Assembly (NCBI GenBank): GCA_965208325.1
Contig: OZ242326.1
Span: 704,001 to 768,000, forward strand
DNA length: 64,000 nt
Direction of reading: 5' to 3'
DNA from: Candidatus Poribacteria bacterium
Lineage (GTDB): Bacteria; Poribacteria; WGA-4E; PCPOR2b
Part shown: piece by piece, positions 1-64,000 of the stretch
How positions within the stretch are numbered: the first letter of the stretch is position 1
Layout of the letters: every line of letters begins with the position of its first letter
Notes under the pieces: generated by a model
Told to the model about the DNA's origin: nothing
What the model saw: only the letters and a program-made list of their open reading frames with translations
Databases searched by the model: none
Position numbers and translations under genes: made by a program

Positions 1-231
1 CTTACGTTCGCCTTCTCGATGCCAAGGGCGTGCATCCCAATTGTCCTTCAACTTCTCCAAAACTGCTTCAGAAATTCCTTCCATTTGAATATCCGAGATG
101 CCGCTGCATATCACGAAAAAATCTGTAAAGCCCGCCATGGCTCGCAAATCGAGAATCGAGGTATTGTGCGCCTTTCGGCTCAACGCAGCAGCTGCGGCAG
201 CTTTCGCCATGTCCAGTGTGTTTTCTTCCAC
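1..231 (-). CDS. rsfS: Ribosome silencing factor RsfS (Iojap family), 5' part; runs off the window edge
   Basis: Not in the ORF track. Manual translation from GTG at 231 (GGAG upstream) gives ...AAAAALSRKAHNTSILDLRAMAGFTDFFVICSGISDIQMEGISEAV..., matching the RsfS K-A...LDL...TDxFVICSG.S..Q pattern. It sits downstream of nadD-yqeK, its usual position. Confidence 0.9.
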   Translation of the reverse strand, partial: MEENTLDMAKAAAAAALSRKAHNTSILDLRAMAGFTDFFVICSGISDIQMEGISEAVLEKLKDNWDARPWHREGERK

Positions 232-283
232 GTTGGCTCCTTTTCGAAGTGTTACCATGAACAGTTTTCCGGATTCCTAAGAA

Positions 284-901
284 TTATCCGGCGCTGCAGG
301 TTTTTCGCAATGCGGCGTTGTAGGCGTCAATTGTGTTCGGGTGGATGGCCTTTCCTTTAATGAGCAGCTGCTCAATTTTGTAACGGCTGACTTCTAATAC
401 CGCCCGGTTCAAATCTTGATAGGCCAATTTAAGGACGATATCCGCCTCTCTATAAGGGCGCTGCGGTTCAGCAAAATCGGCGACGTACAATATCGCGTCG
501 ATAAGCGTCATTGCGCCACTGCCGGTAGTGTGCAGGCGAATGGCGCTGAGAATTTCAGGATGGTCGATGCCAAAACGCTTAACGGCCAGCTCCGCACCGA
601 TGCGCGCATGCAAAATCGATGGGTTGGCACGCTCAATGACTTCAAGATGAAGTCCGAAATGCGCTGCGGATTTGAACAATTGCTCGGCACTCATCCATTT
701 TGCGCAATCGTGCAGCAGTGCGGCAAAATTTAACTTTTGTAAATCGGCAGAATATCTTCTCGCCAAATCAACTGCCGTGTCACGTACAGAAAGGACGTGC
801 ACATAACGTCTTGGCTGGAGTTTCTCTTTGAGGTAACGCTGGATTTCAATGGTCTTAGGGTTTTCCAGCGAATCGCTGTCCGCGCCGACATCTTTATTCA
901 T
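284..901 (-). CDS. yqeK: HD-domain bis(5'-nucleosyl)-tetraphosphatase YqeK
   Basis: RYVHVLSV, LLHDCAK, LHARIGA, HTTG and YVADFAEP.R motifs; nadD-yqeK-rsfS context. Confidence 0.9.
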   Translation of the reverse strand: MNKDVGADSDSLENPKTIEIQRYLKEKLQPRRYVHVLSVRDTAVDLARRYSADLQKLNFAALLHDCAKWMSAEQLFKSAAHFGLHLEVIERANPSILHARIGAELAVKRFGIDHPEILSAIRLHTTGSGAMTLIDAILYVADFAEPQRPYREADIVLKLAYQDLNRAVLEVSRYKIEQLLIKGKAIHPNTIDAYNAALRKTCSAG

Positions 902-1145
902 CGTTACTGTTAATGTCGTCTACTCTTCCCGCCTTTGACAGGAATTGCGAGAATGCCTCCCGCTCTTCATTCGTCATAGCTTGTAAACTGGGCAATGGTG
1001 TGCTAATTTTGTACTCCTCGTTGAACCATTTGCCTAAGTCAATAGATTTACAACGAGAACTACAGAAAGGAAAGTGGGGCGGCAACTCTTTACCGTTATC
1101 ATCAAATTCGTAGGATTCGCCACAGATACTGCATCGGAGGGTCAA
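894..1145 (-). CDS. yacG: DNA gyrase inhibitor YacG-like zinc finger
   Basis: CSIC...FPFCSSRCKSIDLGKWF signature. Confidence 0.85.
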   Translation of the reverse strand: MTLRCSICGESYEFDDNGKELPPHFPFCSSRCKSIDLGKWFNEEYKISTPLPSLQAMTNEEREAFSQFLSKAGRVDDINSNDE

Positions 1146-1155
1146 TCTGCATCAC

Positions 1156-1737
1156 CTATCTGTAAAGTTCATGTTGAAAAATGTAGTCTTCTACAGTATG
1201 GGGCACTAGGTATCGGATAGAACGTCTTTCCCGAACACGCTCGCGAATTTCGGACGCTGAAATATTGAGACCGGTAATCGAGTAAACCTGGACGCGGTTG
1301 TGAATGTTAGGAAGCGCTTCGTCCATACAGTAGTTAGGCCGCGTGGTTGCAATGAAATGGCAGGTCTCGAGCAACTCATCAAAATCCTTCCAGATTGTGA
1401 ATTCAATAAGCGAGTCCGCGCCAATAATCCACGCGAGTTGGCACGCGTCCCCGTAAATTGATTGCAACTCCTTTATGGTCTGAATTGCGTAGGATGCGCC
1501 GTTGCGATCCAATTCAATCCGCGAGACCTCAAAATCAGGGTTGTCTTTTATCGCCAACTGGGTCATCTGATAGCGATGTTCAGGATCGATGATGTCCCAA
1601 GGTTCTTTATGAGGTGGACGCGCAGATGGGATAAAGAGAACCTTGTCGTAACCTAATCCATCGCGCACCTGCTCTGCACTCAGCAAGTGGGCGTTATGAA
1701 TGGGGTTAAACGTGCCTCCCATAATAGCAATTTTCAT
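1156..1737 (-). CDS. nadD: Nicotinate-nucleotide adenylyltransferase
   Basis: GGTFNPIHNAH, PPHK, IIGADS and ISASEIR motifs. Confidence 0.95.
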   Translation of the reverse strand: MKIAIMGGTFNPIHNAHLLSAEQVRDGLGYDKVLFIPSARPPHKEPWDIIDPEHRYQMTQLAIKDNPDFEVSRIELDRNGASYAIQTIKELQSIYGDACQLAWIIGADSLIEFTIWKDFDELLETCHFIATTRPNYCMDEALPNIHNRVQVYSITGLNISASEIRERVRERRSIRYLVPHTVEDYIFQHELYR

Positions 1738-1944
1738 GATGGCAGTTACGATTCGATCGGGTACGGTACGGTTTACGCCTATACTGAAGGTTCTTTAATA
1801 ATGTCATTTTCCCGATTGAATTATACTTACTGTGTGAACACATGTCAATAAGAAACCTAACCCTTCGCTGCCGCATAGCGAGATTGTAAGGGCAGCGGGT
1901 TGATTGATTGATGGCTTTTCTTGGGCTGTTCCCGTGTTCCAATC

Positions 1945-2901
1945 TCACACCGGACCACGCTTCTCATTTTCCCGCCTTTTTACGCTAGCTGGAAATCGAT
2001 TGACAAGATAGATACCAAGCACAACCAAAGGTGTCCCAATGCCGAGGCCGTGGGTTAATGGCTCCTTAAGGAGTACGTAGCTGAGCGCGATTCCCCAGAG
2101 CGGCGTTGTAAAAAACAGGACGGCGACCCGGCTGGGAGGGTAGTATTTCAGCACCAGAGTCCACGCAACAAGACAGAAACCCGCAACCACCGCACCCTGA
2201 TACAAAACGGCAAACAATGCGGGATTAGAAAATCCATAGCCGACTTTCCCTTCGAAAATTGCACTCAATATGAAAAAACACGGTATCCCCACCGCCATCT
2301 GGGAGGTAAGTAATCGATATGGGTGAATCGACTGAACCAGCCGATTTGTCAGAGTAATTAGTAGACCAAGCTGGAATCCGCTTAGAAGCGTTAGCAAATC
2401 GCCGGCGAGATGTCCGCTCGTGTCACCGATTAGGTTGTCACGAAAGACAATCAAAATTCCACTAAATGCGACGATTAATCCCACGGTTTTCCATCGACCC
2501 AACCTATCTCCCGGAACGATGAAATGTGAGACGATGGCGACAAAGAATGGATGCGTGTTGACGAAGACTACCGACCGCCCTGCGTGCGTGAGGTTCGTAC
2601 CCCAATTTAAGCAGGTTGTTTGCCCGGTAAATAGGAGTCCGAATAGGAGCAACCGCAAGAGTTCGTCCGTCTTAGGTTTCAGAGACACTCCTTGTGAGGT
2701 TGCCCATAACGCGATAACGAACAACCCAATCGAATACCTTAATCCTGCCAGAGCGAACGGCGCGAATTGCTGAAGTCCAACCTTAATCGAAACGGAAATG
2801 CCGCCCCAAAGCAGCGCCAAAAATAGCACGAACAACACTACTTTTACCGGAACATCGACTTCACCGGTTTTTTGATTCGATTTTGGCCGCATCCATTTCA
2901 C
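1945..2901 (-). CDS. DMT/EamA-family transporter
   Basis: About 10 TM helices in two repeats; LWG, P..LAGLR, GD.L.LLS motifs. Confidence 0.85.
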   Translation of the reverse strand: MKWMRPKSNQKTGEVDVPVKVVLFVLFLALLWGGISVSIKVGLQQFAPFALAGLRYSIGLFVIALWATSQGVSLKPKTDELLRLLLFGLLFTGQTTCLNWGTNLTHAGRSVVFVNTHPFFVAIVSHFIVPGDRLGRWKTVGLIVAFSGILIVFRDNLIGDTSGHLAGDLLTLLSGFQLGLLITLTNRLVQSIHPYRLLTSQMAVGIPCFFILSAIFEGKVGYGFSNPALFAVLYQGAVVAGFCLVAWTLVLKYYPPSRVAVLFFTTPLWGIALSYVLLKEPLTHGLGIGTPLVVLGIYLVNRFPASVKRRENEKRGPV

Positions 2902-2985
2902 TATTTACAATGAGCTCCTTACCTTGGTTCTATTATTTGCAAGTTCAGTCAGTATCAGTGGATTGTCCACGTACCGAATAAATTC

Positions 2986-3549
2986 CTATGGAAACTCTTC
3001 TGTCTCACGCAATTTGGCTTCCGATGAACAATCGTTCTTCGATTCTTGGTCGATTTCAAAATGTATTTCTGCAAGGTTGGGAAGTAACAATATGTATGCG
3101 TCTTCGCCGTCGTCCGGATAATATTTCCGGCGAATGTCGGCAATCTCAAAACCAAACTGCCGATAAAGGTTTAACGCCGGCAGATTACTGGTACGCACCT
3201 CCAAGAAGACTGTTCTTCCGCCCTTTTCCCTAATGTGCTCTAGCGATCGCGCGAGTAGGTATTTGCCAACATTTTGGCGGCGGTAAGCTGGAGACACCGC
3301 GAAGTTTGTGATATGAACGTAATCCTCAACTATTAAAAAGTTAATAAATGCAATCGGCGCGCCTTTAGCGCGAGCGACGAGAAAATGGCAGTGTGGATTC
3401 GTCCGGTTTGCGCCCTGCGTAAAGGCAATCTCTGGCCAAGGGAAAGTAAATGATTGGCGTTCAATCTCCAACACAATCGGAAGATCGCTTTGCTGCATAT
3501 GATTAATTTGAATGTCGATTGGAGGTAGATTTACGTTGACAACTTTCAA
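2986..3549 (-). CDS. rimI: Ribosomal protein S18-alanine N-acetyltransferase (GNAT)
   Basis: IERQSF..PW, HITNFAVSPAYRRQNVG, LEVRTSN..A..LY..FGF and RRKYY...EDA motifs. Exact start uncertain. Confidence 0.9.
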   Translation of the reverse strand: MKVVNVNLPPIDIQINHMQQSDLPIVLEIERQSFTFPWPEIAFTQGANRTNPHCHFLVARAKGAPIAFINFLIVEDYVHITNFAVSPAYRRQNVGKYLLARSLEHIREKGGRTVFLEVRTSNLPALNLYRQFGFEIADIRRKYYPDDGEDAYILLLPNLAEIHFEIDQESKNDCSSEAKLRETEEFP

Positions 3550-3611
3550 CTTGGGGTTCTATCCTATTTCAGCCTTGATTCGCCTCGCCGAACGCTCAAT
3601 CTCACTGCTTC

Positions 3612-3640
3612 ATTGTAGCCCCAAGATGTCCTCCTGTCAA
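3612..3640 (-). promoter_or_regulatory. sigma70-type promoter for rimI
   Basis: Minus strand TTGACA-17 bp-TACAAT about 60 bp upstream of rimI. Confidence 0.6.
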
Positions 3641-3930
3641 TCCTGTTATGCAGAGTTGTTAACACGGTAAACGATGGAAATGCTTGACAGACAGACGATA
3701 TAGAAACTAAAATTTGGTGAATGCGAATGCGTTCAGAAAGATAGGCTGACCAAAGCAAATTCTAGCGTTCGATTCGTTATCTCCACGGCATAATAACATC
3801 CAAATTACTCAGAGAGGGATAATTGCAATTTGGGTTGTAATTAATCATGATTTCTCCGGGAATTCCCCCTGTATCTGGAATTGTCAAAAAAGGAGCGTGG
3901 GTTTAATTTACTAATAAAAAGGTAACCAAT

Positions 3931-4674
3931 ATGACACCTACACCTGTCCTAGTGTCTTGGTCATCAGGTAAAGACTCCGCATGGGCGCTCTACACGCTGC
4001 GCAATCAGCCAGAACGTTATGACGTCCGCGGAATATTTACTACGATAACTAGAACATTTGATAGGGTTTCAATTCATTCTACACCATCGTGGATTTTAGA
4101 GCAGCAAGCCCAGAGATTGGACCTACCGCTGTACGAGATTCCTATCCCGTATCCCTGCTCTAACTCACAGTATGAGTCCGCAATGAGAGCGTTCCTTAAT
4201 CAAATTCAGGAACTGCCCGCGGATATCGCCGCGTCACATCTTGCATTTGGAGACCTCTTCCTAGAGGACATTCGGAAGTATCGCGAGGATAAACTGCGCG
4301 GGACGGGCTTCACACCGATTTTCCCTGTATGGGGGCAAGACACCACGCTACTTGCTCGAAGGATGATTGAGTCGAGAATGCGGGCGATTGTTACTGCGCT
4401 TAATCCAACCATGATACCAGCAGAGTTCGCCGGCAGATGGTTCGATTCCAACTTTCTAGCGGACTTACCGGAGGAAGTAGACCCGCTTGGCGAGAACGGA
4501 GAGTTTCATACGTGTGTCGTTGATGGTCCGATGTTCAGCAGCGCTATTCCAGCCAAACCCGGAAGAATTGTAGAGCGAAAAATTGCCGCCGCGTCAAATG
4601 AAGGTGATGACCTTGACAACGCCGGCAATGACTCTCCGGCGTACGTCTACGCTGACGTAATTCCATTGACCTAA
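3931..4674 (+). CDS. PP-loop ATP pyrophosphatase, diphthine-ammonia ligase (Dph6/DUF71)-like
   Basis: SWSSGKDS PP-loop, FGDLFLED..YRE and DPLGENGEFHT.V.DGP motifs. Confidence 0.85.
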   Translation: MTPTPVLVSWSSGKDSAWALYTLRNQPERYDVRGIFTTITRTFDRVSIHSTPSWILEQQAQRLDLPLYEIPIPYPCSNSQYESAMRAFLNQIQELPADIAASHLAFGDLFLEDIRKYREDKLRGTGFTPIFPVWGQDTTLLARRMIESRMRAIVTALNPTMIPAEFAGRWFDSNFLADLPEEVDPLGENGEFHTCVVDGPMFSSAIPAKPGRIVERKIAAASNEGDDLDNAGNDSPAYVYADVIPLT

Positions 4675-4825
4675 TGCTTTCCTACCAAATTCCGCAACAA
4701 GCTGTTGCTCCAAGCCGCCATTGTCTGATCTGAAACTTAGGAAGGCAACACGTATCGTATGAACCTCCGTTGGTTTTGTCCACGGATTGCCGCGTATTGG
4801 TAACGAAGAACATTCCCTCGCGATA

Positions 4826-6706
4826 TTAGTTTTGTGGGGGGATTACGGTCGACAATGTCTCGATGAGTTCGTCTAGGTACACGTGCCGAAAGAACTCTGA
4901 AAGCCGCTTCTGTCTCGGTTTCATCGGGAGCAATAAAAAATCGGAACGGCTAACTTGGATGGTTTCAAATACCATGCGGTAGGCGTGACTTGTGGCGTAG
5001 CCAACAACCAGCGCATAATAGTCGGCATATTTATCGAGATAGGCGTTGAACCTATCGGCGCCCAACTGGATTTGCGCGATGTTTCTGGGAGACAACTGGA
5101 AATCGTAGCGCACGACGGGTTCTTCAGTTTCAAATTCTTCAGGTACTGGCCCGTAAAGCCCCGAAAGCGTAACCTTGTGAATCTCCTGTTGATTCTCTCC
5201 AAAAGCCGCTTGAAGCCTAGTGTTGATGATAGCGTGTGTACGAGACAGCGAATACGGCTTTTTCCCCGCACAGGGTATTGACAAAAGAACCTTCGTGTCC
5301 CTAGGGGGTACATAACTATCTGGAATGACAAAGGAATCTGGTGTGTAATTCAGCGAGAGGCTCCTCGCTTCTTGGCTCGTAGTCTGGAAGAGTTCCAGTT
5401 GATTGGGGTTCCTCTTACCGGCGCGCCGGTTTTCTGAGGTAGGGGCTGCCGCAATCGTTCTCGCCATTCGGCTGGCAAAAGATTCATCGTTCGCCATCAA
5501 CCAGTCGATAGCCGCACGTATGCCGCGGCCAGATGAGGCATGCCGGCATATTTCTTCCAGCGCATCATCGGCTTCAATCGCACGTTTCATGCGTGACAGC
5601 AACTCTGTTTCCAACTCGAGATTGTGCAAGGCGATCGCCGCATAATATTCGCTCTTATATTTTCCGGTCGAGGTCCGTTTATAGCTTGCCGCTTCCATTA
5701 AGGCGCCCTGCATCTCATCAAGCGAAACCTCGCTGCATATTCGGCACGTACAAGTTAGCTCATCCAACTCCATTAGTTTTCGCTTTGCTCGGGTCAATGG
5801 ATCCGCATAGTTGAGGCCGCGCGCCGACTGAATGTAGCTTGTGCTGTCAAAGCTATCAATTCCCATGTATGCCAGGATAGGCGCGAGTTCGCCTGAGACC
5901 CCGAATGCGTGGATGGGCGTATGCGGGCGTGCTGAATCCGGAATTGCCCTTTGAACCCCGCAGATTCGTTCGAGCACCTCCGAATCCTGCTTCCCGCGCA
6001 GCGGCACTAAGGAGCCGATCGCAAGCCCGAATGCGGGCAGCACGCCCGTAAGACGGTCAAAAACCCTTTTGACATAATCTTCAATATCCGACTGAGACTG
6101 CCCATGGCAGCATACGTATAAAAAGGGCGGTTGCGCTTTGGTTGAGAGCAAAGTTCCTACGCGGCAGGCGTTCTCCAAACTGAGGCTCATCCGTTTTTCG
6201 GCTTCCGAGCGTTCTAACCCCGGCGGTAACGGATAATCTAAGGAAGCGAAGATTTCTCCGCCAACGTCCTCTTGGAGCGCAAGAATATCATCGGCTTCGG
6301 TCTCTTTTTCAATACCAAATTCCGTCAGGTCCAACCCCGCGTTGTAAAGCAGCTTAAATCCGCCGGAGTCGAGAAACAGCGGGGCATTGTAGGCACCGTT
6401 TACCTCTTGGTACCATTCACGAATGGATTTATTTCGCCACTTCGCTAAGATTTTGCCATTGATGGGAAAGTCTAGAAAGTGGAGGACTTGTGATAACATC
6501 GGCGTGTCGCGCTTCATTAAATCACGGAGCAGATATTTCCATAGTCCGCCGCCGCGCGGAGTAGAGCCGGTCATAAATGAAACCACCGGATACAAAATCG
6601 GTGTTGACAGTGGTGATAAAACTTCGCCATTCCGTAGCAATTGAAGTTCGCCAATTCTGCCGTTTTTTCTTTGAACAATCGTATGGTAGGTTGGGGTTGC
6701 GGTCAT
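4826..6706 (-). CDS. tRNA-guanine transglycosylase (archaeal-like) fused to an ArcS/DUF5591-like C-terminal domain
   Basis: FLDSGGF, SLDYP, AIGSLVP, PIHAFG, GIDSFDSTSY and Zn site CTCRIC...ALHNL; C-terminal PCAGKKPYSLSRTH and SGLYGPVP.E.E. Confidence 0.85.
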   Translation of the reverse strand: MTATPTYHTIVQRKNGRIGELQLLRNGEVLSPLSTPILYPVVSFMTGSTPRGGGLWKYLLRDLMKRDTPMLSQVLHFLDFPINGKILAKWRNKSIREWYQEVNGAYNAPLFLDSGGFKLLYNAGLDLTEFGIEKETEADDILALQEDVGGEIFASLDYPLPPGLERSEAEKRMSLSLENACRVGTLLSTKAQPPFLYVCCHGQSQSDIEDYVKRVFDRLTGVLPAFGLAIGSLVPLRGKQDSEVLERICGVQRAIPDSARPHTPIHAFGVSGELAPILAYMGIDSFDSTSYIQSARGLNYADPLTRAKRKLMELDELTCTCRICSEVSLDEMQGALMEAASYKRTSTGKYKSEYYAAIALHNLELETELLSRMKRAIEADDALEEICRHASSGRGIRAAIDWLMANDESFASRMARTIAAAPTSENRRAGKRNPNQLELFQTTSQEARSLSLNYTPDSFVIPDSYVPPRDTKVLLSIPCAGKKPYSLSRTHAIINTRLQAAFGENQQEIHKVTLSGLYGPVPEEFETEEPVVRYDFQLSPRNIAQIQLGADRFNAYLDKYADYYALVVGYATSHAYRMVFETIQVSRSDFLLLPMKPRQKRLSEFFRHVYLDELIETLSTVIPPQN

Positions 6707-6938
6707 AGTAGGACGTTTTTATAACAGTGCATTAAAGGGTAAGGACGCAACGGAATTGGACGGTAATTTTTTACACTGGCGAATCACAAGGTAAACACGC
6801 GGTTAGGTGCGTTTTTCATATGGAGAATTTAAAATCACTTGCGCAATTTAGCGTCGGCGAACTTGCGGGATGCGCACAAGTAAAGACAACGGTCATGTTG
6901 CGGGGCGATGGGCGTCGTTAAGATGGCACGCTCGCCCT

Positions 6939-7748
6939 CTATCGTCTCACTGACTGCGTTGGACTCAGGAACGGGGTTTTGAGCATGCCCCAAACTGTCT
7001 GCCATTGAAATTCATCGAATTCAGATAGCCCTAGTTCAATGCTCCTCGGCTGCTCTTTCAATCGAACCGTTCTTGCGACTCGATCCCAGACTGAAAAGAT
7101 GCTCGAATAGTTAGAGTCGGTTTCCGGCTGAAATCGGGAGTGATGCACGCGGTGCATATTGGGAGAGACGAGTAACGCTCGAAGGCAGCGATCGTATTTT
7201 TCAGGCAAGTTAACGTTGCTATGATGGAATTGTATCACCGGGAGAAGAATCAGCTCATACAGGATGACTTGCCACAAGTCTAGTCCTATCAAAGGGATGA
7301 CCCCAAGCCTCAAGATTGACGAGATTACCAGTTCGCCGGTGTGAAAACGCGTGGCGGTCGTCACATCCATGTTGGGGTCGCTGTGATGCATTCGATGGAA
7401 ACGCCAAAGGAATGGAATAGCATGATTGGCGCGGTGCCACAAATACATCCAGCTGTCAAACACTAGAATGGCAATTAACGTCTCTGCCCAGATTGGCAAA
7501 TTCAAAGCGTGCAACAATCCGATGCCGCGTTCATGGCTCCAGCCAGCAACCATGGCGGTCAAGCCGGAAAAGGCAAATCCGATAATCGCCGTGTTTATTA
7601 TGGCAATCGACAGGTTGCGTCCAGCGTGCCGAACCCGATGTCGGCGTTCCCGGAACAGCGGCAGCCAAGTTTCTACACACCAAAGAATCAGTAAAACAGC
7701 GATTCCCAATAGCGTCTTGGTCCCGCTAAGCGTTGCTGCGAAATCCAT
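6939..7748 (-). CDS. Sterol desaturase / fatty-acid hydroxylase family membrane di-iron enzyme
   Basis: His boxes WHRANH, FHRMHH, FHHSN, HRVHH and NYSSIFSVWDR. Confidence 0.9.
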   Translation of the reverse strand: MDFAATLSGTKTLLGIAVLLILWCVETWLPLFRERRHRVRHAGRNLSIAIINTAIIGFAFSGLTAMVAGWSHERGIGLLHALNLPIWAETLIAILVFDSWMYLWHRANHAIPFLWRFHRMHHSDPNMDVTTATRFHTGELVISSILRLGVIPLIGLDLWQVILYELILLPVIQFHHSNVNLPEKYDRCLRALLVSPNMHRVHHSRFQPETDSNYSSIFSVWDRVARTVRLKEQPRSIELGLSEFDEFQWQTVWGMLKTPFLSPTQSVRR

Positions 7749-7859
7749 TTTCCTACCCTAAGGTTGAGCCCAAGCCTATCTGTGCGTGCTCGCCGTTCTA
7801 TTCGGTCATATGATTCGCACCGAAAAGTAAAGTGCAATGGGTTGTGGTATGACCTATTT

Positions 7860-9086
7860 TCACTCTCCAATCACAACGCCGTATTGGGCGACAACTGCGC
7901 CTCTGTGAATGCCTTGATAATGCAAGTGCCGCTCACCAACGATTGACTGCGTGCTCTGGACTTCGACGGTACCGATCACATCTCCCATGGCGTTTTCGTC
8001 AACATCCCAGCAGCAGAAGGGTTTAATGGTGTTGTGTAGTTGCCTGAGTATATTTGCATGCCTGTCACGAATCACGATGTTTACCATTGCATCTGCCTCA
8101 TCAACGTTCAAGAACCGAAACCAGTCGTGCGACCCGGTGTGGATTTCGGGGAAAAAGAGGTGCCGCCCAACATGGCCTCCCTCCGCAGATGCACCCGGGA
8201 GATCGACTATACTTGTCCCGCTGTGCATATGGCGTTCCGCTGCAATGGACTCGTCGCTCCGAGCTTCAAGGGAAGATTTTATTTTGATTGCATCCATATC
8301 AGGCGTCCAGCATTCAAATGAGCCAAGAGTCTGTTCGTCCGACCATACAGGGTTACCCGTGCCATCCTCTCTTGCTATGAGCGTAACTTTTGCTTCTTCC
8401 TGCCCAACATTCACAACAATTGCCCAATCGTTCCATGCGGGCCCAACTTCAGGGAAGTAAAGTGTGGTTGGACCGTCTGAAATAACCTGCCCGAATTGCC
8501 CCACGGACGTCTGTCCACCCTGATAGTGCAGATGCCGTTCGCCAACAATGAGTTGCGTACTCTGCACTTCGACAGTTCCAACCACATTTCCCATGGCCTC
8601 CTCCGCGAGATCCCAAGTACAAAGCGGTGGTATCTGCCGATGGTGCTGTCTAATAACGTCCCCATTTCTGTTCCGAATTACCATGTTCACCAACGCTTCT
8701 GCTTCCCCAACATTCAAAAATCGGAACCAGTCCCGTGCGCCGGACACCAGTTCTGGGAAAAAAAGACGTAAACCGACAGTTTCATATTCGACCGCTGCAC
8801 CCACAAAATCCATAACATTGGAGCCGCCGTGCATATGCCGCTCTGCAACAATCGGCTGGTCAGCCGTGAGTTGCATGGAGGAATTCTCTCCAATTGCTTC
8901 AACGTTCGGTGTCCAGCATTCAAATGCATCAACCTCCTTCTCCTCGGACCAGGTAGGCTGACCGTTTGCCGGATTCCTCGCGATCGCCAATACTTTAGTG
9001 GGTTCAGTTCCGACATTGACGACCTGTACCCAATCCACCCATGCGGGCCCGAGTTCAGGAAAATAGAGTGTTGTTGCTCCTGGCAT
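7860..9086 (-). CDS. Hypothetical protein with an internal tandem duplication (4 related beta-rich repeats)
   Basis: GGAG upstream of ATG. Halves begin TTLYFPELGPAW and TTLYFPEVGPAW; four segments end in ERH(M/L)H. Confidence 0.8.
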   Translation of the reverse strand: MPGATTLYFPELGPAWVDWVQVVNVGTEPTKVLAIARNPANGQPTWSEEKEVDAFECWTPNVEAIGENSSMQLTADQPIVAERHMHGGSNVMDFVGAAVEYETVGLRLFFPELVSGARDWFRFLNVGEAEALVNMVIRNRNGDVIRQHHRQIPPLCTWDLAEEAMGNVVGTVEVQSTQLIVGERHLHYQGGQTSVGQFGQVISDGPTTLYFPEVGPAWNDWAIVVNVGQEEAKVTLIAREDGTGNPVWSDEQTLGSFECWTPDMDAIKIKSSLEARSDESIAAERHMHSGTSIVDLPGASAEGGHVGRHLFFPEIHTGSHDWFRFLNVDEADAMVNIVIRDRHANILRQLHNTIKPFCCWDVDENAMGDVIGTVEVQSTQSIVGERHLHYQGIHRGAVVAQYGVVIGE

Positions 9087-9161
9087 CGTTACATCTCCTA
9101 AAAATTAGATACACATATTACCAATGTCTCGGCGTAGAACATAGTCAGCTAAATTTATCTC

Positions 9162-10124
9162 CTATCGAATTGCGATGGGATTGCCCGGCGACCCCGTCGC
9201 GCCCTTGAGTCTCAGCGGGGAAAAAACAAAAGCGAATTCGTACACTTTGTCTCGCACCAAGTCTTCAGTAATCAGGTTTTCAAGGTTGTAGATGCCGTTT
9301 TTGGGTAAAAACAGTTGGTGCACCGGAAACGACATGGATTTATCGGGATTAGGAACCACTTCAATTGCCCAAGTATCGGCGCCCGCCATCACAATTTTCT
9401 GATCGACCAAATATTCGCCTGCTTCCATGCCTATACCGGGTTCGGTTGTACCGTAGCGTTCGTTATCCGTCATCCAATACTTCCCCCAGCCGGTATGGAA
9501 TAGAACGAAATCGCCCGGTTTGATTTCGGTGCCTTGACGCTCTAACGCGCCTTTCAAATCCGCCAGCGTGATTTCATAGCCGCCTTCCAAATGTTCGACG
9601 CCCTTGTAGCTTGCGATATCAATCAGAACACCCCGTGTGAAGAAGACGCCAACGTTTTCTACACCGAGCTTAATCAATCCCCCGGGTTTTGCGAAGTCGT
9701 GTCGATTAAACCCGTTGTAGTAGAGATCTCCGATACCGACGTGTCCCAATCCATCGAATTGCGTGCCAACCTGACCAATCTGGCCGCTGAAGATTTCGTC
9801 GTGTGACGTGAGCTGATTCTCGCCAGATGGGTCCGTAGTGTGCGGAATCATGAGACTGTAGTGGCGTGTACCAACGAGCGGCATGCCAGCTTCGTAGACC
9901 CTTCCAAGCTGATAAATTTTCCCCTCTTTGATTAAACTAACAGCCTCCAACACCTTTGCGGGGGTTATGCGGTTTGCCGCACCGCGCTGATCGTCAGGAC
10001 CCCATTCCGATGGGTACCATTTTGATTCTTGGGTAATTGTCCAGGTTGTCGTCAAAGCCATCAATAATATCACCGTACCGGTGAGAACTACACGTTTGAT
10101 TCGCTGTGTATGCCTGCTTGTCAT
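9162..10124 (-). CDS. Cyclase family (kynurenine formamidase-like) metal-dependent hydrolase with N-terminal signal/TM segment
   Basis: WGPDDQRG, GTQFDGLGH, HTGW, VHQ..L...GIYNLENL and GATGSP motifs. Confidence 0.85.
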   Translation of the reverse strand: MTSRHTQRIKRVVLTGTVILLMALTTTWTITQESKWYPSEWGPDDQRGAANRITPAKVLEAVSLIKEGKIYQLGRVYEAGMPLVGTRHYSLMIPHTTDPSGENQLTSHDEIFSGQIGQVGTQFDGLGHVGIGDLYYNGFNRHDFAKPGGLIKLGVENVGVFFTRGVLIDIASYKGVEHLEGGYEITLADLKGALERQGTEIKPGDFVLFHTGWGKYWMTDNERYGTTEPGIGMEAGEYLVDQKIVMAGADTWAIEVVPNPDKSMSFPVHQLFLPKNGIYNLENLITEDLVRDKVYEFAFVFSPLRLKGATGSPGNPIAIR

Positions 10125-10310
10125 TAATTTCTCCTTGCGATTGCCAACGTTTATGCGCTATAGCCTAACCACGTTAGAATGGATAATAACAAAAGGTGAC
10201 GACTTGAAAGCGCTGCCTTTCCCTACTTGAAACAAAGTTTAGCAGAATCAATAAGCTAATTCAAGAGAATTCATTGACACAGTACCACCTCAAGGCAGTA
10301 AATTAAAGGC

Positions 10311-10339
10311 TTGACGACCGCTTTTTTTCTCTGTATTAT
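10311..10339 (+). promoter_or_regulatory. sigma70-type promoter upstream of tatD
   Basis: TTGACG-17 bp-TATTAT, about 95 bp before the tatD ATG. Confidence 0.55.
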
Positions 10340-10433
10340 CTTCCTGTGGAAAGACCGAAGTATTGCCAGGTTAGATGGTTCGGATGCTGAAAGAATTTTC
10401 ATAGCGCCTTATGGGAAGGTAAAGAATATTTGC

Positions 10434-11213
10434 ATGCTCGTTGACTCACATGCTCACATTCAACTCGATGCGTTCGCCGCGGACCGAGAGGAGGTATTGG
10501 AAAACGCACAAGAAGATGGAGTTCACTCAATCCTCACGATTGGATTCGATGTGGAGACCAGCCGCGGCGCAATCAAACTTGCCGAACAATATGAGCAAAT
10601 CTTTGCGGCTGTCGGCATGCATCCGCACGATGCGAAAGTATTCAATGACGAAACGAGCAAAATATTTCTCAGCCTCGCCGACCACCCGAAAGTAATCGCG
10701 CTTGGTGAAATGGGGCTCGACTACTACCGAGATCGCTCGCCGCGTTCGATTCAGAAAATAGCGTTCGAGCAGCAATTAGATCTTGCAGAAGATAAAAACC
10801 TACCCGTCGTCATTCACAATCGAGAAGCCTACCACGACATCATCCCAATTTTGCAAGCGAGGCGCGGGCGTATCCGCGGCGTGATGCACTGCTTTTCCGG
10901 AGTAGTCGAAACCATGCGGCAGAGTCTTGATCTCGAATTTTACATCGGACTCGGGGGACCCGTGACGTATCGAAAATCTCATGAGTTGCAGGAGGTAGCA
11001 CGCGAGGTACCAGCTGACCGCCTTCTTGTGGAAACGGACTGTCCGTGGCTTGCGCCCCAATTTCGGCGCGGCAAACGCAATGAACCAGCCTATGTCCGAG
11101 CGATAGCAGCAAGGATTGCCGAACTTCGCGGCGTAACGTTGGAAGACATTGGGGCAACAACGACACGCAACTTTGAGACTCTGTTTGGTAGAAGCGTACA
11201 GGCCGGCACATGA
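10434..11213 (+). CDS. tatD: TatD-family DNase/hydrolase
   Basis: MLVDSHAH, GMHPHD, GEMGLDYY, IHNREA, MHCFSG, ETDCPWLAP and RNEP motifs. Start moved from 10311 to ATG 10434. Confidence 0.93.
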   Translation: MLVDSHAHIQLDAFAADREEVLENAQEDGVHSILTIGFDVETSRGAIKLAEQYEQIFAAVGMHPHDAKVFNDETSKIFLSLADHPKVIALGEMGLDYYRDRSPRSIQKIAFEQQLDLAEDKNLPVVIHNREAYHDIIPILQARRGRIRGVMHCFSGVVETMRQSLDLEFYIGLGGPVTYRKSHELQEVAREVPADRLLVETDCPWLAPQFRRGKRNEPAYVRAIAARIAELRGVTLEDIGATTTRNFETLFGRSVQAGT

Positions 11214-12334
11214 TGAACAGGCTCAATTTTCGCACCTACGCAATGGTAATTGCACTCACCTGTATTTGGGCGATTTTCACCGCATTAACCGACGGTACAT
11301 TCCTCACGAACCGAAACCTTTCGAACCTTTCCCGGCAGGCGTCGGTGACTGCTATTTTAGCTGTCGGAATGGTGTTCATCATTGTTTCAGCAAATATCGA
11401 TCTCTCAGTCGGCTATGGCTCCGGACTGCTTGGGGCAATTGCCGTAATCATACATGTCTGGTGGGAACAAAACCCGATAGTTGCAATCCTTGCAACTATC
11501 GCACTAGGGATACTGATTGGCGCAGTGCAGGGATATTTCGTAGCGTATCAGCGTGTGCCCGCTTTTATTGTCACACTTGGGGGTTTTATGGTCTGCCGCG
11601 GCCTGATGTTGGCAGCCACAAGAGGCGAAACTATCCTACTCCCAAACAATTGGTTCAAAGCGATAGGAAATGCCTACCTGCCAAAATCAATCGGTTGGGG
11701 GTTAGCAATTACCGCGCTGATTTCGGGCGCATATGCCTTCTATCGCCAGCGGAAAGCCCGTGTAAGTTACGGGTTGGCGGTGCCTTCGACCACAATTTTT
11801 GTTGTGAAAATTGTCGGAACATCGACGACAATTATCGGATTTGCCGCCGTCATGAACAGCCATGAAGGAATCGCGGTGCCGGTTTGCATTTTGTTCATGT
11901 TAGTCTTCTTCTTTCACTTCATTGCAGACCACACTCGTTTTGGGCGGTATGTTTACGCTATTGGCGGCAATTCGGAAGCCGCTTATCTCTCCGGGATCAA
12001 CGTCCGAAACGTCACGCTGCGCGTCTTTGCAATCATGGGTGCACTCATGGCGGTCGCCGGGGTTGTGCTTGCTGCGCGTGTCGGCAGCGCAAGCCCCGAA
12101 GCAGGTCGGTTACTTGAGTTAGATGCTATCGCAGCTTGTGTTATCGGCGGCGCAAGTTTAATGGGCGGGCGCGGCAGCATTCCGGGCGCGGTATTAGGAG
12201 CGCTCGTAATGGAAAGCCTTAATAACGGCATGAGCATGGCAAACATGGATGCCTCATGGCAAGATATAATTAAGGGGGTCGTATTAGTAGCAGCTGTTTG
12301 GTTTGACATTATGTCACGGCGGCGCGGCAGGTGA
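11210..12334 (+). CDS. Sugar ABC transporter permease (XylH/GguB-like)
   Basis: IDLSVG, VPAFIVTLGG, TRFGRYVYAIGGN.EAA.LSGI and ELDAIAACVIGG motifs. Confidence 0.9.
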   Translation: MMNRLNFRTYAMVIALTCIWAIFTALTDGTFLTNRNLSNLSRQASVTAILAVGMVFIIVSANIDLSVGYGSGLLGAIAVIIHVWWEQNPIVAILATIALGILIGAVQGYFVAYQRVPAFIVTLGGFMVCRGLMLAATRGETILLPNNWFKAIGNAYLPKSIGWGLAITALISGAYAFYRQRKARVSYGLAVPSTTIFVVKIVGTSTTIIGFAAVMNSHEGIAVPVCILFMLVFFFHFIADHTRFGRYVYAIGGNSEAAYLSGINVRNVTLRVFAIMGALMAVAGVVLAARVGSASPEAGRLLELDAIAACVIGGASLMGGRGSIPGAVLGALVMESLNNGMSMANMDASWQDIIKGVVLVAAVWFDIMSRRRGR

Positions 12335-12380
12335 GGACACAAAAATTAACTCTTACAGAAACTGAAAATTGGAGGAGGTT

Positions 12381-12722
12381 ATGACGGTGAATTGGATGTA
12401 CTTTAGAAATAGCTGAACATCTTGCCGTAAAGCGCAAGAGTTTCTTGACGCAAATGATTTTCAAGTAGATAGCCGAACCGATGCGCGTAAGGTGAAGCTG
12501 AATCCAACGGAAGTTTGGGAGCGTATCAAAACTGCCCAATCCATCCACGTTGCACGGGGCAAGGAGGTCAATGTTTTCAATCCGGATGTCGGCTTGCGAG
12601 ATGACATTCTCAAAGCGGTAATGGGACGAAGTGGAAATTTGCGTGCACCCACACTGCAAATCGGGGAGTCGTTTTTCGTTGGATTTAATGCGAAACTGTA
12701 CGATGCTATACTAATGTTATGA
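12381..12722 (+). CDS. ArsC/Spx-like thioredoxin-fold selenoprotein (UxxC), 113 aa with in-frame UGA
   Basis: RBS GGAGGAGG 12371-12378, ATG 12381; MTVNWMYFRNS-U-TSCRKAQEFL with TGA at 12414-12416, in frame with track ORF 12492..12722 (GRSGNLRAPTL, VGFN). A hairpin follows the UGA. Confidence 0.8.
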
Positions 12723-12802
12723 ACGCTGTGTGATACAGTCACACTGGCAAAGCTACCGGCAAAACCCTATTCACTGAACGAGTGTATGAGAAGTTTAACA
12801 GA

Positions 12803-15658
12803 TTATCGCCGTTTCCAAATCTCCACATTTCCAAGCTGAATATCTTTGATATAATGTATTTGAAGATAAGCAGCGACTAATGGAAGCACGGCGGAAATCC
12901 GCTCTCTGTATATCACTATTTTTGGCTTCGACGCCTCCAAGTCCGCAATCACCTCTTTCTGCAGCGGCTCCGGTTTAGCATAGGCGATTTGAGGGAACCT
13001 TGTTGGATTAGGTCTGTTCGCAAGGAAATAATTCATGCCTTGGTTAGCAAAATCGAAGATTGGGTCAGAAGACTCGGTGTTTTCTTGGATATAATTGACC
13101 ACCTGTTCAATCTGCGCCGCCTCGTTCACTGGTGTCAAAACCCGCCCTGCCCGCTTTAAGCGTACCTCGGCATATCCCCCTGGGATTCTTCCGTAATTCG
13201 TAAAATTAACTAGCATCGTTTCAGCCTGCTTCAACGGTTTGGCTGCGAATACCCCGTACAGATCTGTCCTGATATACCAAAGCAAGCCCACCACAAACAT
13301 CATAGAACAAATTAACAGCGGTAGATTAATTCGGGACATTTGCACGCTGCGGACCGTAGGCGGCGACGCATCACGACATTCACCATGCTCTACCGTCATT
13401 TTAGCATCGTTGGTTGTATCGGCTCTTGTCAGTTCTTCACTCGTTTTTACCTGGTGTGTATTCTCCGAAGATCCACGCAACCTAAACGCCAGCCACATTC
13501 CTTCAAAGAAAAAGAAGCAGATTAACCAGATAAAAGAAGAGCTAAATAATACATGGTGCCAGTCTGAACGACCTAAAGCTGTTCTGAAATAAATGATACC
13601 CGCCAACAGAATTATAAGCAACTTCCAATCCTCCACTTTCCATTGATTTGCAACTGCGCGAAACATCAGAAAGGTTAAAGTCATCAAGTAAACGAGGATG
13701 GGGAAATACCACATAAATGTCTTGCTTAAAATAAAGTCCGATAATGTGACGAGAGAGGTAATCTTTGATAGTTCTGCCAACAGCGGGATAAAGGGCGTTC
13801 CCCAAATTTCCGTGTGATACGTGAATTGAATCCATGAGCTTTTAACCGCATCATCTATCGCACCGTGGACGCCAAAAAAGATAATGAACGGGGCAAATCC
13901 TATTATGACCCCTAACTTATACGTTAGAAGCGGCGACAAACACTTGCCCAATGCACCATCCCTCACCTGCTGTACTTTGTCTTTTGAAGAACTAGGATTC
14001 GCCGCGGCTCCACCATTATTGACCGATCTGCAGAAAATGGAGGCGAAACCGAATACAAATAGGAACACGCTAGAGGCTGCCCAAGTATACAAACCGGTGT
14101 CAAGACTATAGAACACTGCCAATGTTGTACAAACTCCTGCCGCTGCGAGAATCGATTTTCCATGTCCGGGACTTCTTTGAGTCCATTTGCATAGCAGCAT
14201 CAGAGTGAGAAACCCCAGAATATGCCGATCTGTCACCGGAAGGTACGCTCGCGGTGCTGCCAATCCAAACGTCAGCAAAATTAAAGCCAAAGAAACAAAG
14301 AGAGCCGTAGCTCTTCTTCGAAAACACTGCAACGCGAGAAGATAAAAACAGACATATCCCAGTGGATACACAATATGGTGCAGTTTTCTATCCGCCTCTA
14401 GCGTTTCTCCAAAGAGTTTCATGGCGAGCCAGGGTTTGTATGCGTTTTGAACAAGCCCGTGCTGTAGGTAGACATCTCGATAAGGAATGCCCCCTCGCAG
14501 CAGTTCGTTTACTACTGCCGCACGTTCGCCTTCGTGATAAAGGTCAATACCGCCCATGGCGTTCGCACCGGTATAAGCATGGCTCAGACTGGCATTGCTA
14601 TTATACATAAAGGCGTAAATGAGAGCGGACATCATGATAATGTTCAGAATAGACACTCTCCGTTGCAAAGCCATGTGGTAAGGCCGGCTGGCGGGGATTT
14701 GCTGCTTAACAATTCTTCGGGATGAACGGAGGTTTAGCAGGGTAGAAATTTTCAAAGCGGCAATTGCTATGACAGTGACAATTGCCAAGATTGCCGCTGC
14801 ATGCTTCACCCTGAAAAACACCGTGAGAAACAACAGCAGGATGGACGGAAAATAAGTGACAGAATCATTTCGGAGTATATCAGCGAAACTATAAGGTGTT
14901 AATGTTCTCAGCAGTATCGAATATCCAACCCAGAATCCCCAGGTTCCCAGCACAATAACAAAGAGCATTTGCCAACACGCTATTGCTGCGACCTCTTTCG
15001 GACTTCCAATAATCAGAAGAAAAACGGTCAGGCAAACCCCGCAGGCAATCGGTATTCCATGGAATGGCATTGTCTCCCTAGCCCAAAGAATTTCTCCAAT
15101 TTTTGGCTCTCCTTCCAAACGCGTCTCGCCCTCGCGCGTTTCCAGTTTTTCACGCCGACGCCTTTTCGAGACCATCAGGTGGAATGAAAAAAACAACACT
15201 TGGGCAATTATGAACAGGCTCGCCGGCGTCCCGAATTCTCCAGCAAATTTGCCAGGAAGGTGTACTCGCTCCAACACTAACAAGAAAAGTAGATACGTGA
15301 GCGCATTTTCCCGCAAGATGCGCTCATTGGCGTTGTTAGTCAATTTAGCGCAAACCGCCGAGAACGTCACCCATAATCCGCAACTCATCAGGACATAAAC
15401 CGGCACGAACGCGAGTGCGGCTAAATAATTTACAATCTCCTGACGCTCGGCTACAGTACGTTTGGCAAGTTGATCTGACCCAAATTCAGTAAAAAAATGG
15501 AGGTGTTCCTTGACATTAAAACCCAATGCCAAAGCGAAAATAAAGCTGCTTCCGGAAACTATCACCGCAAAGGCTTGGTTTCTATGTTGCCGCGCGAGGT
15601 TGAAGGTGTCGCGAATAGCGTTACGCATAGCAAGATGCTCCAATCGAAGAAAGTCCAA
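12803..15658 (-). CDS. Large polytopic membrane protein, probable GT-C-type glycosyltransferase
   Basis: About 20 hydrophobic segments; GGIPYRDVYLQHG loop and C-terminal YFLANRPNPTRF domain typical of membrane glycosyltransferase-like proteins. Confidence 0.55.
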   Translation of the reverse strand: MDFLRLEHLAMRNAIRDTFNLARQHRNQAFAVIVSGSSFIFALALGFNVKEHLHFFTEFGSDQLAKRTVAERQEIVNYLAALAFVPVYVLMSCGLWVTFSAVCAKLTNNANERILRENALTYLLFLLVLERVHLPGKFAGEFGTPASLFIIAQVLFFSFHLMVSKRRRREKLETREGETRLEGEPKIGEILWARETMPFHGIPIACGVCLTVFLLIIGSPKEVAAIACWQMLFVIVLGTWGFWVGYSILLRTLTPYSFADILRNDSVTYFPSILLLFLTVFFRVKHAAAILAIVTVIAIAALKISTLLNLRSSRRIVKQQIPASRPYHMALQRRVSILNIIMMSALIYAFMYNSNASLSHAYTGANAMGGIDLYHEGERAAVVNELLRGGIPYRDVYLQHGLVQNAYKPWLAMKLFGETLEADRKLHHIVYPLGYVCFYLLALQCFRRRATALFVSLALILLTFGLAAPRAYLPVTDRHILGFLTLMLLCKWTQRSPGHGKSILAAAGVCTTLAVFYSLDTGLYTWAASSVFLFVFGFASIFCRSVNNGGAAANPSSSKDKVQQVRDGALGKCLSPLLTYKLGVIIGFAPFIIFFGVHGAIDDAVKSSWIQFTYHTEIWGTPFIPLLAELSKITSLVTLSDFILSKTFMWYFPILVYLMTLTFLMFRAVANQWKVEDWKLLIILLAGIIYFRTALGRSDWHHVLFSSSFIWLICFFFFEGMWLAFRLRGSSENTHQVKTSEELTRADTTNDAKMTVEHGECRDASPPTVRSVQMSRINLPLLICSMMFVVGLLWYIRTDLYGVFAAKPLKQAETMLVNFTNYGRIPGGYAEVRLKRAGRVLTPVNEAAQIEQVVNYIQENTESSDPIFDFANQGMNYFLANRPNPTRFPQIAYAKPEPLQKEVIADLEASKPKIVIYRERISAVLPLVAAYLQIHYIKDIQLGNVEIWKRR

Positions 15659-15791
15659 GCTCGTCTTGATGGACGCTCACATAATATCTGAAGGTAGAGT
15701 CATGCCTCCTGACGGTTCAGAAAGGACTATCTTGGATTCAATTGTTGAGTCAAAGGGAATGGGACGCGGAGGCAGTGCTTTTTAATGTCGA

Positions 15792-15829
15792 TGGCACCCG
15801 CACAAAGGCGGGGTGAATGCTGGGTGCCA
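15792..15829. terminator. Stem-loop downstream of the quinone reductase gene
   Basis: TGGCACCC-GCA...TGC-T-GGGTGCCA inverted repeat just past the stop codon. Confidence 0.4.
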
Positions 15830-15844
15830 AATTCTACTAACCGC

Positions 15845-16807
15845 TTAGGTAATCAATGAAATATTGCCGTATGCGGACGACTGCATTACGCGGTGATGGG
15901 CGTCGGCGGCTTCGGCAAGCGGAATTTCTTTGCCAACACTCGGACGGAGTGTACCGTTACTCAAGCCGGCAACCAGATAAGCGTGAATGCTGGCAAATTC
16001 ACATTCCGATGCATTTCTCAACGACATCCCTACGATACTCGCATCGCGGCTCATCGTGTCACGGGCGTTGATTTCCACAGCACCTCGGCTGCCGATTACG
16101 ACAACTCGTCCGCCCATCGCAAGAGCAGGTAAATCGTTGCCAAGGTTGACGTTTGCGAGCATTTCGAGGATTACGTCGACACCTTTCCCATCGGTAAATT
16201 CAATGGCTTGGTCGAGATGATTTGGCGCGTGGTGATCCAATACATAATTCGCACCGTGTTCGGCAACCAAAGACCGCCCGGCTTCTGAACCTACGGTGCC
16301 AATGACTGTCATTCCGCCAGCACGGGCTAACTCGACCGCCGCAAGACCGACACCGCCGCTTGCACCATGGACTAAAACAACTTCTCCCGGTATTACCCGT
16401 GCACGTTGAAACAGAGCGCGATACGCTGTTCCGTAGGGCACGCCCACGCTCGCACCTTGAGCAAACGTCACAGAATCGGGGAGCGGATGAACGTCGCCAG
16501 AATGGCATACGGTTCGTTCTGCATAACCACCGGTAACCGTGCCCGCACAGTACACGCGATCTCCCACCGACACATTTGCCACGCCATCCCCAACTGACTC
16601 AACGATACCAGCGGCGTCAATTCCGGGTGTGTAAGGGAGGTCGGCTGTATAACCGTGAAGCCCGGACCGAATGTATGTATCTACGGGATTGACGCCGGCG
16701 GCATATACCTGTATTACGACCTCTTCAGCACCGGGATGCGGGTCTGGTATGTCTTCTAAGATCATTACTTCCGGTGAGCCGTGCTCGTGTACTCTAATTG
16801 ACTTCAT
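15845..16807 (-). CDS. qor: NADPH:quinone reductase (zeta-crystallin, MDR family)
   Basis: AAGVNPVD, PYTPG.D.AG, HGASGGVG and DVILEMLANVNL motifs. Confidence 0.9.
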   Translation of the reverse strand: MKSIRVHEHGSPEVMILEDIPDPHPGAEEVVIQVYAAGVNPVDTYIRSGLHGYTADLPYTPGIDAAGIVESVGDGVANVSVGDRVYCAGTVTGGYAERTVCHSGDVHPLPDSVTFAQGASVGVPYGTAYRALFQRARVIPGEVVLVHGASGGVGLAAVELARAGGMTVIGTVGSEAGRSLVAEHGANYVLDHHAPNHLDQAIEFTDGKGVDVILEMLANVNLGNDLPALAMGGRVVVIGSRGAVEINARDTMSRDASIVGMSLRNASECEFASIHAYLVAGLSNGTLRPSVGKEIPLAEAADAHHRVMQSSAYGNISLIT

Positions 16808-16857
16808 AATTCCTTCCTCCTATCCTTTGGGCGGTTAAACATTCCGATAATTATAGT

Positions 16858-18189
16858 TCATTCACCGTCTTTTGCGTTCGAGGACCGGTAACTAATTCGC
16901 AAGGGTGTCCCGTTAAAGCCGAATGCCTTGCGAATACCATTAATCAAATACGCTTCGTAGTGGTCAGGGATTTTGTTGGAATGTCGAGCAAAAATTAGAA
17001 ATGTCGGCGGTCTCGTTTTTATCTGCGTAATGTATTTCAATGCGGGCCGTATTTTTCCAGCCCGCGGTGGTTGGTGTTCATTCTTTAATCTCATCAACAG
17101 GTCGTTTAACTCATGTGTTGGCACCTCTGTGCAATACTCGTAATTTATGTCTAGACTGAGATTGAGTAGATTCGTTACGCGTTGACCTGTAATTGCGGAA
17201 ACAAAAAGTAACGGCACGTAGGAGAGTTGGGATAGTTGTGAGTAAATAGACTCGACAAATTCGTTGTGGGTCGAATTGTCTTTCTCGATTAAATCCCATT
17301 TGTTGATAACCAAAATACACGCCTTTCCCTGTCGGGCGATGTAACTAGCGATTGTCTTATCTTGACGTGCAATTTTACGGCTGGCGTCCACAACCAACCA
17401 CGAGATGTCACTCTGGCGGATACTGCGAATTGCTCGTTGAACGGTCGATTGCTCCAAATCGTCGCCAATAGTAGATTTCCGCCGCATCCCGGCTGTGTCA
17501 ATCAGTTCAAAGGCGACATGGTTGTGCACAAAACTGATGTTGACCGCGTCATGTGTTGTCCCGGGACGTTCATCAACAATCATCCGCTCTTCCCCTAGAA
17601 TTCTGTTAATTAGCGAGGATTTACCCACATTAGGGCGGCCTACGATGGCAACTTTTATAGCCTTTGAAGCGACGGTTGCATCTACGTCAGTCTTCGGAAG
17701 CGCAAATATTACTCTATCAAGGAGGTGACTGAGACCGTCATTTTGCGTACATGAAACAAAAAAATGGTTGTCGAATCCCAGCTCGTAAAACTCTACCGCA
17801 TTGGCTCTGAGTCGTTCATTATCCACTTTATTCACAACAACGAAAATCGGTTTCTCCATTTGCCTGAGCGCGTTCGCAATATCCATGTCCTGCGGCATCA
17901 TCCCGGTCATTGCATCAACCACAAACAGAACGATTTCCGCTTCATTTATAGCGGCTTCTACCTGCACCTTAACTCTATCAATTAACGAATCTTCGGGAGC
18001 AAGCTCCATCCCACCGGTATCTGCGATCGTGAAACATTTATCCATCCAATCGACATCCGCATAGAGTCGATCTCTCGTCACACCCGGCCGATCATGAATA
18101 ACAGCAATGTGTTTTTTGGCAATCCGATTAAAAAGCGACGATTTCCCAACGTTCGGCCTGCCGACGATTGCAACAATGGGTTTTGGCAT
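16858..18189 (-). CDS. der: Ribosome biogenesis GTPase Der (EngA)
   Basis: Two GRPNVGKSS P-loops, DTGG/DTAG, NKVD/NKWD and a C-terminal KH-like domain. Confidence 0.97.
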   Translation of the reverse strand: MPKPIVAIVGRPNVGKSSLFNRIAKKHIAVIHDRPGVTRDRLYADVDWMDKCFTIADTGGMELAPEDSLIDRVKVQVEAAINEAEIVLFVVDAMTGMMPQDMDIANALRQMEKPIFVVVNKVDNERLRANAVEFYELGFDNHFFVSCTQNDGLSHLLDRVIFALPKTDVDATVASKAIKVAIVGRPNVGKSSLINRILGEERMIVDERPGTTHDAVNISFVHNHVAFELIDTAGMRRKSTIGDDLEQSTVQRAIRSIRQSDISWLVVDASRKIARQDKTIASYIARQGKACILVINKWDLIEKDNSTHNEFVESIYSQLSQLSYVPLLFVSAITGQRVTNLLNLSLDINYEYCTEVPTHELNDLLMRLKNEHQPPRAGKIRPALKYITQIKTRPPTFLIFARHSNKIPDHYEAYLINGIRKAFGFNGTPLRISYRSSNAKDGE

Positions 18190-18216
18190 GATTACCGTAC
18201 CTTTTTGGAAGCTAGC

Positions 18217-20436
18217 TCACTCTCGCGCTTCTGCTTGTGTATTCAAATTCAGCCTTCTTGAGACGGTCAGTATTGACTTGATTACGACAATTGCCGGAAA
18301 GGCGAGGAGTACGCCCCAAAAGCCGAACACAGTTGCGCCGAATATCACGGTGAACATTATCACCAGCGGATCGACATTTATGGCTCTGCTCATGACTTTC
18401 GGCGAGATTAGTGAGTTGTCAATCGCTTGTATACCAAAAATTGCGCCCAACAGAATTGCAATCCGAAATAGCAAACCAATCGAATCAAAATCGCCGGCAG
18501 CGAACCCCATCAGCAGCGAGAGAATGGCAACGCCGCCTCCGATAAATGGCCCAAAAGTAGGAATAGCATTGCACAGTCCCGCGAGCAATCCAATGACCAG
18601 CGCGAACGGCACACCGATGATTGAATACACCACTACTGAAATGATACCGATGATAAAACTGACGGCAACCTGTCCCCGCAAGAATGACTCCATAGTACGG
18701 TTAATCTCTGTCAGATATAACCTCACAATAGTGCGATGCCTATCGGGAAACAGATTTACCAAATCTTGTGTATATCGGTTGAACGATTGGCCCGCGTAAA
18801 TAAAGACAATGAGCGCCAAGAATACCGTCGCTAAGAATCCGCCGAATCCGAAAGCAATAGTTGAGAATTTCGTGACAAACTTCACGATGGATTCGCCGAC
18901 TGTGCGCGCCAATCCAGAAAATCTTTCGGTTAACTCACCTTGTAACAAATTGGCAAAATTCGTGCCCCCAACTGATTTGAGCAACTGACTGTCTTTCAGA
19001 TCGGCGAGGACCCCTCGTTTCGCACTCACACCTGTGAAGCGCCAATCAGCGGGATTGGTTCTGCGATAGATCCCGCGGCGATTACCCGCATAAATTGTAC
19101 CGTGTTGAGGCAGCGAAGCCAGTAGAGGAACTGATGACGGAGTTGGCTCGAGTGACGCCTCGATTGGTTGCCACTGTGCGTGATTCTGCAAAATTCGGAG
19201 CCTAATTTGCGACATCGTCTCGTCTAAATGAGCGTTCAAGTCGAACAGCCACTCATAAATCCCGTTCGATGTCCCCGCAAAGAGCCGTTCATGTGCTACA
19301 GCGAGCGCATGAATTTCCGCATCGCCGAGTCCTGCCGGTGTAATGGGCGTCCAAGTCTTACCTTCGTCGACACTTTTATACACGCCTAAATTAGAAGCAA
19401 CAAATACGGATTTTGTACCCTTGGCTGAACAGGCAACACTCAATATGGAAATTTCACCTTGAGACACTCCGGTATATTCATCAACACGCACCTCCTCCCA
19501 AGTTGCGCCGCGATCGGTGCTGGAATAAAGTCCAGTGTCAGTTCCCACATACAACTGCGCGAGATTCCATGAAGGTATTGCAATCGCTTGAATAGATTTT
19601 CCAGCGAAAGCGTCTGTTCCGATCTGTACCCACGTGGTGATGTCTGTTTCCATATTGTCCGTGGTTTTAGGTACATACAACCCCTGTGCCGTGCCGACGT
19701 GAATCTGATGGTCGCCTGTTCCCACAGCAACCGCTTGAATGGACTGTCCAATCAAAACTCCCCCGGTTATGTCCTCAGGCCGGTTTTTACCATCCGCAAA
19801 GCGGTAGATACCGTGTGTTGTTCCGAGGTAAACTATGTTAGAACCGTCAGGTTGGCGGTGAACGGCGACTGCGTGGTATTCATTGCCAATTGCGAACGGC
19901 AACATATGGTTGTAGAATCTCACCAATCCGCTAACCATGTCCCTCGATTGCCTGCTGACCTGTGGTATTATGTACAGCAATAACATAGCGAACACCCCAA
20001 GGGTCAAGGCAGTTAGGACTACGCGGGCTGTCCTCCGGGACAGATGCAAACGCCTGCCCCGTGTCAGCGGAATATCCTGTATGGTGTTGAGCAAAAATCG
20101 GAAGAAGTAAGCGAAGCCAAACCCCAGAATGAATGGTAACAAGATATTCGACAAGTTTATGAACAACCAGATACTTACCATGGCGAGCAGAACTTTGACC
20201 ACGCTCTTAACCTCTACTTGCCGATAGATGGAGGACAAGAGAAAGATAAGCAGAATCGGAACCATAGGATGCAATAGCAGAATCCTTTCCCCACCCGAAC
20301 CTTTTCCCTCTGGCCCGATAAAGTAGGCAAACGCAACCCAACCCGCCGCAAGCACAACGGTAATAATGGCATAGACGGAACCGTTTGCCGTCCCTTCATT
20401 TGAGTGTGATTGATCACCAGGGGAACTGTTCGTCAT
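18217..20436 (-). CDS. AI-2E (PerM) family transporter with an inserted BNR/Asp-box beta-propeller
   Basis: FLRGQ, IPTFGPFIG, Q.IDN.LISPKVM, GFWGVLLAFP AI-2E motifs; insert with repeated YxGT.xGxY and SxDxGxTW. Confidence 0.85.
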   Translation of the reverse strand: MTNSSPGDQSHSNEGTANGSVYAIITVVLAAGWVAFAYFIGPEGKGSGGERILLLHPMVPILLIFLLSSIYRQVEVKSVVKVLLAMVSIWLFINLSNILLPFILGFGFAYFFRFLLNTIQDIPLTRGRRLHLSRRTARVVLTALTLGVFAMLLLYIIPQVSRQSRDMVSGLVRFYNHMLPFAIGNEYHAVAVHRQPDGSNIVYLGTTHGIYRFADGKNRPEDITGGVLIGQSIQAVAVGTGDHQIHVGTAQGLYVPKTTDNMETDITTWVQIGTDAFAGKSIQAIAIPSWNLAQLYVGTDTGLYSSTDRGATWEEVRVDEYTGVSQGEISILSVACSAKGTKSVFVASNLGVYKSVDEGKTWTPITPAGLGDAEIHALAVAHERLFAGTSNGIYEWLFDLNAHLDETMSQIRLRILQNHAQWQPIEASLEPTPSSVPLLASLPQHGTIYAGNRRGIYRRTNPADWRFTGVSAKRGVLADLKDSQLLKSVGGTNFANLLQGELTERFSGLARTVGESIVKFVTKFSTIAFGFGGFLATVFLALIVFIYAGQSFNRYTQDLVNLFPDRHRTIVRLYLTEINRTMESFLRGQVAVSFIIGIISVVVYSIIGVPFALVIGLLAGLCNAIPTFGPFIGGGVAILSLLMGFAAGDFDSIGLLFRIAILLGAIFGIQAIDNSLISPKVMSRAINVDPLVIMFTVIFGATVFGFWGVLLAFPAIVVIKSILTVSRRLNLNTQAEARE

Positions 20437-20562
20437 TCTGACGTTATGACAACCTATGTATTAGGTGTATTTCAAATGAGTGGAGTGCTACTATTGCATC
20501 CTGAGCCGAATTTAAGCGAACAACACCAATATAAAAGTCAAGCAGATTGCAGAAAACAAATG

Positions 20563-20590
20563 CACACCCCTGGTCATGACCTGGGGTGTG
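20563..20590 (-). terminator. Intrinsic terminator after the DAACS symporter gene
   Basis: CACACCCC-TGGTC-AT-GACCT-GGGGTGTG hairpin followed by a T-rich run on the minus strand. Confidence 0.6.
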
Positions 20591-20672
20591 ACTAGAAGTA
20601 GTCATTATGAAATCGAAGTTCCTAACAACGCCTTTTTTAACCGCAACAGATAGGGCGACTTTTGAAACTCAT

Positions 20673-22283
20673 TTAGGCGGTAGCAGCCTCACGTTCCGAA
20701 GTACCACCATTTTCGAGAGTCTCGACAACGCCAGCACCAACGCTGTCGCCCCAAACATTGACCGTCGTTCGGAATCGGTCTAGCAGCCAATCGATTGTCA
20801 GAATAAGCCCAATCCCTTCAATCGGCAGGTCGACGGCTCTGAGGACAATAACCATTGTGACAAGCCCAGCCTCGGGAATCCCGGCGGCGCCAATTGCCGC
20901 GAGGGTAGCTGTCAGAACAATAACTGTCTGTTCTGCTGGTCCTAGGTGAATTCCGTACACCTGTGCGATAAACATTGCGGCAACTGCTTCATAAAGGGCG
21001 GTCCCGTCCATGTTAATCGTAGCGCCGAGCGGCAGGACAAAACTTGCAGTTCGGTTTGAAACCTTATTTTCCTTTTCGACATCCCTCATGGATAACGGCA
21101 GCGTCGCGGACGAGGAAGCTGTCGAAAAAGCGTTCAATAGCGCGGTACTCATGCCCTTCGCGTACCTTAGCGGATTCCTTCGTGCAACTATTAACAGGAT
21201 AAGTGGCAATACAACAAAACCGTGCACGCCAAGTCCAAACACGACGGTAAAACTATACTTACCGACCGCCATCAGCTCGGGCAGGAAATCCTTAAATCCG
21301 CCAGCGTGACCAATACGCCCGGCGACGAGTCCAAAGATGCCGACAGGGGCGAGAACCATAATCCAGTGCACCAATCTCATCACCGCCTCATTCAAGCCCG
21401 AAATAACACTTATAGCGGGGCGACCTTGATCGCCGAGAATTGAAAGTGCAGCGCCAATTAATAACGAGAAGAAGATCAGCGGCAAGATATCCATTCGTGC
21501 CATTGCGTTGAAGACGTTGTTGGGAATCATTCCTTCTTTTCCTGTCGATTTGTCTCCAAGCAGCACCTCTTTTAGCGTTCCACCCATATCCCGTTCTTCT
21601 TTACCCTGGACTTCTTGCGCAACGGGCAATTTTATCTCTAGCCCTCTTCCATTCTGTGATAATACAGGATCGGCGGAAACTACCTCTCCGTTCACGCGGC
21701 GGAACGGTAGATGCTCGCCGCTATCGGTTGCAATATGGAACACGCCTTCTGCCCTGTTTTTCCAAGATTTCACCGTCGCGGAATTCTTAGTCATGGATTC
21801 GATTTCGCCCTCTACTAGCTGATCAGGCAACCTCAGGACGTATTTTTCACTATAACGTGACCTTTTCCAATGGCCGTCTGTCAGGTTGACGGTACGGTTA
21901 CCATCACCGCCAAGTGTATACGCCAACTCTGGATTCTTTTCGCCGTGTGAGATGCCTTTACCGGGTTGAACGATGTTGACCAGAATAATGCCAATCAACA
22001 CTGAAATTGCGGTAGTCGCCATATAGTAGAGAACTGTGCGCCCACCGATGGACCCAAGGTTACGTATATCGCCCAAGCCAGTAATCCCAACAACCATTGA
22101 GAGCATGACAAGCGGAACAACAATCATCTTCAGTGCATTTAAGAAAATCTCGCCGAGAATGGACGTTTTTGCAGCAATATTGGGCAGCCAACCACCGATA
22201 ATTATTCCGACGACAATGGCGACTATGATGCCAATGAGGATTTTGTGTCCTCCGCTATTTTCGGCATGTGCGTTATGATTCAT
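20673..22283 (-). CDS. Dicarboxylate/amino acid:cation symporter (GltP/DAACS) with an enlarged extracellular loop
   Basis: FLNALKMIVVPLV, STASSSATLP, PLGATINMDGTALYE, GAAGIP and DRFRTTVNVWGD motifs. Confidence 0.93.
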   Translation of the reverse strand: MNHNAHAENSGGHKILIGIIVAIVVGIIIGGWLPNIAAKTSILGEIFLNALKMIVVPLVMLSMVVGITGLGDIRNLGSIGGRTVLYYMATTAISVLIGIILVNIVQPGKGISHGEKNPELAYTLGGDGNRTVNLTDGHWKRSRYSEKYVLRLPDQLVEGEIESMTKNSATVKSWKNRAEGVFHIATDSGEHLPFRRVNGEVVSADPVLSQNGRGLEIKLPVAQEVQGKEERDMGGTLKEVLLGDKSTGKEGMIPNNVFNAMARMDILPLIFFSLLIGAALSILGDQGRPAISVISGLNEAVMRLVHWIMVLAPVGIFGLVAGRIGHAGGFKDFLPELMAVGKYSFTVVFGLGVHGFVVLPLILLIVARRNPLRYAKGMSTALLNAFSTASSSATLPLSMRDVEKENKVSNRTASFVLPLGATINMDGTALYEAVAAMFIAQVYGIHLGPAEQTVIVLTATLAAIGAAGIPEAGLVTMVIVLRAVDLPIEGIGLILTIDWLLDRFRTTVNVWGDSVGAGVVETLENGGTSEREAATA

Positions 22284-22499
22284 TTACTAATCTCCGATGT
22301 TGACCCCTGAGGGTAGTGTGAGTTTTAATTATTCGCGGCGCGACCACACTTGCATCGCCCGCTATAATTATACTATTTCCATTGCCTACTGAAGTTTATG
22401 TCGGACAAAATCGTAGGTTTTGTCCAACGGAAGCGCCATTTCAACCAAAGAAACCGATTTTCGCGGATGCCTGTAGCGGCCTACAAGGTGACTGGCGCC

Positions 22500-23200
22500 T
22501 GTCACTCCGTTGAGCCTATGACGTATCGGAATATACTTCTTATACACTCTTATACACGCCTTAGAACCTGTTTGAAGTGTCCAAATCCGTCTTCCGAACA
22601 AGCCACATCGGGGTAAATGCCTTGAAATTCCGATGATTATTGCCCTGAAATGACCGAACAACGGCTCTGCTACATACTTTTCAAACAAGTTCTAACCATG
22701 GTTTTTTACCTGGTAGCCATTTTGGATTGGTTTTCCCGTTATGTGTTGTCATGGGAACAGTCACACTCACTTGATGTATTATTTTTTCTATCGGATTTGG
22801 AACGAGTCCTTACTCAATCAATTCCTTTAATCTTTAACAACGACCAAGGTAGGCAGTGTTCTTTCGAGGCGTTTACTGCAAGACTTGAGGTATCTAACAT
22901 TGCCATTAGGTGGAACGGCAGAGGCAGCTATTATGAAAATATCTTGATTGAACGATGCTGGCATGGTGTCAAGTATGAGGAGGAATATCTTAACGGCTAT
23001 GACTCAATGAACACGGCTCAGCGTCGATTAAGAGATTATTTCAACTTTTACAACCGAGAGCGGTCTCATCAATTGATGGGTTACCGTACGCCCTACGAGG
23101 TGTATTTTCACTAACTTCAGGCGTTGAATATTGACCAGAATTAGTCGGACTTTATTGCTTAAATCTCGTTGATTTCTGTCTAATGGACAGGGGTAATTTA
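22500..23200 (+). mobile_element. Decayed IS3-family insertion sequence (integrase-core remnant, ORF 22650..23114)
   Basis: YLVAILDWFSRYVLSW, IFNNDQG, GRG..ENILIER.W..VKYE, FYNRERSHQ..GY.TP motifs; N-terminal part missing or decayed. Boundaries approximate. Confidence 0.8.
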
Positions 23201-23281
23201 TCTGTGACGCCGCTTGTTTTGCTTTTCTTTCTCAATACGCCATTCCAATCTATATCGCAACAGTGACACCAGGGCTAAACG

Positions 23282-24043
23282 CTAATGTTGCAACGTCTGT
23301 GAGATGAAGAGTTTTGTGCGTTCGTGCTTTGGGTTATCGAAGAAATCCGCAGGGGGGGCTTCCTCTACGATCATTCCTTCGTCGAAGAAAAGGATTCGAT
23401 CTGCGACTTCACGTGCAAATCCCATTTCGTGCGTAACAACAAGCATTGTCATACCGGAGTGCGCGAGTTCGCGCATCACATCGAGGACTTCTGTGATCAT
23501 TTCCGGGTCGAGTGCGCTTGTCGGTTCATCGAAAAGCATTATCTTTGGCTCCATCGCTAATGCTCTCGCGATTGCGACACGTTGCTGTTGTCCACCAGAT
23601 ATTTCCGCGGGATACTTGGACGCTTGATCCGCAATATCCACCCGTTCCAGAAGTGATAAGGCTATTACTTCTGCCTCACTCTTCGACATCTTTCTGACTC
23701 GGATCGGACCTAAGGTTATATTTTGTAGGTTCGTCAGGTGCGGAAATAGGTTGAACTGTTGAAACACCATACCGACTTCTTGACGGATAAGATTGATTTT
23801 ACGGAGGTCGTCGCTCAGTTCTACGCCATCAACGATTATTGTACCGCGCTGATGTTCCTCCAATCGGTTTAACGATCTGATGAATGTCGATTTCCCTGAT
23901 CCAGAGGGACCGCATATTACGGCTCGTTCGCCTTTTTGGAACGAAGTCGTAATTCCCCTGAGGACGTGGAAATCGTCAAACCATTTATGTACATCCTCAC
24001 AGGTGATGATTGGATCGTTCGATGCGTTTTCAAGATTAGCCAT
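23282..24043 (-). CDS. aapP: Amino-acid ABC transporter ATP-binding protein (AapP/BztD type)
   Basis: [28 protein letters not shown] and VTHEMGFA motifs. Confidence 0.92.
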
Positions 24044-24061
24044 CTCTTTATATTCCTTTTT

Positions 24062-24178
24062 AATAGCCGTCAGCCGTTGGCAATCAGTTGTCAGCCAGAG
24101 AGCGTTGTGGAAATTACATGAGTTTGTAACGGGCGCGACGATCTACTGACTACTGAATGCCGAGAGTTGATGGCTATT
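24062..24178. repeat. Intergenic inverted-repeat element built from degenerate heptamers
   Basis: Left arm TAGCCGT CAGCCGT TGGCAAT CAGTTGT CAG; right arm CTG ACTACTG AATGCCG AGAGTTG ATGGCTA. The arms are complementary with G-U pairs. Confidence 0.65.
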
Positions 24179-24179
24179 C

Positions 24180-25388
24180 CTAAGTTTTTCCAACACCGAG
24201 TGATGTCTCGATTTGCTGGCTCACATAAGACATCAAATAACAGAACACAAAATAGATTACTGCGACGAATAGGTATACTTCAGCTTGAAGTCCGAGCCAG
24301 TCAGGATTGGCAATAACGATTTTCGCTATCCCCAAAAGATCCAGCAGACCGACAATTGTAACGAGAGATGTATCCTTGAAAAGTGCTATGAATTGTCCAA
24401 CAATCGCGGGTATGACTGAACGAAGCGCTTGCGGTAAGACGATAAACAGTGTTGACTGCACGTAGTTGAGTCCTAATGCTTGTGCAGCCTCGTGTTGCCC
24501 TCTCGGAATTGCTTGAAGTCCACCTCGCACGTTCTCCGCCATGTAAGCGGCGGAGAAGAAAGTAAGTGCCAACATGGCACGTAAGACTTTGTCGAGACGA
24601 ACATCCGGCATGAAAATGGGAATCATGATTTGTGCCATGAACAGAATTGTTATTAACGGCACGCCGCGAATTATCTCAATATAGGCAATTGAGACCCATT
24701 TGACAGCCGGTAAAGAGCTCCGCCGTCCTAACGCCAGCAGGACTCCGAGAGGAAAACAGAAGCAGATACCGACAGCCGCCAAAATTAGCGTCAGAAGGAG
24801 TCCACCCCAATTCGTTGTGGGAACAGCGTTCTCGCCGAAGCCCCGTAGCATTATCAGCGTCCAAGGGAAGGAGAGTATCCATCCCACAAGTACCCAACGG
24901 CGCATTTTGAGTAAAAAGTCTCGACTGCGGATCCCAACGAAAAATAGAGCTGCGATCAAGGCTACGCTGCCCAGTATCCACCCCCGTGTTGTCCAGCTGA
25001 AGGTTGCCATGTCAACCGGTAGAAGGGCACATACGATTCCGGCCCCTCCGATACCGACGGCAAATCTGAGTGTCAGTCCACCCCAAATGCCGCCGCTTAG
25101 CCCCGCCAAGACACATACCGTATAAAGCACAATCCAGACCCGCCATATTTCGGTTTTCGGATAAGGACCGACTAAAAAAAGCCGCAGGTTGGCAGGGATA
25201 ACATCCCAATTTGCATCTGTGAATGCCCAAACCAAAATCCCCTTCAGGACAAAGTACACGATGCCCAAGGCGAAAAGGGTTAATAAGGTGTTGTACCATG
25301 TACTAAAAAGGTTTTCCTTAAGCCACGGCAACACCGCTTTTGAGCTATGAGGTGGTTTAACTTCTTGCTTATGTTCTAACTCAGACAC
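24180..25388 (-). CDS. aapM: Amino-acid ABC transporter permease (AapM/BztC type)
   Basis: WLKENLFSTWYN, WGGLLLTL, IRGVPLITILFM, EAA loop and FKDTSLV. Confidence 0.9.
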   Translation of the reverse strand: MSELEHKQEVKPPHSSKAVLPWLKENLFSTWYNTLLTLFALGIVYFVLKGILVWAFTDANWDVIPANLRLFLVGPYPKTEIWRVWIVLYTVCVLAGLSGGIWGGLTLRFAVGIGGAGIVCALLPVDMATFSWTTRGWILGSVALIAALFFVGIRSRDFLLKMRRWVLVGWILSFPWTLIMLRGFGENAVPTTNWGGLLLTLILAAVGICFCFPLGVLLALGRRSSLPAVKWVSIAYIEIIRGVPLITILFMAQIMIPIFMPDVRLDKVLRAMLALTFFSAAYMAENVRGGLQAIPRGQHEAAQALGLNYVQSTLFIVLPQALRSVIPAIVGQFIALFKDTSLVTIVGLLDLLGIAKIVIANPDWLGLQAEVYLFVAVIYFVFCYLMSYVSQQIETSLGVGKT

Positions 25389-25418
25389 TTTTTGGTGTTC
25401 CTTTTACCTGTTGCCCTG

Positions 25419-26573
25419 TTATCGTCCAATACGGTTAATCCAGCGGTTGTACCAATTCATGCCCGCCGATGTTGTCAAGCTCATGATTAGGTAACTCACC
25501 ATAATCATCGCGAACACAGGTATAGATTGCCCCGTTTGAAGCATCATAGTATGACCGATACTAAACATATCAGGGAACCCAATCGCAATCGCTAAACTTG
25601 AGTTTTTGGCGAGGTTCAAATACTGGCTGGTGAGCGGCGGTACGATAATCGGGACCGCTTGGGGCAGAACGACTAAGCGTAATGTTTGTCCTTCACTTAA
25701 ACCTACCGCTCTCGCTGCTTCTCGTTGTCCCTTTACAACGGCTTGTATCCCGCTTCTCACGATTTCGGCGATGAATGCGCCTGTATAAACAGACAGCCCG
25801 ATTAAAAGTGCAGAGAACTCGGGGGACAGGTTCACTCCCCCGACAAAGTTGAAACCCTTCAAAACTGGAAATTCGAGCGTAAATGGCTTTTCCGGTGTTA
25901 GAAACCATCCCAAAATGGCGACGATTAGAAAGCCGGGAATTGCCCACTTGGCCCGAAAGCCGGGGCGTTCTAACTGTTTAAGTTGCCGCCAGCGTACGAT
26001 GTAAAGTACTGCTGCCAAAATTAGACCTGCGAGAAGGAATCCGCTCCATAATTTCAAGCTAGCTGTAGGTTCAGGTGAGGGGAAATAGAGCCCCCGTTGA
26101 TTAATGAACACACCTCCGGCTAGTGATATGCTCTCTCCGACTCTCGGGAGTTTCAGGATTACAGCACTGTACCAAAACAGTATTTGAAGGAGGAGTGGAA
26201 TGTTGCGGAAACATTCAACGTAAACGGCGGCTAAGGTTCGGATTAACCAGTTGCTGGAGAGGCGGGCGATGCCGGCAATAAACCCCAAAATCGTCGCGCA
26301 TATAATTCCTATGAAACTCACCTTTAGGGTGTTTACCACGCCCACCCAGAACGCTTTGAGGTACGTTTCTGAGGGTGAATATTCAATCCCTTCAGAGATG
26401 TCAAAACCGGCTTCATTCCCCAAAAAGTCAAGGTTGAGCGTTAACCCGAGCTTGCTCAACCCTCTTAACATGTTTGTGTAAAGAAGCCCCGCCAGCAGAA
26501 CGACGCCTATAAGGAAAAGGATTTGGAGCAGCACACGCAGGACGCGGACATCTCGCCAAAAGGGAATGTTCAT
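25419..26573 (-). CDS. aapQ: Amino-acid ABC transporter permease (AapQ/BztB type)
   Basis: AGFDISE, RNIPLLLQ, AFIAEIVRSGI and NLAKNSSLAIAIG motifs. Confidence 0.9.
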   Translation of the reverse strand: MNIPFWRDVRVLRVLLQILFLIGVVLLAGLLYTNMLRGLSKLGLTLNLDFLGNEAGFDISEGIEYSPSETYLKAFWVGVVNTLKVSFIGIICATILGFIAGIARLSSNWLIRTLAAVYVECFRNIPLLLQILFWYSAVILKLPRVGESISLAGGVFINQRGLYFPSPEPTASLKLWSGFLLAGLILAAVLYIVRWRQLKQLERPGFRAKWAIPGFLIVAILGWFLTPEKPFTLEFPVLKGFNFVGGVNLSPEFSALLIGLSVYTGAFIAEIVRSGIQAVVKGQREAARAVGLSEGQTLRLVVLPQAVPIIVPPLTSQYLNLAKNSSLAIAIGFPDMFSIGHTMMLQTGQSIPVFAMIMVSYLIMSLTTSAGMNWYNRWINRIGR

Positions 26574-26601
26574 AGGCTATAATGGTGGTGCCATGGATTC
26601 T

Positions 26602-26633
26602 GATGAATACCTCAGTTGGCTAAGGTATTCATC
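26602..26633. other. Intercistronic stem-loop after the substrate-binding protein gene (mRNA stabiliser or attenuator)
   Basis: GATGAATACCT-10 nt-AGGTATTCATC perfect 11-bp inverted repeat. Confidence 0.6.
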
Positions 26634-26665
26634 CGGTTATTCTCTTCTCTATGAGCAGTGTGCCC

Positions 26666-27682
26666 TTAACGGAAAGGCATGGCGTAAAGCAGCCCACCTC
26701 GTGTCCACGGTTCGTTGACCCCGCGGGGCAAGCCAAGCGGTGTGAGATTGCGTTCAAAGATTTCGCCATAGTTGCCAACAGCATTGATCACTTGATGTGC
26801 CCAATCCCGTGATAGACCGAGTTGTTTGCCTGTATCGCCGGATTTACCTAAAAAACGTTTAATCTCAGGGTTCCCGGTTTCAAAAGTGTTTAAATTGGCT
26901 TGTGTGATCCCGTGTTCTTCGGCGAAGAAGGTCGCATAAACCACCCAACTTACCACATCGTTCCACTTGTTATCACCGTGAACGGTGACGGGCCCCAACG
27001 GTTCTTTTGAGATTGTCGCATCAAGGATAACGTGCGCCTCCGGGTCCTTGAGAACTTGGCGGCGTGCAACCAATTGTGACTTATCAGAGGTCACGACGTC
27101 ACAGCGTCCCTGTTCATAACTGTTGTAAAGGGTATCAATCTCTTCAAAGACGACTGGATTAAAGTCGATGCCTAAGGCTCGCATCGTATCCGTCAAATTT
27201 AGCTCGGTAGTGCTACCCGCTGTTACACCGATACTCGCGCCTGCCAATTCCTCTAATGAGGTAATATTGAGGGCTTTGGGAAGCATAAATCCCTGCCCGT
27301 CATAGAAGGTTGGCGGTGCAAAGTCTGCGCCGACTTGGGTGTCACGGGTGAGCGTCCAAGTGGTGTTACGGATTAAGACATCTATCTCGCCTGTTTGCAG
27401 TGCCGGGAAACGTTCGGGTGCTTTCAAGGGGACGAATTCAACTTTGTCCGGATCGCCGAGGACAGCGGCAGCGATTGCCCTACCGTAGTCTGCATCGAAA
27501 CCGCTCCATTTTCCATCTTCACTTAAGAAACTGAAGCCGGATAATCCTCCGTGGACTCCGCATATCAGTTTGTTTCTCTTTTTAACTCTGTCAAGAATAC
27601 TCTCCTCACCTTGAGCGAGTCCTGGAACTACCAGTGTAATCGCTAAAACCAGTGTAGAAACGTTAGACAAAAATTTACGCAC
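26666..27682 (-). CDS. aapJ: Amino-acid ABC transporter substrate-binding protein (AapJ/BztA type)
   Basis: Signal peptide; RNTTWTLTRD, FYDGQGFM, ISKEPLGP, VGNYGEIFERN and GGLLYAMPFR motifs. Confidence 0.92.
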   Translation of the reverse strand: MRKFLSNVSTLVLAITLVVPGLAQGEESILDRVKKRNKLICGVHGGLSGFSFLSEDGKWSGFDADYGRAIAAAVLGDPDKVEFVPLKAPERFPALQTGEIDVLIRNTTWTLTRDTQVGADFAPPTFYDGQGFMLPKALNITSLEELAGASIGVTAGSTTELNLTDTMRALGIDFNPVVFEEIDTLYNSYEQGRCDVVTSDKSQLVARRQVLKDPEAHVILDATISKEPLGPVTVHGDNKWNDVVSWVVYATFFAEEHGITQANLNTFETGNPEIKRFLGKSGDTGKQLGLSRDWAHQVINAVGNYGEIFERNLTPLGLPRGVNEPWTRGGLLYAMPFR

Positions 27683-28049
27683 AAAAATCCCCTCCTTTTC
27701 GGTATGCCCCTATTGTAGAGGTCGTTTAGCTGAAACACCTTGATTTAAGGTCTATTATCATTGCTAATAACTCAACGTTTCGCTTTTTGCTCCTTTGTAA
27801 GATTGTTTGTTACGCTCTAATGCAACACAACACCAAAGAATGCGCACACAAAGATAACTATGGCAACAAGGGGCTTTGCCCTTCTCAACAAGATTGTTAC
27901 AGTATTCCTTTCTCGTTTTCACCTAAATCGTTCTCGGATATGAAAACAATCTACTACTATAGCATATCGATTTTTATTGTGCCAGAAAAACTTCTCCCGT
28001 GACATTCGATTGAAAATAGTAGATTAATTCGATCAAGTTTCTACAACAG

Positions 28050-28457
28050 CCAATCCATTATGACAACTGAACCGGCGGCGACTCAAGGAATTGATGGTCA
28101 AAGTCACTGACGCCAATGTCCGTAATAATCAGTAAGGCATCGAGTTACTAACAGAAGTGTTTAACCCGTACGTAACCATTCAGTTGGTGTGTGTCGATGC
28201 TGCCTATCGTGAAGAATTTGAAGACTGGTTATATTTTGCTCATCAACGTCAACGGGAGATTGCATCTACGCCTGGACAGCAGAGGTTTGAAGTTATCCCG
28301 TCACGGTGGATAGTTGATCGCACATTCATTTCGCTTGGTTGATTTCGTCGATTGACTTTGGATAATGAAGGATACTCTAACACTGCTGAGACTATGGTAT
28401 ACATCGCTTCCATCTACTTGATGCAAAATCCAATCAAATGATTTTAAAACGGCTCTT
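28050..28457 (+). mobile_element. Decayed IS5-family transposase remnant
   Basis: QSIMTTE..., V.DAAYR, FEVIPSRWIVDRTFISLG*FRRLTLDNEG (cf. RWxVERTFxWLxxxRRLxxDYE) with an internal stop; terminal TTTTAAAACGGCTCT resembles an IS5-type inverted repeat. Confidence 0.75.
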
Positions 28458-28509
28458 AAAGATTCCATTTTCGATTTGTTGATGAGAGAGGGCATCCTAC
28501 CAGTCGTTC

Positions 28510-30501
28510 CTATTCTGCATCGACCTTTATTGACAACTCCTCCAACTGTTCGTCAGAGACCCCGGATGGTGCTCCCGTGAGCAAGCATAATCCTTTTTGC
28601 GTTTTTGGAAACGCGATGACTTCGCGAATATTCTCCTCGCCGGTCATTAGCATTATTATGCGGTCCAGCCCGGGTGCAATTCCAGCGTGCGGCGGTGTGC
28701 CGTGTTGCAGGGCTTTTATGAAATAACCGAATCGCCTTTCAACTTCTTCGGGACTAACGCTCAAAAGATCCAACACCTTCTGTTGAATGTCCCAACGATG
28801 AATTCGGACACTGCCGCTGCAAATCTCGATGCCGTTGATGACGAGATCGTAGTGCTGGGACCGGGCAGCACTAGGATTGGTATCCAAAAGCGGAACACTC
28901 TCGTCAGCGGGCGCTGTGAAGAGATGGTGAAAGGGTTCGTATCGCCGTTCGTCGTCGTTCCATTCGAACAGCGGATAATCGACAATCCAGAGGAAGTTGA
29001 AACGCCCCTCATCAATGAGGCCGAGCCGCTTGCCTAGAAGAAGACGAAGGTTTGATAGCGCGTCTGCAACGACCCTTGGTTGGTCAGCGACGAACATCAT
29101 TATGTCTCCCAACTTCGCTCCCATCCGCTGCGCTACCGCCGTGAGGGTGTGTTCCCTGAAAAACTTTACGATGCTGGACTCGAATCCGTTCTCGGTTACC
29201 TTTATCCACGCCAATCCTCTCGCTTTATAGATTGCGGCGAAATCGGTTAAGTCTTCAATCTCTTTCCTAGAAAACGCGGCTCCGCCGGAAACGGCGATGC
29301 CTTTTACCTGTCCATCTCGTTCCAAGGCGCCCTTAAAAACCTTGAAGTCACAGTCGGCGACGAGGTCGGAAACGTCGGCGAGTTCCATCCCAAAGCGAGT
29401 ATCCGGTTTATCGGTGCCGAACCGCGCCATTGCGTCGTCGTAAGCGAGGCGTGGAAACGGAATTTCCACGGATATGCCCGAGGCTTCCTCAAAAATCCGC
29501 TTCATCAAGCCTTCAGTGACTTCAAGGACATCGTCAACGGTCGCAAAGGACATCTCAAAATCGAGTTGGGTGAACTCAAGCTGGCGATCAGCGCGCGTGT
29601 CTTCATCCCGGAAGCAGCGGGGAATCTGGAAGTAGCGATCTACGCCGCTCATCATGAGAATCTGCTTGAACTGTTGCGGCGATTGTGGAAGCGCATAAAA
29701 ATTGCCCGCGTTAAGACGGCTTGGCACCAGCACATCCCGTGCACCTTCAGGTGTACTATTCATCAGGATTGGGGTTTCGATTTCAAGAAATCCCTGTTCG
29801 TCCATGTACTTCCGGGCAGCAAGCATAGCCTTGTGCCGGATGGCTAAATATTTCTGCATCTTGGGGCGACGGAGATCGATGTATCGGTATGTCATACGAA
29901 TCTCTTCGTCGGTGTCGATGTCGTCCTCAACCAGAAACGGCGGCGTTTTGGCAACGTTCAAAATTTCCAATTCTTGTGTTGCGACCTCAATCTCGCCCGT
30001 TGGGAGGTTGAGGTTTATTGTGCCCAAGTAAACGCTAACTTCGGTGGCAGTCATCTTTATAACGTAGGTTCGTTTACTTGCCCTGTCAGTCATCAGCCAC
30101 TTGTCTACTTCGCCTCGGTTCAATATCTCAACATTCTGGGAAACCGGGTGGCCGTTTGCCTTGAACGCACCTCGTAATTCCTCTGAAAAATGCAGAGCCG
30201 CCAAATCGGTTTCATGTTCTAATCCGAGGTTGAATAATAGGTCGCCCTCTAACCGTTCTCGAACTGTGCCGCTCACGGCCAACACAAACTCACCGCGAAT
30301 TTGGTTTGCAACCTTATGGGCTTCAGCATCAATCTTGGGATCGAATACGACTTGTGAAATTCCCGTCCGATCCCGTAAGTCTGCGAAAATCACGCCGCCA
30401 TGGTCTCGACGGCGAGCAACCCATCCAGTTAACTGCGCCGATTTACCGGCATCGGCGAGCCGCAACTCTCCACAATAGTGCGTCCTCTTCATGTCAGGCA
30501 T
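28510..30501 (-). CDS. aspS: Aspartate--tRNA ligase (probably non-discriminating) with a 74-aa insertion
   Basis: RTHYCG, RRDHGG, TPEGARD, ALPQSPQ, CFRDED.RADRQ.EFTQLD, GSVRIH, PPHAG.A.GLDR and IREVIAFPK motifs. Confidence 0.97.
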   Translation of the reverse strand: MPDMKRTHYCGELRLADAGKSAQLTGWVARRRDHGGVIFADLRDRTGISQVVFDPKIDAEAHKVANQIRGEFVLAVSGTVRERLEGDLLFNLGLEHETDLAALHFSEELRGAFKANGHPVSQNVEILNRGEVDKWLMTDRASKRTYVIKMTATEVSVYLGTINLNLPTGEIEVATQELEILNVAKTPPFLVEDDIDTDEEIRMTYRYIDLRRPKMQKYLAIRHKAMLAARKYMDEQGFLEIETPILMNSTPEGARDVLVPSRLNAGNFYALPQSPQQFKQILMMSGVDRYFQIPRCFRDEDTRADRQLEFTQLDFEMSFATVDDVLEVTEGLMKRIFEEASGISVEIPFPRLAYDDAMARFGTDKPDTRFGMELADVSDLVADCDFKVFKGALERDGQVKGIAVSGGAAFSRKEIEDLTDFAAIYKARGLAWIKVTENGFESSIVKFFREHTLTAVAQRMGAKLGDIMMFVADQPRVVADALSNLRLLLGKRLGLIDEGRFNFLWIVDYPLFEWNDDERRYEPFHHLFTAPADESVPLLDTNPSAARSQHYDLVINGIEICSGSVRIHRWDIQQKVLDLLSVSPEEVERRFGYFIKALQHGTPPHAGIAPGLDRIIMLMTGEENIREVIAFPKTQKGLCLLTGAPSGVSDEQLEELSIKVDAE

Positions 30502-30573
30502 TGTGCGTATTTCGTTTCTCCTTGTTGTGAAATTTGACCCTTGGGCAAAATATAGTTACCGCAAAAAATCGGT

Positions 30574-30954
30574 CTAACCCGCGAGCGGAATTGGCGGCTT
30601 CTCAACGAGGGTGATTGGTACCGCCTCGGTCAACGAAGGCGTATAAACGGATACTTTTAGGATTTCGTTCACGGGCGGTTTCGTAATAATTTCAATAACC
30701 GTTTCGCGCCAGTCTGGTTCAATTTCATCCAACCCCACTAAAGGAAAACTTCGCGGACCTAATTTAGTTAATTGTATTAACACTGAGAATTCCATGAGTG
30801 TCAGGCCAACTGCGCGTTTTTCGGCACGATTGAATCGTAACAGGATATTTTCATTCAACTCGACAGCCGTTGTCGCTTTCTCGCCCGGAAAAAATGAGAT
30901 GTACAGCACATCGGCAGTCTTGTCGTAAGCGTAGACCGCTTTCTTATTCATCAT
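30574..30954 (-). CDS. DUF2283-like protein (putative antitoxin)
   Basis: YDKTADVLYI ... ENILLRF ... AVGLTL pattern. Confidence 0.7.
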   Translation of the reverse strand: MMNKKAVYAYDKTADVLYISFFPGEKATTAVELNENILLRFNRAEKRAVGLTLMEFSVLIQLTKLGPRSFPLVGLDEIEPDWRETVIEIITKPPVNEILKVSVYTPSLTEAVPITLVEKPPIPLAG

Positions 30955-31033
30955 TCACCTTGTATCCAGCTAGGACTTATCCCGAACTATCCAGCGTTTA
31001 TCTGAGCATTCATTTGATTGCAAGTTCATAGAT

Positions 31034-32287
31034 TTACTGATTCTTCAATTCCTGTCCCAACCTATCAAATTCAACCGCCCGCTGATTTCCACTTTCCATA
31101 TCTCGAACCGTGGCCGCTCCATTCTTAATCTCATCTTCCCCAATAATCACGACATATTTCACTCCGAACTTGTGCGCTGTTTTCATCTGTGCCTTCAAAC
31201 TGCGTCCGTTGTATTCAAGGTCAGTTCTGATTTGGCTATCGCGGAATTTTTCCGCTAATTGGAAAGCGATAGGCATTGCTTCATCGCCGAGTACGGCGAT
31301 GTAAACGTCAATTGGCGGCTGCGGCGAAATCTCGATTTTTTGTGCTTCCAAGGCAAGTATTATGCGATCTACGCCAAGCCCAAAGCCAATCCCCGGAGTC
31401 GGTTTGTTGCCCAGTTCTTCGACCAGGTAATCGTACCGTCCACCCCCTCCGATAGCGTCTTGTGCACCGAGTCCGCCTGCCGTGAATTCAAACGTCGTGC
31501 GAGAGTAGTAATCCATTCCCCTAACGAGATTCGGATTCTCGGTAAACTCAATTCCCAATAACTTGAGGTAATGTTTCACAGCGTCGAAATGCTCGCGGCA
31601 CGAATCGCATAGATATTCCAGCAGTTTAGGTCCCTCAGATAGAATTTCACGGCACCCCTTCTTGCAGTCAAAAAGACGCAATGGGTTACGTTCATAGCGG
31701 CCTTGGCATTCTTGGCAAAACTGATTAAGACGCGCTTTTGTAAAAGCCTTGAGATCCGACACAAATTTTGGACGACAAGCACGATCGCCAATGGTATTGA
31801 GGTGTAACTTCAAATCTTTGATTCCAAGCGTCGAATAAAATTTATGGGCTAACGCGATGACTTCCGCATCAACCGCAGGTTCAGCCGCGCCGAACACCTC
31901 CACTCCAACCTGCCAATGCTCACGATAACGTCCTGCCTGCGGCCGTTCGTACCGGTACATTCGCCCATTGTAATAAAGTTTCAAGACGCTCGCGCCTTCG
32001 AGCAGCCGATTTTGAATGACAGCACGAACAACGGGTGCTGTCCCTTCTGGCCGCAGCGTGACGCTCCGGTTGGCTTTATCGTTGAAAGTGTACATCTCCT
32101 TTTCAACGATGTCAGTAGTATCCCCCACACCTCGGACAAATAGATCGGTGTTTTCAAAAATTGGGGTGCGGATTTCGTGATACCCGTATGTCGAAAACAC
32201 AGATCTCGCGACACTCTCCACCCACTGCCATGTTTGAGTCTGTGAAGGAAGGATATCTCTGGTGCCCTTTGGTGATTGAATCTCCAT
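31034..32287 (-). CDS. hisS: Histidine--tRNA ligase
   Basis: PKGTRD, KEMYTF, LRPEGTA, RYERPQAGR, LVRGMDYY and GGGRYD motifs. Confidence 0.97.
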   Translation of the reverse strand: MEIQSPKGTRDILPSQTQTWQWVESVARSVFSTYGYHEIRTPIFENTDLFVRGVGDTTDIVEKEMYTFNDKANRSVTLRPEGTAPVVRAVIQNRLLEGASVLKLYYNGRMYRYERPQAGRYREHWQVGVEVFGAAEPAVDAEVIALAHKFYSTLGIKDLKLHLNTIGDRACRPKFVSDLKAFTKARLNQFCQECQGRYERNPLRLFDCKKGCREILSEGPKLLEYLCDSCREHFDAVKHYLKLLGIEFTENPNLVRGMDYYSRTTFEFTAGGLGAQDAIGGGGRYDYLVEELGNKPTPGIGFGLGVDRIILALEAQKIEISPQPPIDVYIAVLGDEAMPIAFQLAEKFRDSQIRTDLEYNGRSLKAQMKTAHKFGVKYVVIIGEDEIKNGAATVRDMESGNQRAVEFDRLGQELKNQ

Positions 32288-32296
32288 GTCGTGCTG

Positions 32297-33445
32297 TTAA
32301 CTCCCAATTACCCGCTGAATCTTCCTTAACGATTCCGTTGCCGCATGCCGCAATTCCTCATTTTCGTCATTTCCAAGCGCTTGTAAGGCGGCAACGACTT
32401 CACTGTCGCAATAGATGACCTTTCCTAATGCTTTTGCTGCCCAAATCCTATCAGCCTTCTCAAGTAAGACTAGCTGCTCGCCGTGCGCAATGGCGGATTG
32501 GATTTCTCCATTTTCAATTTTCTGGCGCAACCGTTGTTCGCAAAACCCAATGTGCCCTACTGCTTCCGTCACCGAAAGCCACAAGCTGTTAACCTTCACA
32601 TTTTCCAATTCGCCGAGCAAAAATTCTTTGTAGAGACTTAAGAAATAGTTTTCAAATGCTAAAGTCCGCTCACAGATGTTTTTGAGTTGTTTCCTGTCAT
32701 CTGTATCTTCAGGAACGCAATACTCCCATGTTCTACGGCATTTGGCATAAACGTCTTGGATAAGGTCTGTCCATTCATCGTTGATGCGTGTTCGATATTG
32801 TTTCAGACAATCGTTTTTATCATTGACATATATATTGGCTTTGAACGCTATAATCGCCAATGCGGATTTGCCTACACAGTTGATTATCTCCTTGGTGCCT
32901 GGGCGTAACGTTCCAACCGCGTCGCGCGCTTTTCGTTTGTCGTAACCATAAAACTGCCCTTCAGGGTCAGGATAATTCAGTGGGAACACGAGACATTCTG
33001 GTTTCCCGCGGATTCGTGAATAGAAACGATACGGGACATGCATCGCGGCGCGTCTATACCAATCAAGAGGTATTAACCTTATTTCATCGCGTACATCTTC
33101 CCCATATAGCAAGGTACTGGCAAACTTAAGCGTTGGAAATCCGAGGCGTAACGCCTGTCCTTCACTATAAAGATTGAGTTCCAATGGAATTGGACTCATC
33201 AACGAACAATTTTGGCTCGTCTGCTGTGCTTTTTCATTTTCTTCTAAACTGATGAAATTGTCAATGAACAGGATGTCAACGTCAATGTCGCTTGCCGGAA
33301 CCGCAGTGCCATCCGTATAACTTCCTGTCAAGTAGTAACCTCGAATTCGATTGGGAAAAACCGATTCAAATATTCCAATTGCACCACGTAAAATATCGTC
33401 AACCCTTCGGTTGCCGACAGAATTGAGTAGGGAGACGGTGTTCAT
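32297..33445 (-). CDS. Pol-beta-type nucleotidyltransferase domain protein with C-terminal HTH and HEAT-like repeat
   Basis: GYYLTGSY.DG....SDIDV motif; WLSVTEAV..IG..EQRLRQKI HTH; AAKALGK...VAAL..L..DENEELRHAA. Start moved to ATG 33445. Confidence 0.7.
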   Translation of the reverse strand: MNTVSLLNSVGNRRVDDILRGAIGIFESVFPNRIRGYYLTGSYTDGTAVPASDIDVDILFIDNFISLEENEKAQQTSQNCSLMSPIPLELNLYSEGQALRLGFPTLKFASTLLYGEDVRDEIRLIPLDWYRRAAMHVPYRFYSRIRGKPECLVFPLNYPDPEGQFYGYDKRKARDAVGTLRPGTKEIINCVGKSALAIIAFKANIYVNDKNDCLKQYRTRINDEWTDLIQDVYAKCRRTWEYCVPEDTDDRKQLKNICERTLAFENYFLSLYKEFLLGELENVKVNSLWLSVTEAVGHIGFCEQRLRQKIENGEIQSAIAHGEQLVLLEKADRIWAAKALGKVIYCDSEVVAALQALGNDENEELRHAATESLRKIQRVIGS

Positions 33446-33452
33446 CTGAAAT

Positions 33453-36400
33453 TTACGATTTCGGTTGCATCGCTGCCTGAATCTTGCGCCGTTGCTCTTG
33501 AAGTTCCGCAACACTGGGGGCAAGGCGAAGCGCTTCGGCATTAGCTTTCAATGCATCGCCATATCGCTTCTGTGACAAGTAAAAATCCGCCAAATCTTTG
33601 TGTAACAGCGGCTCGTCCGGTGCAATGCGAATTGCACGCTTGTACGAATCAATTGCTTCGCTAATTGCCTTCTCGCCCGCATATATATTGCCTAAAATAT
33701 AATGCCCACGCCACAAATTTGGGTTAACTTCCAAAGTCTTCTCTGCATACTGGCGCGCTTCCGGCATCATGTTTTTAAGACGGTAGATAGATGCCATAGC
33801 CGCGAATATTTCAGCGGGAAGATTTGAATCTAACGCCTCAAGGCGTTGGTAAGTCCGCAGCGCTTCATCATTGCGTTCTTGGCGTTCATAAATAGGTCCG
33901 AGTAGGAGGTAAAAGTCTAGACGATTTGGTTCAAGTTCAATCGCAGTCTCAATGGCTTTAGCGGCCTCGTTTAATTTCCCTTGGCCTTCGTTGATGACCG
34001 CGAGTTGAACGTAGCCTTCCGTATCGCGAGGATTAGTTCGCAAGGCCTGTTTCACGACCTGTTCAAGTCGCTTGAGCTCGTTTTGCTCCTCCTTACGAAC
34101 CAATCCGGCTGCAACACCAAGATGGTATCGAATCACCTCGTCGCCGGGATTAATTGCCAATCCACGGTTAAAATGGCCAAATGCGTCCTCATATTCTCCC
34201 GCGACATGGGCAAGTTGGCCTTGAATGAGATTCTGAGTGGCGTCGAAGTAAAGGGCCGCCCGTTTTCTCACTTCGGTTTTCTCCGCCATCGATTTACCAT
34301 AATTCTTCAGGTACGGGTTGACGCGTTCGCGGTGTTTCGCCAGTGCTGAAATAATTCTCCTACTGGCTCCTACAGACTGGTTTGTACGGATTAACCCCAA
34401 ATTCGGACGGCTATCCGAATAAACAGCGCCGTATCCGGCATAGTTTCGGAGAGCATCCTCACTCATCATAAACGAATCCAGCAACGACATACCGTCAAGG
34501 TCATCCCCTGCGAGCGCATCGCTGATGTTTGCAATTTGTGTTCTGCCCATAAAGTCTACAAAATCAATCTTGAGTCGTTCAGATGTGCCAATCAAGACGG
34601 CGAAGTCAGGCGAGTATTTGTACCATAGTGTTGTGTGAGGAAAAACTTCAAGCATTGTCCTCAAAGCCATTTTGAAATGCACGTCGGAGTTTAACCGGAG
34701 CGGAAGCCACTGGCATAAAATACCATCTTCGTTCAAAGCCCGTTTGCAGAGTCGGTAGAATTCTGTCGTGTTGGTTTGCGAATACCATGCCGCGGGAGAG
34801 GATGTGAAGGACCTCACTGAGATGATGTCGTACTTTTCGCCCGTTACTAGCAGATGGTTCCGCTCGCCATCAATCGTCAACTTGAATTGGGGATTGCTGA
34901 GAATATGGTGATTTACATTAGCGAAATGTGCGCGCGTTTCTTCGACGACATCTTTTGAAGATTCGACCGTATCCACATAAACGCCATGTTTCGTCATTGA
35001 GTAGGCTGTTAAGCCCATGCCGAACCCAACTACAAGTGCACGTTTCGGCTCAGGATGTAAGAGTACCGGGAGGTGGGCGATTAGACGATGTGAAGGAGAG
35101 TCCCAGCGGGAAGTATCAGCAATCTTACGCGCACCTATATACAGCTGATGGGCTCCCTTATCATCCTTTAGCACCGACACATCAGCATCAACGCCATGTT
35201 TTTGGGAAATGATTGTGCTGCCCACGCCTCGTGTGAGGTAGCCCGAATTGCTGATGAACAGAGGGTTATCTCCTGTGTATAACACAACCAGTCCGAACCC
35301 AACGGTAAGGATTACTCCACCGGCCGCTGTGCCATTAAGGATTTGCCTGGTGCGTACGGCGTTAGCTTGTGCTGAGAAAACCGTGGCGCAACCTAAAATC
35401 GCGCTCAGGGCCGATGTCAGGACAATGCCCGGACGAACGCCAATAAACGGCACAATGATGAACCCCGCGCAGAAAATTCCCGCGATTGCACCAACGATGT
35501 GAATCGCGCTGACGATGCCAATACTGCGCCCTAGTCGCGCGCCGTCGTGTGAGAAAATCCGCACTGCCATCGGAAAACACCCGCCAATCAACACTGCTGG
35601 AACAACTATCACGACCGTACACCCAAAAAGCGACGCAATCCCGCCGCCGATTGGAAGTAGTTCGCTCAGAATCGGTATCGACGCTACGCCAAAAATCCCG
35701 ATGGCAATCTGCATCAATCCGAACAAACTAAAAAGAGACTTAACGCGGTCAGTTACTCGAGCGAATAACATACTCCCGATAGCGATGCCAAACAGTAAGA
35801 CTGCCAAGAAAAATGTTGTCGCCGCAAAATCGAGCGAGTGCACCAAGGCACGCCTCCAGAGCATTGCATAAGTCATCGTGCAGAAGCCGGAGACAGCAAA
35901 TGCCAAGAAAGCTAACCGATTTGGCGCAAGCGGTTCGGTTGTATCTGGGCGAGATTCCGCGTGCGTTGCGGTTATATGCTTCTCGTCCTTAACACTCGAA
36001 ATACCACTTACCGACTGCCGAGGCAGCCCAAAGGCTACGGCTGCGGCAACCAAATTAATGCCCGCGCATAAATAAAGAGACGGCTGAACCCCTAAAGTTT
36101 GTAATAGGAAATATCCCACCGCGAGGCATCCGATGGCGCCGCCAAGCATCTTGATACCGTTGAGAACGCCGACGTGGAATCCAAGACCGTCCGCACTCCG
36201 CACGAAAACCCTGCACAACACAGGTAATGTGCCTCCCATCAGAATCGACGGGACAATCAGGACGAGAAAGGATAAAGCAAACCGAATGAACAAAAGCGAA
36301 TAGAACTCCCCATTAAGCGCGCGAAAGGCTAGAATGTGCGCGGCGTTTAGCACATTCAATAGCAATGGGGAGACAAGGGCAAATACACCGATACCTAATT

Positions 36401-36629
36401 CAAGAATAGCATATAACCGTAATGGACGGTCTTCACGATCCGCGGCCCGGCCAAAGTACAATGCCCCTACTGCTAATCCCGACATCAGTGCTATCAGCAC
36501 CGTGCTCACCGGCAGTGTCGTGCTGCCAAAGATCAGAGTGAGTTGGCGTATCCAGATTACCTCGTATATCAAGCCAATGGCACCCGCAAAGAGGAAGATT
36601 AGCCGCACAACCGGTTTAATGTTTCGCAC
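33453..36629 (-). CDS. Fused membrane domain / spermidine-synthase-like SAM-binding domain / TPR protein
   Basis: YEVIW.R.L.L.FG.T membrane domain, ALVVGFGMGLT, EFY...KRAL..DG..CQW, then multiple TPRs. Confidence 0.85.
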   Translation of the reverse strand: MRNIKPVVRLIFLFAGAIGLIYEVIWIRQLTLIFGSTTLPVSTVLIALMSGLAVGALYFGRAADREDRPLRLYAILELGIGVFALVSPLLLNVLNAAHILAFRALNGEFYSLLFIRFALSFLVLIVPSILMGGTLPVLCRVFVRSADGLGFHVGVLNGIKMLGGAIGCLAVGYFLLQTLGVQPSLYLCAGINLVAAAVAFGLPRQSVSGISSVKDEKHITATHAESRPDTTEPLAPNRLAFLAFAVSGFCTMTYAMLWRRALVHSLDFAATTFFLAVLLFGIAIGSMLFARVTDRVKSLFSLFGLMQIAIGIFGVASIPILSELLPIGGGIASLFGCTVVIVVPAVLIGGCFPMAVRIFSHDGARLGRSIGIVSAIHIVGAIAGIFCAGFIIVPFIGVRPGIVLTSALSAILGCATVFSAQANAVRTRQILNGTAAGGVILTVGFGLVVLYTGDNPLFISNSGYLTRGVGSTIISQKHGVDADVSVLKDDKGAHQLYIGARKIADTSRWDSPSHRLIAHLPVLLHPEPKRALVVGFGMGLTAYSMTKHGVYVDTVESSKDVVEETRAHFANVNHHILSNPQFKLTIDGERNHLLVTGEKYDIISVRSFTSSPAAWYSQTNTTEFYRLCKRALNEDGILCQWLPLRLNSDVHFKMALRTMLEVFPHTTLWYKYSPDFAVLIGTSERLKIDFVDFMGRTQIANISDALAGDDLDGMSLLDSFMMSEDALRNYAGYGAVYSDSRPNLGLIRTNQSVGASRRIISALAKHRERVNPYLKNYGKSMAEKTEVRKRAALYFDATQNLIQGQLAHVAGEYEDAFGHFNRGLAINPGDEVIRYHLGVAAGLVRKEEQNELKRLEQVVKQALRTNPRDTEGYVQLAVINEGQGKLNEAAKAIETAIELEPNRLDFYLLLGPIYERQERNDEALRTYQRLEALDSNLPAEIFAAMASIYRLKNMMPEARQYAEKTLEVNPNLWRGHYILGNIYAGEKAISEAIDSYKRAIRIAPDEPLLHKDLADFYLSQKRYGDALKANAEALRLAPSVAELQEQRRKIQAAMQPKS

Positions 36630-37092
36630 AATTCTTTTCCCTATACACCATCTCCAATTATTCAGGAGTTTACATTCGTTATCGGATTCCGCCGCTCAAA
36701 AACTCATTATATCACATACATCCCCGCATTGTGTACATCAAAATAGGAAGGTGTGGTGCGCGCAAACAATGCAACCACTCATTTGGAAATTCTCCAATCA
36801 AAATGCCACTGAAGCAAAAAGTTTTCCTGGTACAAGGAGCTTTTTTTATGCGCGGCGGGCTGGTCGTCAGGTTACGCGTTAATTATTGACCTTGACGTGA
36901 TATGACCAAGAACTGCAATTTCATGAGTGAAGCGTGCGCAAGATCTGCCCCATACTATAATCTTGATTTGGAGTATTCGCAGGAATAAATTGCGGCTGTG
37001 GAAAATGGAGACAGGTATGGGGCATGACAACAAAGTTACTAGATCCGCAGTCCTTTGTCACAATCTCGCTTTGAGGTAGGAAGAAATCGCTA

Positions 37093-37402
37093 TTAACGAT
37101 TTCTGGAATTAAGAATTAATGGATAATCCCGAACGACGAGATCTGGGACGACAAGGTTTCCATCAACGCTAAGCGTTCGCAGCGGTTGTTCAAAACCGTT
37201 CAGGGTATCAATGCCAAATATGCTTTTTTCCGAGAAGTCTTGACGGGTCACGGTTGCTTTTGCGCCGAGGGCGGTGTTGTGAGGCACAACGTCGTCACAC
37301 AGGGAAATTAGGTAACCTCCATCAGGCAGGGCAAATCTATATCACGCAATCTGATCGGCATGCGTTGTGATTTGTCAGGGTAGTTCGAATGCCCTTGCAC
37401 CC
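37093..37402 (-). pseudogene. Probable 3' remnant of a decayed gene
   Basis: The track ORF frame extends upstream as GARAFELP*QITTHADQIA*YRFALPDGGYLISL...VRDYPLI with two in-frame stops; protein-like but no convincing start. Confidence 0.4.
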
Positions 37403-37483
37403 GTAGGTTTTCATGTCGTGTTTTCTGTGACACTGCAAATTTCCGCCATTCGCTCTTTTGGACTTGAATTATCAAATCCGCAA

Positions 37484-38248
37484 TCATCGGTTTGTTTTGG
37501 CGTTTGCCCAGGTGGTAGCCAATGAATCGCGGAGAGATACGGAAAACACGCCCGGATTGAATTCAAACAGTCCAGCCATCTCTTTTTCATCTAGCGGGCG
37601 GCTATAAATTCGCACCTCATCTAGAATGCCCACAAAACCGGCGAGTCCACAGCAGAACCCCAAGCGAAGCGGCGATACGCTTGGATCGAGAGTGGCATTA
37701 TTGGTTGCCACGCGACCTATGAGTTTGCCATTGGCATAGTAGGCGCCGCTCTGATTTTTCGACTCAAAGGTTCCTGCGATATGATGCCAAGTTTCCAATT
37801 CCAACTGTGGCCCCGTACGCGTCCCCTGCCATCCGCCGCCCGAAAACAGGTCAAGCCGACCGCCGCCGCGCAATAAGTCCAGATTGTATTGATCCGTGAA
37901 GATGACTCGATTTTCCCCGGCGAAATCCAATTCAGTAGGGAAAACCCATGCAGCGGCAGTGAAATCCTTTTGCACGGTTAAAGCCGGGTTTGCTGGGATA
38001 CGGGCTTGGGCGTTCTTATCGGGAAAGCGCAATCCTCTCCCGAATTTTCCCCTATTCTCTCGAACGGATGTCTGTATATTTCCGTCAATTTCGCCCCCGC
38101 CAGCGTCCCTGATTGAATCATCTCTTCCCTCAAAAGGATAATACGCAATAAGACCTTCGTCGAACTCAGCAGACATCACTGGACCAGACCATCCTAAAAG
38201 TACAAAAAGCCAAAAGGCAAATCCATATGACCATTGAGTTTTCACCAA
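37484..38248 (-). CDS. Secreted LamG-like (concanavalin A-like) jellyroll protein with C-terminal TW-x-x-K tail
   Basis: Signal peptide, LIAYYPFE, GKFGRGL.F, WHHIAGTF, GILDEVRIY and SVSLRDSLATTWANAK. Confidence 0.85.
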   Translation of the reverse strand: MVKTQWSYGFAFWLFVLLGWSGPVMSAEFDEGLIAYYPFEGRDDSIRDAGGGEIDGNIQTSVRENRGKFGRGLRFPDKNAQARIPANPALTVQKDFTAAAWVFPTELDFAGENRVIFTDQYNLDLLRGGGRLDLFSGGGWQGTRTGPQLELETWHHIAGTFESKNQSGAYYANGKLIGRVATNNATLDPSVSPLRLGFCCGLAGFVGILDEVRIYSRPLDEKEMAGLFEFNPGVFSVSLRDSLATTWANAKTNR

Positions 38249-38537
38249 ATCTTTCTTTCCAATTCGTAATGAATGCTTAACGTGAATCTATAATATGTAT
38301 TGAGTTGGATTTTGAGGATGGTGTGGACAAATCGTGGATAGCATCCCGCGTCGCGGAAAACTATGGCTTCTATGTTCAAATCTGCAGACTAAGTTATGGG
38401 GAGTGACAGATAGTAAACACGTGTTTGTTTAGCTAAGTCTAATATTGCTTTGAGGGAAGGACACAAGCGGAAGTTGGATTGAAACCTGAATAATTGCGGA
38501 CTTACTAACACTTTATCAGGCGGCAAGGTTTTGAATC

Positions 38538-38591
38538 ATTGTGTTGAGACCAAGTGTAGCCGTATCCGCTTGGTCTCAATACAATCTTTTG
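38538..38591 (+). terminator. Long hairpin plus T-run, oriented on the plus strand
   Basis: ATTGTGTTGAGACCAAGTG / CGCTTGGTCTCAATACAAT 19-bp stem with two G-U pairs, followed by CTTTTT. Confidence 0.6.
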
Positions 38592-38653
38592 CTCAATCAG
38601 CACTCGTCCTTAACGAGCTACTGATTTGACGCTCTTGGTTGAGACGAAATCGC

Positions 38654-39424
38654 TCATTCGCGGGCGTCCTTCAGACTAGCCCACGTAACCACCAGAGAAC
38701 CTTCCGGCGAAACCGAAGTGGGATATTCAAGCAACGCCATAACGTCTTCGGCGCTAAAGGCGCGGCCGTAAAACCGTACATCGTCGAGACTCCCAACCAT
38801 ACATTGAATACCCATATGGCCAAAACGAATTGGAGACTGCTCGACAGCAACTCCTTCTGGTTGGGCAGTGCCATCCAAGTTACCGTTGACGTAGTGTGAA
38901 ATCATGTTTTCATCTGCGTTATAGGTGCCTACGATGAGATGCCATTCCCCCAACGCCAGCGGTTCGTCTTTCCAAGGGGTGCCGACCCACGGGGGAGCGT
39001 CCGAGGTATTTTTGACTTCAAAGCGTCCCCTGCCGTGGAGAACGTCGAGATTAAACTGGTTGCTGAAAATCAGCCTATTTTCAAACTGGGGCCATTCACC
39101 ACCCATACCGAGTTCATCCGGCCGAATCCAAGCGGTAATGGCAAAACTCCCTGTAAAAGTGAGGCTTTCAGAACCGGGTACTGAAGCATTGCCTGTGTTA
39201 TCGGTGAAACGGATAGCCTTGCCAAATCTACCATCATCTTCCCGTACGGCAGAACCGAGATTGCCATCGTTATCTCCAGCCGAGTCTTCGAGGACGTCTC
39301 CATCTCCCTCAAACTCGTAATGTGAGATGAGTCCCTCGTGCAACGTTGCAGACACCGGCGCAACCGACACGCACAAGAACACAAAAAGCGTTGAGACAAA
39401 ACTCAAAACCAACACACGTTGCAT
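38654..39424 (-). CDS. Secreted LamG-like jellyroll protein with C-terminal TW-x-x-K tail
   Basis: Signal peptide, GRFGKAI.F, WHLIVGTY, GSLDDVRFY and SVSPEGSLVVTWASLK. Confidence 0.87.
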   Translation of the reverse strand: MQRVLVLSFVSTLFVFLCVSVAPVSATLHEGLISHYEFEGDGDVLEDSAGDNDGNLGSAVREDDGRFGKAIRFTDNTGNASVPGSESLTFTGSFAITAWIRPDELGMGGEWPQFENRLIFSNQFNLDVLHGRGRFEVKNTSDAPPWVGTPWKDEPLALGEWHLIVGTYNADENMISHYVNGNLDGTAQPEGVAVEQSPIRFGHMGIQCMVGSLDDVRFYGRAFSAEDVMALLEYPTSVSPEGSLVVTWASLKDARE

Positions 39425-39517
39425 AAAATTTCCTCCAATTGTTTAATTGTTCAGTTTCAAATTGAATATCGGGTCAAGAAAATCAGCGCACCAGCGAATC
39501 TTTTCCCCTGCCCGTTT

Positions 39518-40348
39518 TCACCATTTTCCTTTCAGGTTTGCCCACGTGGTTGCGAGCCTACCCGAAGGTGACACAGCCACAAAAAGCCTGCCGTCCATAT
39601 CGCTTCTAATCTCGTCCTGCGTAAGCACGTGGTTGTAAAGTGCGACCTCATCCACAGCGCCGCCGAAGAACTCACCCGGTGCGTGGACTGAGTGGCTGCC
39701 GACCACAAAATGAGGCGATCCCTCGAACGTGGTGTTTCCTATAATCGAATTGTCGTTGTATATCAATTCACCGTTTAAATATGACTTTCGCGCCATGCCG
39801 TCGAACGTCATGGCGATATGATACCAGTTATCGGGTTGGATTTCGTTTTCGGCTTTGAACTCGCTGAAAGGCGGGAATTGTCGATTTGTGCCTTCAATAT
39901 TCAGCCAACTCAGGAACTGTTTCTTTTCGATGCCGATCTGGTGCCCAACCCACGGGTTGTTCCAGACTCTTGTGTCTCGGTAGGGTATTCCGGCCGCAAA
40001 CTGAATGGGCGACGGATTACGGACAGTCACCCACGCTTCCAGCGTTATGTCCTTCGGTAATCGCAAATTGGGATGATCATCAAATGTAATCATACCGGTT
40101 TCACCATCGAAGTCTATAGCCGAACCGAGTTGACCTTTGACCCAAACCGCACCGTCATTCAGTGTCCCTACGTACCCACTCCCACTCTTGTCTTGGGTGG
40201 AATTTCCGCTGCCTTCCTCAAAAGGAAGATATAGGAGTAGCTCGGCTACTCCAGTCCCAACAAACCCTGCTAGCAACAAGACGAGTCCACAAACTACAGT
40301 ATTTAACTTCATTGTTAACGTCCTATATTCAAATCTCGTTGTATCCAA
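39518..40348 (-). CDS. Secreted LamG-like jellyroll protein with C-terminal TW-x-x-K tail
   Basis: LYLPFEEGSG, WYHIAMTFDG, GAVDEVALY and AVSPSGRLATTWANLK. True start may be the internal Met (MKLN). Confidence 0.87.
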   Translation of the reverse strand: MDTTRFEYRTLTMKLNTVVCGLVLLLAGFVGTGVAELLLYLPFEEGSGNSTQDKSGSGYVGTLNDGAVWVKGQLGSAIDFDGETGMITFDDHPNLRLPKDITLEAWVTVRNPSPIQFAAGIPYRDTRVWNNPWVGHQIGIEKKQFLSWLNIEGTNRQFPPFSEFKAENEIQPDNWYHIAMTFDGMARKSYLNGELIYNDNSIIGNTTFEGSPHFVVGSHSVHAPGEFFGGAVDEVALYNHVLTQDEIRSDMDGRLFVAVSPSGRLATTWANLKGKW

Positions 40349-40552
40349 ATTTCCTCGTTTTAATCAATTTACACGTCGTGGCTGCCTTGCCCGATGCCGA
40401 AACGATGAGCGACCCATTCACCGTGTCCGCAAAGCCAAACCCAACAAATCCATTATAAAGGATTATCAAAATAAAAACAAGTACAAATCGGCTATGTAAA
40501 GACGACTAACCACGCCTATACTATTGTCTTGCTGTGTAGTCGGCTAATTGTC

Positions 40553-41530
40553 CTATCCTTCCACCCCTCCGCCGTATGATGTATCACCTGCTGTCCTATC
40601 TTCCACCAATCCACCGGCATCTACCCAGTCTTTGATGCTCCGAATGCTATCCGCTACCGAGTAAATCGGCTCGAAACCCATGCGCGCTTTGGCTTTCGAC
40701 ATATCGAAGGAGATTTCACCTCCCTGCGCCATACTCCACGGGAACCCAACATCTACCTCTAGGTTTGGCGAAAGACGTTTGATAATCTCAACAAATTCTG
40801 AACCCCGCGTTGGGTTGGGACCGCAGCAGTTAAAGATTTGGCCCGCGGCGGCTGGATGCACCGCGGCAGCGATATGCATGCGGGCCACATCCCGGTAATC
40901 CACATAGTGGCAAAGTTCTTCGTTGGAAAAGTGTGGAATTTCAACTCGCACCCCTTCTTCCAATTGCTCTGCGAATTTACGCCAACCGCGTCCGCCTCCC
41001 CGCCCAAACGGACCGATAACGGCAGTCAACCGCAACACGGTCGCCGGAAGATTGAATTGATGGTAGTAGGTCAGCGCTAACTCTTCCTGCATTCGCTTTG
41101 TCGTCGAATACATGTCCTGCGGACGGCAGGGATGGTTCTCATCGACAGGCATGTAATCGGGAGGGTTAAACTTTGTTGCAGGATACCATTCATACGCGGA
41201 TATGCTACTAGCCAGTACGAAGCGATTTACTTCCATCATGCGTGCATTTTCAAGGAGGTTTTGCAAGCCGTTGACATTGACATCCACCATCTGAAGCGGA
41301 TCGCCAGTGTCACCCGGCAGTGAAGCGAGATGCATGATACAATCGAACGATTTATCTTTCAACGCCAGGTTCAGTTCGTCAGCTTTGGTCAAGTCTGCTT
41401 GGATAAAAGAAATATTTTCGCTCGGCTGTGAACGCCCGAGGGCGGTGACTGACTTCCCATTTGCCAACAACTGATGAACGACTTCACGGCCGACGTATCC
41501 GGTCACACCCGTTACCAGTACATTTTGCAT
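40553..41530 (-). CDS. NAD-dependent epimerase/dehydratase (extended SDR)
   Basis: VLVTGVTGYVG, HLAS, ASSISAY and YSTTK motifs. Start moved to ATG 41530. Confidence 0.88.
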   Translation of the reverse strand: MQNVLVTGVTGYVGREVVHQLLANGKSVTALGRSQPSENISFIQADLTKADELNLALKDKSFDCIMHLASLPGDTGDPLQMVDVNVNGLQNLLENARMMEVNRFVLASSISAYEWYPATKFNPPDYMPVDENHPCRPQDMYSTTKRMQEELALTYYHQFNLPATVLRLTAVIGPFGRGGGRGWRKFAEQLEEGVRVEIPHFSNEELCHYVDYRDVARMHIAAAVHPAAAGQIFNCCGPNPTRGSEFVEIIKRLSPNLEVDVGFPWSMAQGGEISFDMSKAKARMGFEPIYSVADSIRSIKDWVDAGGLVEDRTAGDTSYGGGVEG

Positions 41531-41535
41531 TATCT

Positions 41536-42711
41536 TCAAGCCTCCTTTGGCGGCGGGATGTAATACGGAGGAATTACCTCTTCCGTTAACGGCAGATCGA
41601 CCCACCCACCGGTCTCCATACTCTTCCAAATTGCGCACATCACCTCGACAGCGCGGGCACCATCCTCGCCGCTTACTAGCGGCGGTTTATCGTTGATTAT
41701 GCAGTCCAAGAAATGTTCGGCCATACGCTCATAGTTATTCGGCCGCCGGGGAGGGCAGATGGGTACCCATCGTTTGCGGACATTCTCGTCAATGATGTCC
41801 TCAACCCAGAAGAGCTCTGGCCAACGATAATCCTTCAAAATCTGGGGCAACGTATCGACTGTAAAATCCTTATTGGTAAAAACTGCCATAGGCCAACTCT
41901 GAAAAGGGTTTGTGGCATCTGTCGCGGTAAATATTGTTCCCTCCGTACCGCATAATTCCGTCGCTTGGTTCACTGCCGGTGAAAATCGATTGCAGCTTAT
42001 CGTGCCAAACGCACCATTCTCGAACTCGACCATGACTAGAGCGGTGTCATCGCACAGGGTGTAACTTTCCGGCATTGCTAACCGTTTGGCTACGCCGACC
42101 GTCCTCTTGACTTTGCTGTCGTTCAGCCATGTCAATAAATCGATGGCGTGCGCCCCCGTATCGTTCAGTGCCGCGCCTCCCGCAACCTCGCAGTCCAGGC
42201 GAAACCCAGTTTTAGCTACGTGGTTTTGGTAGTTGTGCCAATGTTCGTGCAGCGAAGCCCGGCTCATTAACAAATTGCCAATCGCACCGCCTTCAATCAA
42301 TTCTTTTGCCCATTGATTGTGCGTCCAAAAACGCCGGTCGCAACCAACCATGAGTTTCACGCCAGCATCATTGCATGCGTCAACGATTTCCCACGCTTCC
42401 GTATTAGTTACGGCGAGCGGTTTTTCCACCACGACATTCACGCCGGCGTTCGCAGCGGCAACAGCGATGTTTCGGTGAACATTGTTCGGAGCAGCAATCA
42501 CCACCGCGTCAAGGTTAACCTTGTCAAACATAATCCGGTAGTCCGTGAACCACGCTTCTGCCCCCCATTTGGCGGCAGATGACTGCGCCTGTTCTTCGTC
42601 TACATCACAGACTGAAAGTAGTCTCGCTTCCTTCCGCTGGTCGATTGACGGAAAGTGGGCAATCTCTGCAATGCTTCCGCACCCGATAATCCCCATTTTA
42701 ATGTCAGCCAT
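41536..42711 (-). CDS. Gfo/Idh/MocA family oxidoreductase
   Basis: GIIGCGSIA, VEKPLA and GGA..D.G.H.ID motifs. Confidence 0.92.
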   Translation of the reverse strand: MADIKMGIIGCGSIAEIAHFPSIDQRKEARLLSVCDVDEEQAQSSAAKWGAEAWFTDYRIMFDKVNLDAVVIAAPNNVHRNIAVAAANAGVNVVVEKPLAVTNTEAWEIVDACNDAGVKLMVGCDRRFWTHNQWAKELIEGGAIGNLLMSRASLHEHWHNYQNHVAKTGFRLDCEVAGGAALNDTGAHAIDLLTWLNDSKVKRTVGVAKRLAMPESYTLCDDTALVMVEFENGAFGTISCNRFSPAVNQATELCGTEGTIFTATDATNPFQSWPMAVFTNKDFTVDTLPQILKDYRWPELFWVEDIIDENVRKRWVPICPPRRPNNYERMAEHFLDCIINDKPPLVSGEDGARAVEVMCAIWKSMETGGWVDLPLTEEVIPPYYIPPPKEA

Positions 42712-42756
42712 TTAACATTCCCTTACTCAAAAATTTTCCATTCCAAACTCGTCGAA

Positions 42757-43668
42757 TTAATATCCCTCATCTGCTCGTGCTTGAACCCGCGAGCGGGTTG
42801 GCATGCGGTCTAACCGTACGCCTCCGGTTTGCTCAATCACAGATATTGCCGTAGCGCAGCCCCATTGCGCAGCTTTCAAAGGATCGGCACTTCGGAGATA
42901 TTCGGAAAGAAATCCCGCCATAAACGTATCGCCGCCGCCGGTTGTATCCATCACTTTACCGCGCAGTGGTGGAACATGCCATTGTTTACCAGCGCTATGC
43001 ACTAATGCACCCTTTGCGCCCATAGTAATTACGACGACGTTCGGTCCGGAATCCAACAACCGCATCGCCGCTTCAACCGGGTTATTCCAGCCGAAAATCG
43101 TCGCTGCGTCTTCATCCGAAGCTTTGACAATGTCAAAGTGTTCAGAAACCCCGCATGCCAATTCTGAAAGCGAAGCGACCGCATCGCGATTGACCTTGCT
43201 CATATGCACGCCGCCATAACCTCCAAGGTCCACCGCACTGGTTTCTCCTAGCTTAACGACATCGGCGATATCTTCTGGAACTACATCGTTATCCATCGGA
43301 CAAAGATAGATTAGACGGCATCCGTGGTAGGACTCAGGTATATCCGCTGCGTTAATTGGCGGCGCCTTGCTCGGATAGCGGATTTCTTTGTTTCCATTTT
43401 CGTCATAATTTAACTCGGTTGTCGTCGTTCGATCGCGGTTTTGCACCCCGGCGGTATCGACCCCTGCGTCAATTATGAGTTGCAGCAAATCTTGCGGCAT
43501 GTCAGGACCGATTTTGGTCGATATTCCTGTTGCCGTGCCCTGGCGGCTTGCTGCGACGGAGCAATAGGCTGGCGGACTCCCCAGAAAAGGTCCTTTGACG
43601 CCGTCGGGGAAGTATATCATCTCCGAAATCACATGACCGACGCAAACTAGATCAGGAGTTGAATCCAT
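42757..43668 (-). CDS. PfkB family carbohydrate kinase
   Basis: VITMGAKG and DTTGGGDTF signature. Confidence 0.9.
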   Translation of the reverse strand: MDSTPDLVCVGHVISEMIYFPDGVKGPFLGSPPAYCSVAASRQGTATGISTKIGPDMPQDLLQLIIDAGVDTAGVQNRDRTTTTELNYDENGNKEIRYPSKAPPINAADIPESYHGCRLIYLCPMDNDVVPEDIADVVKLGETSAVDLGGYGGVHMSKVNRDAVASLSELACGVSEHFDIVKASDEDAATIFGWNNPVEAAMRLLDSGPNVVVITMGAKGALVHSAGKQWHVPPLRGKVMDTTGGGDTFMAGFLSEYLRSADPLKAAQWGCATAISVIEQTGGVRLDRMPTRSRVQARADEGY

Positions 43669-43804
43669 TTATCACCGCGTTATTTGAATGCGCTGCCGAT
43701 AGAAAATAAGAAGTCTCACTAAAATATTATCAGTATTGTCAAACGTTGCCGCCGGATTCTGAGGCATAATATTTGGCTATGTTTTTGAGCGTGGTCAACG
43801 GTTT

Positions 43805-46111
43805 TCACGCCTTTGCTGCGCGCGCCACCCGGTCAACTAACTCACCGGGGGCGCAGAACGATTCAAGGGTGTGCCCAAGTACTGCAACCGGGAAACTGCA
43901 CAACATAGTGTTATGGTAATATTCAAGACCCCACCGGTGAAAGCCGCTTGGAGTCAACCCGCCAGGCATATCCCAAGCCATCTGCAAATCAATTACGAGT
44001 CGATGCCAGACGCGGTGCATTAGTTCCAAGCCTTGCGCACGATTCCCTTCATAGATGGCTACCATTGACGGTACATGTGTGGAATAGGACGGGTGAAGCC
44101 CGGTTGAATAGAAGCCTTCCGTATCCTCACCGCCGTCAGGCCGAATCGCGATTCTCACACCATGCGGCGTAATATTATGGCGCCATACTGTTTCGAGGAC
44201 CGACTTTACTCGGTTTTCCGGAAAAACGCCATCTAACCCATGAAGGTGCGTAAACCACTGTCCAATCAGTTGATCGGACAACACGGATTCCGAGCGTTTT
44301 CCGGTTTCCGGTTGGTGAAATAGCAAAAAGGACTCGGATGCTTGGTTCCAGAGTTTCTCCTCCATAGAGCGGCTTCCCTTTGAGATCCACGCGCGGCAAT
44401 CCTCGGCAAATGCGTTATCGCCCCGATGTGTTGCCATTCGCTCAACAATTCGCAAAGTAGCCAGCCAATATCCGGAAACATGAACGGCTGCACCCGCCAT
44501 TGTAGGCCAGTTGTCGTAATACTGATTGCTCCCTGCCACGTCAATTAGGCCGTCGTCGTCCTGATCCACTGTCTTCATGAAGTTCAACTGCGCCTTGACC
44601 GAATCATAATACTCTTCTAGGAAATCGTCCTCACCGGTAACCTGCCAATACCGATCGACCATATGAATATAAATCATCCCGTCCATCGGCAGCTGCTGGT
44701 CATACCAAGGCTGATCCGGCTCTGTACCCGAACCAAGGGTGGAAGGTACTTGCCCGTTCCGGCGTTGGTAGTGTTTAAATTGCCGCAGCTTATTGCGTGC
44801 CAAATCGGGAAAGAATATGTTCAGCGGCCATTCCCCAAACTCGTCGTTGGCGATACAAGACTGCTGAGGACAGGAGAGAAGGCTCTCATTCACGCAGAAA
44901 AGTCCGTCCTCACCCCACCAGTGATTCGGATCGAGGCTCTTAAGCCAGAAACTCTCCTGAGGTAGCACGGCAAACACGTTAATCAACGCATCTCTCAACC
45001 AGATTGGCAGCCTTTCGTCTGCGTAAATTATTTCTTGCCAAGCCAATATGCGTCCCAATAAAGCGTCGTGTTGCGCCGCTAAATGTTCCGCAACGTCCTG
45101 CGCACCTTGAAATCTCGCAGCGTACATGTGCTGGTATTCGTTGAGGGTTACTTCTTCCTTTCTGCCCATTGCACGCCAATAAGGGGCATACCAACTCAGC
45201 ACAAAGTTTACAGTCCGGTATTGCCCCGGTTGCAGCGCAAAATCGATCGCGACGCTAGCGCCCGCATCAGTTGATTCGGGCGTTGGAAGGATTCCGCCGA
45301 GAGCGTCCCAGCCACTCCCCTCCAGTTCACCGCCAATTCGTACGTCATTTTCCCCCGCCGCGCCAAGCGCATAACTGTACGGCATGTCTTCCCAGTTGGT
45401 GTCCACTGTGACACCTGTGAACACTCCCTCGACGTCTTGGCGATCGTATTCGACTTGACGGACAACGGGCTGTCTGAGGCCGTGCGCGTTAAACGCCATC
45501 TCTTCTCGGCGGGGACCATGAAAACTGAAACCAAGACTGCCCTCCTGTAATACGCCGCTAGTATTATTCAGGCAGACTTGAAACACCGCTCCGGGAACGT
45601 TGCAACTCACTCCATCTCTTGGAAAAAACGGCGCCCATGCCCGCAGATTGACGCCGATAGGTGCATCAATCTCATACTCCAAGTCCGCGACAGGATAATG
45701 CCCCCAATAATGGATTTGGCTAGCCGACTCAATCCCCTTTATCTGCTTCAATGAAAGAACGTAAGTTTTGTTTCCTACCGACAAACCTAGGAACGGCAAT
45801 TTTAAACTGGGGATATCGGATCTGTGGCGAGTAAAAATAACGAGTCCGTCGGTTCCGCCTCGGGCAGACGCAAGACGGTCACGCTCCAAGAATGCGTTAA
45901 AAATGGTACTGTAGTAGTTGAGCGTTCCATCTGTGCCCAGAGCAATTGCCCCAGTCCCTAAGCCGCCAAGCGGAACGCCCGGATCAACCTTAGCGTCGCG
46001 GACGATTACACCAGCCACCGGCCGCGCGTAGCCCTTTGCCTTGAATTCCACCCATTCCGGCCCGGGCAAGTCCGTAGGAAATAGTGGCATCTGTTTGACG
46101 CTGTTCGTCAT
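43805..46111 (-). CDS. GH116-like (non-lysosomal glucosylceramidase type) glycoside hydrolase
   Basis: GVPLGGLGTG, YWGHYPVA, D.D.DGLI, NQYYD.W and SDQL.GQW motifs; no signal peptide. Confidence 0.8.
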   Translation of the reverse strand: MTNSVKQMPLFPTDLPGPEWVEFKAKGYARPVAGVIVRDAKVDPGVPLGGLGTGAIALGTDGTLNYYSTIFNAFLERDRLASARGGTDGLVIFTRHRSDIPSLKLPFLGLSVGNKTYVLSLKQIKGIESASQIHYWGHYPVADLEYEIDAPIGVNLRAWAPFFPRDGVSCNVPGAVFQVCLNNTSGVLQEGSLGFSFHGPRREEMAFNAHGLRQPVVRQVEYDRQDVEGVFTGVTVDTNWEDMPYSYALGAAGENDVRIGGELEGSGWDALGGILPTPESTDAGASVAIDFALQPGQYRTVNFVLSWYAPYWRAMGRKEEVTLNEYQHMYAARFQGAQDVAEHLAAQHDALLGRILAWQEIIYADERLPIWLRDALINVFAVLPQESFWLKSLDPNHWWGEDGLFCVNESLLSCPQQSCIANDEFGEWPLNIFFPDLARNKLRQFKHYQRRNGQVPSTLGSGTEPDQPWYDQQLPMDGMIYIHMVDRYWQVTGEDDFLEEYYDSVKAQLNFMKTVDQDDDGLIDVAGSNQYYDNWPTMAGAAVHVSGYWLATLRIVERMATHRGDNAFAEDCRAWISKGSRSMEEKLWNQASESFLLFHQPETGKRSESVLSDQLIGQWFTHLHGLDGVFPENRVKSVLETVWRHNITPHGVRIAIRPDGGEDTEGFYSTGLHPSYSTHVPSMVAIYEGNRAQGLELMHRVWHRLVIDLQMAWDMPGGLTPSGFHRWGLEYYHNTMLCSFPVAVLGHTLESFCAPGELVDRVARAAKA

Positions 46112-46147
46112 ATTTTCATGTCCTTCTGAATCTATTGGCGTTGGTTG

Positions 46148-46924
46148 TTAGTAATTGCGCGCCGCTGCCGCGGCGCTATAGATGCTATTTTGGGCGGGCA
46201 CCCGGCGAATGTCGGAGTAGGTGACTACCTTGCAGAGTTCCCGGCCGCCATCCATCACCGGCGTCGGCTTGCGCAGTATAAATTCCGCAATATCGAAGGC
46301 ATTGTAGCACACAAACGCCACAGAAAACCGTTCGATTGAACGCTCGGAAGAACAAGTTAAGTCCGGGAACGGAAGCGGACCTGAATCTACCTGGAACAAT
46401 TCATGCTCCCGGTTAATATTCATCGTCTTAATTGGGTATTCAATTATCGCACGAACGCTCGTCACTTCGTTCCAAATCGTGGTCCGACCTATCAGCGCTT
46501 CATTCGCTTGGGTCGATTGGATTATCTGCTCTGAATTCACGAGAGTTTGGATTACCGGGTGCGTCCGTATTGAAAGGTTAAAGTCCGTAAACCAATCCTG
46601 GATGAGGAATGCGGTGTGCTTTACTTTATTATCGGTAATGCCATACCCGACATTAAGGAATTCAGATTCTGACCAAATGGCGCAGTATTCGCCGCTTGGA
46701 AACTGAAAGAGTGTGTCTGAGCGGTACATCCATTCGGTACGGCAGGGGGTAATTAGAAAGAACTCCTCCGAAGCCCCGTCCTCTTCATTTATAATTTTGC
46801 AGCGGGCATCCAGTTGAATTCGCGCACTGTTGCGAATGTGCATGTGTCCCGGTGTTCGCTCGTCATCGGGATTGGGTTCGACAACCCAAGTCATATACGA
46901 ATTGTAAAAATCGCAAATGTCCAT
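46148..46924 (-). CDS. Hypothetical protein
   Basis: Long ORF co-oriented with the catabolic cluster; start placed at MDICDF (uncertain). Confidence 0.65.
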   Translation of the reverse strand: MDICDFYNSYMTWVVEPNPDDERTPGHMHIRNSARIQLDARCKIINEEDGASEEFFLITPCRTEWMYRSDTLFQFPSGEYCAIWSESEFLNVGYGITDNKVKHTAFLIQDWFTDFNLSIRTHPVIQTLVNSEQIIQSTQANEALIGRTTIWNEVTSVRAIIEYPIKTMNINREHELFQVDSGPLPFPDLTCSSERSIERFSVAFVCYNAFDIAEFILRKPTPVMDGGRELCKVVTYSDIRRVPAQNSIYSAAAAARNY

Positions 46925-47024
46925 GGCGAATCGCGGTTCCCGTGTAGCAAGGCGCAATTTTTAACCGTAGATGGGTCGTAAGTGAAACCGAGACAGGCAA
47001 TGAGTGCATGACACAATAATGAAG

Positions 47025-47072
47025 AAAAGGTCGGCGCGCGCACAAACGTAACGTGCGGGCCGACCCTTTTTT
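47025..47072. terminator. Probable bidirectional intrinsic terminator
   Basis: AAAAGGTCGGC...GCCGACCCTTTTTT GC-rich stem flanked by A and T runs. Confidence 0.65.
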
Positions 47073-47189
47073 ATTCGGTGTCATCTAAAACTCAACTCAT
47101 GGAATCGCGGCAATCGCGATGCGACTGCATTAGCTGCCGCGGTCAAACCCATAACCTTGAAAGATTCCGCGTGTATTGAGTCGGAAAGA

Positions 47190-48050
47190 TTACTGTTTTT
47201 TGAGTCGAGCCCAAGTGGTGACGAGTTTAGACCTCGCCTCAACAGAAGTGAGTGATGCCAAGTTTGTGCTAGCAAGTTCGGCAATTTCATCAGCAGAAAG
47301 TGCGCGGTCAAAAAGCGCTACATCATCGATCATACCGTCAATGAATTTGTAATTGTCGACTTCACCCCCGTGTCCTCGTGATGTCCCCAAGTAAATTGGG
47401 TGATCCGGGAAAACGGCGTAAGGAGCTGTCAATGTAACGGGCTCCATACCCGAGCGGTGATGGAACCCCCAAGTAACATCAGCCGGAACTCCGTTAAGGA
47501 ATGCCTGCAGCGTTTGTCCGTTTGCAACTTGCGCCATGTGTATCCAGGTGTTCAGTTCGTACGAATTATCGACGTTTAACCACCCTTCCGCATTGTGCGC
47601 ATCCGGTTCTTGCTCGCCGTCGACAGCCCCCTTAATATTGTTGGAACCATATGAAAGACTAGTGTCGTTAGAGGTAATCAATCGTATGTGAAAGTGCGGC
47701 CCCCATCCGACTTTTTCGCCCTTAAACATGATGCCGCCGTGATCGCCGGAGGCTCTAATGAACGCCCGCACGGCGTGCGTGAATGCGTTTTCCATCGCAT
47801 CCATAGTAGGATGGTGCGGTATTTCCGCGTAGGCATCGACGCCGTTGACATCAAGGGCGCGTCCGTGCATGCCGTCGGAATAACCGGCGCGGCCCACTAA
47901 TTTGCCGTTAGCGTTTCCCATCAAATCATTTACGTTGTCGCCCTCAAATGTCCACGCAGAAATTAGGCCGTCCGTCAAGGCAGCCGAAGCGACGCTAGTC
48001 ACAACGCAAAATAGCAAAATCACAAAGATTCGAGTATACAAACGTAACAT
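47190..48050 (-). CDS. Secreted LamG-like jellyroll protein with C-terminal TW-x-x-K tail
   Basis: Signal peptide, LISAWTFE, WIHMA, GMIDDVALFDRAL and SVEARSKLVTTWARLK. Confidence 0.87.
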   Translation of the reverse strand: MLRLYTRIFVILLFCVVTSVASAALTDGLISAWTFEGDNVNDLMGNANGKLVGRAGYSDGMHGRALDVNGVDAYAEIPHHPTMDAMENAFTHAVRAFIRASGDHGGIMFKGEKVGWGPHFHIRLITSNDTSLSYGSNNIKGAVDGEQEPDAHNAEGWLNVDNSYELNTWIHMAQVANGQTLQAFLNGVPADVTWGFHHRSGMEPVTLTAPYAVFPDHPIYLGTSRGHGGEVDNYKFIDGMIDDVALFDRALSADEIAELASTNLASLTSVEARSKLVTTWARLKKQ

Positions 48051-48406
48051 TATTAATCTCCTTATTTGGAAGTGTAAATACTAAACTTAAAGTGAATTCT
48101 TTCAAATTCACGCGTCGTAAATCATTAATTGCGCTCGACTTTGGATTCAACACAATTTTGTGCAAACCGTTAATGATTGCACCAGTATTAAAATCAACTT
48201 GGATGTTGCTTCCCTGCAGTCTCCGGTTTCGCGTTAACCGTACAAGCTTTTTCCCAGAATCCGCAAGCTGTTGAGGCGGAATGCCATTTTATCACGCAAG
48301 TGACCTATGATTCACCTCCTTATTCCGATTTGTTCAGTACACCACTCAAATTGAATTGTGGCAATTTGCCGCTAATCCACGGTCTACCATGCAATTTTTC
48401 GTTCCC

Positions 48407-49441
48407 CTAACGCTCATGTTTTACTGCCAGTTTCATCTTTCCCCAAATTGCCGTTAGCTTGGCAGCCGGTGAAACTGAAAACGCAATCCGCGGATCGAAC
48501 CATGCGGGATACAGGTCATTTGATGCATTATTCGTTAGGTTGGTTGGGTTGCCCCCATCAGCGTCCATCACGTAAATTTCTACGTCTCCATCACGCAGAG
48601 AGGAAAATGCTATTCGCCTGCCGTCCGGTGACCATGCAGGATAATCGTCCCAACTGAATTCATTGGTCAGGTTCGTGGGATTCCCGCCGTCAGCGGCGTC
48701 GATTATGTATATTTCATTGTTAAAGTCCCGGGTCGCCGAAAAAGCAATCTTCAGGCCGGTTCGCGTCTGCCAGGCAGGATTTCTGTCATCGTTGGGATCG
48801 TCCGTCAGACGCTTTTGATTTTCACCATTCGCATCCATGGAATAGATTTCAAAATTTCCATCCCTACTGCTAGCCCAAGCAATCTTTTTCCCGTCGGGCG
48901 ACCAAGTAGGTTCCATATCCTGATCTTTATGCTTCGTAACTCGAAAAGTGTTTTCCTGATCACCAAATTCAGCAATTTCCCAAGGAGCGAAATCACCGTC
49001 CAGCGCCCTGACAACCCAAAGGTCGAAATTCCAGCCTTCATTAACATTTGCGTGGACGAATGCTATCCACTCACCGTCAGGCGACCAAGACGGTGTCAGG
49101 TCTCGCACGCCAGCAGTCAGTTTGCGGCTCTCCTTCCCTCCAGAATCCATAATGTGAATATGCTCCCAGTGCCCCCCTCGATTTGAGGCGAACACGATTC
49201 GCGTTCCATCCGGCGACCACGAAGGCGATAGGTCCCGAGCGCTGTCCTTCGTTAATTTTTTCGGATTCTGCCCGTCGACGTCCATTATCCAAATCTCTTC
49301 GTTCTTGCTTCTGTCGGATTCGAAAACGATTACGGCTCTATCGGGCGGTTCTTGCGCAACGCCGTGCATCGTCGAAAGACACACCGCCATCGCAATTGTA
49401 ACATATTGCCCAATGTACAGTAGCATGTTACGGTGATGCAT
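48407..49441 (-). CDS. Secreted TolB-like PD40 beta-propeller protein with C-terminal W-G-x-x-K tail
   Basis: Repeated P.WSPDG..I.F.S.R...EIY.MD; tail SVSPAAKLTAIWGKMK. Confidence 0.87.
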   Translation of the reverse strand: MHHRNMLLYIGQYVTIAMAVCLSTMHGVAQEPPDRAVIVFESDRSKNEEIWIMDVDGQNPKKLTKDSARDLSPSWSPDGTRIVFASNRGGHWEHIHIMDSGGKESRKLTAGVRDLTPSWSPDGEWIAFVHANVNEGWNFDLWVVRALDGDFAPWEIAEFGDQENTFRVTKHKDQDMEPTWSPDGKKIAWASSRDGNFEIYSMDANGENQKRLTDDPNDDRNPAWQTRTGLKIAFSATRDFNNEIYIIDAADGGNPTNLTNEFSWDDYPAWSPDGRRIAFSSLRDGDVEIYVMDADGGNPTNLTNNASNDLYPAWFDPRIAFSVSPAAKLTAIWGKMKLAVKHER

Positions 49442-49511
49442 GTGATCCCCCTTTGCATCTGCTCAATGTATTTAAATGACCACTCCCGCCGCTACATGGG
49501 TTCTTTACCGC

Positions 49512-50516
49512 CTATAGCTTGCTTGTTACCCACTTGACTTTGCCCCAAGTAGTTGTAACTTTGTCGGCAGGAGACACCGAGAATGCAACAACTGGGTCAA
49601 ACCAAGCTGGGTTGGCGTTGAATACATCTTCAGTGTTAGTCAGGTTGGTCGGATTTCCGCCGTCCGCATCCATCACAAAGATTTCTCCGTTGCCATCCCT
49701 CAGCGTCGCAAAGGCAATCTTACTGCCGTTCGGTGACCACTCTGGAAAATCGTCCCAATTAAAGTCATTCGTCAAATTTGTTTGGTTGCCTCCATCGACA
49801 TCCATAACGTAGACTTCATTGTTGAAGTCGCGAGTCGACGAAAAGGCAATCTTCCGCCCGATTTTCGGCTGCCATGCCGGCGATTTATCGTCTCCAGGGT
49901 CGTTTGTAAGCCTTTTTTCATTCTCGCCGCCGGCATCCATCACATAAATCTCAAAGTTGCCATTCCGATTTGTTGACCAAACAATCTTCTTGCCGTCTGG
50001 CGACCAATCAGGCTCAACGTCCGTGTCCCCGTGCTGTGTCAACTGCAACGGCTCGACGCCTATATCTCCGTGCTCAACATCTACGAGATAGATTTCGTAG
50101 TTCCATTCCGCGGCCCGAGGAGATCCGATAAGAATGGAAGCGCCGTCCGGCGACCACCTCGGCCCCTTGTCCTGTGCGCCATTTTCGGTCAACCTACGCA
50201 CGTCTTTACCTGCGTTGGACATTATAAACACATCTTCAAAGTGCGCCGCACGATTGGACATGAAAGCAATCCATTCACCATCTGGAGACCAAGCCGGTTC
50301 TGCGTCTTCCCTTTTGTCCTTTGTCAACCGAACCGGATTTCCTCCATTCGCATCCATAATGTAAATTTCGCTGTTGCCATCTCGATTTGATTCAAAGGCT
50401 ATTTTAGCTACATTGGGTGGATCCGCAAATAAACCAGCCTCGAAAATGAGCATAACAATTAAGAACATGCTGCAAGGCCATCGGTATCCGACTTTTCCAC
50501 GCGGTAACATCCTCAA
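49512..50516 (-). CDS. Secreted TolB-like PD40 beta-propeller protein (paralogue of its neighbour)
   Basis: Repeated P.WSPDG motifs; tail SVSPADKVTTTWGKVK. Confidence 0.87.
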   Translation of the reverse strand: MRMLPRGKVGYRWPCSMFLIVMLIFEAGLFADPPNVAKIAFESNRDGNSEIYIMDANGGNPVRLTKDKREDAEPAWSPDGEWIAFMSNRAAHFEDVFIMSNAGKDVRRLTENGAQDKGPRWSPDGASILIGSPRAAEWNYEIYLVDVEHGDIGVEPLQLTQHGDTDVEPDWSPDGKKIVWSTNRNGNFEIYVMDAGGENEKRLTNDPGDDKSPAWQPKIGRKIAFSSTRDFNNEVYVMDVDGGNQTNLTNDFNWDDFPEWSPNGSKIAFATLRDGNGEIFVMDADGGNPTNLTNTEDVFNANPAWFDPVVAFSVSPADKVTTTWGKVKWVTSKL

Positions 50517-50772
50517 CAGCCCTTTCGTGATATGCTATTACAATTCTCGAATGCCATTCCGGTGTACCGACTTGCAAAGTGTTCGCGCCAGACAAAATCC
50601 ATGATAATTGGTGAGTAGCCGAAGCTGCCAGAATTTGGAGGAACTGAATGCCGCAAAATTCTGACAGTTTCGACGCTATTGATTTTACGATAGGTTAACT
50701 GTAACGCCGTCCCCTTACAGGTCTGATACCTGAATACGGCGAGCCATCGTTGCAATTGCATACTCACATGTC

Positions 50773-51576
50773 CTAATCTCGCCGCGACTTGACATAGCCC
50801 CAACTCGTGGGCAATTTGCCCCCGGGTTGAACACTTAATGGGATGCCGCTCATGAATTCATTGATGTCGTCCTCTGATAGTGCCGCCTTAAAAAGAGCGA
50901 CTTCATCAATCAATCCGCCAAACGGCTCCCCAATAGCAATATGTGACCGTTCGCCAATCATAAATAGCGGGTCTCCAACGAATTGTATTTCTCCTTTGCG
51001 ATCTTTGTGATTTGCAACTTCTTCACCGTTCACGTACGAGATTGCCTCGTCGCCGGTAAACACAAATGCGAGATGAGTCCATTCTTTCGAGGCAATCTGT
51101 CCGGAGTCGTACTCACGGTCCTTCGCCACACCGCCTTCCACCAAATTAAGCCACGTCGCCATAGCACCGCCTCGAACTCCGATTTGATGCCCGACCCAAG
51201 GGTCGTCCCATTGCGCTTGATCGTCGTGCGGAACACCTGCGACATATTGAGTCGGTCCCGAGTCATCCGGATTTGCCCATGCCATCAGTGTCAAGTTCTG
51301 AGAAATGCGTAAATCGGCCGAGTTTGCAATCTGTACGGCATTCCCATCTTTTTTCAAAAACTTGACGGCGCCCTTGGGGCCCTCAATCGGCGCGCCGTCA
51401 TTCTTTACGAGTGCGGCGACGCCTTTCATCTGGCCGTCATGCCCGTTTCCGGTTGCGTCTTTCGGATCGCCGTCAAATTTCCAGTACGCTACGAGATCGT
51501 CAACCTGCGAAATCCCCGCGACTGGCATTGCCATCGATAGACTCAAGATGGCTAATGTAACTACAAGAAATTTCAT
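50773..51576 (-). CDS. Secreted LamG-like jellyroll protein with C-terminal SW-x-x-K tail
   Basis: RBS GGAGG, signal peptide, LVAYWKFD, WTHLAFVF, GLIDEVALF and SVQPGGKLPTSWGYVK. Confidence 0.88.
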   Translation of the reverse strand: MKFLVVTLAILSLSMAMPVAGISQVDDLVAYWKFDGDPKDATGNGHDGQMKGVAALVKNDGAPIEGPKGAVKFLKKDGNAVQIANSADLRISQNLTLMAWANPDDSGPTQYVAGVPHDDQAQWDDPWVGHQIGVRGGAMATWLNLVEGGVAKDREYDSGQIASKEWTHLAFVFTGDEAISYVNGEEVANHKDRKGEIQFVGDPLFMIGERSHIAIGEPFGGLIDEVALFKAALSEDDINEFMSGIPLSVQPGGKLPTSWGYVKSRRD

Positions 51577-51688
51577 TATTGCTGATTCCTCCTACCTAAG
51601 ATATGTGTGTTACGTACTCAACCTTCGGTGGTTATTTTTACCCGAGTCGAAGGTTGAATTTATTTTACGAAATAGGAACACGACAGGG

Positions 51689-52471
51689 TTAACGGTCCCG
51701 CTTCAGGTCGCCCCAGGTAGCGGCTAATTTACCTGTCATTTCCACTGCGCCGCCAGGCTCGATTCCATCCATGTCTGCTTGGATTTGTTCTGGGCTTCTT
51801 ACGCCGTTCCACAGTGCAACTTCGTCAATAGCACCCTTGAAAAATTCGCCCATAGCTTCTTTCGATCGAACACCGACCACGAAACTCGGTGAACCCCCGT
51901 ATGTAGTTTCGCCATCGCGGTCACCATAGTTGGCAACCTCCTCACCATTGACGTAGGAAATGGCTGAGTCCCCATCAAATGTAAATGCTATGTGAGTCCA
52001 GACACCGGATTCAATTGATCCCGAGTCGTATTCGCGATCTACGCCAGCGATGCTCACCCATGTTGCCATTGCGCCGCCGCGAACGCCAATTTGCTGACCG
52101 ACCCAGGGATCGTCCCATTCAGCGCCATCATCAAAAGGCGTTCCACAAGCGAATTGAGTAGGACCCGCATCTTCGGAATTGACCCATGCTTCAAGTGTGA
52201 CGTTATTTGCAATTTGGAACATGTCGGAATTCCCGGCATCAATGAAGTCGTCTGCACCATCAAACTGAACAGCGCCGCCCATCGGGCCCGATGTCCTAGC
52301 AACGCCGTTCATCAGAGTACCATGATTCCCGTTGCCGCTACCATCCATAGCCGTATCACCGGAACCCTCTTCAAAGTTGAAATACAGCACTAAATCTTGG
52401 GCGACTCCAATAGAGGTAAAACCCGCCGCCAACAACGCTGCAAGTGCAAGCGTTAAACTCAAATTTCTCAT
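51689..52471 (-). CDS. Secreted LamG-like jellyroll protein with C-terminal TW-x-x-K tail
   Basis: Signal peptide, LVLYFNFEEGSG, WTHIAFTFDG, GAIDEVALW and AVEMTGKLAATWGDLK. Confidence 0.88.
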   Translation of the reverse strand: MRNLSLTLALAALLAAGFTSIGVAQDLVLYFNFEEGSGDTAMDGSGNGNHGTLMNGVARTSGPMGGAVQFDGADDFIDAGNSDMFQIANNVTLEAWVNSEDAGPTQFACGTPFDDGAEWDDPWVGQQIGVRGGAMATWVSIAGVDREYDSGSIESGVWTHIAFTFDGDSAISYVNGEEVANYGDRDGETTYGGSPSFVVGVRSKEAMGEFFKGAIDEVALWNGVRSPEQIQADMDGIEPGGAVEMTGKLAATWGDLKRDR

Positions 52472-52533
52472 TCAAATTCTCCTAGTCTAATTTTAATGTT
52501 TTCAGAATTTTCAGTGTCATCTGTGAATCTACT

Positions 52534-52562
52534 ATTATACTAATTTTCAAAAAAAAATCCAA
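52534..52562 (-). promoter_or_regulatory. sigma70-type promoter for the LamG gene run
   Basis: Minus strand TTGGAT-17 bp-TATAAT about 60 bp upstream of 52471. Confidence 0.55.
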
Positions 52563-52766
52563 GAAAAATATTGAGCGTTGGACATACGCAGATTGACATC
52601 CAAATTTTGGAACGCGGGTTACGGCATACGGCACATGCCAACCGCCTTTTCGATGAGAAGTGTCTGATGCCTAATGGCTTGAACAGATCCAATAATGACG
52701 GACGCACGTAGAATTTTAAAGCCTTGTGAGAGAAGTTTTTGGACGGTTACATGTCACAAATTTTCG

Positions 52767-52795
52767 TTGCAGGCGCCATTCAGGTATGCTATAAT
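52767..52795 (+). promoter_or_regulatory. sigma70-type promoter (extended -10) for the ppa-like/mtnA/E2 run
   Basis: TTGCAG-17 bp-TATAAT with TG one base upstream of the -10. Confidence 0.55.
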
Positions 52796-53030
52796 GTGAT
52801 AAAATGAAAATTAATTTACAGTCTTAATCCCGATACGCTATTTCATAATAGGAGGTGTGGCAAAAAGGCAATTATTTTTAGTCCAATTAACGTGTAGGAA
52901 CCGGAATTCTCGTTAAGAAATGCTGCTATATTTCAACTGAAGAACGGTTGATATTTTTTCTTGAATTTTTCAGATCTCATAGGCCGAGAATACCAAAACT
53001 AACTGTTAGCTACAATAGAAGGTAATAAAG

Positions 53031-53666
53031 ATGAATCTGCAGGAAATCTCCCTTGGACGTCATGCACCTTCGATAGTCAATGTCGTCATTGAAGCATCGA
53101 AGAACAGTCAGGAGAAATATCACTTCCACGCCAAGAGCGGCAGATTTAAACTGGCGTATAAGTTCAGCGTGCCGGTTCCAACAGAATACGGTTGGATACC
53201 AGAAACCATAGCGGAGGATGGACACTTCCTCAATGCCATGGTGATTGGTCGTGAGCCGACTCACCCGGGTTATATCTGTGAGGCGCGCCCGATTGGCATG
53301 CTGAAACGGAAAGACAACGATCATCACATAATTTGTGTTTTGCTGGGCGACGAAGAGTACGCTTCTATTCAGGATATTGCCGACCTGAATATCAATTGGA
53401 TACGGAAGATTGTCGCCTTTTTTGAACCTTACTTTGAGTTGTCCGGGTGGTTGACCAGAATTGAAGCAATAGAGGCGATTAAATCCGCACACGGGAAATA
53501 CCGGACTAGGCGCAGACGGCCGCACACAGCAAGAGGGCGCAGAAACAAACCGGCTCTAAGTAGTTCAATCAATAGCCGCACGCCGCAAGCCGACTTTGGC
53601 GATGACCGTGAGCGAGTTGATGCACCTTATCCGGCGGAGGAAGAGGATGCCCACCCCAACAATTGA
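53031..53666 (+). CDS. Family I inorganic pyrophosphatase homologue with a degenerate active site
   Basis: VNVVIE...KY, P..YGWIP.T...DG, PG...ARPIGML scaffold, but DGDPLD reads DGHFLN. Confidence 0.8.
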   Translation: MNLQEISLGRHAPSIVNVVIEASKNSQEKYHFHAKSGRFKLAYKFSVPVPTEYGWIPETIAEDGHFLNAMVIGREPTHPGYICEARPIGMLKRKDNDHHIICVLLGDEEYASIQDIADLNINWIRKIVAFFEPYFELSGWLTRIEAIEAIKSAHGKYRTRRRRPHTARGRRNKPALSSSINSRTPQADFGDDRERVDAPYPAEEEDAHPNN

Positions 53667-54717
53667 GTGGGTTGATGGCGGCGTACGTTTGATTGATCAA
53701 ACGTTGCTGCCGAATGAACTCAAACAGATAGATTGTGATGATGTAGAATGCGTTTGGGAAGCGATAAAGTCGCTTAGGGTTCGCGGTGCACCCGCGATTG
53801 GAATAGCGGGTGCCTTGGGCACAGTGTTAGGCATCTGGAACTCAAAAGAAACAAGATTCGCTGAATTTGTCGATGAACTTCATGGGGTGACAGACTATCT
53901 TGCGTCCTCTCGTCCAACGGCCGTGAACCTGTTTTGGGCGCTTGACCGCATGAAGATGACAGCAGCAAAGCACAAACATCTAGAGATTGCCGAGATCAAG
54001 CAGGTGTTGCTGGATGAAGCACTGAAAATCATCGATGAAGACCGCGCGATGTGCCGCGCGATCGGAGAACACGGTCTGAGTCTCATCAAAAACAACGATA
54101 CAATTTTGACACATTGTAATGCCGGAGGATTAGCGACTGCTGACTATGGGACGGCTCTAGCAGTGATGTTCAAAGCTCATGAGTCCGGTAAGAATATTCG
54201 AGTCTACGCCGATGAGACGCGGCCGCTGCTCCAGGGATCCCGCTTGACGACTTGGGAGCTGATGCAAGCGGGTATAGATGTGACGCTTATCTGCGACAAC
54301 ATGGCAGCACAAGTGATGAAAGAGGGTAAAATTCAGTGCGTTATTGTGGGCGCGGACCGTATCGCAGCAAATGGAGACGCAGCAAATAAAATTGGAACCT
54401 ACGGCGTCGCTGTACTAGCTGAAGCACATGAAATCCCATTCTATGTCGCTGCCCCAACATCAACACTTGATTTCTCCATAGACACCGGAGCGCAAATCCC
54501 CATTGAACAGCGCCGCGCTGAAGAAATAACAGAGGGGTTTGGGAGACAGACTGCTCCGGAAGGCGTCAAAGTTTACAGTCCTGCCTTCGATGTTACACCA
54601 GCCCGCCTAATTGATGCAATTATCACGGACAAGGGAATCGCCCGCCCGCCCTATGAAATCAACCTGAAGGCGCTTGCCGAAAATCGAGAAATGCCCAACT
54701 ACGCTCAGAGTAGCTAA
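53647..54717 (+). CDS. mtnA: S-methyl-5-thioribose-1-phosphate isomerase
   Basis: VRGAPAIG, SRPTAVNL, THCNAGGLAT, DETRPLLQG.RLT and GADRIAANGD.ANKIGTY motifs. Start moved to ATG 53647. Confidence 0.95.
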   Translation: MPTPTIEWVDGGVRLIDQTLLPNELKQIDCDDVECVWEAIKSLRVRGAPAIGIAGALGTVLGIWNSKETRFAEFVDELHGVTDYLASSRPTAVNLFWALDRMKMTAAKHKHLEIAEIKQVLLDEALKIIDEDRAMCRAIGEHGLSLIKNNDTILTHCNAGGLATADYGTALAVMFKAHESGKNIRVYADETRPLLQGSRLTTWELMQAGIDVTLICDNMAAQVMKEGKIQCVIVGADRIAANGDAANKIGTYGVAVLAEAHEIPFYVAAPTSTLDFSIDTGAQIPIEQRRAEEITEGFGRQTAPEGVKVYSPAFDVTPARLIDAIITDKGIARPPYEINLKALAENREMPNYAQSS

Positions 54718-54793
54718 AATAGCTCGAAGTTGGTTCAGTGAGTTTGGCTTTAACCGAAACACCGCTAACCGGCACACCATTTTAAGGATGAAA

Positions 54794-56152
54794 ATGGCAA
54801 CCCCTGTTGTGATGCCCAAGCTAGGGCAGTCTGTAGAAAGTTGCATTATCGTCAGTTGGAAAAAAGAAAAAGGGGATTCTATCGCTGAAGGCGATTTGCT
54901 CTGCGAAATAGAAACCGATAAGGCAACGCTGGAACTGGAAAGCACCGCTACTGGGACGATATTGGAACTATTTTTCAGCGAAGGCGATGAGGTCCAGGTT
55001 CAGTCCAATATCGCCGTCATTGGGGAACCTGGAGAAGATGTGAATAGCTGGCGGACTGACTCGGTGGCAGAGACCCCCGCGGGCGAAGGCACTTATCGTA
55101 ATACCGGTGCCGCAGTTGAGCCGGCTCCAAACGAACAGAATACCACGTCGCAGACTCCTATCATCCAAGCGACTCCGACACGAACAAGTTTAAATTCTAC
55201 TAGGATATCGCCTCGTGCCGCGCATTTGGCAGCAAAGCACAGCGTAAATATTGCACATATTCGTGGAACAGGCCCTAGCGGCCGCATAATCGAACGAGAT
55301 ATACAAACGTCCCTCGCCGACAGACAGCCGTTGACACCTCGTGCGAAGACTGCGGCGGCACAGGACCACCTCATTGCACCAACCCATGGTTCAGGAATTG
55401 GCGGGCGAGTGACCGCTGGAGATTTGCGTGCTAATGCGATTACACCTTCACCGGAGAGTGAAATTCACGAGATTCCGCTCAAAGGAATAAGAAAGATTGT
55501 CGCCGAGCGTATGTTACGTTCCATGCAATCCACCGCTCAACTCACACTCAATGCATCGGCGAATGCAAGCGCGTTACTCGCGTACCGTGAGTGTTTGAAG
55601 CAAAGCGAGGAATCGCTCGACTTACGAGGCATCACCGTCAACGATTTAATGCTATTCGCCGTGTCAAGGACATTGGCTGAATACCCTGATTTAAATGCGC
55701 TTTTTACGGAAGACACAATTTACCGATATCGGGACGTACACCTAGGGTTTGCAGTGGATACGGCTCGCGGTTTAATAGTGCCGGTAATCCAGAATGCCAA
55801 CACGTTGAATTTGAAAGGCATTTCCCAAGAATCGAAAAGGCTCGCCGACGCATGTATAAAAGGAAATGTATCGCCCGACGCATTGACCGGCGGAACCTTT
55901 ACAGTGACGAACCTCGGGGGATTAGGGATCGAGAACTTTACACCCATTCTCAATCCGCCTCAGGCAGGAATTCTTGGAATAGGAAGCGTAAACCTAAAAC
56001 CCATGGAAATTCAAGGCGACGTGCAGTTTGTTCCGCACATTGCATTATCTTTAACAATAAACCACCAAGTGGTTGATGGCGCGCCTGCCGCGCGGTTTCT
56101 GCAGACTTTATCGAAACGATTAGCAAATTTCAATTTTTTGTTGGCTATGTAA
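54794..56152 (+). CDS. Dihydrolipoamide acyltransferase (E2 of a 2-oxoacid/acetoin dehydrogenase)
   Basis: Lipoyl motif EIETDKA, two peripheral-subunit-binding repeats, GGTFTVTNLG and NHQVVDG. Start at MATPV (or 54788). Confidence 0.92.
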   Translation: MATPVVMPKLGQSVESCIIVSWKKEKGDSIAEGDLLCEIETDKATLELESTATGTILELFFSEGDEVQVQSNIAVIGEPGEDVNSWRTDSVAETPAGEGTYRNTGAAVEPAPNEQNTTSQTPIIQATPTRTSLNSTRISPRAAHLAAKHSVNIAHIRGTGPSGRIIERDIQTSLADRQPLTPRAKTAAAQDHLIAPTHGSGIGGRVTAGDLRANAITPSPESEIHEIPLKGIRKIVAERMLRSMQSTAQLTLNASANASALLAYRECLKQSEESLDLRGITVNDLMLFAVSRTLAEYPDLNALFTEDTIYRYRDVHLGFAVDTARGLIVPVIQNANTLNLKGISQESKRLADACIKGNVSPDALTGGTFTVTNLGGLGIENFTPILNPPQAGILGIGSVNLKPMEIQGDVQFVPHIALSLTINHQVVDGAPAARFLQTLSKRLANFNFLLAM

Positions 56153-56252
56153 CCGAGCTAAATCATCGCAGAAATAGCGGTCGACATGGATTTGGCGAGT
56201 CGATGTGTGCTTGAGATGTCGGAAATAGGTAACCACATAACGGGAGATTGGA

Positions 56253-57041
56253 ATGCCGAAATATGGCATTATCGCTTTATTACTGATCGTACCTATGACT
56301 GCGGGCTGCGCCACACCGTATGTGCGACAATGGGAGTCACAACTTTGGCAAGTGCCAAACGAAACCGATGGCGCAACACCTGAATTCGGCAAGTTCAAAG
56401 CGGAGGATTTAGATTTTGGAATAATCTGTACAGAATTCCGGCAGGTCGGTAATCCAAATAACCGTATCATCGGCATTGGTGTCTCATGCCGCAATGACGC
56501 TAGGGAGCCAATGTCTTTGCCGTTAAATCCAATTCAGGTTGTTGACGTGTCAAAAGTATTGGTAAAACCTCTCTCCCTGAACCACGTTATGTATAAGTTT
56601 TACGGGGGCGGGTTGCGTGAAGATGCACAGATTGAACGCCTTGCCGAAACCAGTAAGCCGTTAGCCGCTTACGGGAGTTCATTCTTGGATAACGTGCTTA
56701 TCGGGGTAATAAATGCATACCGGGAATACGAACACGGGGCAATTATTACTGAATTCCACCGCAAGGAAGCATTGCCCTACGATTTGTATTACAAGCGATT
56801 CACGCCTACTGTACTACCGGCGGAGGTGTCAACAGTCTGGGTAACATATTACCCTTTTGCAACCGACACAATTACAATCATGTTTCACGGAGGAAACGTC
56901 GAAGATGGTGTACTATTCCAGCAACCCCCGCCACCACCACCGACAGCCGCTTCCGATCCACCACCGTCTAATGCGAGACGCCTATTTATGTCATTTTTGG
57001 CAGGGGTCACCATTTGGATTTTTGTAGTTAGTATCACGTAA
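56253..57041 (+). CDS. Hypothetical lipoprotein with Pro-rich linker and C-terminal hydrophobic helix
   Basis: Lipobox-like MTAG-C after a hydrophobic stretch; QPPPPPP linker; terminal TM helix. Confidence 0.7.
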   Translation: MPKYGIIALLLIVPMTAGCATPYVRQWESQLWQVPNETDGATPEFGKFKAEDLDFGIICTEFRQVGNPNNRIIGIGVSCRNDAREPMSLPLNPIQVVDVSKVLVKPLSLNHVMYKFYGGGLREDAQIERLAETSKPLAAYGSSFLDNVLIGVINAYREYEHGAIITEFHRKEALPYDLYYKRFTPTVLPAEVSTVWVTYYPFATDTITIMFHGGNVEDGVLFQQPPPPPPTAASDPPPSNARRLFMSFLAGVTIWIFVVSIT

Positions 57042-57152
57042 CCAACCGCGCAATTTCATTCGGGACGACGCTGAGAAGTTTCTATTACGGTATGTAAAAT
57101 CCCGAGGATAGATTCGCATCGTGTTTTGTTCATACACTACTACACTGAGTTT

Positions 57153-58109
57153 TTAACCAATCCGATATTTACCCAACCCGAACATGGCGTTTTTGCCGAT
57201 GTGTAGGAGTTCCCCTAGCACAACAAACGGCATAAACATCGCTAATTCACCTTCATACGTCACATTACCAACCAGTCCGTCGAACTGCGCCTTCTTATCC
57301 TGCCGCGAGGTATGTTGTGTCACATCTTTCCACTCAAGTGAGGTTTCGGTCGTCTCAACTGTCTTCGCCTTTTCAATTAGTTCTTTAAAGTCGATTTCTA
57401 GCGATTCGCCGCAATGGAAATACGCCAGCGCCGAGATGCGTTCAATCAAATGCTTCCAGAAGATGTGGAACGGCAGCTTATCCGCTAACTTTCCGTCATG
57501 CGCAATCCGTGTTGGTGCCAGTAGGTGGAGCGTCAAGGTATTCAACGAGTCAAAACGCGCAGCGAGCAATGATAAGGCTTCCCTCTGAATCTCGGCGAAT
57601 CTGAGCGCGTTATCAAAATTGTGCACCATCTGCGTGTCGCTATCATAGACCGATTCTCTGCTGTCAGTCAGGACTTGGGTTAACTGAAAGCGTCCACGCT
57701 TCTTGCCAATGCCACTCTCGCCCAAGTCGCGGAAACTGACTAAAAAATATGGGAGGTGATCAATAGCGCGGCCGATGAGTGTAAGTTGAAATGCGAAGGA
57801 TTCGCCGCGGCGGTATTCGCCTTGCGTGCCCAACGGGTCAATTACGAACGGCCTGGGCACATCGTCGTAAGCTGGGAATTGATCCGCGCCCTCGAAGGGG
57901 GCGGTTTCGAAGTTGTAAGGGTAGGAACAGACTGTATTGAGGGTGCATTCTCGGCAGTCAATGGATCCTTGCGTGCAGACCAACTTTCGGAATGCCGGTC
58001 CGAATCCGGCCTGGAGGGTAGAGCCGGTGTAAGGCGGCATCATAATTGTCGATCTCGCCGTTAGAATCACATGGTAACGCGCAAGACGGAAGTTTTGGAG
58101 TAAGCTCAT
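57153..58109 (-). CDS. cas6: CRISPR-associated endoribonuclease Cas6 (stand-alone)
   Basis: G.TL..GFG, Cx5CxxCx5C.Y...FE, VPRPFV, GIGKKRG and C-terminal G-loop GELLHIGKNAMFGLGKY. Confidence 0.88.
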   Translation of the reverse strand: MSLLQNFRLARYHVILTARSTIMMPPYTGSTLQAGFGPAFRKLVCTQGSIDCRECTLNTVCSYPYNFETAPFEGADQFPAYDDVPRPFVIDPLGTQGEYRRGESFAFQLTLIGRAIDHLPYFLVSFRDLGESGIGKKRGRFQLTQVLTDSRESVYDSDTQMVHNFDNALRFAEIQREALSLLAARFDSLNTLTLHLLAPTRIAHDGKLADKLPFHIFWKHLIERISALAYFHCGESLEIDFKELIEKAKTVETTETSLEWKDVTQHTSRQDKKAQFDGLVGNVTYEGELAMFMPFVVLGELLHIGKNAMFGLGKYRIG

Positions 58110-58295
58110 CGGTTTAATCTTTTTACCATCTTGTGTTGATAATTGTCAATGAAAAAATGCACCATCTAATCGCGCCGCAAACAAAACAATCGAGTCGATT
58201 CATGCTAATTTAACAATGATTTGAAATTCTCAACCCAGGCAACGCAGGCTTGGTTATATTCCTTAGTACGGCGGAGTACATCAAGCAGATTAGAC

Positions 58296-58324
58296 TTGTT
58301 AATTTATTAACAACGCGCTATAAT
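58296..58324 (+). promoter_or_regulatory. Rex-like palindromic operator overlapping a sigma70-type promoter
   Basis: TTGTTAA-TTTA-TTAACAA at 58296-58313; TTGTTA-17 bp-TATAAT (58319-58324). Confidence 0.55.
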
Positions 58325-58510
58325 ATACATCATATCTCGTACCGGGTAGGACTGAAAATTAGTGCATGAATCAACCGATTCTAACGTTGATTTTACCGCT
58401 GTCCGCTAAGCGGAGTCCACCGAACCGTCGCAGTATTTTTGAATTAGCGTTGACCGAGCCCGTCTCAACTCATCCTGGACGTTTTTGTACATTTGAACAG
58501 GAGGAATTTT

Positions 58511-59887
58511 ATGAACAGCGGCGAAAAAGCAATTCGTTGGTTCAGAATTAAATTGGCAATGTTAATGGTACTAAAAAAGATGCTCGCGGCCGCAACGGTT
58601 TGGGGGTTGCTTTGGGGCACCGCGATTATCGTGCTCCGCGCAACTATCGGGATGCCGCGTTTCACGCTGCTGGTCGGCGTTATCGGTCTATCAATTGCCG
58701 TAATCGTTGCTATTATACTCGCGTTGCGTAAAATTCCGAATCGGATTGCCGTAAGAGCTAGCCTAGACAAATACAGCGGCTCCGGCGGGCTTGTGATGGC
58801 GGCAGAAACTGAAGCACTTGGAAAATGGTCTGAACAAATGCCGCGGATCCACCAGCCGCGTTTCCGTTGGCGTGGGGGCATTTCTTTAATCCGCTTTGCA
58901 GGGGCTGCCGTATTCTTATTTATTAGCTTCTTGATTCCGCAACGGTTTGTCGAAATCTCTAAAGCACACCCTCTTGATATCAGCGAAGAGGTCAACAAAT
59001 TGGCGGACGGACTTGATGTGCTCAAAGAAGAAGAGATTATAGAATTAACCCAGGCGGAAGCGCTCGAAGAAAAACTGGATCAGCTGCAAACGGAGGCTGC
59101 AGGCGAAGATCCAGCCAAGACATGGGAAGCGTTGGATCATCTCACGGATGTCATCTCGCAAGAATCCACGGCCGCTGCGGAGGACGCCCTGAACGAAACC
59201 GAAAGCTTGATGGAGGCAGAAACCCTGTCTGATGCGTTAATGAACGATGCATCAGAGATGGAATCCCGTCTGTTAGCGGAGGCAATGACGGCGTTGTCCG
59301 GTTTGCTTCAGAAGGCGGGTGAAGAGAATGAGCTGCTCGCTGAACAGCTTTCAAATTTGGATGCCGATGCGGCTGAGTTTACGTCCGAGCAGCTTAAAGA
59401 AATCTCCGCGGCGTTGCGTCTTTCTAAACGAGAAATCATGGATCGCCTAGCGAAGCTTTATGAAGTAAACCTAATTGATTTGGAAACGCTGAATGCATGT
59501 GAGAAGCTTGGGGAGTGCAACAGCGATGGCCTTGCCGCTTTCCTCGCCGAAAACTCGGGACTCATGTCGGTATCCGATTGCGTCGGCGGTTGGTGTCGAG
59601 GCGGTATCGGACGCGGACCTGGCCATGCCCCCATGACCTGGACCGACGGCTCCACGGAGGAAGGTGCGGAGTTCAAGGAAGAAACTCTTCCACTATCGAA
59701 CATAGCGTCTCTAGAGGATAGTGAAATCTTTGGGGTTAGCGCGGCTGCACCGTCAATAGAGGCATCCAATCCGATAAAGCAATCGGCAGCACTCAATGGT
59801 GCGGCGGTTGGCGGCGGTTCATCCGTTACGCAAACCGTCCTGCCCCGCCACAAAGCGTCGGTTAAACGATATTTTGACAGACCGTAA
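58511..59887 (+). CDS. Membrane-anchored acidic coiled-coil protein of a MoxR-associated locus
   Basis: RBS GAGG and ATG 58511; 3 TM helices, long Glu/Ala helical region, GRGPG and terminal P..K.SV.RYF. Confidence 0.75.
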   Translation: MNSGEKAIRWFRIKLAMLMVLKKMLAAATVWGLLWGTAIIVLRATIGMPRFTLLVGVIGLSIAVIVAIILALRKIPNRIAVRASLDKYSGSGGLVMAAETEALGKWSEQMPRIHQPRFRWRGGISLIRFAGAAVFLFISFLIPQRFVEISKAHPLDISEEVNKLADGLDVLKEEEIIELTQAEALEEKLDQLQTEAAGEDPAKTWEALDHLTDVISQESTAAAEDALNETESLMEAETLSDALMNDASEMESRLLAEAMTALSGLLQKAGEENELLAEQLSNLDADAAEFTSEQLKEISAALRLSKREIMDRLAKLYEVNLIDLETLNACEKLGECNSDGLAAFLAENSGLMSVSDCVGGWCRGGIGRGPGHAPMTWTDGSTEEGAEFKEETLPLSNIASLEDSEIFGVSAAAPSIEASNPIKQSAALNGAAVGGGSSVTQTVLPRHKASVKRYFDRP

Positions 59888-60374
59888 TGCGTCGTTGACG
59901 TAAGCATAGTTTTATTGACTCGCAATTAAATTTACACGGTAATTTTTGAACCTACCGAAACGCGATGATGCCAGCCATCATATCTCCTACTAATGTCACT
60001 AACAAAACACGGGGCGCTAGGTGTTGTATTGCCGGTGGTATGCCGCGTAAAGAAGCCAAATTGTTTCAAAAGGCTATTTCAATTTCGATGATGATAGATA
60101 CTCATGGTTAGCTTTCTTGATATAGATACTCTAATTCACATCAGCCGTCGGAATTGGCACTATCCGGCAATCCAGTGGCGAGTGCGATAGGCTTTACTGT
60201 AGGTTAAAACTATCACCCTCCTTTATTAGCCAGTTGATCCGCTTTTGACTAAGGGCGGAATCCTCGATTGAAGCGCAACGCGCAAGTAATATCTCTTGAC
60301 TGGTAAAGTTCTTCGCAAAAATTTTGGATTTTCCGGACAGCTTATTCACCCTCTCACTCCGCACCGAAGATATA

Positions 60375-61430
60375 ATGCCAGATAACGAGAAATCCGAAAG
60401 CCTTCTTCAACCTGAAGAACTGAGGCCCGCTGTCGATCTTGCGGCGAGAGCACTTGCGGAACTCGACCGAATCCTGCTCGGTCGTTCCGATTTGCATCGC
60501 ATGGTACTCATCGGAATTCTGAGTCATGGACACATTCTGCTTGAGGGTGTGCCCGGTGTTGGTAAAACTGCGCTTGTCAAGGCGTTGGGTCAGCTACTTA
60601 ACCTCGAATTCAACCGCGTACAGTTCACGCCAGACTTGATGCCGGGCGACATTGTCGGTACACATATCCTGCAGCAATCCCCGGAGGGGAGTCGGGAAAT
60701 GACGTTCCAAGCGGGACCAGTTTTCACGAACATCCTGCTCGCCGATGAGATTAATCGCGCTTCTCCGAAAACCCAATCCGCATTGCTTGAGGCAATGCAG
60801 GAGCGTTGCGTCACGCTGCTTGGGAATACTCGCCCGTTGCCGAATCCTTTTTTCGTCCTCGCCTCCCAAAACCCAATCGAATTGGAGGGAACGTACCCGC
60901 TCCCCGAAGCACAGTTGGATCGATTCCTGTTCAAACTAATCGTCCCAAGCGCCGACGTGGCGGTGCTCGACGACATTATCTCAACCCGCCGGCGCGGCGA
61001 ACCGCCCGTACCCGCATGGTCAATGAGCGCCGAGGAACTGCATCAGCTATTCGACGTGATGGATAAAATATTTTTGCCCAAGCCCGTTTCGCGGTACATT
61101 TCACGTTTGACCGCATCTACCCATCCAAATTTTCCTGAGTCTACCGATGATGTTCGAAGATACGTTACCTACGCCGCATCGCCGCGAGCCGCGATAGCGA
61201 TGGCGGAGGCGGCGCGAGCCTCTGCTTTGATTTCGGGCCGCCCAACGGTTGGATTTGAAGATGTGAAATCGGTCGCTTCGTCCGTGCTGAATCATCGCGT
61301 AATTTTGAATTATCAGGCCCGCTTCGATAGTGTGGATACCTTCGCAGTAGTAAGTAGTCTTCTTGACTCCCTTGACGAAACTAACATGAATCTGCCCGAC
61401 GACGTTGAGATTCGATTCGAGTCAGAGTGA
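60375..61430 (+). CDS. moxR: MoxR family AAA+ ATPase
   Basis: LEGVPGVGKT, RVQFTPDLMPGD, LADEINRA.PKTQSALLEAM and QNPIE.EGTYPLPEAQLDRF motifs. Start moved to ATG 60375. Confidence 0.93.
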   Translation: MPDNEKSESLLQPEELRPAVDLAARALAELDRILLGRSDLHRMVLIGILSHGHILLEGVPGVGKTALVKALGQLLNLEFNRVQFTPDLMPGDIVGTHILQQSPEGSREMTFQAGPVFTNILLADEINRASPKTQSALLEAMQERCVTLLGNTRPLPNPFFVLASQNPIELEGTYPLPEAQLDRFLFKLIVPSADVAVLDDIISTRRRGEPPVPAWSMSAEELHQLFDVMDKIFLPKPVSRYISRLTASTHPNFPESTDDVRRYVTYAASPRAAIAMAEAARASALISGRPTVGFEDVKSVASSVLNHRVILNYQARFDSVDTFAVVSSLLDSLDETNMNLPDDVEIRFESE

Positions 61431-61556
61431 GTTTGGATCGTGAACCATCGTAACTAGAATTTGGCAATAGCTGAAAATCAACCCTCATTTAATACCAATT
61501 GATACAAGACAGCGTATCACTTTTGCCAAAACTGACATAATCGGAGGAATCTACCA

Positions 61557-63671
61557 GTGAAGTATTCTACGCCTTATTCCATCCTCATTCTAACCGCCGT
61601 ATGGCTGTGTCTTACCAATTCTAGCACGTACGCACTGAAAGAGTTTGGCGATATTATAATTACACCGGAACTCACCCCTAGCGGCAGTAGTTTCCACGGA
61701 TATGCGGAATACAGAATTAATGTATCCAATCGCTCGCCTGACAAAGCGCATCTCGTAACATTGGCGTTGCCGAAGACCAATTACGGAATGTTTGGCAATC
61801 AAATCCGAAAAATCACCCGTTCAGTAATTGTCGGCCCCTCTGCTACTGCCCGGGTCGCCTTGTTTCAGCCTTCAGTAAGCCTAGATGGACACGGTCTAGA
61901 AGTCACCATAGACGGTAAAGTGCAAGATGACGCGGTTCCACTGTCTATCGGCAATCACGGCCGCCACGACAACGTTTTCATGCCTCACCACCCGGCGGGA
62001 ATGCCGCACACGATACGTAGCAGCAATCCTGAGATTCGAATTTTGATAAGCCGCAATGTGGACACGGCTGATTTGCATTCCCACGTTGGAAACCAACTCA
62101 ACACTTCGAGGTCAACAGGCGGTTTCTCACCATCTGGAGGTGTACCTCACCCATTTGCGCCGCCAAGATCGGGAACCGGCTATGAAACCATTGACCTCGG
62201 ATTCCCGGTTTCAGCGTGGAGCAGCAATTGGCTCGGTTATTCTCGATACGACAGCGTCATTGTCACAGGCGATGACGTGAAAATGATGCCGGCGGATGTT
62301 CAATCCGCGTTGTGGCGCTACGTGGAATGCGGCGGCGCTCTACTTGTATTGGGAGGACGGGAACTTCCCAATATTTGGGGGTTGAAGGCCGCCGCCGATA
62401 CCTCCGAATTTGTTAACTATTATGCCGGTTTCGGTCAGTGTATCGTGACGGCTGACGTGAATACATTTCACTTAACGCCGGAGCAGTGGTCTGAGATTGT
62501 GTCTTCGTGGTTGAAGACTGAAAATCCGCGGAGAACCAGCCGGACGGTTGAGGGTGCTAACGCGATGTTTCCGGTGGTGGAAGGTTTAGGGGTTCCTGTG
62601 CGCAGTATGTACCTATTGATGCTTCTTTTCGCCGTATTGATTGGACCGGTGAACCTCATAGTACTGTCGCGAAAAAAACGCGGCATCTGGATGCTTTGGA
62701 CAGTGCCGGCAATCTCGCTTATTACATGTCTCGCTGTCTTCGTGTACGCGACGTTCGCCGAAGGGTGGGAACGACACGCCCGAATCGAAGCACTGACACT
62801 ACTCAACGAAAAGACTCACCGCGCCACAACGATTGGTTGGACCGCGTTCTATTCAGCGCTCACGCCATCCGACGGTTTGCACTTCGGCTATGATACTGAG
62901 TTGACGCCCCAAATTGCCTCTACTCAGATGGCAGGAACGCCTCGCTCGGTCGACTGGACGCACGACCAACACCTAGAAAGTGGTTGGATGACTGCGCGAG
63001 TACCGGCGCATTTCATGCTGCGCAAGAGCGAAGTGAGGCGTGAGCGTGTCACGGTTAGACGGGGAACAGATAAACGCCTAAGCATTGTTAACGGTCTGGG
63101 CGCTGTCATAAAACAGTTCTGGTTGGCGGATTACGATGGTGAAATCTATTTTGGAAAGGACATTCCTGCGGGCGCGGAAGCGGAATTGAGTGCGCGTACG
63201 CAATTGCGTCTAGGCAACCCGGGTGGAGTTGATGGGACATTTCAATTTGAACTATGGGATTCATCCGTCAATATGGACCTGGATTCCGGGGAAATTTCCC
63301 CATTGCTAAGGGACGAGATGAAATGGCGAGGCGAGCCGCTCTCCGATGATGTTTCCATAGCCGTTTCAAAGCACGGTTATGAGTGGGTAATAACGGATCG
63401 CCTCTCGAATCGGACTTACACCATTAAGGCGGACACTATCGACGGCCCACTCCGAATTCATAGTAACGCAGCGCCTATTTTGCGGGGTATATTTGCCTCC
63501 GATGATTGGATTTACAACATCAATTTTCTCAAGGAAGCTCCGGTAAACTATCTCCGCCCCAACTGTTATATCGCAGAATTATCGTCTGCTCCATTTATTG
63601 AGGATGGTCTTCGAAACACGACAGAAAAAAGATATAGCTCGGTCGTTTATGGCATTTTGGATGTGCAATGA
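61557..63671 (+). CDS. Secreted/membrane hypothetical protein (class I glutamine amidotransferase-like central region) carrying a ~70-aa guest domain
   Basis: RBS GGAGG, signal peptide, W.GY..YD...AL..YV..GG.L.V.GG segment, two TM helices, and a segment similar to the AspRS insertion. Confidence 0.75.
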   Translation: MKYSTPYSILILTAVWLCLTNSSTYALKEFGDIIITPELTPSGSSFHGYAEYRINVSNRSPDKAHLVTLALPKTNYGMFGNQIRKITRSVIVGPSATARVALFQPSVSLDGHGLEVTIDGKVQDDAVPLSIGNHGRHDNVFMPHHPAGMPHTIRSSNPEIRILISRNVDTADLHSHVGNQLNTSRSTGGFSPSGGVPHPFAPPRSGTGYETIDLGFPVSAWSSNWLGYSRYDSVIVTGDDVKMMPADVQSALWRYVECGGALLVLGGRELPNIWGLKAAADTSEFVNYYAGFGQCIVTADVNTFHLTPEQWSEIVSSWLKTENPRRTSRTVEGANAMFPVVEGLGVPVRSMYLLMLLFAVLIGPVNLIVLSRKKRGIWMLWTVPAISLITCLAVFVYATFAEGWERHARIEALTLLNEKTHRATTIGWTAFYSALTPSDGLHFGYDTELTPQIASTQMAGTPRSVDWTHDQHLESGWMTARVPAHFMLRKSEVRRERVTVRRGTDKRLSIVNGLGAVIKQFWLADYDGEIYFGKDIPAGAEAELSARTQLRLGNPGGVDGTFQFELWDSSVNMDLDSGEISPLLRDEMKWRGEPLSDDVSIAVSKHGYEWVITDRLSNRTYTIKADTIDGPLRIHSNAAPILRGIFASDDWIYNINFLKEAPVNYLRPNCYIAELSSAPFIEDGLRNTTEKRYSSVVYGILDVQ

Positions 63672-64000
63672 GTATCGAATTACATTACAATTTGGGTGGG
63701 AATAAACTTAACTTTTGTTGGAGATTGTACGCAGCGCAACAAGAAACTTGTCTCGATCTATCACTTTGGGAAGAAAACTTAATAACGAACATTTTGACCT
63801 ACAAATCAAGACCGATTGGTTTTTGTGTGCCGCGTCCATGCCGCGTATAGTGCCATGAATAGCGGTGCAAACCGTTTTAAACCCAAGGGAGTTTTCCAAT
63901 GCAAATCAATGTCGATCACGTCAAGAAATATTTCGGCCGAACTCGCGCCGTTGACAATATTTCATTCTCGTTTTCATCGGGAGACGTTGTCGGATTTGTC

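Follow-up and report, generated by a model that had tools for sequence, protein, structure and literature searches.

A single minus-strand open reading frame in the ORF list covers positions 4826-6706 of the window (the whole stretch of DNA that was analyzed, 64,000 nucleotides) and encodes 626 amino acids plus a stop codon. The features of the gene and its upstream flank, in window coordinates, are as follows.

4826..6706, minus strand: whole gene, TGT plus DUF5591 (ArcS-C1-like), 626 aa (ORF list, Pfam, AlphaFold2 model)
4826-4828, minus strand: stop codon of the TGT-DUF5591 gene
4829..5374, minus strand: ArcS-C1/DUF5591 domain, residues 445-626 (Pfam, domain model)
5141..5167, minus strand: LSGLYGPVP, second conserved motif of the C-domain, resembling LSAxxG of DUF6884/DpdC
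5234..5275, minus strand: PCAGKKPYSLSRTH, residues 478-491, ArcS signature PCx3KPYx2Sx2H with putative catalytic C479 and K483
5375..5443, minus strand: disordered interdomain linker, residues 422-444 (pLDDT <50), variable in length and poorly conserved
5444..6706, minus strand: TGT catalytic domain, residues 1-421, with zinc subdomain and helical extension (Pfam, Foldseek, PDB profile)
5624..5752, minus strand: zinc site C319, C321, C324 ... H361, aligned with CxCxxC...H of 1iq8
5735-5752, minus strand: CTCRIC, residues 319-324 (coordinate mapping)
5834..5863, minus strand: GIDSFDSTSY, residues 282-291, second catalytic Asp D287, aligned to arcTGT D249
5900-5911, minus strand: HAFG, residues 266-269, H266 and G269 invariant
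6002..6019, minus strand: IGSLVP pocket loop, residues 230-235 (HMM alignment to IGGVVPL of 1iq8)
6230..6241, minus strand: LDYP, residues 156-159, D157 and P159 invariant
6356..6376, minus strand: FLDSGGF, residues 111-117, first catalytic Asp D113, aligned to arcTGT D95
6584..6691, minus strand: N-terminal beta-sheet lid, residues 6-41 (model strands 6-13, 16-22, 33-35, 37-41)
6721..6852, no strand: 132-bp stretch at the place of a 1,541-bp segment of locus L009 in which a gene for an N6/N4 DNA methylase lies (blastn comparison with L009-L011)

The AlphaFold2 model of the full 626-residue protein had a mean pLDDT of 90.8 and a pTM of 0.89, and the chain in this model ends after the C1-like domain. 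A promoter and terminator scan of positions 4600-7000 returned four promoter-like sites against 2.2 expected, none of them upstream of the start codon, and is therefore not informative. Each motif quoted in the original prediction is present exactly once in the protein.

Residues 106-384 matched the Pfam TGT family (PF01702) with 52 bits against a cut-off of 26.3, and the TGT superfamily model TIGR00449 gave 56.6 bits against a cut-off of 47.6. The original prediction took the motifs of this domain to look closer to archaeal than to bacterial TGT, and the comparisons agree that it is archaeal in type and not bacterial. The domain scored 86.6 bits with TgtA versus 19.1 bits with bacterial Tgt; a PDB profile search returned 1iq8 with 116 bits (E 1.4e-32) versus ~38-47 bits for bacterial and eukaryotic TGTs; the best Foldseek matches were the arcTGT structures 1iq8/1j2b (E ~1e-19); and the phylogeny described below points the same way. 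Pfam and the alignment to 1iq8 also bore out the TGT barrel with both Asp motifs, LDYP, and a CxCxxC...H zinc site. D157 in LDYP is presumably the Asp with which TGTs recognize the substrate base. In the HMM alignment to 1iq8, L233 and V234 of the IGSLVP loop align to V197 and V198 of arcTGT, which are said in an excerpt of PMC5699537 to determine specificity for preQ0 over preQ1; G231, S232, and V234 of this loop are at least 90% conserved in 28 family members. The beta lid aligns to arcTGT residues 9-41 in the 1iq8 alignment. A lid of this kind is present in tRNA-type TGTs; DpdA is reported to lack it (PMC10164549).

Inspection of 28 diverse family members showed that D113, S114, G116, D157, H266, G269, D287, C321, C324, H361, P484, and Y485 are invariant and that C319 is at least 90% conserved; G282, like D287, is invariant across the aligned members. 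Over distances of ~30% identity and four phyla, the family conserves its catalytic Asp pair, substrate Asp, and zinc site. Because these residues are invariant across the family, the motif match in the TGT-DUF5591 protein is not due to chance.

A Foldseek search with the whole model had TGT matches only, so the C-terminal domain had to be folded separately. Folded alone it reached a pLDDT of 89.6, and 2q07 was its sole Foldseek match with E<=0.001. The domain superimposed on 2q07 (AF0587) with a Z score of 15.0 and an rmsd of 2.4 Å over 137 residues, and the next chain had a Z score of 8.4. Judged by its model, the C-terminal domain is a true ArcS-C1 fold. Pfam DUF5591 (PF17884) matched residues 463-583 with 50.4 bits against a cut-off of 26. 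The domain was predicted at ~160 residues; its presence is established, and its size in the model is 182 residues. The ArcS signature lies exactly where it was reported, at nt 5234-5275. PCx3KPYx2Sx2H is defined as the ArcS motif in passages of PMC10516641 and PMC5699537, and the pattern P-C-x3-K-P-Y-S-x-S-x2-H was invariant in 27/27 genome-derived C-domains from four phyla. In the same 27 domains S515, G516, Y518, G519, P520, V521, and P522 of the LSGLYGPVP motif are invariant. An LSAxxG motif has been described for DUF6884/DpdC (in part of PMC11701544). The hhalign comparison of the C-domain with DUF6884 had a probability of 71% (E 3.8e-5) and placed the CxxxK and LSAxxG motifs in register, with C479/K483 opposite CxxxK of DUF6884/DpdC, S515 opposite S, and G519 opposite G. 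PF21818 (DUF6884/DpdC) had no match to the 626-residue protein in the Pfam search. The top 50 VIA matches of the C-domain did not include the YaaA ('cantaloupe') fold, so a possible link to DpdC comes from hhalign alone.

The original prediction saw no PUA domain, and the proposed HMM searches agree: TGT and DUF5591 scored above their cut-offs, and neither PUA nor TGT_C2 was found in the 626-residue protein at E<=0.01 in Pfam. The same prediction called ArcS "normally a separate protein", as if it had no TGT half. This was mistaken, as canonical ArcS consists of a TGT-like N-domain, C1 (DUF5591), C2, and PUA (in the description excerpted from PMC10516641); haloarchaeal ArcS L089, for example, has both TGT_C2 and PUA in Pfam. 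Given the TGT-like N-domain of canonical ArcS, the term fusion is only partly apt: an intact TGT with an ArcS site and without C2/PUA is present, but the join itself is not novel. The novelty lies in an intact transglycosylase site that shares one chain with an ArcS-type site, in a separate clade whose members have no tRNA-binding domains.

It is conceivable that only the C-domain is catalytic, as in ArcS, and that the TGT half docks a substrate in which a different enzyme has placed preQ0, or else binds free preQ0. The TGT-like N-domain of canonical ArcS is described as being without transglycosylase activity in portions of PMC10516641 and PMC5699537, and ArcS from T. kodakarensis accepts the preQ0 nucleoside and its 5'-monophosphate (PMC11298593). 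However, the catalytic Asp pair, substrate Asp, and zinc site of the family are invariant at the distances given above, the Halobacteriota ArcS examined lost that half of the barrel whereas the family did not, and no other preQ0-inserting enzyme is evident, as the genome's other TGT uses preQ1 (PMC6884629). We consider docking unlikely.

The genome that contains the window encodes QueC, a QueE-like protein, QueD, QueF, and QueA, together with a separate canonical tgt of the bacterial type, which is its only other TGT gene. Canonical bacterial TGT acts with preQ1 (PMC6884629). On gene content, preQ0 is supplied by the cell's own QueD/QueE/QueC. Since the genome has its own canonical tgt, the N-domain is archaeal in type, and the C-domain has an ArcS fold, nothing in the sequence spoke against the original prediction at the points where it could have failed, namely a bacterial-type N-domain, an only tgt, or a non-ArcS fold. 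The radical-SAM partner for which it had proposed a search was not found: TIGR01210, which we take to represent the RaSEA radical-SAM partner of ArcS, did not exceed 21.9 bits in this genome (cut-off 212.15), and scored above the cut-off in three archaeal control genomes that also hold DUF5591. As a RaSEA-type partner is missing from the genome, the known route from an ArcS-like lysine adduct to G+ would be closed.

The family is not an oddity of one organism. Its members occur in Poribacteria, Cyanobacteria, Chloroflexota, and haloarchaea, and the haloarchaeal islands had already been predicted to be BRIGADE systems. Phylogenetic analysis recovered the family as one group (support 92/89), sister to haloarchaeal TGT-only proteins (93/93). 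In this comparison, for which the original prediction had called, the family is a clade separate from arcTGT (100/98), bTGT (97/93), and DpdA (100/100), with DpdA on a separate long branch; arcTGT was represented by seven sequences only, all from Halobacteriota. The ArcS N-domains lack about half of the barrel and were for this reason excluded from the tree. The haloarchaea G002 and G003 contain both canonical ArcS and a family member. In some loci, e.g., L053, L060, and L080, the family gene is split into two ORFs.

Twelve longer representatives (649-880 aa) showed TGT and/or DUF5591 domains and nothing else. A search of proteins of 1097-3130 aa for longer fused forms came up empty at E<=1e-10, a negative result that carries little weight. 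An apparent homology of 1300-1460-aa helicases to the TGT protein was a single-linkage artefact created by the chimeric ORF L069 and the contig-end fragment L088. A phage origin was rejected: there were no tblastn matches to the family among 50,697 phage records, and IMG/VR had only four weak matches, to the TGT domain only.

The family is found in 49/151 genomes of the Poribacteria phylum. Its prevalence by genus is 0/38 and 12/57 in two genera, but 16/20, 7/9, and 3/3 in others. In this phylum the family gene is patchy and accessory yet constrained: it is under strong purifying selection, with dN/dS of 0.09-0.13 against Poribacteria orthologues, the closest relative included. The gene has a stable chromosomal position. 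Together with its frequency in some genera and the strong purifying selection, this would likewise be compatible with a housekeeping role in RNA modification.

In the window the gene stands amid housekeeping genes, as first reported. This does not hold for its three closest relatives, in which a DNA methylase lies directly upstream of the family gene; in L009, the closest relative, a Pfam N6_N4_Mtase gene is located at L009:6678-7832. A search of the 6651-7000 gap in the window found no methylase remnant at E<=10. The methylase adjoins the family gene in 15/53 Poribacteria loci, all in one subclade, and this adjacency may have arisen once and been inherited. Among close relatives, R-M-type genes in the flanks are present in some and absent from others. 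The convergent Dph6-like PP-loop ATPase (3931-4674) was considered as a partner and rejected, because it adjoins the family gene solely in the window and in L009.

None of the 53 Poribacteria loci had helicase, PLD, or DUF262/HEPN neighbors within ±8 kb. DpdJ-like helicase, DpdK-like nuclease, DUF6884, and DndB/DpdB were not found anywhere in the window's genome; the DpdB-type model PF14072 had no matches in this genome, which is 95.6% complete. The Vut_1 transporter was not found either, and the best NDT-like match was weak (38 bits). DpdJ-like genes occur in 2/151 genomes of the phylum, both without the family, and in 0/49 genomes that carry it. In Poribacteria the family gene is an orphan without Dpd-type partners.

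An orphan gene could be the functionless remnant of a lost defence island; the missing partners, the flanking R-M-type genes that come and go in close relatives, and the split genes in some loci would fit. However, the reading frame is intact, every catalytic residue is kept, and the low dN/dS extends to the closest relative. We regard a remnant as most improbable.

In the other phyla the surroundings are different. Within ±8 kb, a DpdJ-type/SF2 helicase is found in 6/7 haloarchaeal, 5/9 Chloroflexota, and 2/11 cyanobacterial loci, and a DpdK-like PLD nuclease in 3/7 haloarchaeal and 4/9 Chloroflexota loci. A DUF262+HEPN pair adjoins the family gene in 9/11 cyanobacterial loci. Several loci outside Poribacteria contain genes for QueC, QueE-like proteins, Vut_1 (YhhQ-type), or nucleoside deoxyribosyltransferase. 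The island genes are tightly packed on the same strand, as in island L078:

8001-9866: TGT-DUF5591
9989-13846: helicase
13830-14315: PLD
14312-14719: NDT

Two bacterial island genomes were checked for TGT-superfamily genes. G005 has one bacterial-type tgt and the family gene, and G004 has one bacterial-type tgt, a divergent copy, and the family gene. As there are no further TGT genes in these genomes, the TGT-DUF5591 family is the sole candidate modifier there. The haloarchaeal islands with family members fit the predicted BRIGADE systems. The idea of a DNA or defence role, raised in the original prediction, is supported for relatives in other phyla, but not for the window's genome, which has no DpdJ, DpdK, DUF6884, DndB, or RaSEA.

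The islands also bear on whether the substrate is a polymer at all. The protein might act on a pool of nucleosides, nucleotides, or free bases, in salvage, on a pre-replicative precursor, or in secondary metabolism. In the Chloroflexota islands a nucleoside 2-deoxyribosyltransferase occurs in 2/9 loci and a Vut_1 (YhhQ-type) transporter in 4/9, and ArcS can modify the preQ0 nucleoside 5'-monophosphate, as noted above. But the characterized TGT-superfamily transglycosylases covered in excerpts of PMC10516641, PMC10164549, and PMC5699537 all act on polymers, no kinase or polymerase partner was seen, and the window's genome has neither Vut_1 nor more than the weak NDT-like match. Action on such a pool appears very unlikely.

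As its relatives in other phyla are located in DNA-modification defence islands, the TGT-DUF5591 protein is predicted to write a tailored 7-deazaguanine base into nucleic acid, and probably does so. In the mechanism we propose, the N-domain, an arcTGT-like transglycosylase, would exchange a guanine of the polymer for preQ0. In a second step, the conserved Cys/Lys site of the ArcS-C1-type domain would attack the nitrile on the newly placed preQ0 and turn it into an amidine (archaeosine-like or a lysine adduct) or an amide (ADG-like). Here we infer catalysis by both domains, the order of the steps, the polymer (DNA or RNA), and the chemical product. The same applies to every other family member, for which activity, substrate, and product are predictions. 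DNA is the more likely polymer than tRNA because the protein is without C2/PUA and the genes of its relatives share operons with Dpd-type restriction genes. That the protein is such a two-step 7-deazaguanine writer in one polypeptide, with DNA favored over tRNA, has in our estimate an even chance of being correct.

Some observations count against DNA. The TGT domain is nearer to the tRNA-acting arcTGT than to DpdA and keeps the lid; the defence context lies wholly outside Poribacteria; and DpdA depends on the DpdB ATPase, of which no equivalent was found in the genome.

The protein could instead work on tRNA or another RNA. It would then be a compact arcTGT/ArcS hybrid of bacteria, which places preQ0 at a tRNA guanine (e.g., G15) and makes an archaeosine-like base of it. 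HMM score, PDB profile, and fold all put its TGT domain nearest to arcTGT, and the beta lid is kept; restriction partners are absent from the 53 Poribacteria loci and the 49 family-bearing genomes; and the housekeeping surroundings, strong purifying selection, and near-universal presence in some genera would suit such an enzyme. The HEPN (RNase-type) neighbors in cyanobacteria could point to RNA as well. The PUA domain is reportedly dispensable for arcTGT activity, to go by the title of one paper, by Sabina and Soll in 2006. Yet both C2 and PUA are missing, and these domains are kept by arcTGT and ArcS for tRNA binding (PMC5699537). The patchy distribution within genera (0/38, 12/57) is unusual for a tRNA-modification enzyme, the relatives are operon partners of helicase and nuclease genes, and the copies split in two ORFs suggest dispensability. 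We find a tRNA substrate doubtful. If it were correct, some Poribacteria would have an archaeal-type tRNA modification beside queuosine, and archaeosine-type modification would no longer be exclusive to Archaea.

Returning to the two-step writer acting on DNA, the Poribacteria enzyme would be an orphan modifier without restriction partners, comparable to an orphan methylase. A more specific form of this proposal, which we put forward tentatively, is a partner-independent, single-chain writer of an archaeosine-type (amidine or lysyl-amidine) or amido 7-deazaguanine in Poribacteria chromosomal DNA, left as an orphan epigenetic or protective mark after loss of a Dpd/BRIGADE-like restriction module. 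Such a cellular DNA transglycosylase would descend from arcTGT and work without a DpdB-type ATPase.

To our knowledge, 7-deazaguanine systems split insertion (arcTGT, DpdA) and tailoring (ArcS, DpdC, ArcS2) between proteins. Both sites in one chain without tRNA-binding domains look like a minimal portable module, and perhaps resemble the ancestor of ArcS. With DNA as its substrate, the family would add a fourth lineage to the DNA-guanine transglycosylases and would explain the 'self' mark in the helicase/PLD islands of three groups, namely Chloroflexota, cyanobacteria, and haloarchaea (BRIGADE). A major sponge-associated phylum would then carry an orphan deazaguanine mark, with consequences for sequencing, restriction, and phage biology.

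Among known systems, arcTGT (TgtA, e.g., Pyrococcus horikoshii 1IQ8/1J2B) is the best sequence and fold match of the N-domain. The two have in common the catalytic Asp pair, the zinc site, the N-terminal lid, and a preQ0-type pocket loop. In contrast to arcTGT, the protein reaches only 86.6 bits against the TIGR00432 equivalog cut-off of 350, falls outside the arcTGT clade, lacks the C2 and C3/PUA tRNA-binding domains, and occurs in bacteria, and the C1 region of the family bears an ArcS-type catalytic insertion. Like ArcS (TgtA2) and the split AF0587 (2Q07), the family has a TGT-like N-domain followed by C1/DUF5591 with a perfect PCx3KPYx2Sx2H. Unlike ArcS, it scores 84.6 bits against the NF040592 equivalog cut-off of 440, and DUF5591 scores are 50-81 bits in the family versus 116-218 in canonical ArcS. 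In 10/10 Halobacteriota ArcS examined, profile positions ~60-230, which include the first catalytic Asp, were unmatched, and TGT_C2 and PUA were present; the family has a complete, catalytically equipped barrel where these have a truncated one, and is without C2/PUA. PUA is treated as a tRNA-specific element of ArcS in PMC6884629.

In the Dpd system, DpdA/DpdB insert preQ0 in DNA, DpdC converts it to dADG, DpdD-K restrict, and DpdA requires the DpdB ATPase for action on DNA (according to sections of PMC10164549). Like Dpd, the family pairs a transglycosylase with a nitrile-modifying CxxxK domain, and its relatives lie beside DpdJ-like helicases, DpdK-like PLD nucleases, and preQ0 genes. The cyanobacterial DpdA genes that were scanned are DUF6884(DpdC)-TGT(DpdA) fusions (3/3), so both activities can be joined, though in reversed order compared to the family. 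The family differs from DpdA in score (21.3 bits against the NF041059 cut-off of 200, and 20.8 bits with the PADLOC DpdA model), in its very distant tree position, in the retained beta lid, and in the absence of a DpdB/DndB partner; with the A1 profile, arcTGT scored 94-119 bits and DpdA 25-29. It differs from DpdC in that its C-domain is DUF5591, remotely alignable to DUF6884, and from Dpd as a whole in that the window's genome is without restriction genes.

Vibrio phage nt-1 DpdA2+ArcS2 produce dG+ in E. coli DNA, and nt-1 ArcS2, like the C-domain of the family, is an ArcS-C1-only domain without PUA that works with a DNA transglycosylase (both from excerpts of PMC10516641). Along with DpdA/B plus DpdC, this pair is a precedent for combining the two activities on DNA. 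The family is one chain, whereas the nt-1 pair consists of two separate phage proteins. BRIGADE designates predicted Dpd-like defence systems of halophilic archaea (bioRxiv 10.1101/2025.09.15.676423); the main text of this preprint does not mention TGT, ArcS, or transglycosylase. The combination of YprA/DpdJ-type helicase, PLD/PD-(D/E)xK nuclease, and 7-deazaguanine cluster was not found in the window's genome and is present only in relatives from other phyla. The haloarchaeal loci L081-L088 resemble BRIGADE in their YprA/DpdJ-type helicases, small PLD nuclease, and 7-deazaguanine gene cluster. In the preprint BRIGADE is confined to halophilic archaea, whereas the family described here is also bacterial, with simpler islands in Chloroflexota and in one cyanobacterium.

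The gene at 4826-6706 (minus strand) is one uninterrupted open reading frame of 626 codons. A Pfam search at E≤0.01 matched two domains, both over their curated cut-offs: TGT (PF01702, 52 bits, residues 106-384) and DUF5591 (PF17884, 50.4 bits, residues 463-583). No PUA, TGT_C2 or any third domain was found in this search, in agreement with the original prediction, which had seen no PUA domain; the motifs that it quoted each occur once in the protein and where it placed them, including PCAGKKPYSLSRTH at nt 5234-5275. In NCBIfam, the protein lies within the general TGT superfamily (56.6 bits, cut-off 47.6) and far under all four equivalog cut-offs (TgtA 86.6 against 350, ArcS 84.6 against 440, DpdA 21.3 against 200, and bacterial Tgt 19.1 against 307).

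An exhaustive search of representative proteins recovered 649 at E≤1e-3, of which 102 reached E≤1e-30. There were 427 matches in a word-indexed search, and the best 120 are all two-domain proteins of 563-663 aa; three carry the JGI name "7-cyano-7-deazaguanine tRNA-ribosyltransferase". Across 28 diverse full-length members, which share 30-61% identity with the query, residues D113, S114, G116, D157, P159, H266, G269, D287, C321, C324, H361, P484, and Y485 never vary; nor do SG-YGPVP and any part of the P-C-x3-K-P-Y-S-x-S-x2-H motif across 27 C-domains taken from genomes of four phyla.

In a profile search of the PDB, arcTGT (1iq8, E 1.4e-32) ranked first and AF0587 (2q07, E 3.9e-13), matching the C-domain, second; weaker matches were to bacterial and eukaryotic TGTs (about 1e-11 and below) and to DpdA (7ui4, 0.0046). 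The alignment places D113 on arcTGT D95, D287 on D249, L233/V234 on V197/V198, and the zinc ligands on their counterparts; V197/V198 are reported to set preQ0 specificity (PMC5699537). The AlphaFold2 model of the whole protein (pLDDT 90.8, pTM 0.89; residues 422-444 form a disordered linker) had 1iq8/1j2b at the top of its Foldseek matches. The C-domain folded separately (pLDDT 89.6) had 2q07 as its sole Foldseek match at E≤0.001 (E 1.5e-6). In a scan of 48,161 chains that does not rely on Foldseek, 2q07 reached Z 15.0 (rmsd 2.4 Å over 137 residues), with the runner-up at 8.4; the C-domain therefore does model as an ArcS fold, as had been proposed.

Canonical ArcS is described as a TGT-like N-domain followed by C1 (DUF5591, with the PCx3KPYx2Sx2H motif), C2, and PUA, and the phage ArcS2 as C1 by itself (PMC10516641; PMC5699537). 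One haloarchaeal ArcS that we scanned has this order (TGT over profile positions 188-354 only, DUF5591 at 209 bits, TGT_C2, PUA). The predicted fusion of a TGT with an ArcS domain thus holds in that both are in one chain, whereas the join is not new, since TGT plus DUF5591 is already the ArcS layout. What sets the protein apart from canonical ArcS is a complete TGT half and the lack of C2 and PUA, which are missing from all 12 longer family representatives scanned. Scored against the family profile, 10 of 10 Halobacteriota ArcS were unmatched over the stretch with FLDSGGF and LDYP (positions of about 60-230), whereas arcTGT and family members match throughout. The DUF5591 scores of family members (50-81 bits) are well under those of canonical ArcS (116-218 bits). 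Besides canonical ArcS, the matches listed for Halobacteriota include about 40 proteins in which DUF5591 stands alone (about 220-255 aa, 55-77 bits).

A maximum likelihood phylogeny was calculated for 46 TGT domains (26 from the family, four haloarchaeal TGT-only proteins, seven arcTGT, three bacterial Tgt, one divergent Thermogemmatispora TGT, and five DpdA); ArcS was excluded because its barrel is truncated. All arcTGT are from Halobacteriota, and long branches join near the base. The family forms a single group (ultrafast bootstrap/SH-aLRT 92/89) whose sister is the haloarchaeal TGT-only proteins of 412-420 aa (93/93), and its bacterial members form one clade (100/99). It does not cluster with bacterial Tgt (97/93) and is set apart from arcTGT (100/98) and DpdA (100/100, on a very long branch). 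In the haloarchaeal genomes G002 and G003 a family member coexists with arcTGT and canonical ArcS, and the window's genome has, as a separate gene, a canonical bacterial tgt (537 bits), so that the TGT-DUF5591 gene is not its only tgt. The family is therefore a separate paralogue that replaces neither arcTGT/ArcS nor bacterial tgt. Thermogemmatispora (G004) holds, alongside its canonical tgt and family member, a second, divergent bacterial-type TGT on a long branch:

L101, 1462-2634: divergent bacterial-type TGT, 390 aa, PF01702 at 301 bits

The best-supported reading, from sequence and by analogy, is an enzyme that writes the modification in two steps. Guanine would first be swapped for preQ0 by the TGT half, as its intact arcTGT-type catalytic and pocket residues suggest. 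In the second step, C479/K483 of the C1 half would modify the preQ0 nitrile in the manner of ArcS, ArcS2, and DpdC, each of which does so on its own substrate. Whether the product is an amidine, a lysine adduct, or an amide cannot be told from sequence alone.

Neighbourhoods were surveyed, as the original prediction had proposed, at the best 80 of the 102 relatives in a one-genome-per-species scan: 53 Poribacteria loci (51 so titled and two "uncultured bacterium" grouped by 62-65% identity), 11 cyanobacterial, nine Chloroflexota, and seven haloarchaeal. ORFs were called and clustered, cluster representatives were run through Pfam and PADLOC, and partners within ±8 kb were counted by BLAST. Defence-type partners occur at the loci outside Poribacteria. 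An SF2 helicase of the DpdJ/YprA type is present at 2/11 cyanobacterial, 5/9 Chloroflexota, and 6/7 haloarchaeal loci (four of the helicases tested scored 180-214 bits with the PADLOC DpdJ model), and a small PLD nuclease (PADLOC DpdK, 40 bits) at 0/11, 4/9, and 3/7, respectively; both are at 0/53 Poribacteria loci. Among the same 80 loci, DUF262 (GmrSD_N; PADLOC NsnA/PD-T4-2_A) with HEPN is confined to cyanobacteria (9/11); QueC neighbours two Chloroflexota and three haloarchaeal loci, QueE-like radical SAM three haloarchaeal, Vut_1 (YhhQ-type transporter) four Chloroflexota, and nucleoside 2-deoxyribosyltransferase two Chloroflexota; DUF6884, a TGT-only protein, and a GHKL ATPase occur together at 4/7 haloarchaeal loci. 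Island genes are tightly packed on the same strand, as in this example:

L078, consecutive: TGT-DUF5591 8001-9866; helicase 9989-13846; PLD nuclease 13830-14315; deoxyribosyltransferase 14312-14719

In G004 and G005, the two bacterial genomes with islands that were examined, the TGT superfamily is represented solely by bacterial-type tgt (plus the divergent copy in G004) and the family member, which is thus the only candidate modifier for these islands. At the haloarchaeal loci L082-L085 and L088 (e.g., L083, 9944-13200), the TGT-DUF5591 gene is directly followed by genes for a standalone DUF6884, a TGT-only protein (416-420 aa) that belongs to the same clade and scores 254 bits with the family profile, and a GHKL ATPase; each island thus holds two transglycosylase/nitrile-modifier sets. 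In cyanobacteria (L062-L069, L077), the gene is followed by a pair made up of a DUF262 gene (NsnA/PD-T4-2_A-like, 207 bits) and a MAE_28990/RiboL-PSP HEPN gene. A DpdJ-like helicase lies between the TGT-DUF5591 gene and this pair in Spirulina (L065), which suggests that it was lost in other cyanobacterial lineages; on a Microcoleus contig (L069:16-2040) the TGT-DUF5591 frame continues into a helicase fragment. The family gene is divided between two ORFs at L053, L060, and L080, which may reflect frameshifts or decay.

The window's genome encodes QueC, a QueE-like radical-SAM protein, QueD, QueF, QueA, and the canonical tgt; of the genes that the original prediction proposed to look for, QueD, a QueE-like gene, and QueC are thus present, and preQ0 arises on the way to queuosine. 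The radical-SAM partner that it also named was not found: the best match to TIGR01210, which we take to be RaSEA, scored 21.9 bits against a cut-off of 212, so a lysine adduct could not be turned into G+ by the known route. Searches of this genome returned no DpdJ-like helicase, DpdK-like PLD, DUF6884, Vut_1, HEPN partner, or DndB/DpdB. Within the phylum DUF5591 is patchy (49/151 genomes), with counts by genus that range from 16/20, 7/9, and 3/3 at one end to 12/57 and 0/38 at the other, and it is present twice in several genomes. The DpdJ-like helicase is in 2/151 genomes, neither with the family. The only link to the preQ0 pathway within the phylum, among the best 80 of 102 loci, is a QueD-like PTPS gene (PF01242) directly upstream of the TGT-DUF5591 gene at 6/53 Poribacteria loci:

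L021, L022, L025, L028, L034, L042: QueD-like PTPS, second Poribacteria paralogue clade

We consider it about an even chance that the writer acts on DNA. The missing C2/PUA, relatives that share operons with Dpd-type restriction genes, the accessory distribution, and precedents for both activities on DNA argue for this target. A tRNA or other RNA substrate appears about half as likely, even though the TGT domain descends from arcTGT and has the beta lid that DpdA lacks, Poribacteria have no restriction or ATPase partner, and the gene is stably retained amid housekeeping genes. Docking alone, a small-molecule substrate, and a remnant jointly take up the remainder.

At the three closest loci (L009-L011, with the same flanking genes), an N6/N4 DNA methylase is directly upstream. 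Of the 53 Poribacteria loci among the best 80 of 102, 15 have the methylase and six a MutH-like endonuclease in addition. The window has 132 bp in place of the 1,541-bp methylase-bearing segment of L009, with no detectable methylase remnant, and also lacks a further downstream segment of about 1 kb carrying an uncharacterised 244-aa gene. In other close relatives this spot is occupied by DUF6996/6997 or Uma2 genes; the TGT-DUF5591 gene therefore borders a hot-spot for genes of the restriction-modification type. The methylase loci are confined to one subclade of the maximum likelihood tree and may reflect a single inherited event, so the methylase was not counted as a functional partner. The TGT-DUF5591 gene is constrained (NG86 dN/dS 0.134 against L009 and 0.09 against L010-L012; dS saturates beyond). 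Two other genes lie close by:

3931-4674, plus strand: PP-loop ATPase of the diphthamide-synthase type (PF01902, 80 bits), transcribed towards the TGT gene
7860-9086, minus strand: 408-aa protein without a Pfam match, in two clearly duplicated halves of about 200 aa (e.g., TTLYFPELGPAW... and TTLYFPEVGPAW...)

The best NCBIfam matches of the ATPase are the archaeal PAB0415/Dph6 families, far under cut-off; it was rejected as a partner because it adjoins the TGT gene only in the window and L009. The duplicated protein (cluster c48) is kept beside an FA-hydroxylase gene in the closest relatives.

The GATOR-GC preprint assigns DpdC to the Pfam family DUF6884, which is described by CxxxK and LSAxxG motifs (PMC11701544); the C-domain of the TGT-DUF5591 family has C479-x3-K483 and LSGLYG. 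Aligned with six DUF6884 domains in hhalign, it gave a probability of 71% (E 3.8e-5), and the C, K, S, and G positions coincided, which suggests a moderate, not strong, link to DpdC. DpdA is present in 5/201 genomes of the cyanobacterial phylum. The three cyanobacterial DpdA ORFs scanned (711-805 aa, 461-489 bits on NF041059) are fusions with an N-terminal DUF6884; a nitrile-modifying domain and a DNA transglycosylase have therefore been joined independently:

L113, 607-2754: DpdC-DpdA fusion (NF041059 and DUF6884)
L114, 1402-3537, minus strand: the same
L115, 1414-3831, minus strand: the same

The TGT-DUF5591 family is undescribed in the literature searched on ArcS, DpdA, DUF5591/DUF6884, and 7-deazaguanine, with recent 7-deazaguanine reviews partly covered. 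BRIGADE systems are predicted, Dpd-like systems that combine PLD nucleases and a pair of YprA helicases with a 7-deazaguanine cluster. The preprint that predicts them places them "exclusively in halophilic archaea", and its main text does not contain the words TGT, ArcS, or transglycosylase (bioRxiv 10.1101/2025.09.15.676423). The haloarchaeal islands with family members fit this make-up. In this family the TGT/ArcS/Dpd toolkit takes a self-contained form that is undescribed; its haloarchaeal islands have already been predicted as BRIGADE.

Follow-up and report, generated by a model that had tools for sequence, protein, structure and literature searches.

What is a run of 74 extra residues doing in the anticodon-binding domain of an essential aminoacyl-tRNA synthetase, and does it belong to that enzyme at all? 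The question arises from a 64,000-nucleotide stretch of a Candidatus Poribacteria genome (the window), in which aspS encodes a bacterial-type aspartyl-tRNA synthetase (AspRS) of 663 residues, the sole AspRS in the genome of this sponge-associated bacterium (G000). A sequence-only reading of the window had proposed that a folded guest domain, not of intein type, interrupts the OB-fold beside residues linked to the recognition of tRNA(Asp) and tRNA(Asn), possibly as a docking or regulatory module. We show below that the segment is one copy of a domain found in many unrelated proteins of the phylum, and weigh the explanations for its spread.

A guest segment in the OB-fold of AspRS

The aspS product scored 737 bits against the NCBIfam aspS_bact model (TIGR00459; cut-off 374), while a profile search of the genome returned no archaeal-type AspRS above cut-off. 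Pfam places tRNA-synt_2 (PF00152) at residues 198–635 (E 8.8e-116) and GAD (PF02938) at 389–482 (E 3e-25), so that the bacterial GAD insertion is present in the class II core. A further NttC match on the protein (E 0.25) was judged spurious. The Pfam OB-fold model (PF01336, tRNA_anti-codon) matches residues 24–86, corresponding to profile positions 3–63 of 75, and ends at residue 86, with the catalytic-core match restarting at residue 198. Alignments with solved AspRS structures break exactly where the sequence-only reading had placed the interruption: residues 6–86 and 161–660 align with residues 2–81 and 82–583 of E. coli AspRS (1c0a), and residues 4–85 and 163–660 with residues 2–81 and 83–578 of the T. 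thermophilus chain. Residues D87–G160 are thus 74 additional in-frame residues between the residues that correspond to K81 and N82 of the E. coli enzyme, located in the beta4-beta5 loop of the anticodon-binding OB-fold, and no solved AspRS structure in the PDB alignments carries a 74-residue insert at this place. In the AF2 model, the OB-fold strands preceding the insert span residues 21–34, 37–44, 47–53 and 73–82, and the fold restarts after it with the sequence T161-I-N-L-N-L-P-T-G-E-I-E-V. Because a GGC codon borders both ends, the insert boundary is ambiguous by one Gly codon. The features are collected in Table 1.

Table 1. Positions of aspS, its parts and the second domain copy in the window.
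Feature	Position	Strand	Basis
aspS, 663 aa plus stop	28510..30501	-	ORF; Pfam, NCBIfam and PDB AspRS matches (E 3e-175)
Residues 1-86, N-terminal OB-fold part (strands 1-4), ending E85-G86	30244..30501	-	Pfam; 1c0a 2-81; 4wj3_M 9-90
H34 of RRRDHGG	30400..30402	-	within residues 1-86
Insert D87-G160, guest domain copy	30022..30243	-	profile match E 3.4e-25; AF2 pLDDT 89.6
Residues 161-663: OB-fold resumes, then hinge, catalytic core, GAD	28510..30021	-	1c0a 82-583; T. thermophilus 83-578
OB-fold strand 5, residues 171-181	29959..29991	-	AF2 model
Second domain copy, unrelated host	63255..63467	+	E 1.1e-21; contig position 767255-767467
704-aa ORF hosting the second copy	61557..63671	+	no confident Pfam family; weak GLMA_2nd match only

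The insert is confidently predicted to fold on its own. Modelled alone with AF2 from an alignment of 20 paralogues, it reached a pLDDT of 89.6 and a pTM of 0.76, and the same secondary structure, with pLDDT 80–90, was obtained for it inside a full-length AspRS model, which was built on a shallow alignment of 30 close relatives and has a mean pLDDT of 67.4 and a poorly modelled catalytic core. The predicted elements in the full-length model are E88–92, H94–101, H107–115, E124–128, E134–139, E144–150 and E155–159 (E, strand; H, helix), giving the order strand, two helices and four-strand meander. The segment is acidic, with a net charge of -3, and its longest hydrophobic run measures 4 residues. 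A two-copy complex prediction of the domain as a homodimer scored 0.00, a value that argues neither for nor against self-association.

The AspRS insert is under purifying selection. Its dN/dS ranges from 0.03 to 0.40 in 9 pairs, compared with 0.03–0.18 for the remaining gene in 8 computable pairs, dN being 1.4–4.6 times higher in the insert than in the remaining gene (8 pairs). Together with the confident fold and the enzyme's status as the only AspRS of the genome, this selection bears out the proposal that a folded guest domain is tolerated in an essential enzyme.

Could the segment be an intein, or otherwise be removed after transcription or translation, or be a product of mis-assembly? Its in-frame position in an essential gene and the Thr that follows it would suit removal, and inteins and bacterial intein-like domains are indeed also autonomous folds nested in frame in host loops of essential genes. 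However, the insert begins with Asp87 rather than Cys, Ser or Thr, ends in Leu159-Gly160 rather than His-Asn and contains no Cys, in agreement with the sequence-only reading. Moreover, 74 residues are too few for a HINT fold (about 130 or more), no Pfam family matched at E<=1, and the modelled fold is of strand-helix-helix type with four further strands. The guest domain also differs from inteins in lacking splicing residues and a homing endonuclease. Purifying selection at the amino-acid level and the lack of RNA structure both speak against a segment that is removed, and, judged by selection on its sequence, the domain would stay in the mature protein. A chimeric join, which had been raised as an artefact to consider, is countered by contigs that other studies obtained in two sponge-metagenome runs (X5, X6) and that cross both junctions with 13–15 base differences and neither an indel nor a joint, and by the presence of the insert in 93 genomes. 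A removable segment or an assembly chimera is therefore barely conceivable.

Distribution among AspRS genes and relation to tRNA recognition

Alignment with the AspRS of relatives mapped presence and absence of the insert exactly. Among 40 aligned AspRS genes of related genomes, 15 carry it at the identical site, whereas the other 25, which are 70–80% identical, lack precisely this segment. In a phylum-wide sample it is present in 93 of 119 AspRS genes and exactly absent from the remaining 26. Across these 119 genes the insert is confined to three groups of one order, and all 8 AspRS sampled from other orders and classes are without it; it is therefore derived. With this restricted range and with no described family matched, the insert is not a known, widespread AspRS subdomain, the other objection that had been foreseen. 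On the aspS tree, placing the 15 insert-bearing genes in a single clade costs 0.58 lnL (p-AU 0.51), and a single clade for family f1 is rejected (p-AU 0.0036). A single insertion in the aspS lineage is probable; the allele that carries it may later have passed between families, or the insert may have been precisely lost in part of family f1.

The site of the insert raises the possibility of a role in tRNA selection. The best asnS score in the genome was 101 bits, on a 539-aa ORF and far from the cut-off of 342.6, leaving no AsnRS over cut-off, while gatB scored 573.9 bits (cut-off 314.8). An AsnRS missing through incomplete assembly is unlikely, because the genome is 95.6% complete on a single contig. 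Judging from this gene content, with no AsnRS over cut-off and GatB present, the AspRS would have to charge tRNA(Asn) too, as in the indirect Asn-tRNA pathway described in PMC2330236 and PMC9976931. In our alignments, H34 corresponds to His 39 of the non-discriminating P. aeruginosa AspRS (chain 4wj3_M), and G86 and G160 both align with Gly 90 in the same chain; the E. coli enzyme carries Leu in place of the His and Lys in place of the Gly. Bernard and colleagues reportedly found in 2006 that this His and the small residue in the loop of P. aeruginosa AspRS matter for tRNA(Asn).

By reshaping the beta4-beta5 loop, the domain might set or relax the discrimination between tRNA(Asp) and tRNA(Asn); it might instead serve to dock GatCAB within a transamidosome. 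Such tuning of AspRS would fit a location, between the K81 and N82 equivalents, adjoining the Gly equivalent to position 90 of 4wj3_M, and the combination of GatB with no AsnRS over cut-off. Yet neither H34 nor the loop Gly varies in AspRS with or without the insert, and insert-free relatives occur within the same order. The identities of tRNA-Asn (86–100%) and tRNA-Asp (80–100%) follow taxonomy rather than the insert, and a net charge of -3 is a poor fit for RNA binding. In addition, the same domain recurs in some 20 unrelated proteins, on either side of the membrane (see below). A role specific to discrimination is unlikely, because the two key residues do not vary, the tRNA identities track taxonomy and the insert is acidic; tuning of AspRS in either form, docking included, we consider very improbable. 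These comparisons uphold neither a peculiarity to AspRS nor a tie to tRNA(Asp)/tRNA(Asn) recognition. The loop that bears the insert, which in class IIb synthetases is reported to approach anticodon base 36, could all the same expose tRNA binding to some effect of the guest. The AspRS case would mean that an anticodon-proximal beta4-beta5 loop can hold a whole domain in an enzyme that, as gene content suggests, serves both tRNA(Asp) and tRNA(Asn).

A domain family in unrelated Poribacteria proteins

The insert is one copy of an undescribed family of domains of about 72 residues and not an AspRS-specific subdomain. A profile search of G000 revealed about 24 in-frame copies (25 profile matches) in 20 ORFs, all 24 lying within stop-free open frames of 203–2275 aa; besides the AspRS copy, one more is located in the window itself, in an unrelated host (Table 1). 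The hosts include sigma-54, RseP, heme A synthase (CtaA), a UPF0182 protein and an M23 peptidase, as well as a histidine kinase, an O-antigen ligase, and HEAT and TPR proteins. In four of them (UPF0182, Sigma54_CBD, COX15-CtaA and DUF4861) the Pfam model of the host is split in two around the domain. Beyond this genome, the profile matched 2,676 representative proteins at E<=1e-3, of which 1,033 also reach E<=1e-10. Of 121 genomes sampled across the phylum, 117 contain the domain; the four that lack it belong to families f5 and f6. Relatives have 5–41 copies per genome, genera g3 and g7 being high-copy lineages, and the AspRS segment used as query recovered one related locus, 92% identical. 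Tandem arrays occur, with up to 11 matched stretches in one protein, and pentapeptide repeats accompany the domain in 11 of 92 scanned hosts. On one of these 92 hosts an Inhibitor_I48 match overlaps a domain copy and was judged spurious.

The consensus of the domain approximates LLFsiD..fQ.DLD.G.iS..LRqaFe.NG..LS.nV.iS....g..WlItD..n..tY.VrKe...LnIY, in which the conserved positions are mainly core-like hydrophobics, accompanied by near-invariant polar residues S37 and D55 and an invariant W51 (numbering of an 80-residue stretch). No family in Pfam-A, NCBIfam, PHROGs or PADLOC matched the insert; among 20 paralogous copies no Pfam family was matched by more than one copy at E<=1, and no Pfam model covered the domain stretch in 17 scanned G000 host proteins. 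A 110-aa homologue (P0135) gave weak matches only, to phrog_4741 (E 0.028) and to PADLOC MTase_II (E 5.8e-4). In the ESM Atlas the rows for this homologue were only weak, with a top feature score of 0.82; a structural one among them, a CtaA cluster in which Candidatus Poribacteria is the most frequent phylum, we regard as a lead only. A tblastn search of 72,556 plasmids and 50,697 phages with a consensus-like copy gave no match, and an IMG/VR relative of a baseplate-J host protein (47% identity) contains no domain copy at E<=1e-3. The parts of the literature on Poribacteria, in-frame insertion domains and tRNA synthetases or OB-folds that were available contain no description of the domain.

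Foldseek returned no PDB neighbour at E<=0.001 (best E 0.32), and VIA-align against 48,161 chains returned none at Z 5. Its best rows were OdinProfilin 5zza_P (Z 4.5, 67 residues aligned) and the KA1 chains 5iri_B and 5wi2_B (Z 4.1–4.3). KA1 and profilin-like alpha/beta folds share with the domain a small sheet packed on helices, but the scores are at the level of common arrangements and sequence identity is 7–12%.

Two other domains found in synthetases invite comparison. The GAD domain of bacterial AspRS is likewise a whole domain nested in AspRS without loss of function, but it is ancient, universal in bacterial-type AspRS and located in the catalytic core, whereas the insert, situated in the OB-fold, occurs in the AspRS of only three groups within a single order and recurs in unrelated proteins. 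The cyanobacterial CAAD domain is a lineage-specific addition to the aminoacyl-tRNA synthetases of a single phylum, where its position varies and it is dispensable for catalysis; Olmedo-Verd and colleagues are said to have described it in 2011 as two transmembrane helices that anchor synthetases to thylakoids and as restricted to synthetases. The guest domain is mostly found in non-synthetases, and we rejected its identification as CAAD because no hydrophobic run exceeds 4 residues, short of transmembrane length, and no Pfam family matches.

From established family topology, we take the AspRS, sigma-54 and ABC ATPase hosts to be cytoplasmic, and the RseP PDZ region, CtaA loop 1, BamA POTRA and COX2 hosts to be periplasmic. 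The domain appears to be tied to no specific compartment, with hosts on both sides of the inner membrane.

Recurrent insertion and its explanation

Insertion has recurred, and insertions differ in age between genes. The insert in sigma-54 has the widest range: 36 of 41 relatives carry it, and family f4 lacks it. Among the genomes tested, that in BamA is found only in G005 and G009 (two genera) and that in NuoJ only in G009 (one genus). G005 and G009 contain further hosts, and cytochrome oxidase subunit II is another protein that carries the domain. Copies in different genes of G009 share 74–80% nucleotide identity, with similarity starting and stopping at the domain edges, and the median similarity among G009 copies is 0.43, compared with 0.31–0.33 within G000 or within G005. 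The best G000 match of G009 copies is the orthologue in two of three cases, and the similarity among G009 copies could stem partly from gene conversion or slower divergence, not from new insertions. Near-identical G009 pairs (93–95% amino-acid identity), considered as candidate new insertions, turned out to represent one gene each, present on contigs that overlap or duplicate one another. In genus g1 almost all copies are orthologous, and there is therefore little sign of current activity in that genus. As to the mechanism, we found no terminal inverted repeats and no associated enzyme. In aspS no target-site duplication beyond one Gly codon was detected, a single GGC codon being too short to judge.

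Selfish DNA of the kind of the Rickettsia palindromic elements (RPEs), which also occur between genes, is among the closest known parallels. RPEs resemble the guest domain in that a single repeated element occupies tolerated places, in frame, in numerous unrelated genes of a lineage, among them housekeeping genes, and in that copy number varies between lineages; the review PMC10969869 describes them as elements of about 150 bp, named palindromic and treated as MITEs. A translatable, non-autonomous transposon that survives only where it is in frame could account for in-frame copies in so many genes, as that review describes for RPEs, and for the DNA similarity between some G009 copies being limited to the element. 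The guest unit measures about 215 bp, however, and shows no palindrome: its RNA fold is no better than that of shuffled sequences (z -0.09). The aspS copy has no terminal inverted repeats, the inverted pairs in 29900..30360 being internal or outside the ends. A candidate terminal repeat, TGTTTAG...CTAAACA, in the consensus of nine young G009 copies was dismissed, as only one of the nine copies forms all seven pairs and as the Leu-Phe and Asn-Ile that the DNA encodes dictate three of the seven. An nhmmer DNA profile run on the whole genome recovered the 24 in-frame copies and none in another frame or between genes, the next match having an E of 0.013. No target duplication is seen at the NuoJ site, which is a variable linker without a clean empty site. 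Finally, what the element encodes is a domain of about 72 residues that folds well and is conserved mainly at the protein level. We consequently regard a MITE-like origin as improbable.

Alternatively, the domain could be a shared functional module, a plug-in adaptor or sensor that gives its hosts one common property, such as a partner, a ligand, a cell structure, co-regulation or co-localisation, AspRS being tethered or regulated in this way. Long retention at orthologous sites under purifying selection fits a shared useful function equally well as it fits a harmless passenger. The near-invariant polar S37 and D55 and the invariant W51 point in the same direction, as do the tandem arrays, often with pentapeptide repeats, a pattern typical of interaction modules, and the maintenance of copy number across the 117 genomes. 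On the other hand, the hosts share no pathway and are divided between the two sides of the inner membrane, close orthologues manage without the domain (the 25 AspRS noted above, NuoJ and BamA), no known ligand-binding family or fold matched, and the conserved positions resemble a hydrophobic core for the most part. A common module of this kind thus seems rather unlikely, although less so than a MITE-like element.

We favor, as moderately probable, the explanation that the AspRS insert is a self-folding passenger domain that has been pasted repeatedly and in frame into loops of unrelated Poribacteria proteins. New copies would arise by copy-and-paste of the domain-coding DNA. In AspRS, the OB core and the flanks E85-G86 and T161-I-N would be retained, and the enzyme would work, because the domain sits at the tip of the beta4-beta5 hairpin; the domain would be dispensable for aminoacylation. 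It may be retained mainly since a misfolded or partly deleted version would damage the host protein. Nested domain insertions and in-frame selfish repeats are already known; a well-folded, lineage-specific domain inside dozens of unrelated proteins per genome fits no tested family. If the passenger explanation holds, the domain defines a new family, absent from present-day libraries, with at least 2,676 protein clusters, and length outliers among Poribacteria housekeeping proteins are real rather than annotation errors. Natural pairs of filled and empty alleles would then map the tolerance of essential proteins for 70-residue guests, which would be useful for protein engineering and insertional tagging, and it would become a testable question by what route a cassette of coding DNA can be copied with in-frame precision.

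A bolder proposal, possible but on the doubtful side, is that the family is a new selfish or domesticated element acting at the level of protein domains: a cassette of about 215 bp whose sole "phenotype" is an inert, compact module and which some dedicated recombination or retro-copying machinery would paste precisely in frame into loops of host genes, also of essential ones. Poribacteria would in that event represent a natural, phylum-wide experiment in domain-insertion tolerance, and the AspRS copy would be the fossil of one event, later spread between families with the host allele.

An in-frame insert in the OB fold of AspRS

Solved structures of AspRS from T. thermophilus and E. coli (1c0a) each align with the query in two blocks (residues 4–85 with chain residues 2–81 and 163–660 with 83–578 for T. 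thermophilus; 6–86 with 2–81 and 161–660 with 82–583 for E. coli); D87–G160 are therefore 74 extra in-frame residues. In E. coli numbering, the insert separates the counterparts of K81 and N82 within the hairpin joining OB strands 4 and 5; each end is bordered by a GGC Gly codon, which leaves one codon of ambiguity in its boundary. The Pfam match and these alignments confirm the position and description of the insert in the sequence-only reading.

Features of aspS and hosts of the guest domain in the window's genome (G000)
Feature	Location	Strand	Detail
aspS, AspRS 663 aa	28510..30501	-	ORF
OB-fold anticodon-binding domain			Pfam match ends at AspRS residue 86 (profile position 63 of 75)
Insert D87–G160	30022..30243	-	break in alignment to solved AspRS structures
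tRNA-synt_2 class II core	AspRS residues 198–635		Pfam E 8.8e-116
GAD insertion (bacterial)	AspRS residues 389–482		Pfam
Second copy in window	63255..63467	+	inside ORF 61557..63671
Sigma-54			host; domain splits core-binding domain
RseP site-2 protease			host; domain between PDZ domains
CtaA heme A synthase			host; domain in first loop
UPF0182 membrane protein			host; two tandem copies
HEAT-repeat protein, 1431 aa			host; two copies
ECF-sigma/propeller fusion			host; three to four copies
M23 peptidase; histidine kinase; O-antigen ligase; TPR protein			hosts
DUF4861 protein; DUF255/thioredoxin protein			hosts
Several proteins without Pfam family			hosts

The insert recurs at the identical site in 10 further database AspRS proteins (56–77% identity over residues 80–170), and a relative's locus, L073, is 92% identical over the AspRS segment. 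Alignment with relatives, as the sequence-only reading had proposed, revealed it in 15 of 40 aspS genes from 41 related genomes (one fragmented aspS, likewise insert-free, was excluded) and in 93 of 119 from 121 genomes sampled across the phylum, two of which, being incomplete, gave no AspRS match; the remaining genes lack it. Sponge-metagenome contigs from two other studies span both junctions with 13–15 substitutions and no indel or joint; a metagenome run with a perfect match is a possible origin of this assembly. Pairwise dN/dS is 0.03–0.40 for the insert versus 0.03–0.18 for the remainder of aspS, and dN in the insert is 1.4–4.6 times that of the remaining gene in pairs with both parts computable. 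The same-site orthologues, the junction-spanning independent contigs and dN/dS rule out chance or an assembly artefact, including the chimera envisaged earlier. Judged by its substitutions, the insert is translated and under constraint, if a weaker one than the rest of the enzyme.

In a family f2 genome (G094:C1:284586-285269, plus strand), a 750-aa AspRS frame has ~17 extra residues at the insert's left junction, which separate matches to residues 2–93 and 85–199. Between hisS (31034..32287) and aspS lies a gene for a 126-aa DUF2283 protein (30574..30954, minus strand; E 3.5e-7), which showed no connection with the insert. A 414-aa protein encoded directly upstream of hisS (32297..33541, minus strand) has weak NTP_transf_2/Polbeta and C-terminal HEAT-repeat matches.

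AlphaFold2, run on an 80-residue stretch with 20 paralogues as alignment, predicted a strand (residues 4–8 of the stretch), two helices (10–17 and 23–31) and four strands (40–44, 50–55, 60–66 and 71–75) with a pLDDT of 89.6 and a pTM of 0.76. The same elements appear at pLDDT 80–90 in a full-length AspRS model, between OB strands 73–82 and 171–181; outside the insert, this model is poor (mean 67.4) because its alignment held only close relatives. Both predictions support the folded guest that had been proposed. The insert lacks Cys, carries a net charge of −3 and has a longest hydrophobic run of four. Foldseek found no PDB match at E ≤ 0.001 (best 0.32), and an exhaustive VIA-align comparison with 48,161 chains gave nothing above Z 4.5, the top matches being profilin-like and KA1 domains; by the program's own calibration, this score indicates no more than a common arrangement.

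A guest-domain family nested in unrelated proteins

A whole-genome search with the 74 residues matched 23 places at E ≤ 10, every one inside another long open frame, and a profile from these matches gave 25 matches in 20 ORFs (24 at E ≤ 1e-5 in the genome search). The copies are 23–38% identical to that of AspRS, with one invariant Trp and conserved residues in a core-like pattern. No Pfam family matched the AspRS insert at E ≤ 1, none was common to more than one of 20 copies, no Pfam model covered the domain in any host scanned, and NCBIfam, PHROGs and PADLOC gave no match for the insert. With no library match and the same domain in unrelated proteins of this genome, the insert is not a known, widespread AspRS subdomain. 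The second host in the window (ORF 61557..63671) encodes 704 aa with a signal-like N-terminal segment and no confident Pfam family, the domain lying near the C-terminus. In a sister genome, the copy in a 574-aa host (G002:C1:3352462-3352680, minus strand) contains an in-frame TAG and may represent a pseudogene, a sequencing error or a recoded site.

Among 1.84 billion proteins, the profile matched 2,676 representatives at E ≤ 1e-3 (1,033 at E ≤ 1e-10); single proteins had as many as 11 matched stretches. The host set is extremely mixed: the 92 proteins scanned with Pfam, out of the 150 best profile matches, included pentapeptide-repeat proteins (11 of 92), PD40 propellers, SpoIIE phosphatases, CHASE2 sensors, MotB, TssG, sigma-54, RseP, ABC permeases/ATPases, MFS transporters, ComEC, PilM, baseplate-J/tail proteins, signal peptidase, aldo-keto reductase and formylglycine-generating enzyme, and 35 hosts had no Pfam family at all. 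All 41 relatives' genomes contain the domain, with 5–10 copies per genome in family f4, 10–12 in f2, 13–19 in genus g5, 19–25 in family f3 and the window's genus g1, and maxima of 38 and 41 in genera g3 and g7. Across the phylum, 117 of 121 sampled genomes have it, and the four exceptions come from two families of a different order; plasmid and phage collections yielded no copy. In the g3 genome G005, the UPF0182 protein (L077/L093/L095, G005:C1:3254437-3258909) has four copies versus two in G000, and a 485-aa protein without Pfam family (L079, G005:C1:2774387-2777605) consists mostly of four tandem copies.

Long retention and tandem arrays could mean that the domain gives its hosts a shared property, such as a common partner, ligand or location; however, the hosts lie on either side of the membrane and some orthologues do without the domain, and we regard this main rival as rather unlikely. 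More probably, the AspRS segment is a self-folding passenger. Such a passenger would hang from the tip of the β4-β5 hairpin, would be dispensable for aminoacylation, and would be kept intact because damage would harm an essential enzyme. A copy-and-paste process acting at the level of the domain, and specific to this phylum, would have produced it among others.

Recurrent insertion and comparison with known elements

In sigma-54, families f1, f2 and f3 (36 of 41 genomes) have a copy and f4 has none; genera g3 and g7 have a second one in tandem. Hosts in G005 and the g7 genome G009 include BamA, cytochrome oxidase subunit II, prepilin peptidase, DsbD, a rhomboid, S41 peptidases and an ABC ATPase, among others. 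None of the four other genomes tested has the BamA copy, and none of the five tested for it has the NuoJ copy of G009, not even G005, where the NuoJ flanks are 83% identical. Median pairwise identity of copies is 0.43 in G009 versus 0.31–0.33 within G000 or within G005, and G009 copies are nearer the family consensus than those of either. Copies in different G009 genes share 74–80% nucleotide identity over stretches that start and stop at the domain edges; two G009 pairs at 93–95% amino-acid identity turned out to be duplicate contigs and not new insertions. Gene conversion could account for part of the similarity within the genome, and for two of the three G009 copies located in conserved hosts the best cross-genome match is still the G000 orthologue. 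As copies in genus g1 are nearly all orthologous, the family seems quiescent there. Internal tandem duplications (RWLIT-RWLIT, DKTK-ITDKTK) in the domain of a G009 HEAT-repeat protein (L102, G009:C258, residues 419–507) look like replication slippage.

The domain resembles nested or in-frame guest elements, of which RPE/MITE-type transposons are the closest published parallel (PMC10969869). Several observations speak against such a transposon: no terminal inverted repeat bounds the aspS copy; shuffled sequences fold as well as its RNA (z −0.09); a DNA profile run over the genome found 24 in-frame copies only, none intergenic or out of frame; and an apparent 7-nt complementarity of G009 copy ends follows mostly from the residues that they encode. 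The one young site examined, in NuoJ, is a variable linker with no clean empty site. An intein is excluded by the residues of the insert, which the sequence-only reading had already called not intein-like, and by its size, and the family falls outside the cyanobacterial aminoacyl-tRNA-synthetase appended domain (CAAD) by its membership test. No curated family and no clear solved fold was matched in our library and PDB searches, and no description was found in the literature searched outside subscription journals. A new kind of domain-level mobile element is a real, if tentative, possibility.

History of the AspRS copy and tRNA charging

Insert-bearing aspS occurs in genus g1 and families f3 and f2; exactly these residues are missing (VRERxEG|xxNPNL) in other f1 genera, in f4 and in eight of eight genomes from other orders or classes, and the insert is therefore derived rather than ancestral. 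On an AspRS tree computed without the insert columns, its distribution needs two changes. With groups named after an earlier tree had been seen, forcing the insert-bearing genes into one clade cost only 0.58 log-likelihood units (p-AU 0.51), and forcing family f1 into one clade was rejected (59 units, p-AU 0.0036). Sigma-54 and tRNA-Asp similarities follow taxonomy, unlike the AspRS tree (relatives' loci L016-L020, L053-L072), on which genus g5 forms two well-supported groups of eight genomes each. The g5 split and the rejected f1 clade suggest that aspS alleles are exchanged among Poribacteria lineages independently of the insert. The simplest account would be one insertion in the aspS lineage, after which the filled allele moved between families; alternatively, a single insertion would have been followed by one precise loss within f1.

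The genome, a single 4.7-Mb contig (95.6% complete), encodes one bacterial-type AspRS (737 bits, cut-off 374), no archaeal-type AspRS or AsnRS that reaches its cut-off (best AsnRS score 101 bits versus 342.6), a clear GatB (574 bits, cut-off 315) and both tRNA(Asp) and tRNA(Asn). By the logic of the indirect Asn-tRNA pathway, as outlined in PMC2330236 and PMC9976931, the single AspRS would have to charge both tRNAs. H34 of RRRDHGG and the Gly flanking the insert align with the His and loop Gly of the non-discriminating P. aeruginosa AspRS, the E. coli residues being Leu and Lys. These two positions reportedly govern tRNA(Asn) acceptance, a finding ascribed to Bernard et al. 2006. AspRS genes 70–80% identical to that of G000 lack the domain yet keep H34 and the Gly, and their products work without it; among relatives, tRNA-Asn and tRNA-Asp show no co-variation with the insert. 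Although the insertion site adjoins the anticodon, we consider it very improbable that the domain's specific role is tRNA(Asp)/tRNA(Asn) discrimination. All 16 g5 genomes have two tRNA-Asp copies 240–380 bp apart (e.g. G007:C1:3259755-3260176), and the other 25 genomes searched have one.

Follow-up and report, generated by a model that had tools for sequence, protein, structure and literature searches.

An in-frame protein domain of Poribacteria as the very probable product of a small non-autonomous transposon with IS66/ISBst12-type ends

Rickettsia palindromic elements (RPEs) are small MITE-like repeats of about 105–150 bp that occur in frame within unrelated genes and encode a conserved peptide, and nearly half of them lie in ORFs according to the review that covers them (PMC10969869, PMC3184786). 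Other fusions of this type, in which frames encoded by a repeat are joined to host ORFs, involve BRE, RUP, BOX, ERIC, and Anabaena MITEs, and the passages that deal with them describe recent repeats of uncertain evolutionary stability (PMC3184786, PMC10969869). With regard to insertion sequences, the ISBst12-group element ISDge4 is described in its published account as having GTAACTG/GTGACTA ends, an 8-bp repeat, and one ORF of 449 aa (PMC12898284).

Here, we describe a small domain found inside unrelated proteins of Candidatus Poribacteria, which is very probably the ORF of a MITE, a non-autonomous transposon, ~214 bp long and bearing IS66/ISBst12-type ends, now present in this genome as in-frame fossils. 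The window is the whole 64,000-nucleotide stretch analysed (contig OZ242326.1, positions 704,001 to 768,000 of the forward strand), and window coordinates refer to its first letter.

The domain, its hosts, and its predicted fold

The window contains two host genes, whose features are as follows:

60324..61430, + strand: MoxR-type AAA+ ATPase upstream of host 1 (PF07726, E 1.5e-61)
61557..63671, + strand: host 1, a 704-aa membrane protein of the MoxR locus, directly after the MoxR-type AAA_3 ATPase
63239..63461, + strand: element copy 1, 223 bp (one base plus 74 codons), encoding the guest domain in host 1
63231..63238, + strand: left 8-bp flank of copy 1, the expected target duplication, with a 2/8 match to the right flank 63462-63469
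28510..30501, - strand: host 2, aspartyl-tRNA synthetase (AspRS) of 663 aa, with no other close aspS match in the genome
30028..30241, - strand: element copy 2, 214 bp, placing the guest domain in a loop between two anticodon-binding OB-fold strands
30242..30249, - strand: upstream 8-bp flank of copy 2, with a 4/8 match to the downstream flank 30020-30027

Both hosts had been named in a preliminary description of the window, and both names hold: host 1, called a membrane-bound MoxR-locus protein, adjoins the AAA_3 ATPase and has two hydrophobic segments near residues 350 and 383 of its stop-to-stop frame, with no Pfam or NCBIfam family above cut-off, and host 2 contains the AspRS domains of Pfam (tRNA-synt_2, GAD, and OB fold), its closest relatives being titled Candidatus Poribacteria. 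The MoxR locus (window 58493-63671, +; also L019:881-3339) comprises a 464-aa membrane protein without a family, the ATPase, and the 704-aa host, followed by an apparent ABC ATPase and then a membrane protein; seven host 1 matches each were found in G008 and G013. A Cas6 gene (PF10040; window 57153-58109, -) lies between a 262-aa ORF without a Pfam match and this locus. A further gene (window 33453-36629, -), whose 1058-aa product joins an MFS-like membrane region to a spermidine-synthase domain and TPR repeats, is followed downstream by a nucleotidyltransferase/HEAT gene, hisS, a DUF2283 gene, and aspS.

The gapless alignment claimed earlier between the ORF at 61557-63671 (+) and the insert of AspRS (28510-30501, -) was reproduced by BLASTP, ungapped, with 21/51 identities and an E value of 9e-7. 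It is significant against shuffled controls: the Smith-Waterman score of the pair was 87, compared with 38.9 ± 5.0 (maximum 62) in 1000 shuffles. The guest domain has ~73 aa, exceeding the 51 aligned residues, and occupies 30025-30243 (-) and 63237-63464 (+); the span first marked in host 1 (63240-63461) coincides exactly with the part of the DNA element at 63239-63461 that is coding.

Further copies had been predicted genome-wide. An iterated profile search of all stop-to-stop frames of the genome (4.71 Mb, one contig) reached convergence with 24 copies, all in frame and distributed over 20 unrelated ORFs, the best match below them (E 0.48) being the tail of a nested copy. A DNA profile (nhmmer) of the genome returned the identical 24 coding places and nothing further below E 0.02. 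In addition to AspRS, the hosts include sigma-54 (within the core-binding domain), a TamB-like protein, a histidine kinase, HEAT and TPR proteins, an ECF sigma/propeller fusion, RseP, O-antigen ligase, CtaA, an M23 peptidase, UPF0182, and DUF255. Amino-acid identity between these copies averages 31% (range 15–57%). Since their DNA identity averages only 54%, with a maximum of 64%, the copies in this genome are judged to be old, vertically inherited, and not currently moving, which corrects the earlier description of the module as mobile.

Comparison with insert-free relatives, as had been proposed earlier, revealed empty sites for both window hosts. The insert is present in 30/30 host 1 orthologues fetched and absent from 3/3 distant homologues fetched (31–36% identity), which come from two genomes without any domain copy. 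Among 56 AspRS sequences, the module occupies one site in 22 and is absent from 34, 18 of which are titled Poribacteria. A tree of 43 of the 56, built with one frameshifted carrier and 12 distant outgroup rows excluded, requires a single change (support 58/3, seen in 57% of bootstrap trees) and may be considered compatible with a single gain. In nine sequences, the AspRS insert diverges faster than its host, with 36–42% identity where the host has 84–86%. Together, the 24 in-frame copies and the insert-free homologues support the view that a small domain has spread by in-frame insertion into unrelated genes.

Structure prediction gave a confident fold for the domain alone (pLDDT 94.7), arranged as strand-helix-helix-four strands, and the full predicted AspRS places it between two strands of an intact OB fold (pLDDT 85–92). 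The domain had been called apparently unnamed, which agrees with the libraries searched: by sequence, it has no family in Pfam, NCBIfam, or PDB and no match in the ESM Atlas (best score 0.78), and no Pfam or NCBIfam family matches more than one of the 22 copies scanned. Foldseek returned no E value below 0.001 against PDB and BFVD and the best VIA-align Z was 4.4, although a missing family or fold match does not by itself show a new fold. Homology to IS66 TnpB, prompted by a similarity in topology, was tried and rejected (profile probability 0.4%, with a shallow two-sequence TnpB profile). Pooled dN/dS values were 0.11 for the insert and 0.08 for the host in AspRS (44 pairs, not independent), and 0.37 and 0.26, respectively, in the MoxR-locus protein (83 pairs, not independent), which points to purifying selection on the domain.

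Ends, target duplication, and nesting of the DNA element

Terminal signals at the DNA level, which the preliminary description had suggested looking for, were found in better-kept copies on metagenome contigs as inverted ends with a direct repeat outside them. Junctions were taken from 100 full-length copies among 126 matches, merged to 64 distinct sites. The consensus left end GTTACTGTTTAG and the consensus right end, read on the reverse strand, GTAAATGTTTAG (both from the 64 sites) pair at 10 of the first 12 positions, and the best-kept single copies reach 11/13. Flank identity over the 64 sites peaks at 8 bp (0.484 versus 0.288 shuffled, z 10.2, 0/2000 shuffles), with weak side peaks at registers 9 and 11 (z about 3). 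All eight positions contribute (0.38–0.53, compared with 0.20–0.34 just outside), the signal stops at the element boundary, and flanks match at ≥6/8 positions in 15/64 sites versus 1.0 expected; one copy (L113) has a perfect 8/8 duplication. The same 8-bp duplication is detectable in this genome alone (z 3.9, 19 full-length copies). At the protein level, the 3 residues before the domain repeat after it (0.203 versus 0.070, z 14) in 220 distinct sites, a set that overlaps the 64 DNA sites at a few sites, and z is at most 2.4 at every other register from 1 to 7. End quality and duplication quality are not correlated (rho 0.14, p 0.28).

The commonest element length is 214 bp (27/64 sites), which together with the 8-bp duplication makes 222 bp, or 74 codons; the 3n+1 length itself follows from the boundary definition used. 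The element carries no transposase, and its single open frame is the domain, the other five frames having stops in 62–64 of the 64 copies. Ser at the element ends is encoded by AGY in 33/33 cases, an observation used solely to read the ancestral ends, as constraint and common descent are inseparable in this codon choice. Short length without a transposase, inverted repeats, duplications of fixed length, and multiple copies with both filled and empty sites are all observed, as is characteristic of a MITE, apart from young intergenic copies.

In the window itself, the ends of both copies are eroded. Copy 1 pairs at 2/13 inverted-repeat positions (2–3 of 13 for the window copies overall), and its target duplication is no longer recognisable. 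In AspRS, a Gly codon is found at positions 4-6 of both flanks in 20/21 carriers, and insert-free orthologues have one Gly at this place. As their own flanks are eroded (2/8 and 4/8), the transposon reading of the window copies rests on the family.

Several copies have themselves received copies. Nested-like adjacency was observed in 54/181 multi-copy proteins, and the complete pattern of a head, an inner copy, and a tail in 9/275 proteins, with breaks concentrated in three stretches of the profile (positions 20-24, 40-49, and 55-59), which fall in loops of the model or close to them. In this genome, the fusion of an ECF sigma factor and a Reg_prop beta-propeller (L010:1001-3208, +) contains three apparently nested copies, whose three nested junctions keep 2, 2, and 5 of the 8 duplication bases, and a SecA of 1388 aa (P0171) was read by eye as having several nested copies stacked at one site. 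Such nesting would fit mobile DNA for which earlier copies are harmless targets.

These features bear on two other explanations. Firstly, the domain could be an adaptive module for interaction or stability that ordinary recombination has spread and a shared function has maintained, as purifying selection near the host level and retention in 30/30 host 1 orthologues and in 145/151 genomes of the phylum might suggest. We regard this as very unlikely, considering that the hosts lie on both membrane sides and share no common pathway (sigma-54, AspRS, TamB, RseP, SecA, EF-Ts, TatC, YidC, etc.), that the most conserved domain columns are mainly hydrophobic or aromatic, that copies are split by other copies, and that 8-bp duplications are not made by ordinary recombination. 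Of the two options offered at the outset, the selfish coding element is supported by the inverted-repeat ends, the 8-bp duplication, the nesting, and a matching IS66-family element, and the shared interaction tag finds no support as the cause of the spread; a function acquired later by the domain is conceivable. Secondly, inteins are also in-frame guests in essential proteins, recognised by an N-terminal Cys/Ser, a C-terminal His-Asn, and a +1 nucleophile, and in-frame insertion into conserved, essential genes would be expected of an intein- or intron-like element that is excised at the RNA or protein level. This is extremely unlikely here: the column profile and flanks of 284 copies conserve neither a Cys/Ser start nor a His-Asn end nor a +1 nucleophile, there is no Pfam intein match, codon-level purifying selection extends across the insert, and copies are nested.

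An active MITE should leave intergenic, antisense, or out-of-frame copies, and their absence is among the observations that count against the MITE model. No such copy was found in this genome, where nhmmer matches the 24 coding copies and nothing else; in three high-copy genomes, each of the 98 matches falls in an open frame free of stops, and all 30 loci obtained by the DNA search also match at the protein level, whole genomes of the lineages with the youngest copies lying outside the reach of these copy searches. Among the 150 matches listed across the phylum (1785 more being unlisted), one has an internal stop, a single TAG at G003:C1:3352465-3352677, whose frame has the same length as the L013 host. 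Recent movement is suggested by one young pair elsewhere, 93% identical over 160 bp and located in different host genes. One DNA read run for the site of the young copy L113, possibly the source of the contig, contained no empty allele and no near-identical copy family.

A candidate mobiliser related to IS66

A scan with the end motif detected, downstream of aspS in a relative, an element of 231 bp whose ends are of the same type and which has a perfect 8-bp repeat. The motif occurs 40–272 times in five relatives, compared with 1–5 times for a reversed control, and marks non-coding MITEs of 153–420 bp; among 15 end pairs, repeats are 8/8 in 9, 6-7/8 in 3, and 4/8 or less in 3. The same ends also enclose an element of 1537 bp that encodes a single IS66-family transposase and has a perfect 8-bp repeat, the IS end being GTAACTGTTTAG. 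Its transposase is a single ORF of about 450–460 aa that matches NF033517 above cut-off. The IS is present in up to 11 copies per genome, with 8/8 repeats in 12/16 full copies, and its anatomy fits the ISBst12 group as described for ISDge4 (PMC12898284). This multi-copy IS and the burst of non-coding MITEs are represented by L280:1287-2823, L355-L379, and L187-L216, with 16–272 end matches per genome of the genus concerned (g7). Two other elements with GTAA-initiated inverted ends were also noted, one of 173 bp (L174:22-194) and one of 2256 bp around an IS66-type ORF (L166:451-2706).

Each consensus end of the domain-encoding element matches the IS end at 11/12 bases, is correctly oriented, and begins at the base where the duplication signal stops; because the IS was found via a pattern from the domain ends, the end match is partly by construction, and the 8-bp length and the boundary are its independent parts. 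Single copies match the IS end bases on average at 8.0 and 8.2 of 12. In the frame of the module, the left end of the IS reads G-TAA (stop), whereas the module has G-TTA (leucine), and this single difference makes read-through possible. The element interior has no consistent similarity to the IS or the MITEs; its derivation from the IS by deletion was considered and dropped, as only scattered 12-17 base matches to the L280 IS were observed.

The matching IS and the MITE burst are confined to the genus g7 (9/9 genomes, which include some of the relatives counted above), with background elsewhere among the 151 genomes, and this burst looks much younger than the spread of the domain. The g7 IS is therefore best considered a candidate relative of the mobiliser. 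This genome (G000, 95.6% complete) has no PF03050 match, no match to the L280 transposase, and no burst of IS-type ends; absence of the transposase is consistent with its copies being fossils. G061, a member of the same family as this genome, retains a fragment of the IS transposase with 78% identity over 85 aa.

Several IS families make 8-bp repeats, and the element may have been moved by a transposase of another family with similar ends and the same duplication length, the likeness to the g7 IS66 element being incidental. The confinement of the matching IS to one genus and the lack of interior homology speak for such a different mover. Even so, it is very unlikely, since both consensus ends match at 11/12, oriented and starting at the end of the duplication signal, and since the transposase remnant in G061 occurs in the family of this genome.

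Under the preferred MITE model, a transposase acting in trans would have copied the element to new sites while duplicating 8 bp of target, the duplications being visible as footprints and the enzyme presumed. The 3n+1 element and its duplication, 222 bp or 74 codons, would have restored the host frame, and a one-base change at the left end (in-frame TAA to TTA), at whatever point in the order of events, would have allowed one of the six frames to read through both ends. The compact fold predicted for the domain may have let insertions into surface loops, including those of earlier copies, leave the host working. Intergenic and out-of-frame copies would then have been purged or decayed, and in-frame copies, judging from dN/dS, would have been kept under selection to stay folded, so that every copy in this genome would now be an immobile fossil.

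Distribution, significance, and comparison with known systems

The domain was matched in 145/151 genomes of the phylum, with 1 to 25 matches each, and the six genomes without a match fall in two families; two further genomes have 39 and 41 matches. Searches of 1.84 billion cluster representatives yielded 2742 matches, with hosts such as SecA, an RNA-polymerase-like protein, EF-Ts, TatC, YidC, and ATP synthase c. One RNA-polymerase-like protein (P0094) has two domain copies and a third, longer insert ending in similar residues, and the two kinds of element may have their ends in common. Evidence for the domain outside the phylum is thinner: 3/401 genomes in the phylum of G171 match (contamination possible), and matching proteins are labelled Deltaproteobacteria and Planctomycetota. 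In addition, EMC6-arch family proteins contain two or three domain copies, and these hosts may be archaeal in origin, judging from the family name. No domain copy was found in IMG/VR viruses or INPHARED phages, end-pattern scans of viral contigs gave no convincing element, plasmids provided one weak match (E 8e-3), and no plasmid relative of the L056 MITE was found. Further hosts of the domain are MORN-repeat proteins (up to 11 stretches), TssG, and a protein of the tail-sheath family (P0004, P0027, P0066, P0038, P0198), which may offer a route between lineages.

A broader reading is plausible, though we would stop short of calling it probable: the module may be a self-propagating domain, that is, a transposon that survives through the fold it encodes, whose ends serve both as transposase sites and as codons of the first and last strands, and which is tolerated in loops. 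Such a domain would have entered core machinery (AspRS, SecA, sigma-54, TatC, YidC, ATP synthase c), landed in earlier copies of itself, and crossed into archaea; it would still be moving in sediment lineages and be one of several IS66-ended domain cassettes.

Domain gain in the middle of a protein is usually inferred after its DNA traces have vanished, and here inverted ends, an 8-bp duplication, a candidate transposase family, and a frame-opening base remain. Selfish DNA may be a route by which a new domain is added to essential proteins, and the proposal made for RPEs, that protein domains can originate from selfish DNA, can now be put to a direct test, with an enzyme that has a name and a substrate of 214 bp. 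Through this family, hundreds of insertion sites that core proteins naturally tolerate can be mapped; it also accounts for unannotated 74-residue stretches in Poribacteria proteins and may provide a natural insertion tag for protein engineering.

No paper on this domain family was found in full-text searches of a literature collection without most subscription journals. Compared with inteins, the element is likewise an in-frame guest in essential proteins, but it has no splicing residues, occupies many non-homologous sites, and is flanked by a target duplication. Ends beginning GT(A/T)A and an 8-bp target duplication are shared with the IS66 ISBst12 group and its MITEs, as far as the published account describes them (PMC12898284). 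Unlike ISBst12 elements, the Poribacteria element lacks a transposase, has an open frame through both ends, and is intragenic in every copy found; its interior is unrelated to that of the non-coding MITEs with the same ends. With RPEs, it shares in-frame insertion into unrelated genes; according to the RPE descriptions cited above, it is set apart by its length of ~214 bp, its restriction to ORFs, and a confidently predicted globular domain under measured purifying selection, as well as by nesting in itself, a span of most of a phylum, and a candidate transposase family. The other MITE-ORF fusions, in the accounts given of them, are recent repeats, whereas the Poribacteria insertions are old, common to several families, and diverged to 31% mean amino-acid identity within one genome. 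On this comparison, the kind of mechanism is already known from RPEs and in-frame MITE fusions, and what distinguishes the present family is a confidently predicted, selected globular domain, phylum-wide age, nesting, and a candidate transposase family.
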